This document shows, piece by piece, positions 1 to 64,000 of a DNA stretch of 64,000 nucleotides. A program made the position numbers and the translations under genes. Position 1 is the first letter of the stretch; each line of letters begins with the position of its first letter. The DNA lies in the NCBI GenBank assembly GCA_010015805.1, contig ML978121.1, positions 1,984,001 to 2,048,000 of the forward strand, given 5' to 3'. The notes beneath the pieces were generated by a model. It saw only the letters and a list, made by a program, of their open reading frames with translations, did not search any database and had not been told where the DNA came from. The DNA is from Rhizodiscina lignyota. Lineage: Eukaryota.

Positions 1-411
1 CGAAAGCTTCAGAAGGAGAATATCCGGTCCATGCACATCAAAGAGAGCAGGGTGAGAGACTTTAATGCGTATGCTGAGTCATATTTCCGACGTACTGTCT
101 ATTTGGACAATTGTAAAAGCTGGTATCGGATCGGAGATCGTATCTTCGCATTATGGCCGGGCAGCACACTCCATGCTATCGAGACGTTTCGCAGTCCTCG
201 CTGGGAAGATTACGAGTACGAATACGATGCGCAGGACGAGAATCCTATCACGGCGAATCGACTTAGCTGGTTGGGTAATGGATGGTCGTCAATTCAACTT
301 GAGGAAGACGGAGACATGAGCTACTACATCGAGCCCGAGTTTGTTGACTTCCCAAGCGCGCCGTTGCCAGAGGACACCCCGAGGTGGAAGAAGGTTGCGT
401 TTACTTATTGA
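1..411 (+). CDS. 3' end of a flavin-containing (Baeyer-Villiger/StcW-like) monooxygenase, 5'-truncated by the window
   Basis: Frame is open from base 1 (RKLQKENIRSMHIKE...). C-terminal motifs CKSWYR..G....LWPGS.LH....PRWEDYEY and WLGNGWS are typical of fungal FMO/BVMOs. Confidence 0.8.
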   Translation, partial: RKLQKENIRSMHIKESRVRDFNAYAESYFRRTVYLDNCKSWYRIGDRIFALWPGSTLHAIETFRSPRWEDYEYEYDAQDENPITANRLSWLGNGWSSIQLEEDGDMSYYIEPEFVDFPSAPLPEDTPRWKKVAFTY

Positions 412-681
412 ACTTTCTGCGTTCCCGCATCTAGTCATTTCGTTGTTCATACGATAGCGGTGATTGTGTATGTGGCGGTCGAGAAGAAATAATGACATTA
501 TACAACTCCGAAGAAGTAACAGACAAAGTACTCTAGGTAATCGAGACGACGCCGTGACTTGTTCGCCCTATAACTTAAGAATGGATATAGTTATATGTGT
601 TGCACCAGAGACCTGCAAGGACGGCCCATACACATATCCGATGCATTTTCAAGTGAAGTCAGAGCTGCAGAAAGACAGTTG

Positions 682-762
682 TAAAGTGAATGTGAAGTGA
701 AGTGAGTGTAGAGTGAAGTGAATATAGAGTGAAGTGAATATGAAGTGAAGTGAATAGAGTGA
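682..762. repeat. Degenerate GTGAA/GAAGT low-complexity tandem repeat
   Basis: AAGTGAATGTGAAGTGAAGTGAGTGTAGAGTGAAGTGAATATAGAGTGAAGTGAATATGAAGTGAAGTGAATAGAGTGA read directly. Confidence 0.85.
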
Positions 763-950
763 CATGGGCATGGCACGTCGACGCGTCCGAAGTCGCGATT
801 CCCGAAGAAAGCCCGCACTACTCTTGCACACTGTTGAGCTTTAACATCATACACAATACACGTTTCTCCCCACAAACAAACAACAGAATTCCTCCGTTCT
901 GCCCAGCAAGATCATCATGGCGTGAGGTGCTCGCAATTGCTCGTCCCAAA

Positions 951-3474
951 ATGTTTGGAGGCAATTTCGTGCCCAATGGCACGCAAAATGATGGCAATGG
1001 TAACTTTGGCTTCACTCAAGAATGGCTTCCCACACAAGTGCTTCCTTACGGATTTCCAGGCTGGGCTCCCTACAACCCGCAAATGAGCAATGACAGTGAA
1101 CAATCTGAGCAGTTTGGCCTCGTTGAGCAAGTACAGGACCACGAGGACGACGGCGAGGCAATCAATGTAGTTTGCTCGGCTCATGTTTCGAAGCGCTTTG
1201 CTAACGAGCTCGATATATTCAGGGCGGATCAAATGGCAATAGTAAAGCCCCTACGATAATACCAGGGCTTTCCACCAGCAGTCCTTCACTTACTTCTACC
1301 TACTCTCAAGCTGTTCCCTCGGTTCCATCCAATACTCTACCAACTTCAAGCACCCCACAACCAGACAACACTGAGAGGGCTGCACGTTTACGTGCGAAGT
1401 TGATGGCTATGAGGCCGAACAGTGCGGAGCCGGGTCCTCGGCGTGGAGAAGAACTTCCTAAGACCACTATGGCAGATGTGGAGAGTCTCATTGCCGAGGA
1501 ACGAGCAGTTGCGGACAAGGTACAACAATCTTCGCCTCCGTCCTCCGCAAATGCGATTACCACAGTACAACATCAGTTGGCACAAGCAGCGACGTCTATG
1601 TCTACAAATGGCACGCACGCCGCCGTGGAGACACCCCGAGAGCAAATCCAATCTACGGAATCCCAACAAAATGCGACGTTGACTTTAACTCCCGAGCAAA
1701 ATCCTTCTCCTTCTGCCAATATAGGCGTGCGACCACACTCCCCGGGCGACAAGGCTTCTGAGGACAAAGCTAGAAATGACCAAGATAACACTGCCCAGCC
1801 AAAATGGTATGACCATGCAAACAATACAGAAGTACACCATACCGAACGCTCAACTACTCCACTGGGAACACAAAATGCACTAGCTATCGTCCGTGGACGT
1901 AAGAATGAGAATGAAGCAGCACCTGACACAATCAATGACCAGTACTCTACTGTTAACAGAGACATACACTTGGAAGAGTCGGAGCTCCCACTCCGCAGCA
2001 GCGCTGCTCGCCACTCCCATCACTTTGATGATCTAGATGAATGGCTTGAAATTACGGGGTATCATGACCGCCAGTACAGAGAACGCTATATACGACGTCA
2101 CCGAGCTTTGGCAGAGTTGGAAGCGCGAAGAGCAGAGATCGAGGCCGAGTTCGATGCAGAAGGAGGTCCACATGCAACAGTTCACACACTCCCTGCGACA
2201 ATTTCCATGCCGCCTCCACCACGTCCAGTGTCAGTAAGCAGGACAACACTGCTGCCTTCGCCAATTTCACTAAGTCATAGTAATTCCAACGCGCAAGACG
2301 CTTCGAATGGCAACAAACGATATCTCTCACAGGACGACTTGTCTTCTCACTTTGAGCCTCCTGACAAGATTCAACGTATAGACACATCTAAGTCGACTGC
2401 AACAAATTTGTCTACCCCAAGCTCCAAGACGGTTGTTTCAAGAGATCTTCCGAGGTGAGTCTGCTTTATATCATGAGAGAGCGAATCTTACGGAGTTTAA
2501 ACGCAGTGATCATGATCTTCACACTCGCCGCTTCGATGATGATATCGATGTCCACCGCCCGCCGATCAACCGTCAGCGAGCACAAGACCGTGCGCGCAGT
2601 GGTAGTCCTATCTCGCATCGTGTGCCTAAGGCTCCCCGAAACTCGCATGGTCCTCTGGTGTCCAGAGAGCGTTCTCGTGGCAGCCATGAACCCGTGCTAG
2701 CTCGCGAAAGGCACGCCCGTGACGACCGCGACAGAGCAGGCGTGAACTCGTATCATCCTAGACCGGAGCGAAGCTTCAGCCGAGGCCGTTCGATTAGTGC
2801 TCGTGGTGGGTGCTCAAATCACGCTTCTCGAGACAACAGACACGGACATCCGCAACAAGGCAAGTACTGCTGGTCTTACTATCCTCATAATTACTATTAA
2901 ATATCATTTCATTTTTACCACATGGCCAGGCTCCTCAAGGAAATGGCGAAATTAACGACGTAGCACCTCGGTGCATGTTCATTTGCAGGCACGAGATACT
3001 TCATGATCAAATCATGGAATCATGACAACGTCGAAATTTCCCAACGGGACGGTATTTGGGCAACCCAGTTGTTGAATCAGGAGGTTTTCACCGAGGCGTT
3101 CAAAAGGTGTCGAAACGTCATTCTCATGTTTTCGGTTAACAAGAGCATGGCATTTCAAGGATATGTATGTTCTATTTTACTTCTATGTTCTTTGGAGCGA
3201 CCGCTGAGATGCAAAGGCCCGTATGGAATCTCTTCCCGGCACGGCACCCGACCCACCTTGGGTAAAAACACTCCTTTGGCCCTGTTCTCCCCCTTTCTAT
3301 ATTCGTTGGATCACGATTGCGGAAACACGTTTCAGCAAGGTCGGCCACTTGAAAAATTTGTGTAACGAAGGCGCTCCCGTCCTCATCGGCAGAGACGGAC
3401 AAGAAATTGACGAAACCTCCGGAGCTGCTTTGTGCGAACTTATCGACGACAGCAGAAGGTATCGAGGTGCCTAA
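951..3474 (+). CDS. YTH-domain (YTHDC1-like) RNA-binding protein with long low-complexity/RS-rich N-terminus
   Basis: Introns 1167-1222, 2455-2506, 2860-2988 (GC-AG) and 3165-3216 join the ORFs in frame. YTH motifs TRYFMIKS, GIWATQ, LMFSVNKSMAFQGYARM and GRDGQEI are present. Confidence 0.88.
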
Positions 3475-3828
3475 TACTCTCAACAGGCATGGAACCGGCC
3501 TTTCAGAAACACTTTCCCTGGTCCAAGTTTCATTCTGCGGTTTCATTTGTGTATTGCGAAGTCTTTGCAGGGATCATGGCAGCTTTACATTCGGCTGTAA
3601 AAGTTTTAATAATTCAAGAGTCATGGATATCACCTTTAGGATGCAGAAATCGACGAGCGGGATTTCTGGTTTGCTTCCAGATCACTTTCATTTGTTCCAA
3701 AACAGAAAAGTAAAAGTAGTTCATTTGAGCAATAACATGCCAAGCTTTTGATCCACTGTTGCCTGTTCCAGCTTGTGGGCTTTGAATGAGTGTTTGATTC
3801 GCCCTCGAAGAACATGAATTCCAGACTT

Positions 3829-6800
3829 TCAGTCAAAGACGTCGCTGGTCCAGCGTTCCTGAACCTTGAGGTTCTTGAACCACTCCTCAATTTCTTCCTC
3901 GGACTTGTTCTCGCCCTTCTCCTTTAGCTTCTCAGCATAGAGCCGCTTGCTCACTTCCTTCACACCAGTTCCGAGCCTGCTGGACCCGCAGATGAAGACC
4001 TTGGCATTATTGCTAAAGACCTCAAACACGTTATCTTTCTCCGAGTACACTCTGTCCTGCGCGTACTTGCTGCCCTTGCTATCCTCGGGCTTGCGTGAGA
4101 AAGCGTAGAATACTTCGACCGCACCGAGCTTCTCCCATTCAGCGAGCTGATCCGCGTACAGCAAGTCGTGCTCCGGATCTCTACAACCGATGAAGAGCAG
4201 TGCGCGACCAAGCTTCTGGCCCCCCTTAATCTTCTCCGCTCGCTCTTCCACAAACGCGTGGAATGGGGCGATCCCAGTACCAGCACACACCATGACGATG
4301 GGGCGCTGGGGGTCGGAGGGCAGATGGAAGCTGTAATGGCTCTTCTTGATAGCGATCTGGGCCTTCTGGCCAGGTTCCAAGCGCTTCAGGTAATTCGTCG
4401 TGACGCCGAGGAAGTGCTTGTCCTTCGCGCCAGCCATTGGCACGTCAAGGACTTGGTACGTGATGCTTGCCAGACTAGGATCTACGAGCGGGGACGATGA
4501 GATGGAGTACTGGCGGATACGCATGTACGGTAAAAGTGACAGGAATAAGCCAAATGGGCACTGGATGAGCGGGTGCATCTCGAGAATGTCGAGCACGGAG
4601 AGCTTGCTATCGGCAGAGTTGGTGGCAAGTCCCTCGAGGGCTTTCTTAGTTGCATCGTCTTCAGTGAGATGCGTCATGGCCAGCATATTCTTTTTCGAGG
4701 CCGGAGAGCCCAATTCTACATAGGAGCTCAGAACGAGGGCTACTGGGGAGGTTTGGCCCACGGGTAAAGCGGTGTGGGAGCCTTCCTTAATGGTAATTTC
4801 AGTGTCCTGCACTTCGTGTCAGCTTTCCATACTTAATGTTCTTCAAGCCCCTCTACTCTGGTGGACATTCACTTACCCAGGCAAATCCAAATCTCTTTAG
4901 GACACGTTTTACTACCTGCGGAGTATTCAAAGGCAGAACGTTCAGATAGTCACCTGCCGTGTAGCTTGTTCCAGTGGGAAGTCGGAACGTAGCCGAACGA
5001 GCGTCACGTCCACCAGTTTTAGACAGTTCGGCGGTGCTCTCAACGACCGCCTCCGAGACGCTGTGCTTCAGGGCAGAGATTCTAGTTGGCGGGCTAATCT
5101 CCACGTTCAGGCCATTCAACTCGTCAGAGACAGACGTATCTTGAGAGCCGAGGCTAGGCCACAATTTCTCATCGATCCAGGCATCGAAGTCGTCGAACAC
5201 ACCACCAAGGGCCACATCACTCTCCCCACGTTCTGTCAGCCTTGTAGCGCTTTTGTCTTGTAGGGTCTTGTCGATGTACTTGGGGATTTTGTGAAATGTT
5301 GATACCCAATCGTGATGGCCGCATCCGAAGACAGCATACTTGACACCCTTGAATGAATCCGCATGACCGATCCACTCAACAAACTGAGCTGCGTTGTCGG
5401 CAGGCTCACCTTCGAAGCTTGCTGTGAGGATGATTACTGGCCGATCAGTAGGCAACTTGTCGACAGCAGAATCCAATGTAGCAACAGAAGGGGCGAATCC
5501 ACGTGCACCAGCCCTGCTAGCCAAAGTTTGAGCAAGGCCCTCGCACGTGCCAGTATTACTTCCGAAGAGGATAGTAATCGGCGTGCCAGACTTCTGTGTG
5601 GATGTTGCCTCAACTTTGTGGTCAGTCGCGCGTTCTGAGAAGGCACCTCCGTACAATCGTCTTTCAAGCTGGCTTCCAGTATGATCACCTCTGGGCGTGG
5701 CATACATGTAGAGGTCAGCAGGCTTGACCGTGAGTGTCTGCTTGATGTGCAGCTGGTAACCTGGATCGGCCAATCGCAACTCGAAATTTTGCAGGATCAT
5801 TGCGAGTGCAAGCACACCTTCCTGCCAAGCAAAGGGCCTTCCAATGCAGCCTCGTGGACCGGTGCCGAAGGGCTAGATACCTGTCAGCAAATGTTCAAAT
5901 GCACAGAAAACGTGCCGCATTCTACAGGCATCGCAGAAAGGAAATAGAGCTTACCTTCCACGATGAACCCGGCAACTTTTGGAAGTTTTCGTCGAGCATG
6001 CGCTCAGGCTTAAACTCATCTGCATCCTCGCCAAACACTGCCGGATCACGTTGGATCTTTTGCAGCAGACAAAAGACTTTGGAGCCATCGGGAATGAGAT
6101 ATTTGCCTCCACAGAGCGTCTCGTCGTGACCTTGCGAGGGTTCTCGAGAAAATCCAGGTGCTGTGGGCTCAAGACGGAGCGTCTCTCGGAGGCAGGCCTC
6201 AATGAACGGGAGCTTTTTCGTGTGCTCATATTTGACAGGTCCCGTACCGACAACGCTATCAACTTCTTGTTGAGCCCTGCGGTACGCTGACGGGTTCTTC
6301 AGTAAGTAGTATGTAGTGAAAGAGAGCATTCCGGCGGTCGTTTCATGTCCGGCGATTAAAAAGGTGATCATGTTGTTCATGATGTTCTCATCGGACAATT
6401 GCTCTCCAGTCTTGGGATCTTTGCCAATGACCATGGCGTTAAGCAGGTCCTTCTTGTCCGATGGGTTCTTCCGGCGACGGTCGAGCACTTCCTGCGCCAC
6501 TGAATGCATGAGGTTGATATCATCATTGTACTTTTTGTTAGCCTCCCGATAGAACATTTGTGCCACAGCTGGACGATTCTGCCTATTTCCGGACTCCACC
6601 AGGAAGTCAACCATGGCCTTCACAAACGGGTGCTGTTCCGTACGAGCTGAAGTAGACATTGCACGTTAGCTTAGTTTGAGGTCCTGAATTACACAGCTGC
6701 AGAACTCACCGAACGAATTGAATCGAGTGTCCAGTGCGCATATCGCAATTGAATCCAACGTGAGCCTGGTGAAATCGTCTGTGACGCTGATAGGCGTCCC

Positions 6801-7256
6801 TGGCCCATTCCTGGCCCACTTGAGGATGAGCTGCGCCTGTGTTTAGCAGCTGCTCTTCAATGGAATCATAGGTTTACATACCTGGCTAGCAATGTCGTAC
6901 ATTTCATCGAACATGTTTTGAATCGGAAGAGGCCCAAACGCGGGCAGCAGAGTTCGATGAGCAATCTCCCAGTCGTGCTCCCCGTGGAATGCCGTGAAGA
7001 GACCGGATCCTGCGCCATTCCTGACCTGCTTCAGAGCCGGTGCAATGCCTTTTCGAAAACGTTTGTCGTCGGTGAGCTCGCTGAACGGCTCAAAGCCCGC
7101 GACGAAGTATCTCCACTGTCCGCCGACACTGAGTTTGAAAATGGGGCCGTATTTGTCGGCGAGATGGCTGAACGAGTTGATTGTATTGTTCGGGTCAATA
7201 TCGAAGACGTTGCCAACAAATGGAAGGCCAGGCGGCCCAGGAATTTCTTCCGACAT
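3829..7256 (-). CDS. Self-sufficient cytochrome P450/NADPH-P450 reductase fusion (CYP505 family)
   Basis: [13 protein letters not shown] start; I-helix AGHETT, ETLR, heme motif [11 protein letters not shown]; flavodoxin FGSNTGT; FAD/NADPH domain RQYSISSS and GTGIAPF. Several introns. Confidence 0.95.
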
Positions 7257-8916
7257 CGTTGCTGCTGCTACGGAGATTGAGTGAGTTGCTTGAATTGAGA
7301 AGCAATTGAGGCTACAGAAGCTGGAATCGAGCAGAGCCTCCGACTGATGACTGAGAGGAAAGTACAAAGGGCAAGTAGCGATTATATACTTAGCCTTGCA
7401 GGAGCATGCAAGCTGGTCGGGAGTCGGGCTCGGACAGATTTCAAAAAGGTCGCGGAGGCCAGCCTGATATCTTGCTACTGATGCTAGCAGGAGCTGTACT
7501 ATGGAAGGAGCAACGGCCTGCGCGACTGCATTGTCGGCTAGGACGGTAGTTGTGGGTAGCACAGAAAGAGCATCCGGATGCGCGAGACAGGCAACTTCCA
7601 TGGCTTGACGCGAGCAGCTGCGGCCGAGTGAAGCTGTGCACCGCGGTCGAAATGGACTACAAACTCAACGTGTCGAAATGGAGCAATGAACGCCCTCGCA
7701 TGGACCGCGGCAAAAGTCGTGTGGCTGAAGGCTTTAAGAAAAGGGTGCAGATAACTAACGTCATCCCTCCGCACATCCCGTTAGGGCTCAGCTTGCGTGT
7801 TTGCCATTCGGTGTTCCCGATCATTTTTACGATCTTCCGCCGAGGGTCCGCATAGAACGCTACACCTGCAAATGGTACAGTTTCTTGTATCAAGCTTGGT
7901 ATGCCCATTGACATGAAGCTGGAATCTCCCTTTCCTTGTCTCGCTTCTGAGAGTTGCTCGAGTCTGCAAGCGCCCTGCTTACAAAAGGCTGAGTCACCGC
8001 GTGGGCAATCCTATTTGCGCCAGGCCAACACAGAATATGTTTGGGACACTTGCCAAAGTCGCCTTGGTGGACGGGAGATTTGACAACGTGAATTCCAATT
8101 CCTATCATTGGACTATTTGGACTGCGGCCGCCTCTGCCCCGGACGTGCATATTGACGCACATGCTTGCTCGCAGCTTAAAGTTGACCTCACGTATGTTCA
8201 CATGCTCTCAATAACCACGAGAAGACCACAGACTTTCAGCTACAGAAATAGCTGAGCATCTCCTATGAAGCTGGACTGTATCGCTACCGCTGTTGGGCTT
8301 CCACCACTCTTCTTTTCCGAGTAGGCTGCCTCTTTAGTGACTTGTACTGAAGATGGTTCGAACTTCGTCTCTCCACAATTTTTCTCGGTCAGCCACATGC
8401 CGACCCTGGCCCTGCCGGATGTATCCATTCAATGCTGCGTCTCCGAGGCTGAAATTGGGTAGCGGAGAAAATTCACCCCGCTATGACGGCTAGATTAATG
8501 ATATTGTTGCGCTCGTACTGCCTCGAAGCTCGATTACTGAAAACCAAATGTTAGCGCGAACTCGCTTAGAGGAAATCAGAGCGGACACAGGAGAAATACA
8601 TCTCGATATTATGAAATTGAAGCTATGCATTCTCGAGATTGAAGAAGACTTTTGGCAATTACAGTAGGCGAATTGGTGAATCGAAATCACCATTAGTAAG
8701 CTGTTAGAGACATATGCAAGACTGAGAGACTAGCTCGTAGCTGAAGGCGGAAGAAGGAAGGCACAGCACAGTAATGCTGCTTGAAGTCCTAAAGCTGAAA
8801 GAGATGCATTGAGAGGATCTTACCATTGAAAGGGCAAAAAGGAAGCGCTGTAAGGTTTCACATTGATGATTTCTCGAATGAGGCTCGATGACTTAAGCCT
8901 GCAGATAATGCCCACC

Positions 8917-9627
8917 CTATTGCCATTTTGCCAAATTGCTTGGAACCAAACGTTGAAGGACATTGAGTTGCTTCTCGTGTCCCTTTGATTTGATGTCGAG
9001 AATGACCGGCGTGCTCTGTAGAGATTTGTTCAGTCTGCGCTGGTTGTTACCATAGATGACCGTGTAGTCAGGGACAGTTTCCCCTGGCGGCACCACCGAA
9101 CATGCACTTATTGTGCAATTCTGCAACAAAGTCAGACTCGTTGTTCTGAAACTTCATATAACTTAGGATATTGTTACCTTTCCGATTACTGATCCTGCTC
9201 CTAGCTTCACGTCAACATCGATGAGAGTATTTTCACCAATCTCAGCAGCCTCAACGATTGTGCCAGATTCGATGTTAACATTTTGACCAATTTTGATTAT
9301 CTCCGGCAGCTCGAGATCTCCTTCTGGGTCGTCCTGAGATAGATCTGACAGTCCAATGACGGCTTTCTCGGAAACTATACAGCCTGGGCCGATATCAACC
9401 GCAGAATAGGTAGATATTATCCTAGCGTGGGGGTGGATTACAGTCCCAGCGGCCACGCTGATTGTATGAATACCGGTTAACACCGCATGGTTCGCAATGA
9501 TGGCATTGGGATCCAACGAAGTAGGCGCTTTCGGTACGTTGGTGGAGGATCTTTTGGCGGTACTCGCACGATTGGACGAAGTGCCGGAGGTTGAAACGCG
9601 CTTTGCTTGAGAAGCTTGTTGGTCCAT
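8917..9627 (-). CDS. Dynactin subunit 6 (p27)-like left-handed beta-helix protein
   Basis: Hexapeptide LbH repeats (GTVIHPHARI, IGPGCIVSEKAVIG, IGENTLID) and C-terminal VPDYTVIYG. Intron 9121-9177. Confidence 0.78.
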
Positions 9628-10354
9628 AATAAGCTTACTCTGTGGCGCGAACGGCTGGCAGTATGTACAGTATCGAATGTTCGACGGTCAATGCAAGGCA
9701 CAAACTGGCGTCACACTGCCCCGGTCACGGAGTACGGAGGTACGTTGCATGTTTAAAGTTGCCAAGGCGAGGTTAACGGCAGTCGCTAGTCTACTTCGGG
9801 GTTAGAATAGGATCCCAAATGTACCTTCGTAAGCTGGGTCTTTGCGACTACGCCCTGTCTGGCAGGTCAGCTTTCCACAAAGTGGCATTGCAATGCAAAT
9901 GGCCTTTATCCATTGGATTTGAAACTGGCACTTTGCAAGCTTCGGCGCTATTCCGCTCATGATCTACTGTGGCCTTCTCTTTTGGAGTATGAGGCCAGCA
10001 ATCGATGACATTACCAGGCTTACTCCCCGTCCCTCAATATGCACTCCGCCCCTGATTCCTCATATCTATTGCTTGGGCAATGAAAGTGAAGTTCGGCCCT
10101 GTATCTCTACTAAATATATTGTATACCATGTATTGCGGCTCACCCTCGACCGCGGTACATCGATATGCAAGCTCCCGGAGCGGCAATGCAATATCATGGG
10201 CGCTTTGTGCTCCGGTTCCCCTCCCTGATGAGACAAAGGAAGCGTGCTCTGGCGCATTCCTTAAGAACGGCTTAGCTGCATGTTTCCTTACCTCTAGCTC
10301 GTTCGTCTCTGCTTGCAAGCTTTCGTCACGTGTGAGCTAGGCATTCTTTGCAAG

Positions 10355-12457
10355 ATGAAACACGCTGTTTCTATGGTCTTCACTTTCCTGTCCCTCCTTC
10401 TCCTTCATCACGTGTTTGCATCTCCTCAGAAACGAGTTCAGAAATACAATCACATCAAGAATCAGCGGACATATAGAAGTATTGATGCACCGGAAAGCTT
10501 CCCAAGCCACTTCCAGACCAGAGCTACACCACAATACTTGACCAACAAGACCCAGCGTTTTGCTGTGGATGGCGCTAATCTTCCGAATGTTTCTTTTGAC
10601 ATTGGGGAATCCTACGCTGGCCTTCTCCCCGTTGACAATACTGGGAAGGAGCTATTCTTCTGGTTTGTGCCTACGACCAATACCGCGGCAAACGACGAAA
10701 TTGTTATTTGGCTGAATGGAGGGCCTGGTTGCTCCTCTTTGGATGGCTTCTTCAAGGAGAATGGACCTGTGACTTGGCTTTCGGGAACATTTCAGCCCGT
10801 ACCCAACCAGTATGCCTGGAGTAAGATAATCACCGCTGCTCCTTCGCTTTGCTTGAAATGCTAACAGCGAACAGCAAACCTCAGCAATATGGTAGGTGAT
10901 CTATACTCAACCACACTCTCATACCTGTCAAAGGTACTGACCATTTATAGGTATGGATTGACCAGCCTGTTGGAACGGGTTACGACCAAGGGATGCCGAA
11001 CGCAACTGGAGAAATTGATGTAGGCAAACAGTTCCTGCCATTCTGGCGGAACTTCATGGATACGTTTGACCTCCATGGACGCAAGGTCTACATCACTGGA
11101 GAATCTTACGCAGGCGTATGCCTTAGATCCTCCTTACATGACTCGAATGATTACTGATACTCCCAAGGCGTATGTGCCATATATTGCGGACGCTATGATT
11201 CAGCAGAACAACACTCAATATTTCGATGTAAATGGCATTATGATATTCGACGCAACCGTTGGGTAAGTCACTATGACGATGTGTTCCCGGTGTCCTTCTA
11301 ACCTGTAGCAGAGACAGTGTTATTGCCAACGAGGTACCGACTTTAGCTTTTATAGAGTACAATTACCACGTGTAACAATGACCTGGCACCGCTTTCCATA
11401 ATGCCGAGGTGCTGACCGCTTCAGGCTGCCATTGAACGAGACCTTCATGGCTTACCTACGTAACACCAGCGCCGCGTGTGGATACGATGACTACATGAAG
11501 GTTGGAATGACTTTTCCACCTGAAGGTCCTCTCCCAGGAGATCCGGGTCTCAATGCAAATCAAACGGAATTTCTCCCAGGCTGTGAAATCTTCAATACGG
11601 TACGTATCTTCTCCCTTAGTTTCGGCTCGATCCAAAACACAAATATCTGATTTTCGCAGGTGATCGAAGCCATCTTTCTCATCAATCCGTGTTTCAACAT
11701 CTATCAAGTCAGTCAGCTGTGCCCACTGCTGTGGGATGTCCTGGGCTTCCCGTACTCGAATATGTATCTGCCTCCGGGATATCCAAATCCGTATTTTAAC
11801 ATGTCCGCCGTGAAAACGGCTCTACATGTGCCGCAGAACACCAGTTGGGATCTCTGCTCTGCTATTAGTGTATTTCCCCATGATGACGACTCACCTCCAT
11901 CGGGAGCACCGGATGGCCCGATCAAACGTGTTGCTGAGAAGACAAATAACGTGGTCATCGGGCATGGTCTGCTCGATATGGTTTTGATGGCGAACGGCAC
12001 TCTACTGACATTGCAAAACCTTACTTGGAATGGGAAGCAAGGCTTCAGCTCTCCACCTGCCACACCATTCTATGTACCATATCATTTGGAAGGGGCGCAG
12101 GAATCATGGGCTGGCGCTGGCGAATATGGTCGCTTCGTTACTGAGCGAGGCCTCACTTTCTTGGAAGTGACATTATCCGGGCACATGATTCCACAGTACG
12201 TACCAAGTGAAGATCCAGTTACCGCATCACATCATGCTCATAAACCTTTTAGATTCCAACCCTCCGCAGCGTATCGCGCGTTTGAGTTCCTCCTCGGCCG
12301 TGTCAAGAGCCTGGATGAGATCTCTCCATTCTCCACGCAGCCAGACGTTAAGCAGCCGAATGTTACTCTTGAGTCGCTGGGCCCTCCAATTGACGTGCCA
12401 GCAAAGCAGCAGAATCGAGACTCTAGAAATAACTCATACATTATACGGAGTACATAG
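10355..12457 (+). CDS. Secreted serine carboxypeptidase (peptidase S10)
   Basis: Signal peptide; [23 protein letters not shown] nucleophile, GLLDM, GHMIPQ. Multiple introns including a roughly 17-nt microexon near 10875-10891. Confidence 0.93.
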
Positions 12458-13017
12458 TGGTAACAGGTATGAGCAGGGGTGTATGCTTCGAAACCGCTGC
12501 TGCAAGCCACTCCCGTTGCTAATTTCCTTTTTCCCATGGCATCCATGCACGCATCTCGACCTGGCGACAAATCGTTTCCGAACCGAACTGTCGTTGGTTA
12601 AATATTGTTCCCACGTGGTGGCATTTCTTTCTGGGGGCTTGTAACGACTATCTTCAATTTTCTCTTGTTAACAATCTTGCCGAGGAAGGCATATACTGTA
12701 ATATGAAGAGAAAAGTTACACGGCGCCTACAGAGACGAATCTAAGGCAGCGCTATGTAGACATTAAGATTAAATACGAAATCGGAAGGAACGCGAGGTGC
12801 AAATGACGCCCTCCACGCTTGCACTTGCACCGCCCAACTTCATCAAAATGAAAATTACATCTCTCACCTTTCTATTCGTACGTTTCTACTGTCTTTCGCT
12901 CATTCACTTTGACTGATGCTGCTGGCTGGGCCGGATCAATAGTCGATCCTTCTATGCCCTTCAGTTCTCAGCTACACTCTTTTTCACGTCGCTCTTTCTC
13001 TTCATTCAGTCACCAAA

Positions 13018-14029
13018 ATGTTGTCCATTCCTACGATTCTCGGACTCGTGTCCTTCGCAGCTGCGCTGACCGTTGATCGGCGTTCGATGTTGAGCAAGAA
13101 GAGCTCGTACCCCTTCGGCAACATCGTTGCCTTTGGCGACGAACTGAGCGACAACGGCAGCGGGTCTTACGCGCATGGGGTCACTGGTGACCCAGCCTCC
13201 GTCTATGGATACGACACTTGGACAAATGGACCGGTGGCGGTGACTTACCTTGCTAAGATGCTTGGGATGACGCTCGACGACTACGCCTTCGGCGGCTGCT
13301 GTGGCGGATCGAAGTATGGAGCAACGATCGATGAGGCGTATAGAACTTCACCTGCTGGTGCCCAATCTGTGAAGCAACAGATTACCAACTACACGAATGC
13401 CGGCGCGAAGGATATCAAGTCGTCGTTGGGGTTTGTCTGGGTCGGCGAGAACGATCTGTCTGAGCACACCGACGCGTACGTAAAGCCTGTCTCACTTGTT
13501 GCAAGGGTATATCTAACATTCTTGTAGCTTTTGGCTAGGCGATCCGCAGAACACGAACTTCGCTGGTAACATTTCGTCCAAGATCGCCGAGCAAGTTGGT
13601 CGCCTGTTCGACCTCGGTGCGCCCTACGTCTTCGTCGCGAACATCTACCCAAAGCACATCGCGCCAGTCACGAAAAAGTATCTCTGTAATACGAACACCG
13701 ACTGCGTCTCGACCTGGGGCGAGGTGATCCAGAACGCCAACGACGCTATTGAATCCGAGCTGAAGCAGTTTGGCGATAAGATCATCTACTATGATGCGTT
13801 CAAGTACATGGAGTACGTGGTCAGTACGGCATCTCTGCACGGATTCACTGCGCCAGACGCCACCACGGTCTATTGTGACGGCATGGGCGATGCGATCTGG
13901 AAGGATTGCGTGACCGACAAGCATGGAAGCCATTACCTGTGGATGAACTTCATTCAACCGACGACGAAGTTCCACTGGTATATCGCCCGAGATATGAAGA
14001 ACCACATTGACTGGCATTTTGGGTTGTAA
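13018..14029 (+). CDS. Secreted GDSL/SGNH-fold (CE16-like) protein, catalytic residues apparently substituted
   Basis: Signal peptide; FGDELSDNG (block I), TNGPV, DYAFGG (II), VGENDL (III), LWMNFIQPTT (V). Intron 13476-13527. Confidence 0.85.
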
Positions 14030-14216
14030 AATATGCGAGATCGCGGAGGAGATTGTTCAGTCAAATCCAATTACGCTGAAGTATCGAACTGAATTATGAA
14101 CAACTTCATTCAACATACATTTGTGCGCAGGAAGCCAATGTATTTGTTGAGTGAGACGGACCCTTCTATTCCTGTACATAAAATTACATTCAACAGCCTA
14201 TCGCAAGGCTGTCTGT

Positions 14217-15813
14217 CTATGATTTGGCCTCATCCTCTTCGTACTTTCTCTGTGCCTCATATCTCTTTCCTCTAAAGGCCCACACACCCCAGTTACCTGC
14301 ACTCACATCGCCAGGATCTAGATCATTTAGATCCCACCGCAAACTTCTGAACCGATTCTCGCCTGGTTCCAGCAGCAAGTCCACCTCTCCACCAACCTTG
14401 TTTTGGACCCAGTTGAGGTCCCTATACATATCCCACTCAGTGTATCCCGTCGCAATGATAGGTACTTTCGTCTCTAACAGCATCGGGATTGTCTCGGCCC
14501 ACTCAAACTCGCTCGCCGGATGCCCCAACCCGGGATGGAACAGGACAAAGCAGTCGAAGTAGGGGTCGAACGGCGCGAAGATGCCACTCTGATGCATCGT
14601 GTGGTAGTACTCCACAAACGTGCTAATCTTCATCTGGTGACCCAACCGATCCTCAATGATGGCTCCAAACGGATTTTCGGGTGTGCGGTCTGGTAGTGGA
14701 AACTCGTGGTCGCGGTTTAGCATTGACTCGGGCCCGATAAAGATGAGGTGGAAGGACACGTCGTTGTACATGTGTGCGAGCTGGATCCAGACGTCGCGTG
14801 GGAGACTGGACTCTGCGCGCGCACCGAGAATGAAGAGGCGCACAGCCGGCGCGGTTGGCTTGAGATTCTTAATGTCTTTGCCGGCGCCTGACTTGGGAGG
14901 ATGTAGAGTATAGCGGAGGGCTGGAATGTGAGGCATTAGCTGAGCTTCATAGAAGAAGTGGGGGAGAGAACGTACCGCTCATGCTTCTGAGGCCTTCGGT
15001 AGTCAAACGTCCACCTTTGTTGATATTGTACGGGCTGAGTTCATGGATCACACTGGCTATAGTCACAGGGTAGGTGAGCAGCCTTGTCACCTGGCGCATC
15101 CTTCGATCGTCGTCGATCGCAGAGAATTCTCTTGTATAAAGTAGGGTGTCCCAATTCGTCATGTTGATCTGTGCTTCAGAGAATTGCGGGCCGGGATATT
15201 CGAATTCGCTGAAAAGACGACCGGACCGCAGGTCATGGTCGTCTTCGTTGGCCTCCCGCAGTGTATGACAGACCTGCACATGTGACTCGTAGTCGTCTGC
15301 CCAATGGTCCTCACAGCAGTATACTGGTATGCCACAATCTGGACACTCAAAGCGGACGTGAGCTGGCGCAGCTCCTCCCGTTGTCGGCTTCTTAGCTTCT
15401 GGGTCATCCGGCGCGGTAGGGAGACGGGTTTGGCGGTGATCTGGGTGCGGGCAGTACGCATGCTGTTTCATGAAAGCTGCCCGTTTCCGGATTTCGGGGA
15501 TGGGGGATTTCGAGAACGGATGAAATAGGTTGTTCTGTTCGAGGATAACTCGTCGGTGGTCGGTAGGAAACTCGGTTTCTGAGAAGCCCGGTGGGCTTCT
15601 AGGCTCGACATAAGGCTCTTTGTTAAGATCGACTTCTTGAGGAGAAGAGAGTGGTCTCCTGGTGGATATAGAGGCTCTCGCAATTTTCGAGTTCAGCGAG
15701 CGAAGACTATTGCTGCGGCACGAAGGGAGAGAAAGGTGGCCGAGCGAGCGATTGAAGCTCGAGCTCCTTCGCAGAGCTACCAGACATCTCCGGCACGTGT
15801 ATCCGGAAGACAT
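14217..15813 (-). CDS. MSS51: Mss51, mitochondrial COX1 translation/assembly factor
   Basis: Mitochondrial presequence-like N-terminus; CPDCGIPVYC zinc finger; EDDHDLRSGR, LGARAESSLP, FHPGLGHP, WDLNDLDP. Intron 14921-14975. Confidence 0.93.
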
Positions 15814-16106
15814 TGCGGCGAGCGTTGGCTTCTTTGAAGCAGTGGAGAGCGTCCTTAGGCCGTCTAACGTGATGGAGTGAAGAAGTGTAGTGGGCCAATC
15901 AGGAGCCCCCGCCACGGCAAGCTCCACTACCTGAAAAGTTGTGGAGCTCTAAATTCAAGCTTCACACAACACCTCCACCAAAACACCACACATCTCTCCA
16001 CCTGAAGAATATCTCGTTCAACTCGAGCGCCTTCTTCGCAACTTCTCCTACCTGATCTGCTAGCAAAGTTTTCGAAGCCCCGGCGCCGCCGGGCAAGCAG
16101 CCCAGC

Positions 16107-19100
16107 ATGGCGACGACCTCCTCGATGTTTATGTACTCGCTCACAATCAAACCTCCGACCGCAATCACCCAGGCAGTGCAAGGACAATTCTCTGGCACGA
16201 AAGAGCAGCAACTCATAACTGCTTGTGGCTCATATCTGACGCTCTACCGGCCGGGCTCCACTCTAGGCAGCTTCAATCCCGCTCTGTCGCGAAATGTCTT
16301 CGGCATCATTCGAACCCTCTCCGCTTTCCGCCTGTCGGGAACAGCTAAAGGTACGTCGAACACACTCTTGCTCTTGAAGAGCTCCGTTAGTGATTTTTGA
16401 AAAGCGCGCCTAGCAGCACGACCAGACCGAGCGGATGGCGAAGGCTTGTTCGTGCTGCTAGCTACGGCTACTTTGTTATGGATGATACTACGTCTAATGT
16501 AGACATAGATTTCCTCATCGTAGGTTCCGACTCCGGCCGCATCACCATCCTCGAATACAAACCCGAAAAGAATACCTTCAAGCGTGTGCATCTCGAGACA
16601 TTTGGAAAGTCAGGAATACGGCGGGTTGTTCCCGGTCAATATTTGGCGACGGATCCAAAGGGTAGAGCCTGCATGATGGCGTCGGTGGAGAAGAACAAGA
16701 TCGTCTATGTGCTCAACAGAAATGCGCAAGCTGAGCTCACCATATCCTCTCCACTGGAAGCCCACAAGCCACAAACGCTAGTCTTTGCTCTGGTCGGGCT
16801 CGATGTTGGCTACGAGAACCCGATATTCGCAGCTTTGGAAGTCGACTACAGTGAGTCGGAGCAAGATCCGACGGGCCAAGCATATCTGGAAGTGGAGAAG
16901 CAACTGGTCTACTATGAGCTCGACCTTGGACTTAACCACGTCGTGCGCAAGTGGACAGATGTCGTCGATCGGACAGCGAATATGTTGCTCCAAGTGCCAG
17001 GAGGCAGCGACGGACCGAGCGGCGTTCTAGTGTGCGGTGAAGAAAGCATCACATATCGCCACTCGAATCAAGACCCTTTACGTGTCGATATTCCTCGACG
17101 CCAAGGTGCGACTGAGGACCCTGGTCGGAAACGCTATATCGTCGCCGGCCTAATGCACAAGATGCGCGATGATTTCTTCTTCCTGGTTCAGACCGAAGAC
17201 GGAGATCTCTTCAAAGTGAAACTCCAGATGGTCAAGGATGAGAACGAAAAGTCAACGGGCGAGATTAGGTGTTTGACGATCAAATACTTCGAAACTGTTC
17301 CTGTTGCGACAAGTATCGTGATCTTACGGAGCGGCTTTCTCTTTGTAGCCACTGAGACTGGTAAACAGCTCTTCTACGCGTTCGAAGATCTTTCAGAGGG
17401 CCCCGAGGATACGTATACCAGCGATGATTTCCCAGTGGATCCCAGAGAGCCCCACGAGCCTGTCTACTTCCGTCCCGGTCCACGTGGAAATATCTTTCAT
17501 TCTTCGACAATTGACTCGATGAACCCTGTCACAGACTGCAAGGTTGCCAACCTCTTACATGAGGATGCCCCGCAAATATACACGATCTCGGGTACTGGTG
17601 CCAGAAGCAATTTCAACATGCTAAAGCATGGTTTGGGGGTCGACGAGTTCGCCGAATCCGCATTGCCTGGCGTGGCACAAGCCGTGTGGACCACGAAGAA
17701 GGCGCGAAGCGACCCCTACGACTCGTACATTATTCTGACAATTTCGAACAATCAAACTTTCGTCCTCAGTTTAGGCGCCAATATCGAGGAAGTCACAGAT
17801 ACAGGATTCCTTACATCTGTCCCGACATTAGCAGTTCAGTTGCTGGGCGACGATGCTCTGCTGCAAGTCCATCCCAGGGGCATCAGACACATTCTACCTG
17901 ATGGCAAAGTGAACGAGTGGGGAGCTCCCCAACATCGTACGATTGTTGCGGCAACTACGAATGAGCATCAGGTCGCGATAGCGCTCAGTTCCGGCGAGGT
18001 TGTCTACTTTGAGGTGGACAACGAGGGTAACCTAGCGGAGTATCAGGAAAGACGAGAGATGGCTGCGACGGTCACTTGCTTGAGCTTGGGTGAAGTCCCT
18101 CCCGGTCGCATTCGAAGCGAATTCCTCGCCGTGGGATGCGCTGATTCCACCGTGCGGATATTCAGCGTGGATCCTGAGAACTGCCTCGAGGACAAATCCG
18201 TGCAGGCCCTGACAGCTGTGCCATCTGCCTTGCACATTATGCCCATGGCAGACACTTCGTCTGGCGGGCAAACTCTGTTTCTTCACATCGGTCTCCACTC
18301 AGGTGTCTACCTCAGAGTCATGATCGACGAAGTCACTGGCGATCTCTCAGACACTCGCACGAGATTCCTTGGACCACAACCAGTGAAACTCTCCCAAGTG
18401 TCCGCAAATGGCCAACCTGCTATACTGGCGTTGAGCTCTCAGCCCTGGCTCGGTTATGCAGAGCGCGAAACGCATGTCTTCAAGTTGACCCCTTTGAATT
18501 ACCGACAGCTTGAATGGGGATGGAATCTTCGCATGAGTGCAATTCCGGAGGGCATAGTGGCCATCACTGGAGACAGTCTTCGGTAAGCCACTGCTATGAT
18601 TTCTTGAATCTTGCGCGTTGCCTGATGAAAAATCTTCAAATCTCTGATCTTTGATGAGGATTGCTTTCTATTCCAATTGTTCCTACTGATCTGCCATGCC
18701 TCTCAATCATGGGTTCATCGACTTCATCATGTAGTGTACGGCAAAACTGACTCTTGTGACAGCATCCTCACGGTCGAGAGTCTCACGAGCAACCTTCTCC
18801 ATGAATCTATACCGCTTACATACACGCCTCGTCACTTTGTGAAACATCCGCATCTGCCTCTCTTTTACGTCATCGAAGCTGACAACAACACTATGGCTCA
18901 AGACACCCGCACGAAGCTCTTGTCCGGTCCGAACGTGGTGAATGGCGATGCAAATGTTCTGCCACCCGAAACCTTCGGCTATCCTCGAGGAAAGGGTCAC
19001 TGGGCGTCTTGCGTGGAGGTTGTTGATCCTTTCATACAGATCACAGATCCTACCACGGAGACAAAAGCGCCCTTGTTCACTGAACATTTCGAGCCCAACG

Positions 19101-20165
19101 AAGCTGCCATTAGCGTTGGCACCGTCACCTTCGCTTCCAAGGACGAAGAGGCCTTTTTGGTCGTCGGTACCGGCGTGCAAATGACCGCCTCCCCTCCATC
19201 CGACAAAGGCGGCTACATCCATCTGTTCCGCTTCGTAGACGAAGGCCGTAAGCTTGAGTGGATGCACAAGTCAAAAACGGAGGCTCCGCCTCGCGTCCTC
19301 CAGGCCTTCCAAGGCCGTCTTCTTGTAGGCATGGGCCGAGACCTGCGCATCTACGACTTTGGTGTGAAGCAGCTCCTCCGCAAAACGCAAGCCATGAACG
19401 TCGTCCCCAACCTCATCGTCGGTCTCGCAACCCAAGGATTCCGAATTGTCTGCGCAGACATCCAGGAGAGCGTCATGTACTGCGTGTACAAGTATCAGGA
19501 AAACAGCATCGTAAAGTTCTGTGACGACAGCATCGCTCGCTGGAATACCTGCTCCCCCGTCATGGTCGACTACGATACTGCTGCGGCTGGCGACAAGTTC
19601 GGCAACATCTGGTTCGTTCGTTGCCCGAAAGCTGTGTCCGACCTCGTGGATGAGGAGGGCAGCACGCATCTGGCCATGCAGAGGGAGTACCTCCAGGGTA
19701 CGGAACATCGGGTTGAGCTCATGGTGCATTTCTGTGTCCACGATATCCCGACTAGCGTCCACAAGACAAGCCTCGTTCCTGGTGGCCGTGATGTCGTATT
19801 ATGGAGTGGACTGCAGGGCACGCTAGGCATTCTGGTGCCGTTCGTGAGTAGGGAGGACGTCGAACTCTTCCAACAGCTGCAAAGCGAGATGCGCAAGAAT
19901 GAAGCGGAGCCGCCTCTTGCCGGAAGGGACCACTTGGCATATCGCAGCTACTATGCCGCTGAAAAGGGATGCATCGATGGAGATCTTTGCGAGCGGTTCG
20001 TCATGCTGCCGCGTGAGAAGAAGGAGGCCATTGCGGTGGAGCTGGACAATCGTAGCGTTCGGGAGATCGAGCGTAAGATTGCGGTAAGTCTCTTCTACTT
20101 CCTATGATGCAAGAACGGCGTACTTATCAATGTCACAGGATTTCCGAACGCGCGCCGCTTTCTAA
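16107..20165 (+). CDS. RSE1: Pre-mRNA splicing factor Rse1 / SF3B3 (SAP130)
   Basis: [67 protein letters not shown]. Introns 16351-16508, 18583-18762 and about 20084-20138. Confidence 0.97.
18620..18692 (+). ncRNA. Intronic box C/D snoRNA, predicted guide for 18S rRNA Am541 (yeast numbering; snR41/SNORD62-type site)
   Basis: Box C TGATGA 18623-18628, D' CTGA 18644-18647, C' TGATGA 18652-18657, D CTGA 18686-18689. The 13-nt guide TCCAATTGTTCCT (18672-18684) is complementary to 18S AGGAACAAUUGGA. Confidence 0.88.
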
Positions 20166-20660
20166 GCACTTTGGCGGGAATGTCTCTGACTGATTCTTGG
20201 GAGTTGAGTGGCTCATGTCGTGGCGCATATGCGCCAGTCAAGGTGGCTCAGGCAGCTTTGAATAGGGCAAAAAGACTGTAACGATAGGACGAGTGATCAC
20301 TACAAATGGATGACATTGAAAATGGCCGAAGTGCGCAAGTTCATCTCCCGTGAGGGGTATCATTGATTCTATGGTACTGTTCGTTCGTTTCCCATTACCG
20401 CAAGACCGATTCCCATGATGCGTGTCGCTATGCCCCAATCCACGGTCCCGAGATACAAGGAAACCTTTGAATGTCGGCCACCACGAACACCCGAGGCTAT
20501 GCTACAAAATCCAGAATGCTGCCAAAAGAGTGGACGCTGCCGTCAAAGGCAGACAAAATGAAATCAAAAAAGGGACCAGACAAGGTATCTGGGAAATGAG
20601 TGTAAGAAGTGAAAGTAGAAAAGGAAATCACACCGCCAACACTGATGTTCACACGCCCTC

Positions 20661-23600
20661 TCAAGGCATCTCAAGCTCATCGCGATCGCTCCTCTTAATC
20701 ACACCCGAAATTCGACCAGTACCGCCAGGCAATAAGCCATCGAACGTAGCCTCATCCGCTTTCGCCACATCCTGCCAACCATGCCAGACATTCCACACCG
20801 TCGATGCCGCTCGGATCTCGTGCTGCGGCATATACTGCACAATCTCGCCAAGATACGTATCGCTCACAGTCATAACACAGCTCGCCAGCGCCTCGCGGCG
20901 CTTTTGGAAGTGCGGATCCAGGACGTGCGGCGCGGGACTGTCCAGCGAGGAGTTGTCAAAGTTTCTCGACTGGATGCGCGCGTAGCCACAGGAGATGAGC
21001 TCGATCTCGGTGAGTGTGGACGCTGCGATGCGGGCGTTATCCGCATTGGAAGTTGTATACGGATAGTCGCCGAGGTTCTTTCCAGGCGAGATAATGTCGA
21101 GCACATACGGCCATGATCCAGAGCGATGCGGGCCGCGCCAGGTTAGGGTCGGAGCAAGGGGGTTTGCAATCGGAGGCGGCGCGGGCAGTTGCCAGGGCTG
21201 CTGAGCACCAATATTGTTGTTGTTTTGGTTCTGATTCTGGATAGCAGGAAGCACACCAGGTCCAACAGGTTGGGCGTTTAGTGGCGGAGGTGGCGCCACG
21301 CCTTGATTGTTTGCGTTCTGACCAGCATTCGCTCGTTCGAGTGGGCTGAGCGAGACGGAGTCAAGCGTCAGCTTATTGAGGCAGGCAGACTCGTGCTTCA
21401 TTACGAGCGTAGTGAATGCCAAAGGCGGGATCCAACAATTCGCGAGGGTTAAATGTTCCACATGAGGAAAGGCGATCACGGTCTCCTCCAGACGTTCGCG
21501 AGAAGGATGACCATCAGCCATGAAGCCGGATGGAAGCACGGGCGCCGGAAGCAGGTGCCGATTCCTGGCATGCACGCCTTCTGCATATTCTCCACCACTT
21601 GCCCAGCCAATTTGGAGAGTCTTGATGTTCTCCATTGGCGCTAGGAAGTTCTGCAGAAGCTTATAGAAAGGCCTTAGAGCTTCTGAAGGGAATTCCATCG
21701 GCGTGTGGACAAAGCCAGCAGGATCCTTTTCGACAGTGCGCCAGTCAGCGATCACCTTGATGATTACTGTATGAAGATTCGGCAAAGCGCTCCAAAAGTC
21801 GTCGCGACACAGTGAGTGCAGATATCGACTGGAAATGCGCGAGAAGTTGATAGTGTGGACGTTCTCGAAAGTCTTGGGGTTATCGATGATCGCAACCATG
21901 TAGGATGAGAGGAAAGCTCGCTGTGCCCACTCTGTTTCCAGCAGCCACTCCCTTTGAAGCTTCGTAAGATCGTTCGGCACAAGGGCATGGCGCTTAAGAA
22001 GATGTCCTTCAAACATGTCTTCTATCGTGTAAAGCGCACCCCTGCGACCGGGCTGTAGCGGAGATTCGGTGTCTCCAAGGAATGAATCGGGTTCGTTGTG
22101 ACCTTCTGTCCAATTGGAAAGAGAACCCTTACCAGTTGGACGCTTCTTGTTGTCTCGATGACGCACGATAACACCATTGACAATAGAAAGCTTGCCAGAT
22201 TTGGCAAAATCCTCGCCAGTACCATCCATGACACTAGCCATGGACTCGTCCGGGTTGTTAGATAGTGCAGATGAAGTGGAAGGCGCAGTGACCTTCAGCG
22301 GCATGATTGCACTGTGCGCGTCCCGGATCAGATTATCATTCACGAAGTTAATGTCGTCATGAGACATCAATCCGTTGGCGGTCTGTTCCTCCGCCAAAGC
22401 CTGGAATTCCGCGATTGTGAACTTAAAATCCACGTGTCGGAGCTTCGCGTGTCGCAAATTGCAGGCTCCTGCCATGCCATTGTGCAGATCCTCGAGCATT
22501 TTCCACAATCCTCGCTTCGCCCGCATCTGTCGGTCTGCTATCGCATGCGACGATCCAAACACAGTAGAAGGTCCTTTCAGGATGCGGCTGCGCATGGACA
22601 GATCAGGACCATTGAGCCAGCCCAGTCCGCTATCGATCGACAATGCGAGCTCCTTGACCTTCTTCAAATATGAAAATGCTTGCTTCATTTTGGGGGTTTC
22701 GTCGGCGGCCGATTCCAAATTAGCAACATGGTCAAATCGCCTATAGTTCTGATATGGCCATGGAAAGTGGCCCCAATAGGTATCATGAAGTTCCATCGTT
22801 GTCTTTTTTGGCGGTCGAGCCAATATCTCCTCATCCACCTCAAAACTCATGCCGTAGCGCTGAATATGAGGACCAAAGCCGCGATATACATCGATGCCGT
22901 GACCAGTATAGATGTCGTCGCAATTGGCGTTCTTCCATACTGTGCCGAAATCAGATGCGCGAGCCTTGCCTTTGCCTTTGACATCTCGCTTGATTGGTGC
23001 GGCTGGTTCAGAATCCACTTCAAGCATGCCGTAGATTTCGGTGTTGAAAGGAACGACAACTGTTGAGAAAAGCGCATGCGACACGTGCTTCTCGAACTCC
23101 TTGCACGCGAGTCTCATGGCTTTGATTTCGTCTCGTGGTAAGTAGCCGATGATGAGATCGTACAATTCCGCAGGCATTTTTTGCGCTGGCCATCCACGAC
23201 CAGATCTCACCGGACACTGCGGAGGAGAGCCAGAGGAAGCCGGTTTGGCCAGAATGGTGGAAGAGGACTCTTGATTGCACACATCTTGGAGCTCTTGAAG
23301 CCTATTCGCATAATCTGCTCGCGAATTCTTAACGTTTTCGTTACCGATCCAGTGAGGAAGGACGCGGCGAGCTCTCTCGAGACCCCAGAGTGAGAGGATG
23401 CCACGAGCCCTCTTTTCGAAACTTGGAGGCGCCAAAGCAACCAATGGTACGTACTTTGCCGGAAGTTTCTTCGGATCACGCATATCCGGCCACACGTCAC
23501 TACCACCACCATTCGAAGCCTCAAATTGGTAGAGTAGAATCGCATCTGGGTCGAGATGCTCAACGTCGTCAAAACTTGGATATCGTGTATCCTCCTCTCC

Positions 23601-24740
23601 CTCGTCACCGTCTTCGGAAAAGTCGAAATCTGAAGATTGTGGCGTTGCAGAGGCGATGGACACTGCCCTGTTCGCCCCAGATAGGACCTTCTCTTTGACT
23701 ATCAGGGCTGATTTAATGGTAGCTTGTGCTCTTCCACGGAGAATAGCATTTGGCGAGTCAGTGGGTGAGTGACGTACGCCATCCTTCTCGTATCTCCAGT
23801 CGTCCAGATAGTTTTCAGAGGCGTGGCCTTTAGCATCACCAGCCATCATAGACATCGCGTAGTCCATATCCCAATGATTTGGGTTCGTTGTGTCAGCTAC
23901 ATTGGAAGTATGGCGGTTCCTGTGTTGATGTGCAGGCCCAGAAGCCGATGAGCTTCCTTCGTCATGTGAGGGCTCCCTGTGAAATCTTTGAAACGGAGCA
24001 CGGCCTCCTCTCCCTACGAAACCGCGACCACGTGGGGCGCGGCCGCGCCTATTTGGCCTAGATGTACTGGACAGGTCCAAGGCTTGGATTTGTGCGCTAG
24101 AGCCACGAGAGTTTGAACCTTTCGGCGGAGTAATCGGAAAGGAGCCGGGGATAGGATAACTGAAAGGCGATAGAGGTGGTGCCTGCGTTGGCCCCGTGCT
24201 GGGGGAAGGACCTGGCGCAACTTGAAGACTCGGAACATGGGAATTTCCAGACATGGCCTCCTCCATCTCTTCCTCTGTGAGATCGCTCAGACCAGGGCCT
24301 TGTCCGTAGCCGTAATTATGACTGGAGAAGCCTGCCATCGCCTCTGGCGCATGAGTGGCGGATGTTGCGCCATGTGAAGGAAGTGATCGGTTCGGTGTGA
24401 GTGGTTGGGTCATGTCACTGTCTTGCGTAGGATAAGTAGGGTCGGAGTTGGAGACAATGTTTGGAACGCTACCAAGATCGCCACTGGAAGGACTAGAAGG
24501 CATGAATGAAACGGCGCGCGGATTCAGCAGCCTAGGCGAATTGGGAGTCTTGAATACACGAGTTAGCTGAAATCCACCTCTGGGGAAAGGAACCGGCAAA
24601 ACAATACGTACAATTTCCATCTCCTCCATGTTGCTGAACGAGCCAGAGTCGATATCCATAGCGTGTGGAGAATTACCAGATTGCGCGTCCCTCCGCGTTG
24701 TGGAGCTTGCGGAGAGCTGGTCGCGTTGTGGGTGGTTCAT
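20661..24740 (-). CDS. Large F-box-like domain protein, function unknown
   Basis: 1359-aa ORF; F-box-like KMPAELYDLIIGYLPRDEIKAMRLACKEF followed by RNI/LRR-like segments. Probable in-frame 63-nt intron 24549-24611. Confidence 0.75.
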   Translation of the reverse strand: MNHPQRDQLSASSTTRRDAQSGNSPHAMDIDSGSFSNMEEMEIVRIVLPVPFPRGGFQLTRVFKTPNSPRLLNPRAVSFMPSSPSSGDLGSVPNIVSNSDPTYPTQDSDMTQPLTPNRSLPSHGATSATHAPEAMAGFSSHNYGYGQGPGLSDLTEEEMEEAMSGNSHVPSLQVAPGPSPSTGPTQAPPLSPFSYPIPGSFPITPPKGSNSRGSSAQIQALDLSSTSRPNRRGRAPRGRGFVGRGGRAPFQRFHREPSHDEGSSSASGPAHQHRNRHTSNVADTTNPNHWDMDYAMSMMAGDAKGHASENYLDDWRYEKDGVRHSPTDSPNAILRGRAQATIKSALIVKEKVLSGANRAVSIASATPQSSDFDFSEDGDEGEEDTRYPSFDDVEHLDPDAILLYQFEASNGGGSDVWPDMRDPKKLPAKYVPLVALAPPSFEKRARGILSLWGLERARRVLPHWIGNENVKNSRADYANRLQELQDVCNQESSSTILAKPASSGSPPQCPVRSGRGWPAQKMPAELYDLIIGYLPRDEIKAMRLACKEFEKHVSHALFSTVVVPFNTEIYGMLEVDSEPAAPIKRDVKGKGKARASDFGTVWKNANCDDIYTGHGIDVYRGFGPHIQRYGMSFEVDEEILARPPKKTTMELHDTYWGHFPWPYQNYRRFDHVANLESAADETPKMKQAFSYLKKVKELALSIDSGLGWLNGPDLSMRSRILKGPSTVFGSSHAIADRQMRAKRGLWKMLEDLHNGMAGACNLRHAKLRHVDFKFTIAEFQALAEEQTANGLMSHDDINFVNDNLIRDAHSAIMPLKVTAPSTSSALSNNPDESMASVMDGTGEDFAKSGKLSIVNGVIVRHRDNKKRPTGKGSLSNWTEGHNEPDSFLGDTESPLQPGRRGALYTIEDMFEGHLLKRHALVPNDLTKLQREWLLETEWAQRAFLSSYMVAIIDNPKTFENVHTINFSRISSRYLHSLCRDDFWSALPNLHTVIIKVIADWRTVEKDPAGFVHTPMEFPSEALRPFYKLLQNFLAPMENIKTLQIGWASGGEYAEGVHARNRHLLPAPVLPSGFMADGHPSRERLEETVIAFPHVEHLTLANCWIPPLAFTTLVMKHESACLNKLTLDSVSLSPLERANAGQNANNQGVAPPPPLNAQPVGPGVLPAIQNQNQNNNNIGAQQPWQLPAPPPIANPLAPTLTWRGPHRSGSWPYVLDIISPGKNLGDYPYTTSNADNARIAASTLTEIELISCGYARIQSRNFDNSSLDSPAPHVLDPHFQKRREALASCVMTVSDTYLGEIVQYMPQHEIRAASTVWNVWHGWQDVAKADEATFDGLLPGGTGRISGVIKRSDRDELEMP

Positions 24741-25317
24741 TGTCTTGCATCACCTACCATGGAGGTGTTGATGGCAGGCAATGCGGTCATGCCGGAGGCA
24801 AATGGATGAGCGGAATTCGAGCTGGAGTGAATGAGGCGTAGGTTCCGCGGAGTATGTGTTTTAGGGATGGGCGGTAGTGGGTGCAGAAGGGGAGAGAAGC
24901 TGAATTGGTGTCGAGTGGTTAAGCAACGGTGGATTTTATATTGTGCTAGTGCAGCAACAAACAAAAAGCGCGAACGCCAGGGCCATGCGGGGCTCAGCCG
25001 CTAAAAAACCGTGCTGTCCGTGCGCCACCCCACGTTCAAAAGCCTCGAGCCTCAGGTGCAGCCCTTGTGGAGGTACAATGTTTAGGTTGATGACATGGGA
25101 GCTACAAAAGGAGCACTGGGAGTCCTTCAACCACATTGACCCTTGCGCTCTGGCATACAAACGTTTATCATTACGTTCATTTGGACTGCTCTATTCGTTA
25201 CATTATTGTTCCATTCCCAAGAATCTTGAACGCCGAACCTTTCCACGTCGAAACCCAACCTGATATCGTAACCTAAGCCATCGCTGAAGGAGGCAGCACT
25301 CCCAAGGCCCTTCTTCC

Positions 25318-26587
25318 TCATGTCGCGGCGCTGTACACTTTAAAACTCTTAAACTCCCAAAAGGCCGTCTGGAAAGAAGATGCTTGGAAGGCAACAAAAT
25401 CCGAACACGTCCCAGAGCAGCCTTTGCTGAACACGCTTGCTTGTCCCGCAAAGTCGCCACATAGGTCAATGTTGGCAATGATGCTCTGATTCGTAAAGTG
25501 CTTGCTAATATCGCAGTCGGTCTTTGGGAAGTCTGACAGCGCTTCTCCCCATGTCGATGGATCGGGCGACGTTCCGGCTGTGATGTCGGCTGGGATAGCA
25601 TTCCGCGGGAAGAACCACATGCGGATGCCATCACTACGAAGCTCAGTTGCGTACACTCCGCCTCCGTTCTGATTGAACTCCTGGCCAAAAGTCGCTGTCG
25701 AACCCTGAACTCCGCATCCCTCGTTACTGTCGGTTTGATTCCAGCAGTCTTTCGCCAAGGTCTTTCCAGTCTGCTTTCTCTTTCTATCCATCTTGCATCC
25801 TTCCGTCGTGTGAAGTGTCATTTGATTCCCTGTATTTGCCAAGTTTACTGCTTCCATTACGTCGATTTCGCCTTGCAAAGGCCAGGTATCTTGGTCGCCA
25901 TAAAGCCAGAGCGCTGGCCACGTCGAGCATCCATAAGGCTGACAATCTAGTTAGCAAGAGGCTGTAGGATATCCGGGAAAACCCTACCGAATTGAGAACA
26001 TCGAATATGAAGAGACCAGAGTTGTACTGCTTCTTCGATGAGATTCTTGCGGACTTGCGTCCGGTGGTTGCGTTCGTGTCTGTCGTGTCGACACGAAGAA
26101 TTGCGGAGTTTGCGCTCGCGAAAGTCAAGTTCAAGGATTCAGAGCCCGGTTGGTCAACGTAGTGAACGAATCCGTGAGCTGGATCGAATCTGCTCAGCTG
26201 TCAGAATTTTGGTTCGTCCAGTACATGGAGGAAGTGCTAACCCAGTGAAATAATCGAAGTTATCGAAGAATGTACTCCCGCTGTCTGTTTCATGTGTCAG
26301 TAAAGGTTGGTCTGCTGTGGCTTTGTCCAATTATGCTTACAGTCATCCTCCAATGTATAATTCAATCTACTGTATGAAGGATATGCGTTGTTCCTCACAC
26401 CAACCACAGCGCCTACAATGATTACCACAATCAAGACCACAGCTCCCAGTACAACACCTATCCAGGTCTTTTTGCCCCAGTTCCTCGGATGCCATGATGA
26501 GCCTTGAGGCGTTGTGTATGGATCATCAAACCCATAGGCAGGCGGCGCGTCCCTCGTGAACGATGAGATTTGGTTCCCTTTCTCCAT
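25318..26587 (-). CDS. GH16 endo-1,3(4)-beta-glucanase with N-terminal transmembrane anchor
   Basis: Catalytic GEIDVME motif; DPAHGFVHYV, GRKSARISSK, GGGVYA, NIDLCGD; TM segment IGVVLGAVVLIVVIIVGAVVGV. Several introns. Confidence 0.9.
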
Positions 26588-27378
26588 TTCAAAGTTGAAT
26601 TAAACGAACGATAATTGGGAAGAGTCGAAATCCAGAATGTAAAGGAGGTCCAGCTCCTACGTCCTCCTTTCCTCAACAGATATGAGATAAGCTCCTCTAT
26701 TGATATCGAGACTGTCACGGTGCTGTGGGTATCTGAAAGGCTGGTGTTTTCGAAAACGAGAGTATCTGCAAAGTCCGCAGTTGAAAGTGTGCGGATTGCA
26801 CGGTCTAGTAATACAATAGATAAATAAAGAAAAACATAGATTTATCGGCCGGCGTGAGATGTGGATACGGCGTTGCGCGGCACCTGCTACAGGTCCCGCA
26901 TTTCTTTGGCTCGATCCTGGCAACATGGTGGGATGTGGCTAGTGCCGGTCAACCTCGACGCGCAATGCATCAGAGCTCGGCATTGTGAGACGCTTTACGC
27001 TCTGTGGAGGACTACGAAGATCCGTGCTAACGGAAAAGGCCTTAAGCGAGAGGCGTCATTTGCTAGTGTTCGTTTCACCTTCGAGATTCCTAACAAGACT
27101 TCGTTTTCTTGTCATTTTCTTGTCGGCCCGGTTCAGGAGGTGTGGCTGTGCAAAACGCAACTGTACAGAAGCAGCAACATTTAGAATCAGACAAAGTGAC
27201 TGCTCCCTCCTTGCCTCGCTCGGAACACCCACCGCCCTTGGCGTTGGGATATATTTGTGTGTGAGCCACTTAATCGCCCAGAAGGTATTTACAATGTCCT
27301 TCTCAAGGCCCCTGGCTCTGGCCACTTCAGATCGGGGCTTTGGTGATCAATTGTCTATTGTCATAAGCAGAGGTCAAC

Positions 27379-28252
27379 TCAATGCAACGAGGAGATACCG
27401 ACCTCGAATCTGGCGTGCTGGTAGGTAGCAACTTTCGGTTCTTCAGTATCTCTCTGCCAGATCTCTGTTCGCCGGAAAAATAGTTGCCCTCGGTCTCGTG
27501 GAGTGTAGTAAAACACTGAAGGGTCATCTTGTGCGATGGCCCAGTTTGTATAAAAGCTTTTCTCAATCTTGTCGAATGGAAGAAGTTGTTTTCGCTGCAT
27601 AATACTCTTTGCTCTTCGAACTCCGTCTGTTTCCCGCACCAGTTCATGGGGGCAGTACAGCTTAAACGCTTCTAGTGAAGTAATTGGTTCCACCCGTTGG
27701 GGATAGTAGTCCAAGAGACCTTTGAGATGCGGATCAAGCGCGGAAAAGCGGTCTGCTCGTGACTGCATATGTGCTTCGAGCTGGAAATTCCTCGCGTTCT
27801 CGAGATGCATGATTATTGAGTTGAGAACGTAGTCCAAGGTAGTGTCCCTACTATTAGCCAAGTTAATCCACTCAAATGCAATAACTGCCGAGCCATAGAG
27901 CTTCAGGAGAGGAACCAGGCTCAAAAACCATGCCCCGAGTTCAGGTGGCGTCTTCGGATAGCGCCGAAGCCATATCAACAGCTGCTGATCGCGCAGCAAC
28001 TTGGAAATCAGATCTAGATATTCGGAATTCATTTGACGATTGACGCGCAAAACTTGCGGTTCCGGAAATAGAGGGACATAAACAGACTGGACGCAGTGTG
28101 GCGAATACCACTGTGTACCAGGCTGAACGAGCATCTTTTCCGAACCCATAAGCTCAGCGTAGATCAAGTCTCGAAGTTCTCGAGGGAGCTCAAAGAAGGG
28201 TGAACCTCGTTCAGGAGGTCTTTCAGATTCCTTTGCGGTAACAAGAGGCATG
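27379..28252 (-). CDS. Hypothetical protein with N-terminal F-box-like LPxELRxxIY motif
   Basis: SPFFELPRELRDLIYAELM and PQVLRVNRQMNSEY motifs. Start uncertain (MPLVTAK at 28252, or 28377). Confidence 0.6.
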
Positions 28253-28811
28253 ATCGTTTCCCAGCGGGCTAGTATAGGAAGTAAGTCTCTTAATCTTGCT
28301 TGCTTGCCAGTAGGGTCTAGACACGTACTCGAAGAAAATGGTTCTTTCTGTTTTGGAACTAGGTGTGTAGAGTACATTATGAGAGCAGATGCTGGGTTAA
28401 TGTGCGGTAATGCAGGCTTAGAAGTAGAGTCTAGGCACAGAACTGCAATGTCAGATGAAGCTCTCTGTCCTTATCGAAGAAACACTCGATTTTAGGGAGT
28501 CGAGCCATACACAAGTGTGCTGTGTCTCTGAGAATACGACAGACAGGAGAGCAGGTCGTTATAAAACAGCAGTTAAATATGGGTCGGGAGGTATAAATAT
28601 GCTATTGAGTGCGGCTATAATGGAAGTGATGAATTGGAATTTAATCTATGAAGTATGTCGGAAGAAGAGTTGTTGCCGCAGACCATGTCTACGGAGTACT
28701 TACAATTCTGCTTACGTGACTAAAAGCGCCCGTTGCAGTCCCACTTTTTCGAAGCTGAGTAGCTTTCCTCGGCATGAAGATGACGGCGTCGCTTTCTGCG
28801 CAAGTATACTA

Positions 28812-30604
28812 ATGTCACTCTACTATGAGGCAGCAGACATCTTGACAAATGCCAAAGGTGCAGGCGGCTCTCTAAAATCGCGCGTGTACCGAAAGAGCGA
28901 CTTCAAAAGCAAGCCGGCGCAAGTGTACGCTCTCGCCAGTGAGGCAGCCAAATGGTCTCCGGTGTTGAAAGAGGTGGTTGAAAAGAGTGGAATTCTCGAG
29001 GAAGAGAAGAAGGTATGTCAATTGGCTCCAGAACAAAAGCAATCCACTGACATTCTTCCTCGTACAAGCTCACTGCCCTCCTTGCTTTACTCCTCACCCA
29101 CGACCTCTTACTCTCCAAGAACGGCGTAGCTGCTCCATCGAACCACCCACTAAAGGTCGCCATCACGAGACACAAGACGCGCCTAAACGCCGAACTGATA
29201 AAAACAAGGGTCAAGCTTGGGTTCGGCGATGTCAACGCGCTTCGCGCTCATATAGAAGGCAAAGGATCCAGTGTCGACAACATGAAGAATGGCACAAGCA
29301 GAGGAGGACATCCTCGATGGGTGCGAGTCAACACATTGCAGTCTTCGTTAGACGAGCAATTAGCAAATACGTTTGCCAAGTACGGTCGCAAGGAAAGCCT
29401 TTCTGAAATTGCCTCAGCATCGTCGTCCGAGAAAGTGCTTCATGTAGACGATCACGTCCCAGATCTCATTGCCCTGCCGCCCGGAACTGACATTACAACC
29501 ACTTCAGCCTACAAAAATGGACATGTAATCTTACAAGATAAAGCGTCTTGTTTTCCAGCTTGTCTCCTTGACCCTCAAAGCCTTGGGGGGCATGTCATTG
29601 ATGCTACCGCCGCGCCGGGGAACAAGACGACACATCTAGCCGCTTTGATGGGAGATGATGCGAAAAGCACTGACGACTCCAAGCGAAGAATTTACGCTTA
29701 CGAACGAGATAAAGATCGGGCTCAGATTCTAAATAAGATGATTTCTACAGCGAAAGCATCTCGAACGGTCACCGTTCATAACCAAGACTTCCTCTCTGTC
29801 GACCCCAAATCAGACGCCGTACATGGTGTCAAAGCGGTGCTATTAGATCCCAGTTGCTCTGGCAGCGGCATTGTGGGTCGGGACGATGGCCCAAAAGTGC
29901 AACTTCCGGAGAAAGCGAAAGAGAAAGACTCTTCAAAAACCTTGCGTAGGTCGAGCAGAAAGCGGAAAAGAGCCCCGCAATCGCCTCCTCGGGATTCTCC
30001 TGCTGAGCAGGATGGGCCTCAAATAGAGCAGACGCCTTTGGAGCTCGACAACGAACCATCGTCTCCTCTAGAGTCGCGGCTCCAAGCGCTGTCGACATTT
30101 CAGCTCAAGATGGTCACACATGCAATGCGCTTCCCGTCAGCAAGACGGATTACGTATTCCACGTGTTCGGTACATTCTGAAGAAAACGAGGCTGTCGTGC
30201 TCAAGGCCCTGAATTCTAAGATTGCGCGAGAGCTCGGGTGGCGAATCCTCACCAGGCACGAGCAGGTTGATGGATTACGGAGATGGAAAACCAGAGGTCA
30301 TCATATTGCCTGCGTAAAATTAGCAAAAGAACTTAAAGCCAGCAATAGTAAAATAGCTGACCCGGAGAGACTCACGCCTTACGCGATCCAGCACATCGCT
30401 GAAGCTTGCATCAGATGCGAAAAGGGGACGGCAGACGGAACGATGGGCTTCTTCGTTGCTGGATTCGTGAGAGACATCCACGATGAAGAAATTGAGGCAG
30501 CTTTGCAACGACGAGTTTCGAGTGTGACCCACGAAATGTCCGATGTCGCGCTGGCCGATCAGGACGTGGAGGAGGAGGATTCTTGGGAAGGCTTCAGCGA
30601 TTAG
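28812..30604 (+). CDS. RCM1: 25S rRNA m5C methyltransferase Rcm1/NSUN5
   Basis: MSLYYEAA start; PRWVRVNTL, LQDKASCFPA, DATAAPGNKTTHLA, LDPSCSGSG, YSTCSVH.EENE, GFFVA. One intron near 29013-29068. Confidence 0.92.
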
Positions 30605-30744
30605 TCGAGGAATTGATCTACCTCAACGTAAAGCCTCGAGAAACAGCTAGACCCGATCTTGAGGGAATCAAGCAGATCGGACGGTACAAATACCGAATTG
30701 AACTGATGTATTTACTTGGTCAAACTTATATAGCCGAGACATCC

Positions 30745-33172
30745 TTAGGCAAAGATTGTCGGCCACGACTTTCGAACCTCATTGATGACCTTTGGCAGCT
30801 CTCCATTGACACCTGCAAAGCTGTCGGAATGATCGGATTGCCATCCAAGTCCAAAGCTTAGCACCTGATCCGACAAGGCGGTGTAGTTGTAAGTCGCAGG
30901 GGTGGTCTTAAGAAGGTAATCGACGAAGATTTGCCATCTCGGAACGTAGTAGGATGATATTAGCCCGCCCCACGACTTTGATGCATAGTCATTGATCTCC
31001 GCGTCCGGCCCCCAGAGCGTAATCTGGTTTCGTGCGTTGTACTCGTAAAATGAGGCCACACTTGAGGCGTTAACGCCACTTGCCCACGAGCGTGCTTCGG
31101 CAATCCACTTAGAAAGGAGGTAATTCTCGTTCGTGGATAAGACCTTGTCCAGATCAGAGAGAAGCGCAAGCAATTTGGATCCCGCGTCCCGTATCGCTGC
31201 AGGCTTTGCGTTCGCTGACGACCAGCTGTCAACGAGATGGGTGTAAAGCGTGATGAAATAGTTCGCCATGACTTGTCTTGTGACGTCCACAAAGTCGTAT
31301 TGGAATACCGGATTACTCCATAACGAGGGTTTCGCCCGTGTAGCGCTGTACATCATTGTCCAAGCCTTGGCGAACTTGATGGGGTCGTAGTTGACCGTGG
31401 TCGGATGATGCCCGGTCCTGTTCACCATTCCTGTAATGTTCGGTGAAAGTTCGAGAATGGATTTGGAGACTGCCTGGGAAGTCAAGTTTGTGTTGTTGAA
31501 CGCAGTCGTGCGCATTATCTCCCAAGCAGAATAGAGTGAGTTTGGTACGCTCCTGCTTTGAGAATAGCGAACGCTGACCCAATCACGGAAATACTTCTCG
31601 CTATCGATCGGAGACTTGGACCAGGCTTGATCTAATAGGATGGCGTACATAATCTCATTCACCCCTACTTCTTGACCCTCCATTGTCAACCCATATCCCA
31701 CGAGAGAACTGGAGTTGTGGGCCTGGACGGGATTGATAGTCACGTTATCGAGCTGACCGTAGATTCCTTGTTCATTGTTAGTCCGTGTATCTTTGTCATG
31801 TACAAACACAGTCACATACCCTGATTTCCACCATAGTCGTGGACTTGACACCAGATCCACGGCTTACCAAAGTATGAATCCGTCCGCTGCCATTGGGGCT
31901 GCGATTCAGAGAAAAGGTCGAGGATCAGCATGTCAGAATCCTCTTCCACTCCGCCCAAATACGCCTTGATGCGATCGTTCGTCCAAAAGGCGGAGTTTGA
32001 GAAGAAAAGCCAGCCTTGCATCAACCAAATTGAAGCGGGATCGGCAGCCTTAAGACTTTTCCACGTGTTAAAAGTGACATTTCGGAGATAGCCCAGATCT
32101 CCCGAGAATGGGTTGTTCTCATTGTATTGATCAAGTGTAAAGATATAGGTGATATTGCCATACGCTGAGAGCTGCTTTTGGATAAAGCTCTTCTGTATCT
32201 TGGTGAAATTGGGATCCGAAGGCTCCAGGAAGGTGTCGTTCGTGTACTTCAGAGGAAAGCCGCTCCATTGAGAACCATTGACGATTGCTGCACCGGGAAG
32301 CACCCGAGATATCGCTCTAGGAACAAAGCCGGTGAAAGCAGGCAGGACGGGTGTCATTCCGAGTTCGACCATACGCTGCACAATCTTCTTCTGCAGTGTG
32401 AATTGAGAGTCTATCCATGACTGGGGTAAGGTTCCGCCCCAAGAACCTTGGATATTTCCAAAGCGGTTCCAGGCTTGGAACGCAGGGCCGCTGAGGAAAT
32501 CGAAGATTTCTGAATCACTCAAACCGAGCTCGCGAAACACCTCGACAAGGAATTTCTCGTTGCCGTTCCACGCAAGAGGAAGGTTTACGCCGCGGAGTGC
32601 CAGCCAGTCCAGTTCCAGCTCCCAGTCCTCCCATGACCAGAAAGCAGCAGTGTATGAGAATGTAACTGAGTTGGGTTAGCTAGTACTTGGTACATTAGAA
32701 GCCAGAGTTTCATACCAGTGTTGAAGTGATATCGCCATGGGACAGTGCTAGCTCCACGAAGTGGGGTCCCGAGATGAGGCAGCTTCGAAGGTGTATGATT
32801 TAATTGGCTACCGACGTACCAATAGATGTCGACTTTAAGGACATCTGTTAAATAACGGTGTAAACTAGAAACTCCTTGTTAGATTCACAAGGCTGAGTGT
32901 CTTAGTTGCGGAGGCGTCATTCACCCAACGCTGATAGCACTCAGGGTACTGCCTTCTATTTTAATTTTCCCGTTCGGGCCTGATGTGACGAGATATTGAT
33001 CAAACTCAGATTGATTGGAGTTAGAATGGGTGCCAAAGTCTGTCAAGCAAAAGTCGAAGTTGTTGCGGTGTTGAGGAAGGCGTCGAGCCACCAAGTTATA
33101 GATGCCTTGTACTGATTGACATTGCACAGCTCCAAGGAAGGCTATAACCCCGAAGAGGAAGAAAAAGTTCAT
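30745..33172 (-). CDS. Secreted alpha-N-acetylglucosaminidase (GH89)
   Basis: Signal peptide; YHFNTVTFSYT, GPAFQAWNRFGNIQGSW, DQYNE, HDYGGN, TMEGQE, YNARNQITLWGP, DYASKSW. Several introns. Confidence 0.93.
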
Positions 33173-33911
33173 ATTGTGGAGTGGATCGATGAGCTCCTGT
33201 ATGCAGGGCTATTGCAGATTGTGCAACGCAACGAAGAGGTGTTACGATGAAAGGCTACAGCCCCGGGCATCTTCATCGACGAAAATTGCATTTTCAGTCG
33301 CTCTTGCGGCCTGCCAAACACAGCTAGAATGGGAGCGGCGCAGCTGCAGGCACGAACTGCCCTTTAAATGGCAGCGAACGACACACGTGCATTAGATGCA
33401 CGATACCGGGTGCTCGGAGCTGCAAGGCACATCTCATGGGGTACCTGGCAGCGAAAGGACGCTTTTCTTGACATCAGCGGCGTTGAAAAGCAACAGAGCT
33501 GCTCAAAAGGCCAGATTACAGGGCTGTCGTCACTTTTGTGAAGTTGAATAAAGTTGGGGCGTATGCGCCCACAACGGCGCTCAAACGGCGCTGTGCTTAC
33601 CGACGACTTTTCTCTCATTCCCCCTTCCAAATCGGTTCAATAATATTCGTGTTATTTCATATCTGATCAATACTGTGTTGATATTTAGCCTTCTGGAGCG
33701 TCTGAAGGTCTATATATTGTACAAAGTGCCATTTTGGCGCGCATACTCTGTCTATTGTCTCGAGTAGCCGTGGATCCTCTACTAGAGCGTAGTGCCCAGG
33801 CTCAAGATAATTATGAGAACAACCCTAACCTAATGTGTCACTTGCTAATCGAAATCCAAGTGTCCCTAAGTAAAAACATATGCTCAATATCATGGAAGAG
33901 CACGTGGGGTA

Positions 33912-35698
33912 TCAGCGCCGTAGAACTCCATTGCTTCTACCTCCAGAGGCTCTCTGCTTCCTAACCCACACCTGCTCTCCTTCTGCCAGCTCGATCTTCT
34001 CCCATTCCGAAGTATGTTCTCCCGAGTTGGATCTTGCCCGCGCTTGCTCCCTCACATCGATATCCACAACTTTCGTAATGCCCTCTCCAGCGCTAACGTG
34101 TCTGGCATGATACACAGCGTCGCGTTCGGGATCGGCGGTCCAGATCCGATCTGTGCTACTTGCATCAAGTAATCCAGGTATCGTTTCGCCAGCGCTACTT
34201 GGAGCGCTTAAGGCATCCATTTCCAATGCTATGAATCGAGTATCGCCCCTCTCAGGCTCGTGAGAGACCACCGGGCAGGGAATTGGCGCTTGCTCTATCT
34301 CATCTGTGTCGTCATAGAAGCTTTGCGCTCCGGCATTGTTGACAGCTGGCCCGCCCACGCAGGTCGTAGTTGTACCACCCTGATAACCTTCCCATGGGGC
34401 AGTAGCGCAATTGAGGGCCATTTGCATAGGGTTAACCTGCACAGATGACTTGCGAGAAAATTGCATGCTGTTGTCGCCAGAGCTGTTCAGGAGCGTCTTC
34501 TCATTAGCACTGCGATTCCTTTGGGCGCCCCCTCCACTGTCTGCGCTCCCTCCTGTGGCAGCCCATCCATAGGAATGCGACTGGCCTGATAGCGAATAAT
34601 GTGCAGTCACAAGCGTCTTAGCCTCCTTGAATATCCGTTTGAAGAGCGGACGAAGCGTAGCCAAATTCCCAGCAACGATACCAATACCAAGTTCAACAGT
34701 AGACCAGATTGTTATATTTGCTGAGCTCCCTGTAGTCCATTCCATTAGCCTTACCCTACCAGATTTGGTATGCGCAAAGTGGACTTACAGAAGAATTCTG
34801 TTGCGTTGACCAAGCCCTCGACGTAGAAAAATCGCACGATAGAACAAATACTTCCTGCGGCACCGAGAAGCAGGACAAAACCGACGGAAATCTTGGTTCT
34901 GGTGTTCATCTGCGCATTCCATAATATTGGTAACGGCATCGATGCGAATATGAAATCAGTCAATGTGGTCGTAGAAGCTTGCTCGTAGAGAAGACCCTTC
35001 TGAGCTGGTCTTGAGATACATTGGTCGGCTAGATAATTCACAAGATAGTGCTTTGGATTGCCACAAAGGAAGACAACGATCCTGGATATCTCAGCGGCAT
35101 GCTCGCGTACTGAAAACGTTTAAAAGCTCTCACCAAATGTGTGCAAAACTCACGGCGGTGGATAGAGCCATGACAACGTAGATAGTTCGGCGCTGCCATT
35201 TCCTGGTTTCATTAGAAAATTTGATTGCGACTATCCATTATCAGACTTTGGCCTACCTGATGACAATGCGAAGAAAGAAGATTCCCAGAGAGATCTTGAG
35301 AAACATGAGAGTCGCCTTGTGAATGTCAGCGCAGTCCATTCTACTGTATTTCTAGCGAGACGCACAAGATACAGCGCCTCACCAGCGATGATGAACTGTG
35401 TTAAGTTAGTGGTAATCCATGTCCCTGGGACATTGAAGCGTACATCTATGGCGAACTGCATTCGCTCAATGCTCACGTCCAGTGATCCAGCTCCGAGTGA
35501 TACTTGTTTAATCAGGACGCCAGCGTCAGCTGTAAAAACCATTACGGCAATAGCCATAGTCGCGTCGTCCCAGCCGAGGGAATTGATCATTTTCGTTCGC
35601 ACGAAAATTCGTAAGAGTACCGTCAGCCACGACAAGGCGAGAAAGACGATTACGACCGTCTCTATAACCGGCCCACGCGACTTTGCATCGTGCGCCAT
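33912..35698 (-). CDS. PTH11-like (rhodopsin-domain) integral membrane protein without CFEM
   Basis: VLLRIFVR, LGWDD, FLKISL, DFIFASMPL, ICSIVR, WSTVELGIGIVAGNLATLRPL; long cytoplasmic tail; many short exons. Confidence 0.88.
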
Positions 35699-37210
35699 GT
35701 TGAATGTCGAGTGTAGGCCAATAGGCATTCGGTCGAAGAGCAGCTCAAAGGTAACCCTAAAAGTATGGTGTCCTTCTAGATCGCATCACCAAAGCATCAA
35801 CGGATCCTCCATTTGGCGCGATTAACGCTGTTAATTTGGAGTTGCTTGTCGTGGAGAAGCGTTCGATGTCAATTGAGTATTCGAGAGTGTTCTTGAGGAA
35901 CAGAGCTAATTTCGAAGATTGCTTCGCGGCCGCAACCGCGGAAGAAATGAAGGTATTGTCAGAAATTGAGGAAAGAGGTGCTTACTGCGTCAAGCGGGTC
36001 TCGTTCTATGCAACTTTGCTCGCTATTGGTCGAGTGGCTTGACCTCTACATAAGTGTGGGTGTGGGAGTGATGGAGGGATCGGCCTGTCTGTTTCTCAGA
36101 ACTGGGACACAGAAGAAGGATCGGGACCAAAGGTAAGGTCCATCCGAGGAGGAGGACCAGATCCGTGCTTCGGGTATCTGGACTCGAGAGGTCAATGTGT
36201 GAAGGTGTCGCGGCATGATACTTCAGATAAGGTGGGAAGCCAATATACGTGGCCCGTGGGAGGCATCGAAGAGCAATCGGGCCAAATCACAGTTCAGCTT
36301 CCGGACAGAAGCAGCTCCTCCACTGCAACGGCGGAACATGATTCCCACGATGCTCAACATGCCGTATGTTGTGTCACTCTAAACGCCTCTTACTCGCGTG
36401 TGAGCGCTCTGCTCGGGTACGACCAGGCGCCTGGCGTTGACCAGTACTAGATGCGGCGGGATGCGGTGATCGCTGCAGGTGCTGATGCAAGTGGAATCTG
36501 ACCAATTTTCTGGGAGAGGAGGGAGCCACTCCCCGCTATGTGGTGGTGGGTGGCCAGGATGACATTTCAACCGTAAAGAGACGTTGAAGGCCCCTTTTCT
36601 TTGACAGGGCGAGCGGCGAAAACAGCGCTCTCGTGGTGTCAAGAACGGGTGCACAGCATGCTGCAATCCAGCCTCTCCAACCAGCCACTGCCGATTCCCA
36701 GGTTCAGTCTTTGCGGGATGACTGCGTGAACGTGAGCATGCAGTGGGTAGGAGGTAAAGCCAAGTGACAGGAACCTCACTCAGACGCCTTGCGGGGGTCA
36801 GACGGAGGTCAAATAACAAGCACAAGCCACGAAACGAAGTCGCTTACGATTAGATCGGCCAGCAGATCCGGAAATCTGTACCGCGATGCTAACCTGGGCG
36901 TAAAAGAGCTGTGCGATGATACGCGGTTGCCCAGGGCGCTCCGCGCGTGCAGCTGCGTGTGTAAACATGTCCCCGCGCCAGGCACCATCTCTCATTCGTT
37001 ACCATGTTGACTCCACTCTCCTTCGCTTTGCATCCGTGATGATGAATTGGAGGCTGTCAACGGTCAACAGTCAACGGTCAATAATCTGGAATCTGAACGT
37101 ATGTATCTCTGCGAGTTCCTTCCCGTCTCTTCATGGACGAATTAGAGTGCGCGAAAACTATTTTCCCCTAGCTGGCATCAAGGGGCGTAAACAACACACG
37201 CCACGCCAAT

Positions 37211-38608
37211 ATGCCTGCAAATACCAGACGACGACCGCAAGCGCAAGCCGAGCAATATATGGAACCTCCCTCGGAACCAGACCAGAACGACGAGGCTGAA
37301 GGGCCGCTTGACGTCGAGGAAGATGGGATGGATGACGGCGACGCGGATGAGGAGGCGGACGAGGATGACCAACTGGGTAAGGCAAGCTTTCTTTCTGAGC
37401 GCATCTACATAAATTTCTGCTCGCCCTCGTCCGCTTCAGTCGTCTTCTGTAACTTTGCCCTAGCCTCTAGCTGGTCTCTCAGATCCATCTTCACGATCTT
37501 CGCCGCAGCAGTTTGATGGCTCGTTCGCTTTTCACCTGGTTGCCGTGTAGTCTCCTTTTGCTAGTTCAGGATCTGAAACACAATCCCCCTGAATCCAATT
37601 CACATACACCCTGGTTCCTAGTGCTCTTCTGCACTCTTCTTATCGGCAAGGTCAACTCAGCTACCCCTCGCGTATTTCAGATGAATTTCACATTTACCCG
37701 CTTTTCATTCATGGGTGTAATATGATAGCTCGACTAAGCATGCACAACATGACCCGTCACAACATTTGCCATCATTTTCCGATGCTTATTCAGTTGCGTT
37801 TCCCATCTCCTTTCCAGGTCTCCGGCAGACAGTGGGTCGGATTGCTAGGCTGCGCAACTGGATCTGAGACTGCTCGGCATGTTGAGCGCAAAGCTAAGAA
37901 CTAACGTCATCTTCTGCTTTCACAGAACCTTCAGATCCAGACCCACCGGTCACAGGCCCGCCACCACTACCTCCACACTTTAAAGATATTTCCAGCCTAG
38001 CGTCGTGGACCGTCTCAACGGCCAAGCCAGGTTGCTCAGTACCGCAGTTGCGCGCTCCGTCCACGAGCCTGTTTTGGCAATCGGACGGGCCACAACCGCA
38101 TCATCTGAACATCCATTTCTTCAAACTAGTCGAGATTGCCGGCATCAGGATCTACCTTGACTTTGACCTGGACGAGAGCTATACGCCCACTAAGATCGCC
38201 TTTTTGGCCGGCACGGGATACAACGATCTTCAGGAGTGGTGTGTGATGCAGTTTGAGCAACCGCGAGGATGGATGGACGTCGACTTCAGCGGCGTCGGAG
38301 CCATGGATGGGGAATCTGAGGAGGTGACTGACGAAGAAGACGCGGATGCCAATCGTGCAAAGCAACGGCGCTGGCCCGTCCTCAGGGCCATGTTAGTTCA
38401 GGTTCAGATCAGGGAGAACCATCAAAACGGCAAAGACACGCATCTGAGAGGCCTTCAGATCTTTGCTCGAGAAAAGGGAGTTACAGGGCTTAGGCCGGAC
38501 GGGAGAGAGAGCCATGTGGACATCCCATCGAAACATGTCAATGGCAAGAGAAAGCCAAGGACAAGACTTCCAGAGCCGCAATGGGATGCAGTTACAATGA
38601 TAAGATGA
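37211..38608 (+). CDS. APC10: Anaphase-promoting complex subunit 10 (Doc1/Apc10)
   Basis: LKDISSLASWTVSTAKPG, FWQSDGPQPH, DESYTP, NHQNGKDTHLRG, C-terminal IR tail. Single long intron 37377-37925. Confidence 0.93.
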
Positions 38609-38701
38609 GGGATACGATACTGTAGAATTACCTCTCCTTTCTATTTTGATTCTTTGTTGAGGTATATACCTAATCAGCCTACACGAGCTACCTCTACACG
38701 T

Positions 38702-40097
38702 CTACTTTTTTGACAAGACTTTGCTGAGTTCTTCGGCAACTGCATCGCCAACCTCGGAGGTCTTTGCAGTACCCCCAATGTCCGGCGTCCGCACTCCTTT
38801 GTCGATGACGTTTTTGACGGCCTCGTCGACGGCAGCGGCCAGGTCTGGTAGGCAAAGTGAGTACTTCAGCAACATGCTCACGGACAAAATTGCTGCAACA
38901 GGATTGACTATCCCCTTTCCAGATATATCTGGCGCAGAGCCTGCACGTGAAACTGTTAGAATATTCTTTCCCGCAATCGAGTTCAATGTACTGACCATGT
39001 ATGGGCTCATAGATCCCATTGACCTTCTTACCACCTTCGACATCCGGCACATCTGTCAAACTGGCGCTGGGTAAAAGCCCCAAGCTGCCAGGAATGACAC
39101 TTGCCTCGTCACTGATGATATCCCCAAACAGGTTACTGCACAGCACGACACCATTCAGTGCCCTCGGGTTCTTCACCATCAGCATCGCGGCGCTATCAAT
39201 CAGGTGATGCGTCACGTCCAGCTGCGGGAATTCCTTCTTCATGACGTCCGTGACCGTCTTTCTCCACAGCCTCGACGTCGCCAACACATTCGCCTTGTCT
39301 AGACTGATCACCTTGGCTGGCGGGTTCTCCGCCAACGCAAGGTGTCCCGCCATACGCGTGATCCGCTCAATTTCCATGCGCGAATACGGCTCCGTGTCCC
39401 ACGCCTCGCCGTCCTCCTCTGTCGCCTCTTTCCGTGCCCCAAAGTATATGCCACCAGTGAGCTCCCGTAAGACGGTGAAGTTGACGCCCCTCACGACGGA
39501 CTCTTTGAGTGGCGACGCAGAAACGAGCGACTCGGAAGCGAAGAAGCAGGGCCGTAGGTTGCCGAACGTGGACATTTCTTTGCGCAGCCTGAGAATGCCT
39601 TGCTCAGGGCGGACGGTGCCTGTCCCCCATTTCTGTGGGAGTGAACTGTTAGCATCGAGGTTGTTGCAGGAGGCTGAGGTGCTATACCGGTCCGCCAATT
39701 GCGCCTAAGAAGACAGCGTCTGCGGCTTTGGCAGCATTAAGCGCCTCGTCGGTCAATGGCGATCCGGTCGCGTCAATTGATGCCTACGCGTCTTCAAGTT
39801 AATAGGACTTGCCTTTGACAGGACAGGCGCATTTACTTACACCACCGAGGAGGTGGTCTTGTAGGTCAAACTCTACATCTGGCCGACATTTTGATACTGT
39901 CTTGAATATCTTGACAGCCTCTGCAGTGACCTGTATAAGTGTCGTGTGAGCGACGAAGTACGCACAGCTCCGCTGAAAGAAATTACCTCAGGACCGCAAT
40001 GATCACCTATGCAGTCAGCCAATTAGCAGCTATCAGCGCCAAACACAAATAGGAGCATAACCGTACCAGCAAAGAGAACGATCTTATACGTAGGCAT
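38702..40097 (-). CDS. LEU2: 3-isopropylmalate dehydrogenase
   Basis: [18 protein letters not shown] via short exons; [56 protein letters not shown]. Confidence 0.96.
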
Positions 40098-40204
40098 ACT
40101 TTTGAGTTGCTATAAAATCTGGACCTTGCGAAGAATTCCCCCGCAAAAGGTGGTTGAATATTCGCGCTCATGGATGCGATATCGGCTTGATTCACAGCTC
40201 CCGT

Positions 40205-40214
40205 CCGAAAGCGG
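40205..40214. promoter_or_regulatory. Leu3/LeuB-type binding site CCG-N4-CGG
   Basis: CCGAAAGCGG about 110 bp upstream of the LEU2 ATG; near-match CCGCAAAAGG at 40141. Confidence 0.65.
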
Positions 40215-40331
40215 GGCTACTGGCGCATGCTTCAAGTCACAAGGTGAACAAGTTTGAGGGACCACGCGAATGATACTTATGTACAAGTCTCTGTAGACCA
40301 GCTCCCTTCCAAAACAAATGAAAAAATGTAT

Positions 40332-41958
40332 CTACTGCCCTGGCGCAACGAGCTGTCCCTTCTTCACCGCATCGTGATCCCAACCTCCCGCGAGCGCTGG
40401 ACCACCATGTTGCGCAGCATAGTCCCGACATCTCTCTTCCAACTCAGGTCTGAAATGTCTGATCAAGCCCTGTAATGGCCACGCAAAGGCCTCACCCAAA
40501 GCGCAGATTGAGTGACCTTCCACTTGCTTGGTTATCTCTTGCAGCATATCAATCTCCCTCTCTCTTGCTTGGCCCTTCAGGAAACGCTGCATGATTTGAT
40601 CCGTCCACTTGCTGCCCTCACGGCACGGCGTGCACTGACCGCACGACTCGTGATGATAGAATTTGGCAAGACGTGCGATGCAGCGAACAACATCTGTAGA
40701 TTTGTCCATGACGATGACTGCCGCAGTGCCAAGACCGGACTGGGAATCCTTGAGGGCATCGAAGTCCATGAGCTGATCGCCACAAAGACGAGCGGGGAGA
40801 ATTGGCGTTGAACTGCCACCAGGAATGACAGCTTTGAGATTGTCCCAGCCTCCACGTACTCCACCACAGTGCTTGTCAATGAGCTCCTTCAGCGGAATGC
40901 TCATCTCCTCCTCAACAGTGCAAGGGTTGTTGACGTGCCCGGAGATACAGAATAGCTTAGTGCCCTGGTTTCGCTCACGGCCAAACGAGCTGAACCAGTT
41001 TGCTCCACGGCGGCAAATGGTTGGTGCCACTGAAATGGTCTCGACGTTCGCAACCGTGCTTGGACATCCGAAGAGACCAACTGCAGCAGGGAATGGTGGC
41101 TTCAGCCTAGGCTTGCCAGGCTTGCCCTCAAGGGATTCGATGAGGGATGTTTCCTCGCCACACACGTACGCACCCATGCCGCGATGGATGAACACATCGA
41201 AGTCGTATCCAGAGCCACACGCGTTCTTTCCAAGGAAGCCCGCTTGATATGCTTCCTGAATTGCACGCTGGAGCACAGTAGCTTCATGATAGAACTCTCC
41301 ACGGATGTAAATGTAGGCAGCGGTGCAGTTCATGGCTCGGCCAGCCACAAGGCATCCCTCGACAAGCTTGTGGGGGTCTTTGCGCATGATTTCGCGGTCC
41401 TTGCAAGTACCCGGCTCGCCTTCGTCAGCGTTAACGACGAGATAGCGGGGCTTCGTATCCTTGTCCCAGTCCTTGAAGTTCATGAAAGACTGCAGATGTT
41501 AGCTCCCAGTGCTTGTAAGATTGTGGCATGCAGCTCACCCATTTCAACCCAGAAGGAAAGCCAGCGCCTCCTCGGCCACGAAGGCCAGACGCCTTGATCT
41601 CGGAGATAATCTGTACAGCATAAGTAAGTCCACGATTGCAAAATCCGACTATACATGTAGTGCATACCCAGTCATGGCCCTTGAGAATGATCTCCTTGGT
41701 CTTGTGCCAGTCGCCATACTTCATGGCGCTCTTCAAGTCTGCACCATGATGTCCGTAGAGATTCTGGAATATCCTATCCTGATCCTTCAACCCTCCGTAT
41801 GTTCGCTTCGGTGTTCCTTCCTGTACCTCTGCGAATGTTCGCTTCTGCTGGAGAGTAGGGACGGTGGCGGAGAATCGTGCAGCGGCTCTCGCAGCCGGAA
41901 GGGCTCGATGCGACACAGCGCTCAACGCCTGAGGTGTAGGCGCATGTCGCACGATCAT
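40332..41958 (-). CDS. nuo51: NADH:ubiquinone oxidoreductase 51-kDa flavoprotein subunit (NDUFV1 orthologue)
   Basis: [53 protein letters not shown]. Two introns. Confidence 0.97.
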
Positions 41959-42761
41959 TGTAGGCAGCGTCGGGCAATTGAGCCCAAGTTGAAGTGGTGG
42001 GAGCAGTGGTTGTTCTGGTGATGCTCTTCGAAGTTCGAACTGTCGGAAGGGAGCTCGGATTGTGGTCATCGTTAAAATCACTGCGTTTTGATTGGCCGGC
42101 GGCTCTGCGCTATGACCCGCTCAAGATCAGACGTCGAGACATTCATTAGACATGTTTATATCTACAATACTCTCGTCAAGAACTACTAAGATGGTACGAT
42201 ATTATATAGTTCAATTAGCGAGACTCCTTGAAAAAGATCAGAAGTATCTGTATGCTTGGTTCTATACCTTTTTGGAAGAATTATCAGGTGAACATACAGA
42301 GTATTGGGAGGGCAATTGTCTACCAATTCTACCATTCTGCACGATACCCTAAATATTTTGGTTTAATTTTACGAGACTCAATCCAGATCTACTATTTCTC
42401 TGAATGAGATTATGGCTCATTGCACAGGTTCCAATATTCTTTTCAAATGTCCATCTCTGCATCTTTGGGTCTGATGTGTCTCCTTTCGTCCTGCCCAGGG
42501 CTCCTGGATTGTCCAATGCGACTATTCTTTGCCATATTCTATTACGAGCATTAAATAGTGTAGGCCTGGCGAAAGTTATACTTGGCTTCAAACGAATCGA
42601 CGATTGTAGCTGTCGAATCCTCTTACCGATTCAGATATTTCCCATCCCTCTCAGTTCACGGGCACTGTAGCTGTCAGGAGGTGAACTGTTAAACCAGCGG
42701 GTGTTATTTTCAAATCATGCATATTTATGCAAAATTCAAATTACCACTGTCGGATCGAAAA

Positions 42762-42890
42762 GGTAGTATGCCGCAGCGGTTAGCCGCACCCGCCTCATAC
42801 TTCCTCCTGAACACCTCCAACCAACCGGCTGGGGCTGTTAGGTTTAGGAATAGGTTCGACTCCCGCGGGGATAGGACCTATTTCTTTTTG
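42762..42890 (+). other. tRNA-like / Pol III-type element (degenerate tRNA, SINE head or unclassified ncRNA)
   Basis: A-box-like TGCCGCAGCGG 42769-42779, CT-CAT-A at 42794-42799, B box GGTTCGACTCC 42853-42863, T-runs from 42885. Cloverleaf is imperfect. Confidence 0.5.
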
Positions 42891-43261
42891 CCTTTTTTAT
42901 TTAATTTTTTAATATTCAATTTTTGAAATTCTTTTTCAGTTATTCCTGTATTTCACGTCGAACTTTGGCACTATCAAAACGCGCATGCTACGGTTGAACG
43001 TTTACTCGACACTCAGATAAACACGACGATTAGCCTCCTGTGAAACTGCTCGTGAACCGACATCGCCGCTACTTCATCCACCTAAGCCCCACCTTAATTA
43101 CACGTTCAACACCGCCGGGGCCTCTTTAAATCCAACACGAGCTTCTGCACTCTCTTACTTCACCATCTTTCGCCCATACTCCAGCGCACTTCAAAACAAA
43201 TCTCAACAACAAGCCTATTCTCAAAGCTTTCCTCCTCCACTGCTTGGAACAGTTTACAAAG

Positions 43262-44663
43262 ATGGCAACCGGCAGTGCTTCCAAGCGCCGTCAGATGTTT
43301 GATGGCGAGCGCATGCGCGAACTCTGGCTACCTGGCGACGGTCCTGGTGACAGTGACTTGGACTTGGTCGCAAACTCGCTGAGTCGCCCTGGTGGTCATC
43401 CAACCTGGCGCATCTACGCGAGTGACATTCCTGGTGGAATCAAAATGGGAGGTCAAATGCCGCCCGCTCGTGTTCTTCTCGACGACAAGGCATGCTACGA
43501 TATCATCGCCTCACGCTCCTTCTCGGGTCACTACAAAGGCAAAGCCTGGCCGTTCGACTTCACTCAGCATGGTGGCATTCGCGCTCAGCGCCCAAACCGT
43601 GGCCGTCAGGCATTCCTTTCTGATGGTGTTACTACTGCGACTTGCATCAAGAGCAGCAGCGGTGGTGCCTACTATTTCTGGGGCGAGAACGGAGACCCGA
43701 GCGTCAAAAAGAAGAGGAATCCCAATAATACGTCTCTGGACCCTGACGGTGAGGATGATGATGTGCCAGAAAGCCCTCGCAGCCCCAATCCAATGGACAT
43801 TCTCCGTCAGGATGACGCCAACTATCGCGCAGCCATGTCAGCCCTTGCAGGTGGAGGTGGCGAGTCTATGGCTGTTGGCGATTTCGCTGAGGATGGTAAG
43901 TTTTCTTACTTCTCTAATGCTAACTAGTAGCCGTTATTAACCTTCTGAAGGCCGTAGCTCACAGTCCGCAGTTCCAGAAACTCCAGAGAGCAACAACCTG
44001 AAGCGCCGCCGTCTCGACAACCTTACATCTCGCCCACTCTCTGCAGTCGACAAAGAGGAGCTTGAAGGTATCCGTGCAGAGTGGGTCAAGGCCAAGGTGG
44101 AGTGCCAGTCTCTCCGCCAGCGTGCCGAGCAGCTGTCCGCCGAGCTCGCGACCGCTATGTATGCGCGTGATCAGCTCGAGCAGGAGCGTGACGAGGCAAT
44201 TGCGAAGGAGAATGGCACCAATTCCCGCTTGCAGAACAAGTATCGCGAATCCGAGGAGATGCGCCTGGAGATCAACAAGCGCACCCAGGACGCCAAGGTC
44301 GTCTCCGCCATGCTGGAGAAGACATCCAAGGAGCTTCGCGAGCTGAAGAGGGCGAACGAAGAGCAGGGTCTCATCTACAATACCGCTCAAGATGTCGAAC
44401 ATCTCAAGAACGAGCGCGCTGGCCTCCTCGACCTTGCCAAGGCCATGCTTCGCGGCCATAATGATATCAAGAACATCATTCGCGCCGCGCAGCTTGCTAA
44501 TCTCGACTACGACGCCGATGCGAATACCATGAGCCATCATATCGCTAAGATGGGCGATGCACGCCAGTCCACGGACGAGGAGATTAAGACCTTGAAGGCG
44601 GGCTTCATGAACTTGGGCCTCGCTGACTTGTGGGAAGAGCTCGCAAAGGAGCTTGGACGCTGA
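43262..44663 (+). CDS. Hypothetical protein: N-terminal globular domain, basic NLS-like patches, C-terminal coiled coil
   Basis: Two ORFs joined in frame by intron 43896-43950 (about 448 aa); strong C/G-ending codon bias; KKKR and KRRR patches. Confidence 0.8.
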
Positions 44664-44985
44664 ATCAGTCTGGGCGAAGTTGTTCAAGAGAGCTGATGAG
44701 GTTGAACAAGATGTCTCTTTGCATGGAGCAATGGTTTGTTGGAAGCGCTCAGCGCATGTCGAATGGGCAGCTCCAGCTGCTTGAACCCTGGAACGGTGTT
44801 ATCGACTTCAGGATTTTTGGTACGATTGACTACAGAGCTTACAACTTCAACTGACACGACACTATGATGAACATGAGAGTCGGGAGAGAATTTGTTTTGG
44901 CGTTCAAAAGTTTCAATCGGGCAATAGGATGGAGTATCAAAAGAATGGAATAAGAAAAAGATCAGAAACAGGACTTCTATTTTCC

Positions 44986-45958
44986 TTATTTCCCTCTGTA
45001 CATCTTAAATGCATCACTTACCGTCCCACCACTCTCCACATGCTGCAGAACCTTCCCATCCCCCTCCACCAACCGCGGTAGCATCTCCAGCACTTTATCC
45101 ACCAGCTTCGCCGGTACACACACAGCACCTCTCTCCTCAGGATCCAGCATGACAATATCCCCAGGACACACTTCTGTCTGCCCGACCCTCACCATCACAT
45201 TTACAGCCCAGGGTCTCGCCTCACCTCTAACATCTACAACGCTCGTGCCCCTACTCCAAATCGGCATCCCGTCCCTCCTCCGCCTATGCTCAGAAGCTTG
45301 AAGAGACCCGGAAACAGGCTGTCCTTGCCTCCATGGATCTGGCACACTCTCCCCTTCCGCAGCCTCCCCCCTTACAATCTCCCTTAGCTTGCCCAAGTCT
45401 CTCACCTTGCCTGAAACCACAACGGCCTTGACGCCCTTGACTTTCATCCGCGTTGCCATTACGCCTCCGAGAGCTGCGCAAGACTGTCCGTCTGGTTGGG
45501 ATAAGACCGCAATGCTGCCAGGGAGCGTCATGTCGGCCCAATGCATGCCTTTGGGTATGTTTGGATTGGGGAGCGAGAACGTAGAGGCGAAGATCGATCC
45601 TGCGGAGAAGGAGGACTTTGGGCTGGGGAAGGAGGATGTAGACGTTTGGGTGAAGAGGATGGTGCTGGCGGGGGCGATTGTCTTCATCAGCGGTGATGCT
45701 GAAGATTGCGGGTTTGGAATGGGCGCTGTGGGAGATTAGAGTTTGATGAGGATCACAATGGGGATGTACGCACTGATGTCAGGAAGGTAGCCTGCGCCTG
45801 GTACTTCGAGCCTGAGGAGGACGTCCGCGATCTGCACAGCTCATGGCCGGCTCAGCGCATTGTCGAATTCGACAGAATGTCGAAAGTTTGATATTGAAAG
45901 CTCAACGTACGTCGCACGCGGAATATGCAGCCAAAGCTGCAAATTTAGAAGACGACAT
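44986..45958 (-). CDS. RraA-like / HMG (4-hydroxy-4-methyl-2-oxoglutarate) aldolase family protein
   Basis: YSACD/IADVLL start via two introns; AALGGVMA, VVSGKVRDL, V.PGDIVMLD..ERGAVCVP. Confidence 0.82.
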
Positions 45959-46329
45959 TTTGAGGAATAGAAGAAATTCTCGCTATTTCCGTGCGGGAAC
46001 AAGGTATGTGCCAATAAGTTGTTGTGGGATAGAGGCACTTGGCTGAGAAGGGAGTTGTGGTGCATGACCACGAATCGGATGTCACATGCAATCTATGGGC
46101 GTCTAATAAGGGTCATGTTGGCCATTTCTGAGGACGCACGACTTTGGACTATTTTTCATTATATCGGCTTAAATGCTAAGCTACTTTAGATGCCGGTAAA
46201 TGCTTTGTATGTTTCGATAGATATCCGCCCCCAGCGTATCCAAAGTAAATGGTATCGTTTCCATCACATTCCGACCGTAAACATCATTGACGTATCATTT
46301 GAACCCGTGAACTTGTAAACCGGGCAATA

Positions 46330-47989
46330 TTAGATAGCTGGAGCCACCCAAGCATCTCGTCGTATTTTGAGCACACTCGACTGTTTGTGTGGGAAGCTAA
46401 TTTCCCTCTCTTTGTAGAATCCAACTTCTTGACAATACCGTAGCAATCTGCATTGACTTCGTTAGCATCTCGGTTTGAGAACTCTTCAAGACGGAGCAAA
46501 CCTACTTCTCATTATCCACTCTTGGTTCCATCATAACAACTTCGGTCCGGTTGTCTGCGAGCCAGCAGTAGTGTATCAGCGCGCTTAGCCAGACCTTCAC
46601 GCGATGTGCGCCTCGGTACTCCTGTTCTCCGACGAGACAGTGGATTCCTCTGTCGTAATTTCCAACCCCATCAAGATGCCTGCCAAGGATGTCCTCCTTC
46701 ACCCAGTATATCTCAAAGTATCCAAACGGCTTCCCGTCCCAACAACCAATGACCGGAAAGCTATGCTTCATTCTCAACGCAGCCTTTAGGAATTCCTCCT
46801 GTGTCGACTGTGGTCCGGCAACTCCCCATGAATAATTGACTCGAGGATCATTCATCCATTTGTTGAGAATCTCCAAGTCTGTCGAACCGAAACTCACATT
46901 ATTCATAGTAGGGAGTATGGAGTCTGATACGGTGGCCTGGACGTTTCTGATCAGAGCTGGTGTCGAAGTTGGGCCTCTATGAGTGCACGGGACGTTGGAT
47001 TGCGAGGGGACGCGGAACGAGAGGTATTGGCCGACGCTTGGTATATATCGGGTGTAGAACGTCTCTTGTTGCTGAGGCGGCTTCGGTCGTACAGGGTGAC
47101 GAACTCCTTTTGTGAAGATGAATTGAGGAGGTGGAGGAGGGTAGTACGTTGGCAAGTTACTCATACTAGATCGGAAAGGTTGCGTCGGCGGGCCGCGATC
47201 CGGCATTCGTAAGTTTTGAGACATAGAATCTGGTGTCGCAACATCGGATGCTCTATCACCTTGACCGCTGGGAGAATTGGGCCGAGAAGAGATGGGTGTA
47301 CCTCCAGGATGAGGAGAGTTACCAGTCGGAGACAGGGAGAAGAGGAAGATCCTCGCGTCTATTTGCCAAAAGGACTTTTGGCTAACAAACATCTCCAGCC
47401 AGCCTTCACCAGCTCTCTCGTCCAGATCTGCTCCTACAAATGACTCCTCGCTCGATATGAGACCCATGCGCTCCAGCTTCTGCAGAAGCAGTCGACCCTT
47501 GAATATGCCCTCTTTATTAATATTGATTCTCCAATCACCCTTTGGCCTTCCAGCATGTGCAGTCTTTGCAGAGGCCGGAGTCGTCATTTGGAGCTCGGGC
47601 TCAGGCTGATGAAAATACCAATACAGACTGGCCCACAGCATCATGGCGATTTGGCGGGTAGGCGAGGTGGCTGGCTTGAATTCATGGTTGCTCGGGTTCG
47701 AGATGGAGGAGATGAACATGTGGTCATTGTTCAGCGTCGGTCTCTTATATCGGTGGATGACTCGGTGCCTTGTGATACCGTGGATGGTTCCTGAACTCGC
47801 ATGGTACGCTCCATCCCGGTCTTCGTCTAGCTCTTCGTCGTCCTCAGAATTGATGACAATGGTCCAGCCTGGAGGAAAAGCTGAATTGTGGAGGGTACTC
47901 AGATCATTGGCTTTGAAATATAGCCCACCAAAGACTGGGGTGACAGTCAAGTTGTGGCCATTGGGCAGGTGAACAATTGAGGGAGCCAT
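46330..47989 (-). CDS. sidL: SidL-like N5-hydroxyornithine acetyltransferase (IucB/AlcB-type GNAT)
   Basis: VHLPNG...VTPVFGG N-terminus; WMNDPRV, PFGYFEIYWVKED, DRGIHCLVGE, EPRVDN. Last exon after an intron gives FPHKQS...WVAPAI*. Confidence 0.85.
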
Positions 47990-48437
47990 TGGCACAAGCT
48001 AAGAATAAGTGGGGGAGAACTGATAAAGAAATGCAATGCTTTAAGAAAGCGTGAAAAGGTCAATCAGGGTGACGGTCTCGTGAGATCAAGCCATTGAGTG
48101 CGGTAAGGCATCTCAACATGGCCGCCAGCCGCTGTCTGTCGTCTGCGCGGGTGTTGAGACGGCTTGTGTGCTGTTGTCGGTTATGGAAGAACCTGGGCCA
48201 AGCTTGTCACGCTGGTGTGGGATGCTCTGCTGCGCTGAGCTGCTCGTGGCTCACGCAAATGCAGGTGGGGCTGGGACATCGGGAAGTGCCGCTGACTGAG
48301 GTGATTTCGAAGGAGTCAGTTCCGGCCTGCATGACGTCGCGGTTTGCGAGCATTTCGTAGCTCGAGAATCCCCTCCCCCTTATCTTTCTTTCCCTAGAGC
48401 TCACAGCAGCATCAATTCAACACTGCGGACTTTCACA

Positions 48438-49290
48438 ATGTCGACCACCCTCCTTCGCACGTCGACTGCTCGATCAGCACTCCGGGCTGCATCTTCCCAG
48501 AACTCCAAGCGTGTGGGTCTTGCTGGAGTTGCGTTCGCTCGCGGCAAGGCCACGCTGCCTGACCTTCCATGTAAGAAATCAATTACCTGGCCATTTAGAA
48601 TCTCATCTAGACCTCCCGAAATAAGTACTGACCAATTACCCACTGTAGACGACTATGGCGCTCTCGAACCGGCGATTTCCGGAAAGATCATGGAGCTGCA
48701 CCACGACAAGCACCACAGGACCTACGTAAACTCATACAACCAGGCCGAGGAGAAGCTGGCAGAGGCAGAGCAGAAGGAGGACATTCCTTCTAAGATTGCA
48801 CTCCTGCCGCTCATCAACTTCCACGGAGGTATGCTACCTCTCCTGAGCTTCACTGCTATGCTGGAATCGCTCCCACTGTCAACAATACAAGTGCTGATTA
48901 TTTCCAGGTGGCCACACGAACCACACGCTGTTCTGGGAGAACCTCGCTCCCAAGGGCTCTGGCGGCGGTGAGCCCCCGACAGGTGGCCTATCAAAGGCCA
49001 TTGATACTTCATACGGAAGCTTGGATGCCTTCAAAGAGAAGTTCAACACTGCGCTTGCGGGTATCCAGGGAAGCGGCTGGGCTTGGCTTGTGCAAGACAC
49101 TCAGACTGGCAGCATCTCCATCAAGACCTATGCGAACCAAGATGCAGTCGTCGGCCAGTTCCGCCCCATTCTAGGAATTGATGCCTGGGAACATGCGTAC
49201 TACCTGCAGTACCAGAACCGCAAGGCCGAGTACTTTAAGGCCGTCTGGGACGTTGTCAACTGGAAGGCCGCTGAGAAGCGCTTCAAGTAG
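48438..49290 (+). CDS. SOD2: Mitochondrial Mn superoxide dismutase
   Basis: Presequence; [46 protein letters not shown]. Two introns. Confidence 0.96.
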
Positions 49291-49650
49291 ATTGGCCGAG
49301 CCATGCTAGACGAGGCTCTGTGGCAGCTAGGCTCGGAAGGAGATGCAAGCTCCTTGGGGATGTTTTGACGGCATAATAAGGATACCAACCTTGAAGCAGA
49401 ATGTAGCATAATACTTCAAAAGTCCAATTGGCTTGCCTTGAGAGGGAACATAGGCTTCGCTATCCTGCAGGGGTGCTTAAATAACCATTCCATCCACATT
49501 CGGGTGTAGCGTGCCAAGCCTGGCCTGTGTGTCGCGAGCTCGTCCGAACTGTGACTTTGCAAACCTCAACTCCTACAAAGCTCCGAAGAGCACGCTCAAT
49601 TGATCGCCTCCCACCGCCCAATTGGCCCGAATCACTCATTGAGTAGCACA

Positions 49651-50358
49651 ATGGGCCTCTCCGACTTCTTCTCCGACATCTATGCTGCCTTCACCGTCAC
49701 CGAGGCCCACGCCGAGTCGCCCTCTGATGGCTCCGTCGGCGGCGCGCAGCAGCGCGGTGATGCGGGAGTGAGCGGCGGAGCGAGCACGAAGACACCTGCG
49801 AGTGGGACTGACGAGGAAAGCGGAGAGGAGGCAGAGGCAAACAAGGCAGATGCGGAGAAGGCAAAGGAGAGAACGAGTGGTGGAGACGATGAGAGTGGTG
49901 GAGACGATCAGGATGGAGGAGACGAGGGTGGTGAGGAGCCAGACGAGGAGGAAGAGGAAGAAGAGGAGCCGGAGGACCCGAAGGAGGCATTGGAAGAAGG
50001 TGAGATGGCCTTGAGCTTCCTATTCCCTGCTGTTGAACAGCTTCGGACTCTCTAATAAACAATTTGTTATGGCCTCGGGATACAGTTGACTGACCCTCTA
50101 CCCGCAGAGTGCATGAACTCGAAGCAGTGCGCACAATATAAGCACCACTATGACGAATGTGCCGAGCGTGTCCAGAAGCAGCAGGAGGAAAATGGCAAGG
50201 CGGAGGAGGATTGCGTCGAAGAATGTGCGTGCTACATGGACCCTCGAATAAACTTCTGCAAATACGTTCAATATCAAGCTGACAAGGCCACAGTCTTCCA
50301 CCTCATGCATTGTGCATCCGCCTGCGCCGCACCAAAGCTGTGGAAGCAGCTCAAGTAA
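49651..50358 (+). CDS. QCR6: Cytochrome bc1 hinge subunit Qcr6
   Basis: Acidic N-terminus; EDPKEALEE/EC, KHHYDECAERV, EDCVEE/FFHLMHCASACAAPKLW. Two introns. Confidence 0.93.
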
Positions 50359-50650
50359 ATACCGCGCCCTCCACAACCCCCGGCAATACTCTGCATTTCC
50401 CAGAGCAGAAATTTCCTTCTTCACCTTTGTACAAAGTCCGCTCCTCCTAGAAACGTGTAAGCTGTATACTGCTTTTCCAACGGGTCATAGCGAGCAGCCA
50501 TATGTACTGTACCATCAAGAATAGAGCGAAGTCCCGGAAACGATGAATCTTATTATCCATCTACTTTCACAGGCCGATATGAAAGTGAATATACAAGAAT
50601 CATGGCATTTGAACAACTACAGGAGAAAGTATTAACATGACTGTCAAATG

Positions 50651-52420
50651 CTATGGGTCAACGCTCCTTTGCTGATCCGCCTGCCGATCCAAACCAAGTC
50701 TCCTACTCTCTTTCGCCCCACCCAATCCCAACTTATCAATACCCATAAGTAAAGGCAAAGGCACGACAGCCAGACAAAGGACTGCCTCAAAGACCAGCGC
50801 TCGGTACATGTTATTCTTCGGCCGATCGCCATGATGCACCGTATCACCACCTGTCGCCGTCTCGTCTTTCAATGCGCCCATGATAATAATAAAGATGCCT
50901 CCGAGCAGCTGGCCGCCTGCCCAAAATACCGTGCTTCCTACCTCCGGACTCGCAGGGAATGTGACCTCGACCAAAAACTCAAGAACGATAGGGACTAAAG
51001 CAAAAGAACTTGCACCCAGCACGGCAGCGACGACATACGGCCCCGCGATGGTACGCGTCTGTGGCATCCAGATGAATGCGAGATAGGACAGCGCGAGAAT
51101 GGGAATGAGGATCTTAATGGTAAGAAGATACGCTTTCGTCCGATCGGTCAAGGGCGATATTACGGCTGCAGCGACCAGGCCGACGAGAATTAGGACGGCG
51201 CCACAGATTCCTGCTTCGTCTTCAGAGTAGCCGTACGGCCCGAGGATCTGGTTGATAAGAGAAGAGATGGAGTTGAAGAAGCCGACGTAGATGCTGAATG
51301 GGGCGAAGCCGAGCCAGAAAAAAGGGCTGTGGAGAAGCAGATGGAATGATTTCTGCAGTGAGATTTTTGGAACAGTCGATGAGGCAGATGGAGGAGTTGG
51401 CGGCGCGGCGGGAACGAAGAAAGAGGGAATGCATGCTATGGATGACTGTATTGCTGGTCAACCTCATGGACATCAGAGCAAAGAAGACTCAAATAGGGTG
51501 CTTACCATTATTGAGACCCAGAGTATCATGTTCGGTATATCTGACGCCTTGGAAGCCCACAGAGGGTCGATCAGTTGAGCAAGCTAAGGGTTTGTTAGTT
51601 ATAAAACATATCAAAATGTCGGAGAATCTTACTGCTCCGCCAAATGGGTTTGATAGAGACACAACCGCCGTCGCAGATATTCGTCCCTTGTCCGAGAACC
51701 AAAGATCGCTGTATCTCGTAGGAGCTGAGAGCACAAAGGGCTGTGCAAACCCAATAAGGATCTGTCCGAACATAACGACACCAAAGTGGCCTCCGGTAGC
51801 TCGAGCCCCCGCATAACGAATCCAATTACCAATCAGTATCAATATACTCGATACTATGATCGCTTCTTTAGGACCACGGTTCAGAGTCCATATTACAACT
51901 CTGATGGCGTATCAGTATAGTGAGAACAAAAGCGAACGAGTGAACTTACGGGCTGACAATGACAAATGCAAAGAGGAATCCTGTGCTAAGCCAATTGATC
52001 GCTGTTTCTGATACGTCAAAGTACTCCGCAGAAGTAGTCGAGAGCGCCGAGAACGTAAGCCACTAGTTTGGAAGTCAACTTCTCGGTTTATTATTTCGAG
52101 AACCAAAGGGTATCTCCACTCACATCCCAACTGACAATAATATTTAGCAATATCAATTGAGTCAGGCCGAAGAATCGGCGTCTGTATACGCGATATTCCT
52201 GACCCGATGATCCTTGAGGCGAGTTCCGCTCCTCCAGAGCGACATCATCAGTGCGAGAGACTGAATCCACTGCTGTCACCAAACCATGGACTGCGCTATT
52301 CTTGCTGGTGCTGTTCTGTAGATTGCGGGAGCCGTCCATTCCACTCTCATAACTTTCCTGCGGTGAAAGCAGTCTGTCGTTGCTCCGCACCTGCGCGAGC
52401 GGAGACGATGAATCGCTCAT
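50651..52420 (-). CDS. MFS transporter, FLVCR/SLC49-like
   Basis: [52 protein letters not shown]. Multiple TM exons. Confidence 0.87.
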
Positions 52421-53866
52421 GATAAGAGAAGTGAGAGCGATATCGTTCAGTATCGTAGATAACTCCTAGGTTCCGAAAGGCTGCAACTTGGAGTCTCTTG
52501 ATAAGGCACAAGGTTCGTGCCACTTTATTGGGGCATGTCAAGTCATTAAGAAGCGAAGAATGGGTCCTTTAAGTATCTGTCATCCCGAAACGTGCACTAT
52601 TCGCCTTCGCCTCGTAAGGAGAATGCTCAATAGCTCTAGGTGCAAGGGATTTCTGATGCGATGCTGCGAATGTTGAGGCAGGTCGTAATGGTTCTGTTAT
52701 TGATCCCAGTGATCGGTTCACGATAGGAAGTTTGTGAGGGTGTCATCTGCTCTCAAGGTGGACGGAAATGGGGACAATCCTTCGAATTGCGGAGGTGGCA
52801 CATCCTTGCCGTGTCGCGTGCATGTCGCGTTCCGGAAGTTATATAAGCCTCCTTATGACCTGCCCCTTTCGAAGCTCACTCGGCGGACTGAATTCCATTT
52901 TCCTTCCATCTTGCGGCGGGCAGCCTCTGCTCCCTCTCCTCCTCTTCGACTTCTCCGTCGCGGCTCGATGGATCTCCTGCTTGCAGCAATCAGAGACAGA
53001 CGACAGCAGGGATCCAAGGCACTTGCTATTTCAAGTCTAACTGAGTCTGCAAATGCTGGAAATCTAGATAAGACGTATCGTAGGCTTCATAGGAGATTTA
53101 GCATGCTTCCCCTGCGAGCTCATTTAGCGCTTGCCAACACGTACAATCGCTTCGAGCTCAGTTCGTACTGCCACAGATGTTCTCTAGGGGACAAGATCCT
53201 TGGGGCCAAATCGAGCACCGCGAATGGATGTCACGATTTTGAGGTCCAGATTTGGGATTTAACGATGGATGAGAGAAGCTGAAGTATCTGCAGTGGCCCG
53301 ACATGAATATATACCTGGAAAAGAATTGTCTGTAAGACAGTAGTCCTCGCACTTGCATGACTCGCTGCACATTCAGCTGAAGGGTCACGTTTTCGGTTAC
53401 TGCTGTATTACAGGGCTCCGATCAGCCTCGCGCACACTCATGAAGCATTTTCAGTTGCTTCGAATTCTTATTTCTACATTCAAATCATTTCACTCTCTTC
53501 TGCATGTCACACTCGAGCGAGTTCAGTTTCATAACATGCACACAAACTCATTCGAATGCGAAGTGGAAGTTTTCTGAAGCGTATTAAGGAATGCTGCTAA
53601 CACGATAGCCGGAACTCAGCATCGGACTAGAATACATTGAATAACCTCCGTAGCGGAACAAACGAGCGTACCAGTGCGTCAACGAGAGAAACAAAACGAC
53701 AAGTCTTATGAACCGAACTCAAGGCTCGCGGCAAGAGATACGTTCTGCAGTAGCTAGTGCATCTTTGAAGATATGACTTCTTCCATAGATACATGCTGCT
53801 TTTCCTTGCCATTCTTCTGCTTGCCCCATGAGAAGTTGTTGAAGAGAAACGCCCTCCCAATCAGAA

Positions 53867-54517
53867 TCACTGTCTCGGGGGTTTTGTATGCTCTCTGGCA
53901 GGCGAGTTGACGTACCCACTCGGATTGGTGGAAGAGTTTTTCGGCTTTCCTTGACTGGCAGTCCCTTCAGTTTGACTAAAGTCTATTAGTGAAGAGCCCA
54001 TCTCGTGTAATCGGAGCCGAGAAGCAAACTTACGTCGTTGAAGAGCGTTTCGCATCTTCAACAGTACCAGATTCCCTTTTGTTTACCTGTTCCTGATGTT
54101 CGCGGCGGCGATCTATGCTCTTGAACTCTTTTCCACAAATTCTCTTTTCACCGTGAGTTTGCAAGCACCTGTATGTGTCGCCCTTGTTCGTGTGCGTCTT
54201 CTCATGTTTTTCTCGGCGTGAGGGGAACTTGAACGTCTGTTTCAGCACAGTGTCAGCAGCACGGCCAAGAATGGACCAAAAGTGACCCTGTGATCCATCC
54301 GACCAGACATCTTCGTTCGTGAAGCAGTCCTTCTGGGGTCACTCACTTTTTGGCACCCCTCAAAGCGACACTTGATAGGCTCCGCCCCCGGCTCTGATTG
54401 TGGGTCAAGCAGAATGCTCCTATGTCGTAAGTGGGTCTTGCACCTCCCGGTCGTGGAAGGTGGTGGTACACCGTTGCAAATCGAGCAGACTGGTAGAGGT
54501 CCCTGGGATTGATCCAT
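53867..54517 (-). CDS. C2H2 zinc-finger-containing hypothetical protein (3' end unresolved)
   Basis: Splicing joins CRFEGCQK to TFKFPSRREKHEKTH (C-x4-C-x12-H-x3-H). A second, degenerate finger YRC...CGKEF....RREH follows. Confidence 0.55.
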
Positions 54518-55131
54518 GTTTGAAAGAGTGTAAAACTGTATGAAGTGATATATTTGAAGCTGGTATATGGAAAATGTAGCGTATGGTCTGGGACTGTTGA
54601 GGATTGTGAGATTGAAATTAGAAAGAGGACGAAAGGAAAGTAGCTGTTGTTTTGGCAGCAAAGCCGACACCGCGACCGTCGTTACTTCCATCGCAGTTCA
54701 ACCTGATAGGAACTGCCGCCACCGTACTGTCCGTGCTGTGAATTATTGAACCTGCTTCCAATGTCAGGAAGGTTCAGCTTTGTAGCTGCATTTTCAAGAA
54801 GGAGTACTGGATACAATGATCGTGAGACTGGACAGTTTGGGCTAAATACGATCATTCGAGGTGCTTTCCCGCGTGCAATCGTTTCAATTTCTTTTGGACA
54901 GCGATGAAGAATTGAAGGTCGTTGAATGCCAGATACATTTTGATATCAACCCGATTCCGCCAACCTGATTCTCCTCATCTATAACAGCCACAGTGACTTT
55001 CATAGACCTAATCATGAACGCTGCATAGTTTCCACCATGCTGAATAGCTTGCTTTCGCAACCTATTCCCTCAAACTTCGTGATATTCGACGCCATAATCC
55101 ATTGAAACCGTGGTTGCATGTGAACAATGGC

Positions 55132-55729
55132 TTACTTGCCAACAGCTTTGGCAAGATCGGCCAAGGCCTCACGACGCTTGTACTTTGCGTCCTCGATAAC
55201 GTCTTGCAATTGGTTAGCGAACAACTTTATGAATCACTCAAGCTCAAAGGAAAACATACCCGCATCAGCGTCACTGGAGAAATTGCCAGACCAGGTGATA
55301 AAGGTATGGCCCTCGTGCTTGCCAGATGTGATCGGGTAGAGATGGACTGTAGAGACGACAGACGTATAGCTCAGAGCAGGCTGCGAAGAGATCACACTGT
55401 ATGTGATGTAGTGCTCAATGGTCTTGAATGTGGTGTGTGATCAGCAATGCTCTCATGCAGAGGTATTCAATCAGAGACAAGAAGGAATGAGCTCAAATCG
55501 CACTCACCGAGTGCTCCTCCTGCTTGACTTCCAATACCGTGCCATCCTTGAACGTCCACTTCACGATATCTGTCTCTGAAGATGCCCCCTTGACCCAATC
55601 GCTTTTCGATAGCGTTGTCCAGAAGCTGGAGAAATCCTGCAGCTTGATGAGGTGCCAGACACTGGAGAGCGGTGCTTCGATCACTGCACTCTCAAGCACG
55701 CTGGTGGATGTGGGAATGCGAGGGGCCAT
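55132..55729 (-). CDS. Bet v1-like / SRPBCC family protein
   Basis: ESAVIEAPLSSVWHLIK; C-terminal VIEDAKYKRREALADLAKA. Two coding introns and a probable 5'UTR intron. Confidence 0.85.
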
Positions 55730-56207
55730 CTTGATTCAGCTGCTTGTCTGCTTCAAAGCAAAATGTCAGTCAATTTCTATGAGAGCCTTCTCGAGTTGCA
55801 CGCACCTAAACAGTGAGAGATGCTTTGATTTTCAGAGATTAAGGAACCAATTGAGTATTCCGGCACGTCCGGCACTGAGAAATTCAGAGATTATTGAGGA
55901 ATGAGAAGTTGGGAAGTCAGAAAACAATTGATTAAGATCAGAGCTTTAGCGGGGAAGCTGCTGCAAGGAGAGCTCTTTCTTGGTGGGGTACGGATAGTGA
56001 CATCACAACACGTGGAAGTTGAAAACGGCCAATGAAGATGTACATACCTAGGGAGGTATCGATTAAGGTTGTTTGAGACAGGTGAGATGAATGATGTGTA
56101 TAGGATTGCGTCGACTCGCAATCCAATTAATTTTTTTCGCTATATAATTTGTAACGCCAAACGCCAGGATATCAAATGTCGAGCATCATTGTTACCCCAC
56201 CTTGTGC

Positions 56208-57089
56208 TCAGTCAATGTCGATTTTCTTCACCTCGACGTACTCTTTCTCGTTCATCTTTGGCACTTCCACTCGGAGGATACCTTCCTCCAGCTTAGCAGT
56301 GATGCCATCTTCAAGAACCTGTGCCGGATTGGCCCTGCTACCAAGGCGCACCTTCCTCTCAAATGCACCAACTTTGCGCTCGTCCATTGCCAACGTCTTC
56401 AAGAACTCTTCATCTCCAGGTCGGTAGACGACTCCACTGATGCTAAGCTCGCTCTTCTCCGCATCCCAGCCCACGGCGATGTCTTCCTTCTTTGCACCTG
56501 GCAGTGACACATGTACAACAAATTCGGCCTCGGTATCGAAGACGTCGACTTCGGGCTTGAAATCCTCCGCGCGTTCTTCTCCTTCATTCTGTCCGAACAT
56601 CTGAGACTGGATGAACTCGGATAGGTTGTTCATGTTGAAAGGCCCGCCAGGTGGTCCCCATGCGCCCCATCGTCCACGGCCAAAGCCACCACGACGACCT
56701 CCACGTCCACGGAATCCATGACCGTGAGGTCCATGCGGGCCACGGTGGCGGCGCTCATGTCCCGACTCTTCATTCTGTTGTGCTCGATCCGTTCCATCCT
56801 GTTCGCCTGGTGTGCCAGCCTCGTTCTCGGGAGGATGTGAAGGAGCTGGTCCCTCTGGACCATAGTGAGGCCCGGGTGGAGGATGGAATGGCATGGACCC
56901 AAATGGTGGAGGCCCACGATGCCAGCCACGATGTGGCCAGCCCCATCCCCAAGGACCGTTGTCGTCAGGAGCTTCTCCGCCGTCACGGTTTTGATCAGCC
57001 GAGAAGGGATGGCTGGCGCCTTGATTCTCAAGGTTGGCAATGAAGTCCCAAAAAGGGGCTGATTGGTTGGCGTATCGAATTGAAGGCAT
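56208..57089 (-). CDS. Small heat-shock protein (Hsp20/alpha-crystallin) with Gly/His/Pro-rich N-terminus
   Basis: PEVDVFDT, VHVSLPGAKKEDI, ERKVGAFERKVRL, AKLEEGILRVEVPK, C-terminal IDID. Confidence 0.92.
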   Translation of the reverse strand: MPSIRYANQSAPFWDFIANLENQGASHPFSADQNRDGGEAPDDNGPWGWGWPHRGWHRGPPPFGSMPFHPPPGPHYGPEGPAPSHPPENEAGTPGEQDGTDRAQQNEESGHERRHRGPHGPHGHGFRGRGGRRGGFGRGRWGAWGPPGGPFNMNNLSEFIQSQMFGQNEGEERAEDFKPEVDVFDTEAEFVVHVSLPGAKKEDIAVGWDAEKSELSISGVVYRPGDEEFLKTLAMDERKVGAFERKVRLGSRANPAQVLEDGITAKLEEGILRVEVPKMNEKEYVEVKKIDID

Positions 57090-57185
57090 GATGATTGTTG
57101 ATGATGATGATGTGTGAGATTGATTGAATTTGAAAGAGAAAAAAGTCTCTGCTCTATGAAATCATACTTAACAGTTGCCGCCCTG

Positions 57186-57322
57186 TATTTATATGCAATT
57201 GATCAGGCATCGTAGCGCGTACGACAGCACCCCGAGGCAGGCGTCGTCCCGCTCTACGTACGCGCGGACTGACATGATAGGCCATATATGTGAGTCAAGA
57301 AACTCTACGAAGCATCTAGAAG
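57186..57322 (-). promoter_or_regulatory. Hsp20 promoter: TATA box, step-type heat-shock element, Gcn4/CpcA-type site
   Basis: TATAAATA on minus strand 57186-57193; GAA at 57299, 57309 and 57319 (10-bp period); TGAGTCA 57291-57297. Confidence 0.55.
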
Positions 57323-58084
57323 GTGGGGAAAGCCTAGAGCTTGACTGTTAGCCACGCGTTCGAAGATTAGTCGTATAATTGGTCTGCTATAGGCTGTTAA
57401 GTGCTTGCGTGGCTCCCAAGTCGGTTCAATGTCGAGGCTTCCTTAGCCTGTGTGGCAAATGGGTGTGGCTGCCTCCGGAAGCGGAATACGTTATTTCCTG
57501 TCGCTTGTCCGCCGCTTCACCTGCAAATTTCTTTCGAAGCGCATTCCTTCCTCTACATCAAAATACAGTATTACGACGCATTGATTTAAATTGTCCTTTG
57601 TCTGAGGTACGTGCATCTAATTACACTCTCTAGCCCTCTGCTTCCTGATGAAACAACACAAATTCACAGACCTGTTCTGAATCCTCATGTGGTCTAATTG
57701 TAAATCTCATCGTCTGACATCTTTCGCAATACACGTTTTATTACCACCATTGTCAGAACTTCAATTAAGAGCTTCGCTAATTGAATTAGGATACGTCTAT
57801 GTACCTATGTAGAGGCGAATAATCAAACCTTTCACTATGAAGTATCCTGGCACGACGGTTATACGATATAATGAACATCACTATTACGTATCAATGGAGA
57901 AGATAATATTTGACATAATGAAATTTCATTGGATCATTTTTACAATTTGCTTTGTTCTTTAGTTTGATAATAACTGAGTACGGAAAACAATGGAACATTC
58001 AAAATCGACCCCTAAGAAGAATGAACACCACCCTTCCCAACGAGAATAAGATTTCAGACAAGAAACAAAAGCTCTCTGTCAGCA

Positions 58085-60193
58085 TCAAGGCTCGCTATAA
58101 TCATGCGGCTGCTTCCGCGCGAGCCGGTTACTATGGCGTGGGAGGCGAGACTTACCCATCTTGATCTTCTTTGCTGGTGGCGAGTCGATGTCAGATGTGG
58201 TGTCCAGCGAATCACTGTCACTACTATCACTGTCATCGTCATCGCGAGTGCGCTTCCTTGGCTTTCCTGGCTTTCTAGTTTTCGGGGTGGGATAAGAGCC
58301 ATCGGTGCGAGGAGCCAGTTGTTTCTCCCACAATTTGGGCCACTTACCCTTTATGAAGAGATCGAGATCGCCAAAGGTGACCGAAAGCTGGGTTGCAGAT
58401 TGGCGAACATCCATTTGGCGGCGCTTACCTACTGACCAGCTCTCAACGCAAGCCTTCTGCATCTTGTAATTCAAGGTGTCTTCATGGTTCTTGGGCGCTC
58501 CGGTCTCATAATGGACTGGATACATGGGGAACTTCTCGCTGAAGTTGTCTTTCTCGATGGCCCTGAGAAACTCATGGCCGGCCTTGTAGCGGGCGTCATC
58601 CTTTGCAATCATTGCAGCAAACTTACCTAGTGGCTCGGTCTTCGGGAATTCGCGACGGTCGATCTTGATCTCGATAGCTTTGGCAAGCTTGGGCAAGTCT
58701 AAGAAGCGTTCTAGACAATAGAGATGGACATAGCCGGCGACGTAGAATGGGTCAGTCTTTGCGCGATACTTATTCCACCTCTCATCGATGGCGACGCGCA
58801 AGTGACCTTGCCAAATGTTGGCAGCCTTGTTGATCTGGCGAAGAGGGCACTCTGCAAAGCGGCACAAGCTACTCTCCTTGGAAGGGTAGCGACGCGCCGA
58901 GTCTGCAGGGGTCTTCTGTATGTATAGTCTCAACTTACCGTGTTCTTCTGCGAAGAATTCGTCGTGTTTCAGGAAAAATGTCTCGAGCTCGTGGGCTGTG
59001 TAATGGCTATTCTGGAGCTCGCCGTGCTCATTGTATCGGAATTTGCAGCCATCGTAGCTCCAGTCGGGAAAAGCGTCTGTCTCTTCATAGTGGTCAGAAG
59101 CATCGTACTGATTCAACTTTCCAGAGCGACTGCTCGTACCCGCTGTACTCTCATTGACACGAACCCACACATGCTTGGGGTCGTAGCTGGGCTTCTCCGC
59201 TCGGAAATTGAGATGACTCTTTTTAGTCTTCTTGCTGCGAGCCCTTGGTACATTCGAATCATCACTGAGAAGCCGGAATCTGTCGTTGTTAGGGACAGAG
59301 CCATGATGTGGAACCGACTCTGTTGGAGGCATGGGAGCTGGTGCGAACGGGGCGGCGTAATATCGGGCAGTGGCATCGTTGTTCCCTGCCGCTGGTACCA
59401 TGGGAGCAAACGGTGCAACAGGATACTGAAGTGGAGCTGCATATTGAGGGGGCTCCTCATACTGGGGTTGAGATACCGGCGATTCTTGCTCGAGTTCGGG
59501 CAATTGGAAGTCGACCGTATCCAGCGAAGGGACCAGAGGATCGGCAGCTGGTGTCTGATGTACTGACTGGGGAGTGACGAATGGGTTGGTGAATAAAATA
59601 TCGGCGGGAGCAACTGTTGAAGACTTTGGACTCACCATGACCTGGGGATCAGTAGAGAGGAGACCGTCAGAGAGGAGACCGGTAGAGAACTCTGGTAGTT
59701 TGCGCCAGAATTCATCAATGGTGTCGGTAGCAAAAAAGTCAAACGAACCCTCAGCCTTGGTTGGCTGATGGCTGCTCTGCGAAGCATCTGCAAGTGATGG
59801 AGGCATCGCCTCTGGCAATGCCTGTACGAGTTCAGAGTTCACAGAAGTGTCGTTTAGCTTGGCTTGCTCGGACACAGTAGCCGCAGCAAGTTGAGGAGTT
59901 GGGATGAGCTTGGGGGACTGACTGTCGTTGGGGAGACTGTGGCTTTCAAAGACATTGTTGAGATCGACTGCGAGCAACTTCTCTAGTTCTGGGTCTGTTG
60001 ACAGAGCTTCTAGGACGAAATTTGAAGGCATGTCAGTGTCTTTGAAAAGGCCATCGATCCAAGGCTCGGAAGCGAGGTCGTCAGAAAAGCTGGGGAGGTC
60101 CCCGTTCATGCTGGTCGTCATGTCTATCGTACAAGAGGGAATATTGGAGGAAAGAATGGTGATGGGAGAGTCGTTTGGAGACGTCCTTGACAA
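58085..60193 (-). CDS. Hypothetical protein: acidic/Pro-rich N-terminus, globular Cys/His domain, basic C-terminus
   Basis: Uninterrupted 702-aa ORF (ATG start uncertain); CRFAECP...HLYC; KPRKR and PAKKIK patches. Confidence 0.75.
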   Translation of the reverse strand: MSRTSPNDSPITILSSNIPSCTIDMTTSMNGDLPSFSDDLASEPWIDGLFKDTDMPSNFVLEALSTDPELEKLLAVDLNNVFESHSLPNDSQSPKLIPTPQLAAATVSEQAKLNDTSVNSELVQALPEAMPPSLADASQSSHQPTKAEGSFDFFATDTIDEFWRKLPEFSTGLLSDGLLSTDPQVMVSPKSSTVAPADILFTNPFVTPQSVHQTPAADPLVPSLDTVDFQLPELEQESPVSQPQYEEPPQYAAPLQYPVAPFAPMVPAAGNNDATARYYAAPFAPAPMPPTESVPHHGSVPNNDRFRLLSDDSNVPRARSKKTKKSHLNFRAEKPSYDPKHVWVRVNESTAGTSSRSGKLNQYDASDHYEETDAFPDWSYDGCKFRYNEHGELQNSHYTAHELETFFLKHDEFFAEEHGKLRLYIQKTPADSARRYPSKESSLCRFAECPLRQINKAANIWQGHLRVAIDERWNKYRAKTDPFYVAGYVHLYCLERFLDLPKLAKAIEIKIDRREFPKTEPLGKFAAMIAKDDARYKAGHEFLRAIEKDNFSEKFPMYPVHYETGAPKNHEDTLNYKMQKACVESWSVGKRRQMDVRQSATQLSVTFGDLDLFIKGKWPKLWEKQLAPRTDGSYPTPKTRKPGKPRKRTRDDDDSDSSDSDSLDTTSDIDSPPAKKIKMGKSRLPRHSNRLARKQPHDYSEP

Positions 60194-60757
60194 TGGAATG
60201 ATTAAACAAGTGTGTGTAGTATACCGAGATGTCGTCAGCCAGTAACGACCGAAGGATGTTGGAGCTATCGGGAATCCTGATAATCCATCATTGTACTATC
60301 AAAAATTCTATATATCCAAACTGGGATGGCCTTTGTTTCGGTTGCGATGTGATTGTGCTTTGTTCCACTGGAGGCTTCACTATGTATTCGAGTGAGACTT
60401 GGTCACTTTGCAACAAAGAAAAGTTGAACAACATGGTCAGAATCGTGCAAAACAATGCTATTGTGATCATAGGATACACAAAGAGGCAGTAACTTGGGAG
60501 CAGCTCCGTGAACTACCTCGTAAGGGTGAGAAGCTTGGTATCACGCTCAGGCTAAAGTACGTGACAAGAAAAAAAGGACGTGTGTGAAACGTAAACATTC
60601 ATCTTCCAATGCAAAATGAACTTCATTATTCGTTAGAGCTGCCGCAGCGTAAGATCCAACGGCTTCCAACTCGACGTGGTATCGTGATGTGTATCATGCT
60701 GTGTTCATGCTGAAAGGGCTCCAAAAGTCGCCGACGCCAGATCTCTCTCGGAATTCA

Positions 60758-61477
60758 TCAGATATGACCGGTTGGTGTTAAAGCAAGCGCAACTTCCACG
60801 TTGTACACCCTCGTGTATTCGGTGCGAACCCCAAGCGTCTCTGAATCCACGTCAAGCTTATCCCTCAGCTCTTCAGATTGCACTAAAGCTCGAATCTCTG
60901 CCGGAGGAGCCCTATGCACGGCCATCAATCGCACCTTCAAATTCTCGGGCGCTTTTTCGAGGAGGCTGAGGCGCAGGTCTTTCAAGTGCGGGTCGCTCAT
61001 CCACTGCTGGAACTTGTCGGCGGGCTGACCGTGCATCTGCAACCAGTAATTCGATCGAAATGTGATGTTGAGTGTCGAGAGCGCGGGATAGTCGAATGTG
61101 AGGGATCGATGGACATCTGCACTGCCCAAGTAGCCCGTCCAAAGGCTCCTGACGTCCTTGTCTCGAATGTGAAGCGCAATGCTTGTTATTTGCCTCGCAG
61201 AGTCTGGCGAGTGCGCCCATCCAAACATGTTGCAGTCTGAGGGGTGCTGGAAGGCCAAAGTATTCGTCGAGTAGAGGACGGCCGTCGCTTCTTTGTGAAT
61301 GGTTCGACAAGTGCGGAGAAGCGCTGGAGTGAGATGTGCGTCGTTGTGGTCGTCGGGCCACTGAATTGGAAAGCCTACTGTCAAGACGTAGCCATAGATT
61401 GCCAGACGGAGCTCTTCGGGGAGCTTAAACAGTGGTGAAGTTGCCGCTGGCTCTTCGCGAATCTCGGTGTCCATCAT
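60758..61477 (-). CDS. Hypothetical protein with F-box-like LPxELRxxIY motif
   Basis: SPLFKLPEELRLAIYGYVL and PALLRTCRTIHKEATAVLYSTNT.F motifs. Confidence 0.75.
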   Translation of the reverse strand: MMDTEIREEPAATSPLFKLPEELRLAIYGYVLTVGFPIQWPDDHNDAHLTPALLRTCRTIHKEATAVLYSTNTLAFQHPSDCNMFGWAHSPDSARQITSIALHIRDKDVRSLWTGYLGSADVHRSLTFDYPALSTLNITFRSNYWLQMHGQPADKFQQWMSDPHLKDLRLSLLEKAPENLKVRLMAVHRAPPAEIRALVQSEELRDKLDVDSETLGVRTEYTRVYNVEVALALTPTGHI

Positions 61478-62105
61478 AGCGATTACAGCTCCGAACGTTG
61501 AGGGGTCGGAGGTCTTTCTTTGAATGAATTCGACAGAAGAGGCGGGTGGAGGGGAAGGTGAGAGGAACAGTATTTATGACGGACGGGTTATGAGTCGATA
61601 CAGCGGGACAGTCGCGGAGAGTGTTTGCGTGTGGTGAGATGTCGTCCATGTGTTTATGTGGGCTCCTTAGGCCTGGACTGGGACCGAATGGGCGGCTAGG
61701 TCACTGGCGCTTCCTCGCAACTAAGGCGGTTCCGCATACATGCGGGTAGCAACGGCATAACCTCTCTATTTGCTTCACTCTCCAGCTTCGCTTCAGCAGT
61801 TCACTGAAATTGATAAATCGGCGGATTATAATAGGTTCAAGTATCACTCTAAAGGGTACCGAAACAGGCAAAATTGGTTTGAGCAGTAAGATGGAATTTT
61901 TGAAAAAACTCCTAAGTTACATGCATGCACGTGCATTTCTTCCTTGTTGGTCTCCAACGCAGCCTCGTCGTATGTAAAGTGTTCCAGCACTTTCAAAGAA
62001 AATTTATGAGGTTAACCATCTGCAACTGCCACCTTTGCTACCGTTCAGAAACACCATTTTAGAGAGTGTCCCATTGAGGACATCCATTTGCACAGTCAGT
62101 GCCTG

Positions 62106-63322
62106 CTAAACGCCACATTCACTTGCCGGGGATGGAAGGGCAAGAGGATACACTCCGTCACCAGGAACAACATCCGGACCGGGCTTCGGATACTTCAGCT
62201 CGGCAGTGGTAAGAGGAGACTCGCAGCCGTTGTTGATGTCTGCAAAGAACATCGATGGGCGATCCTTATAGGCGACGGTGGAACGCTCTTCAACGTGAAC
62301 GACGTCGACATCGCGCTCCAGATCGTGCTCCAGATTGTGCTTTGTGACCAGGCTCCGGAAGTGGGAGCGGACGATGCTGCCAAAGCGCTTATGCTTGCTG
62401 CCAGCTGCAGTTGGGGACTCGTTGCATGTACAAGTGCAGTCGCTCATGCTGTAGTGGCCGTTGGTATTCTTCTTAGCTGCTTGGGCACAGGTGCAGGCAC
62501 AATCGCTCATCAAGTAAGCTGGAGTAATACGCTTGTTGATCGCGGGAATCAAGACAGCGCGTTTGTGGATTGCTCCAGGTTTTGGTGCCGATGGGGCCTT
62601 GCTGCAATCGCAGTCGCATCCGCCAGTGGTGTATTGGTTGGCGGCGTCTAGAGCGAAAGCGGACGCGCATGTACAGGTACAGCCGTCCATATCATACGAT
62701 GGAGCGGCGTTGGAGGCCGGCCCGGTTGATGAACTTGACTTGGAATCTTTCTTTGCGATGGTGACTGCAGCACAGTTCATGAAGAATTCCTGTTCGCGAT
62801 TCATCCATGTCCACGCGAAGACGGCTTGGCCCGTCGGCATGTCTGCAGGGACGTCGAACTCAAAGGTCTGTCCACTAGGATCAAGTCCACCATTGCGATG
62901 CGGGCAGTTGCCTTCGAAGCTTGTCGCAACTTGGAACGTCTTGCCCTTGTCAACGGAGAAGCCAACCTGGCATGAACCGCCGTAGTGATTTCCTAGCTCA
63001 TGTGAGATAGTATAGTACCTCTTACCTTTACTGTGAATATGACATGGAGAAGCATACCGAGACCCGTGAGAGTGAATTTCTGCTTACTACCAACTACCCA
63101 AGACGTGACGGGAGCCCCTTCAGGTTTGCCTAAGAGATTAAGATAGCCACCGCATGGGAACACCGTGGTTCTTCCACAACAGTTGTACGGGTAGAAGAGG
63201 AATGGATCCGGGGCTCCAGAGGTGTGAGGATTGTTACTGGAATTGAACGCTGGGGGGTAGTTGAGCTGCATGTGGCTACGCGCCACAATCAGCAGCGACA
63301 GCATGCATAAGAGGAGAATCAT
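62106..63322 (-). CDS. Secreted AA11-like lytic polysaccharide monooxygenase with Cys-rich insertion
   Basis: Signal peptide MILLLCMLSLLIVARS then His1 (HMQLNYP); FPC, NHYGGSCQ, FAWTWMNR..EFFMNCA, PSMFFADINNGC...YPKPG. Intron 62993-63057. Confidence 0.85.
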
Positions 63323-64000
63323 GGTCGTCAAGTATAGACTGTTGAGTGGAAAAGATCCTTCGATATAAGGAAGGAATTGGCTGTTGCTAAAAAAAGTAAA
63401 AGGAGTGTGGGAAGAGAAAGGTTGAGTGTTAAGTAGGAAGAAGGAAGGTTGTCGTATTTATATGGCCGGTTTGTTTTGGCGTGGACGCGACGTTGTTGTG
63501 ATGAAAGCGTTCGCGCAATAGAGCATGATTGTGTTGCCCGTCAATAGCCGCCAAATACGCGCTCTTTAATCGCAGATTGCACATGTGACTGATCGCGTGT
63601 TCTACTGTGAAGACGGGAGCTCAGCTCATTAAACTCATCCCAGCGATAAGCTTTGCCAGCCGGCCAGTTCAATTTATCAGTTCTGCTCCCCTCTCTAACA
63701 GCAGTGGCAAAGTGGCATCCCAAGAAAATTAAGAGTATAGCACAATCGGCACGTTTGGAAAGGGCCAGGAGAAGTGGCTCTAGTGGATGTGAAATGGTCT
63801 AAATGCATCTAACGTTGCACGAGCGCCTGGGGGGCATTTGTGTCACTGTGGTGAGACACCATTCCAGAGCGGACATCCCATGGACGTTTAGATGAAGTTG
63901 AAACAAGAACGCCTGGAGACAATTGTAGGCGGCTGTATGGAGTAGGAAGGCAAGGAAGGGATGATTGATGTTCGCCGTGTTTGCTGTGAAGCAGTCTACA

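What the first reader, a model, noticed from the sequence alone, without database searches (positions are those of the whole stretch)
18620..18692. Box C/D snoRNA hidden in RSE1 intron 2, predicted to guide 18S Am541
Seen: complete C, D', C', D boxes inside a 180-nt intron, with box D about 73 nt from the 3' splice site and a 13-nt guide TCCAATTGTTCCT. Established: the D+5 rule puts the methyl on the first A of 18S GAGG[A]ACAAUUGGAG, which is yeast A541 (snR41; the human equivalent is the SNORD62 site). In budding yeast snR41 is in a polycistronic cluster and also guides Gm1126; here it is intronic. Its D' guide (AAAATCTTCAAATCT) matches no target I recognise, so it may have a new or orphan second target.
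Basis: partly seen in the sequence, partly recalled or inferred. Interest (0 to 1): 0.7.

Follow-up and report, generated by a model that had tools for sequence, protein, structure and literature searches.

The report
Intronic rRNA-methylation guide snoRNA in RSE1
An intron of a fungal splicing-factor gene holds a small guide RNA of a long-known family that most likely marks one conserved adenosine of 18S ribosomal RNA for methylation; it is real but ordinary, and its spare second guide region shows no sign of a target.

Summary
In detail: boxes C, D', C', D and a guide pairing 14 bp with 18S lie in the 180-nt intron 2 of RSE1/SF3B3, box D 73 nt from the 3' splice site. The D+5 rule gives yeast A541. 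The target is present in this genome's own 18S fragment. The stand-alone intronic form is already published: N. crassa CD13 (cloned, 18S-Am538) and S. pombe snR41-I, equated there with the 5' half of yeast snR41, plant snoR41Y and human U62. The Gm1126 half sits separately in this genome's cluster III, as in those species. Two other fungi (RSE1 41% and 62% identical) keep the same guide in the same intron. The 'new second target' is not supported: the D' segment is not conserved and pairs no better than shuffles (151 of 300) with surrogate rRNAs and this genome's snRNAs. This genome's rDNA array is not assembled and tRNAs were untested. I did not find RSE1 named as the fungal host gene in print. 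This scan noted the same snoRNA in other genomes before. Expression and methylation were not tested.

The parts
16107..20165 (+). RSE1/SF3B3 host gene; exons 16107-16350, 16509-18582, 18763-20083, 20139-20165; 1221 aa
   Evidence: Spliced model has one terminal stop; Pfam RSE1 propellers and CPSF_A; best named PDB match human SF3B3 E 3e-228 against DDB1 about 1e-21. The model rests on splice signals and homology, not on RNA reads.
18583..18762 (+). Intron 2 (180 nt, phase 2, in Arg773), host of the snoRNA
   Evidence: same position and phase in L012/L013/L023/L041 and L029
18618..18692 (+). Predicted mature box C/D snoRNA, about 75 nt (ends inferred: 5 nt before box C, 2-3 nt after box D)
   Evidence: ends inferred, not mapped
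18623..18628 (+). Box C, TGATGA (preceded by C)
18629..18643 (+). Segment upstream of D'; no target found, not conserved
18644..18647 (+). Box D', CTGA
18652..18657 (+). Box C', TGATGA
18671..18684 (+). D guide, 14 bp (1 GU) with 18S; T18681 is D+5 and pairs with the A equivalent to yeast A541
   Evidence: own 18S fragment at G000:C1:118143-118155 minus strand
18686..18689 (+). Box D, CTGA
18747..18751 (+). Predicted branch site CTGAC (A18750), 61 nt after box D
   Evidence: prediction from consensus

Best explanation
A single-guide box C/D snoRNA, the snR41-I / Nc CD13 / U62 type, encoded in RSE1 intron 2. Shown here: the boxes, the intron, the 14-bp guide-18S duplex with D+5 on the A541 equivalent, and the same guide in the same intron of two other fungi. 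Inferred from known snoRNA biology: it is transcribed with RSE1 pre-mRNA, Snu13/Nop56/Nop58/Nop1 assemble on the C/D and C'/D' motifs, the spliced lariat is debranched and trimmed to about 75 nt, and Nop1 2'-O-methylates the 18S adenosine. The D'/C' pair is structural and the segment before D' guides nothing. The Gm1126 function, fused with this one in budding-yeast snR41, is carried by a separate snoRNA in cluster III.
For: Boxes and intron. D guide 14 bp, -20.3 kcal/mol, methyl at nt 538/537 of two surrogate fungal 18S; 1 of 300 shuffles as good. Of 3 genome-wide matches to the 13-mer, one is the 18S fragment, one is this locus and one lacks box D, so it is the only exact candidate guide for this site. 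5 of 31 metagenome pattern hits lie in RSE1, all in the same phase-2 intron, and represent two fungi with RSE1 62% and 41% identical to this one. Box D to 3' splice site is 62-78 nt in all three. Rfam snR41 aligns over the guide and box D. N. crassa CD13: cloned, 84 nt, intronic, D guide for 18S-Am538 (PMC2780460). S. pombe snR41-I: intronic, Am544 (PMC4138321 Table S2). Yeast Am541 is measured at 87-99% (PMC5199042). A Gm1126-type guide with an Afu_455 match lies at G000:C13 near 326.5 kb.
Against: No Rfam family reaches its cut-off here. snR41 scores 20.5 bits against a cut-off of 50, and snR61 scores higher at 23.9. SNORD62 does not list this locus among its 3 weak matches. Expression, splicing and methylation were not tested in this species. 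The only own 18S copy seen is a dispersed, partly degenerate fragment. The D'/C' boxes are perfect consensus here, more so than in the two orthologues (read by eye), which leaves room for an active D' site. Only two orthologous lineages were obtained.
Confidence: 0.86

Rival explanations
1. Double guide with a young, lineage-specific D' target: in a variable part of this species' own rRNA, a tRNA or an mRNA.
For: D' and C' are perfect consensus boxes 4 nt apart. 14 of 68 fungal C/D families have a second guide that works only in some taxa (PMC5824354). This species' rDNA array is not assembled, so surrogates were used; tRNAs were not scanned.
Against: Best D+5-compatible pairings are 9 bp with 1-2 GU, -7.6 to -7.8 kcal/mol; 151 of 300 shuffles do as well on the 6483-nt target set. 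Own U1, U2, U4, U5, U6 give at most 7 bp with D+5 (U6) and 8 bp without it. Best ungapped identity to the orthologues' 5' halves is 6 of 15 and 7 of 15, reached by 976 and 633 of 1000 shuffles. The 12-mer complement occurs 10 more times in the genome, against 7-11 expected; none extends past 13 of 15.
Confidence: 0.07
2. Besides guiding Am541, the snoRNA or its RNP controls splicing of RSE1 intron 2, tying SF3b supply to ribosome biogenesis; this would explain why it stays in this intron.
For: Same intron position in three distant fungi. SF3B3 also hosts C/D snoRNAs in animals (PMC12309372). The minimum-energy fold pairs box C with downstream intron sequence. snoRNA-intron pairing has been reported in mammals (PMC10324135, search listing only).
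Against: The intron folds no better than shuffles (z 0.88). snoRNA versus downstream-intron duplexes are not significant: 30, 102 and 80 of 500 shuffles as good, with different pairings in each species. Need for the snoRNA alone explains retention of the intron.
Confidence: 0.05
3. A chance match or a dead snoRNA relic.
For: Below all Rfam cut-offs. The 13-mer alone is expected about twice per genome by chance, and 26 of 31 metagenome pattern hits gave no RSE1 match and look like chance.
Against: Four boxes in order, 0 of 100 shuffles; guide and box D kept in an otherwise diverged orthologous intron; no other exact candidate guide in the genome.
Confidence: 0.02

Closest known systems
Neurospora crassa Nc CD13 (EU780937; Liu et al. 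2009, PMC2780460)
   Same: Single listed guide, upstream of box D, for 18S-Am538; same core CCAAUUGUUCCU; intronic; separate from the Gm1122 guide CD9 of cluster III.
   Different: 84 nt against about 75; the 5' half is unrelated by eye. Its host gene is not named in the parts I read, so I have not shown that it is rse-1.
Schizosaccharomyces pombe snR41-I (AJ617316; PMC4138321 Table S2)
   Same: Intronic, outside cluster III, guide for 18S-Am544 upstream of box D, same guide core.
   Different: Degenerate box C; a conserved T(A/T)AGGT stretch after box C that the window's snoRNA lacks; host gene not named.
Saccharomyces cerevisiae snR41 (Rfam RF01218, clan CL00068)
   Same: Same A541 guide core followed by CUGA.
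   Different: Yeast snR41 is a double guide: A541 in its 5' half, Gm1126 in its 3' half, in the snR41-snR70-snR51 cluster. Here the A541 guide sits at box D, alone, in a protein-coding intron.
Human U62A/B (SNORD62, RF00153) and Arabidopsis snoR41Y
   Same: Same SSU site (Am590, Am543; PMC3511168 table).
   Different: The RF00153 model does not pick up this locus; equivalence is by target.
SF3B3-hosted C/D snoRNAs of animals (PMC12309372)
   Same: Orthologous host gene carries intronic C/D snoRNAs.
   Different: Their families and intron positions were not compared here; no common origin is shown.

Membership tests
Box C/D methylation-guide snoRNA | Box C near the 5' end and box D near the 3' end, with internal D' and C' | tested here: met
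   box C has C in place of the purine
Box C/D methylation-guide snoRNA | 10-21 nt complementarity to a target directly upstream of D or D', with D+5 Watson-Crick paired | tested here: met
   14 bp, 1 GU, at box D
Box C/D methylation-guide snoRNA | Stable small RNA bound by Nop1/Nop56/Nop58/Snu13 that directs the methylation | not testable with these tools
   no RNA holder listed
Intron-encoded snoRNA | Lies whole inside a spliceosomal intron, on the sense strand, some distance upstream of the branch point | tested here: met
   61 nt to branch A and 73 nt to 3' splice site; 54-70 and 62-78 nt in orthologues; splice sites are predicted
snR41-I / Nc CD13 / U62 (SSU A541 guides) | Guide places the methyl on the A541-equivalent of 18S | tested here: met
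   nt 538 of surrogate 18S L060, equal to N. crassa Am538; site present in own 18S fragment
snR41-I / Nc CD13 / U62 (SSU A541 guides) | Single guide at box D, with the Gm1126 guide on a separate snoRNA | tested here: met
   no D' target; Gm1126-type guide at G000:C13 in cluster III
snR41-I / Nc CD13 / U62 (SSU A541 guides) | Same host locus as N. crassa CD13 (positional orthology) | not testable with these tools
   host gene not named in what I read; no N. crassa genome on hand
Rfam snR41 RF01218 (budding-yeast double guide) | Score at or above 50 bits; second guide for Gm1126 in the 3' half | tested here: not met
   20.5 bits; no Gm1126 guide in this RNA
Rfam SNORD62 RF00153 | Score at or above 39 bits | tested here: not met
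   locus not among 3 weak matches in the genome; nothing at gathering in the window
Double-guide or orphan-guide C/D snoRNA | Conserved antisense element upstream of D' | tested here: not met
   only two orthologous lineages, both distant

The most novel reading that the evidence does not exclude
The perfect C'/D' pair is active and the segment 18629-18643 is a young second guide for an RNA outside the set tested (a variable part of this species' own pre-rRNA, a tRNA or an mRNA). It would have arisen in a snoRNA that has sat in the same intron of a core U2 snRNP gene across distant fungi, and would be a guide caught at its birth.
Probability: 0.07. Interest if true: 0.5.

Novelty: new member of a known kind. 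Interest (0 to 1): 0.15.

Why it matters
It is a correct annotation that Rfam misses at its cut-offs, so it is a gap in fungal snoRNA models, not new biology. The one detail I did not find in print is that the fungal A541 guide sits at a conserved intron position in RSE1/SF3B3. That adds a splicing-factor gene to the fungal genes whose introns are kept with a snoRNA inside (RPL7 and NOG2 in PMC8476143), and echoes SF3B3 as a snoRNA host in animals. It would matter more only if a second target or feedback on RSE1 splicing were shown.

Tried and rejected
Rfam at gathering: 0 matches in the window. Weak matches to snR61, snR56, Afu_198 (minus strand) and others are box-driven and were rejected. 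Sequencing runs: no RNA holder listed. Laying the one listed run on a surrogate rDNA gave no result, so the species' real rRNA stays unseen beyond fragments. Viral contigs held no 18S motif and no RSE1 relative. No 5.8S was found in the genome; the LSU and SSU family searches gave fragments only and ran with a stricter first look. An 8-nt likeness between the D' segment and N. crassa CD20 (by eye) was followed up. CD20 is listed with a D target only, and this genome has its own CD20 homologue at C8 with a similar U/C-rich stretch in another register, so I treat it as coincidence. Extra base-pairing beside the A541 site (concept: PMC3116282): the D' segment gives one 8-bp run with 3 GU that overlaps the main duplex; the best extra run, 10 bp with 3 GU, comes from the spacer after C', also overlaps the main duplex and is not shared with L029. 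Control of host splicing by pairing: not significant. mRNA targets: at chance. Dropped rows: 26 of 31 pattern hits gave no tblastn match to RSE1 and were not followed; some could be homologues in other host genes. L012, L013, L023 and L041 (99-100% identical protein) were counted as one fungus. Mitrovich et al. 2010 (PMC3496775) is not held; the supplements of PMC5824354 could not be read.

Full report
Observation. The sequence is as described. Box C TGATGA is at 18623-18628 (preceded by C, not a purine), D' CTGA at 18644-18647, C' TGATGA at 18652-18657, the guide at 18671-18684 and box D CTGA at 18686-18689. The pattern box C + guide + box D occurs once in the window and in 0 of 100 dinucleotide shuffles. 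Rfam finds nothing at gathering thresholds in the whole window. In E-value mode the 5' half of the snR41 model aligns over the guide and box D at 20.5 bits, cut-off 50; snR61 scores 23.9 on boxes alone.

Host gene. A four-exon model (16107-20165) translates to 1221 aa with a single terminal stop. Its introns are 158, 180 and 55 nt, all GT-AG. Pfam gives the two RSE1 propellers and CPSF_A. The best named PDB match is human SF3B3 at E 3e-228, against about 1e-21 for DDB1. The snoRNA lies in intron 2 (18583-18762, phase 2, in Arg773). Box D ends 61 nt before the predicted branch A and 73 nt before the 3' splice site. Splice sites are predicted, not seen in reads.

Main target. The 13-mer complement occurs three times in the 33.4-Mb genome: in an 18S fragment on C1, at this locus, and at a site on C4 with no box D after it. 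About two chance matches are expected. The main rDNA array is not in the assembly: family searches gave one 600-nt SSU piece, one weaker SSU piece, one LSU piece and no 5.8S. I therefore used eukaryotic rDNA found inside bacterial assemblies as surrogates, 94-96% identical to the best-matching 300 nt of the own fragment. The 3' third of the LSU came from L066, a eukaryote I did not identify. The D guide pairs 14 bp (1 GU, -20.3 kcal/mol) with the surrogates and with the own fragment. D+5 falls on nt 538 and 537 of the two full 18S; 1 of 300 shuffled guides did as well. This is N. crassa Am538, yeast Am541 (snR41, 87-99% methylated; PMC5199042) and human Am590 (U62; PMC3511168).

Other fungi. 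One pattern scan of metagenome contigs gave 31 loci. Five match RSE1 by tblastn; the other 26 do not and were not followed. Four of the five are one fungus (99-100% protein identity), L029 is another. Over about 500 residues around the junction their RSE1 is 62% and 41% identical to the window's and 49% to each other. Both have the intron at the same arginine and phase, 211 and 158 nt long, with box D 78 and 62 nt from the 3' splice site. The guide core and box D are the only long invariant block in the alignment (its gap placement elsewhere is poor). So the host intron is conserved over a wide distance, on three lineages only.

The D' segment. With the D+5 rule its best pairings are 9 bp with 1-2 GU in surrogate LSU (-7.6 and -7.8 kcal/mol) and 7 bp in own U6. 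On a 6483-nt non-redundant set (18S, 5.8S, LSU, own U1, U2, U4, U5, U6) 151 of 300 shuffles scored as well; the 9-bp/1-GU hit in L053 was outside that set. Without the rule the longest Watson-Crick run is 8 nt (own U4, U5). Its best ungapped match in the orthologues' 5' halves is 6 of 15 and 7 of 15, reached by 976 and 633 of 1000 shuffles. The published N. crassa and four Schizosaccharomyces sequences also differ there, by eye. The 12-mer complement occurs at 10 other places in the genome, against 7-11 expected from Markov models; none passes 13 of 15, and in 9 of 10 the longest reading frame is on the other strand. The tool's reversed-pattern control gave only 1 match, but 1-2 are expected for that word. 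Most fungal C/D families have one conserved guide (40 of 68; PMC5824354). Against my reading: D' and C' are perfect here, 14 of 68 families have a lineage-restricted second guide, the real rDNA and the tRNAs were not scanned, and no close relative was available.

The other half of snR41. A Gm1126-type guide followed by box D, with a box C upstream, lies on C13 and matches Afu_455 (46.6 bits, cut-off 48), upstream of Afu_294 (57.8 bits). By eye its neighbours resemble N. crassa CD17 and CD6, i.e. cluster III. The second match, on C3, has no box C in the locus. This is the split described for N. crassa (CD13 and CD9) and S. pombe (snR41-I and -II, only II in cluster III).

Mechanism. Shown: anatomy, duplex, positional conservation, separation from the Gm1126 guide. 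Inferred from established snoRNA biology (my own knowledge, with the D+5 rule as stated in PMC5199042): co-transcription with RSE1, assembly of Snu13, Nop56, Nop58 and Nop1, release from the debranched lariat by exonucleases, and 2'-O-methylation of the paired adenosine. A role in host splicing was looked for and not found: intron fold z 0.88; snoRNA versus downstream intron 30, 102 and 80 of 500 shuffles as good in the three species.

What is known. N. crassa CD13 is a cloned 84-nt intronic snoRNA with a D guide for 18S-Am538, listed as homologue of S. pombe snR41-I, S. cerevisiae snR41, plant snR41Y and human U62A/B. The window's RNA works like these and meets their defining features; it fails the score tests for Rfam snR41 and SNORD62 and is not the budding-yeast double guide. 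I did not find RSE1 named as the fungal host: searches 'rse1 snoRNA intron', 'SF3B3 snoRNA host gene intron conserved' and 'prp12 snoRNA intron' were read as listings, and term searches in PMC2780460, PMC5033589, PMC8476143, PMC4138321, PMC3890542 and PMC3511168 had no hit for the gene name. The supplements of PMC5824354 and the paper PMC3496775 could not be read and may list it. SF3B3 is a known snoRNA host in animals (PMC12309372). Earlier notes of this scan report the same snoRNA in RSE1 introns of other genomes, one with a species-specific spare-guide match to 5.8S that relatives did not share; I saw them after my own tests.

What I saw of each paper. PMC2780460: passages with table rows, section 10, supplements 1, 3 and 6. 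PMC4138321: passages, Table S2 whole, rows of Dataset S1 and of file 5. PMC5824354: passages and part 1 of 2 of section 25. PMC3596301, PMC5033589, PMC8476143 (plus one supplement search), PMC12309372, PMC3890542, PMC2377427, PMC5199042, PMC3116282, PMC3511168: passages only. PMC10324135 and PMC8527467: search listing only.

Verdict. A real, ordinary single-guide snoRNA of a known family in a conserved RSE1 intron. The second-target idea is unsupported but not closed. Interest 0.15.

Noticed in passing
L007:8322-8381 (minus; G000:C1 about 118.3 kb) and L010:1447-1499, 1624-1677 (G000:C23): Dispersed rDNA fragments carry short spliceosomal-type inserts (GT...CTAAC...AG) of 60, 53 and 54 nt. Such introns in ascomycete rDNA are a described phenomenon (recalled; listing, e.g. 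PMC8527467). Surrogate L048 also has inserts in its 18S.
   Followed up: partly
G000 whole assembly: No intact rDNA unit or 5.8S was found, only degenerate SSU and LSU pieces; one SSU piece lies about 600 nt from the U2 gene on C17, with a weak U4-like match nearby.
   Followed up: no
L043 (G000:C13:325022-328036, minus): snoRNA cluster III: a CD17/U45-like gene, the Gm1126 guide (Afu_455), a CD6/snR51-like gene and Afu_294, with intron signals between them. Names other than the two Rfam matches are by eye.
   Followed up: partly
L072 (G000:C8:1072458-1072474, minus): Homologue of N. crassa CD20 (26S-Um2372 guide) with boxes C, D' and D, apparently in an intron.
   Followed up: partly
published homologues, not the window: N. 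crassa CD13 has an 8-nt stretch after box C complementary to 18S 523-530, just upstream of the target, and four Schizosaccharomyces snR41-I keep a similar stretch. This may be extra base-pairing; the window's snoRNA lacks it.
   Followed up: partly
window 18669-18680: The D-guide region can also pair 12 bp (3 GU) with a second AATTGGA-containing site about 35 nt upstream in 18S; D+5 is unpaired there, so no methylation is predicted.
   Followed up: no
L012 intron end: The orthologous intron in this fungus appears to end in AAG, not YAG.
   Followed up: no
G000:C6, C3, C2, C10, C15, C8: Seven U1-like matches, all below the Rfam cut-off, and two full U4 genes.
   Followed up: no
L045-L066: 22 GTDB bacterial assemblies hold eukaryotic 18S sequence, mostly close to this fungus's; probably contamination.
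   Followed up: no
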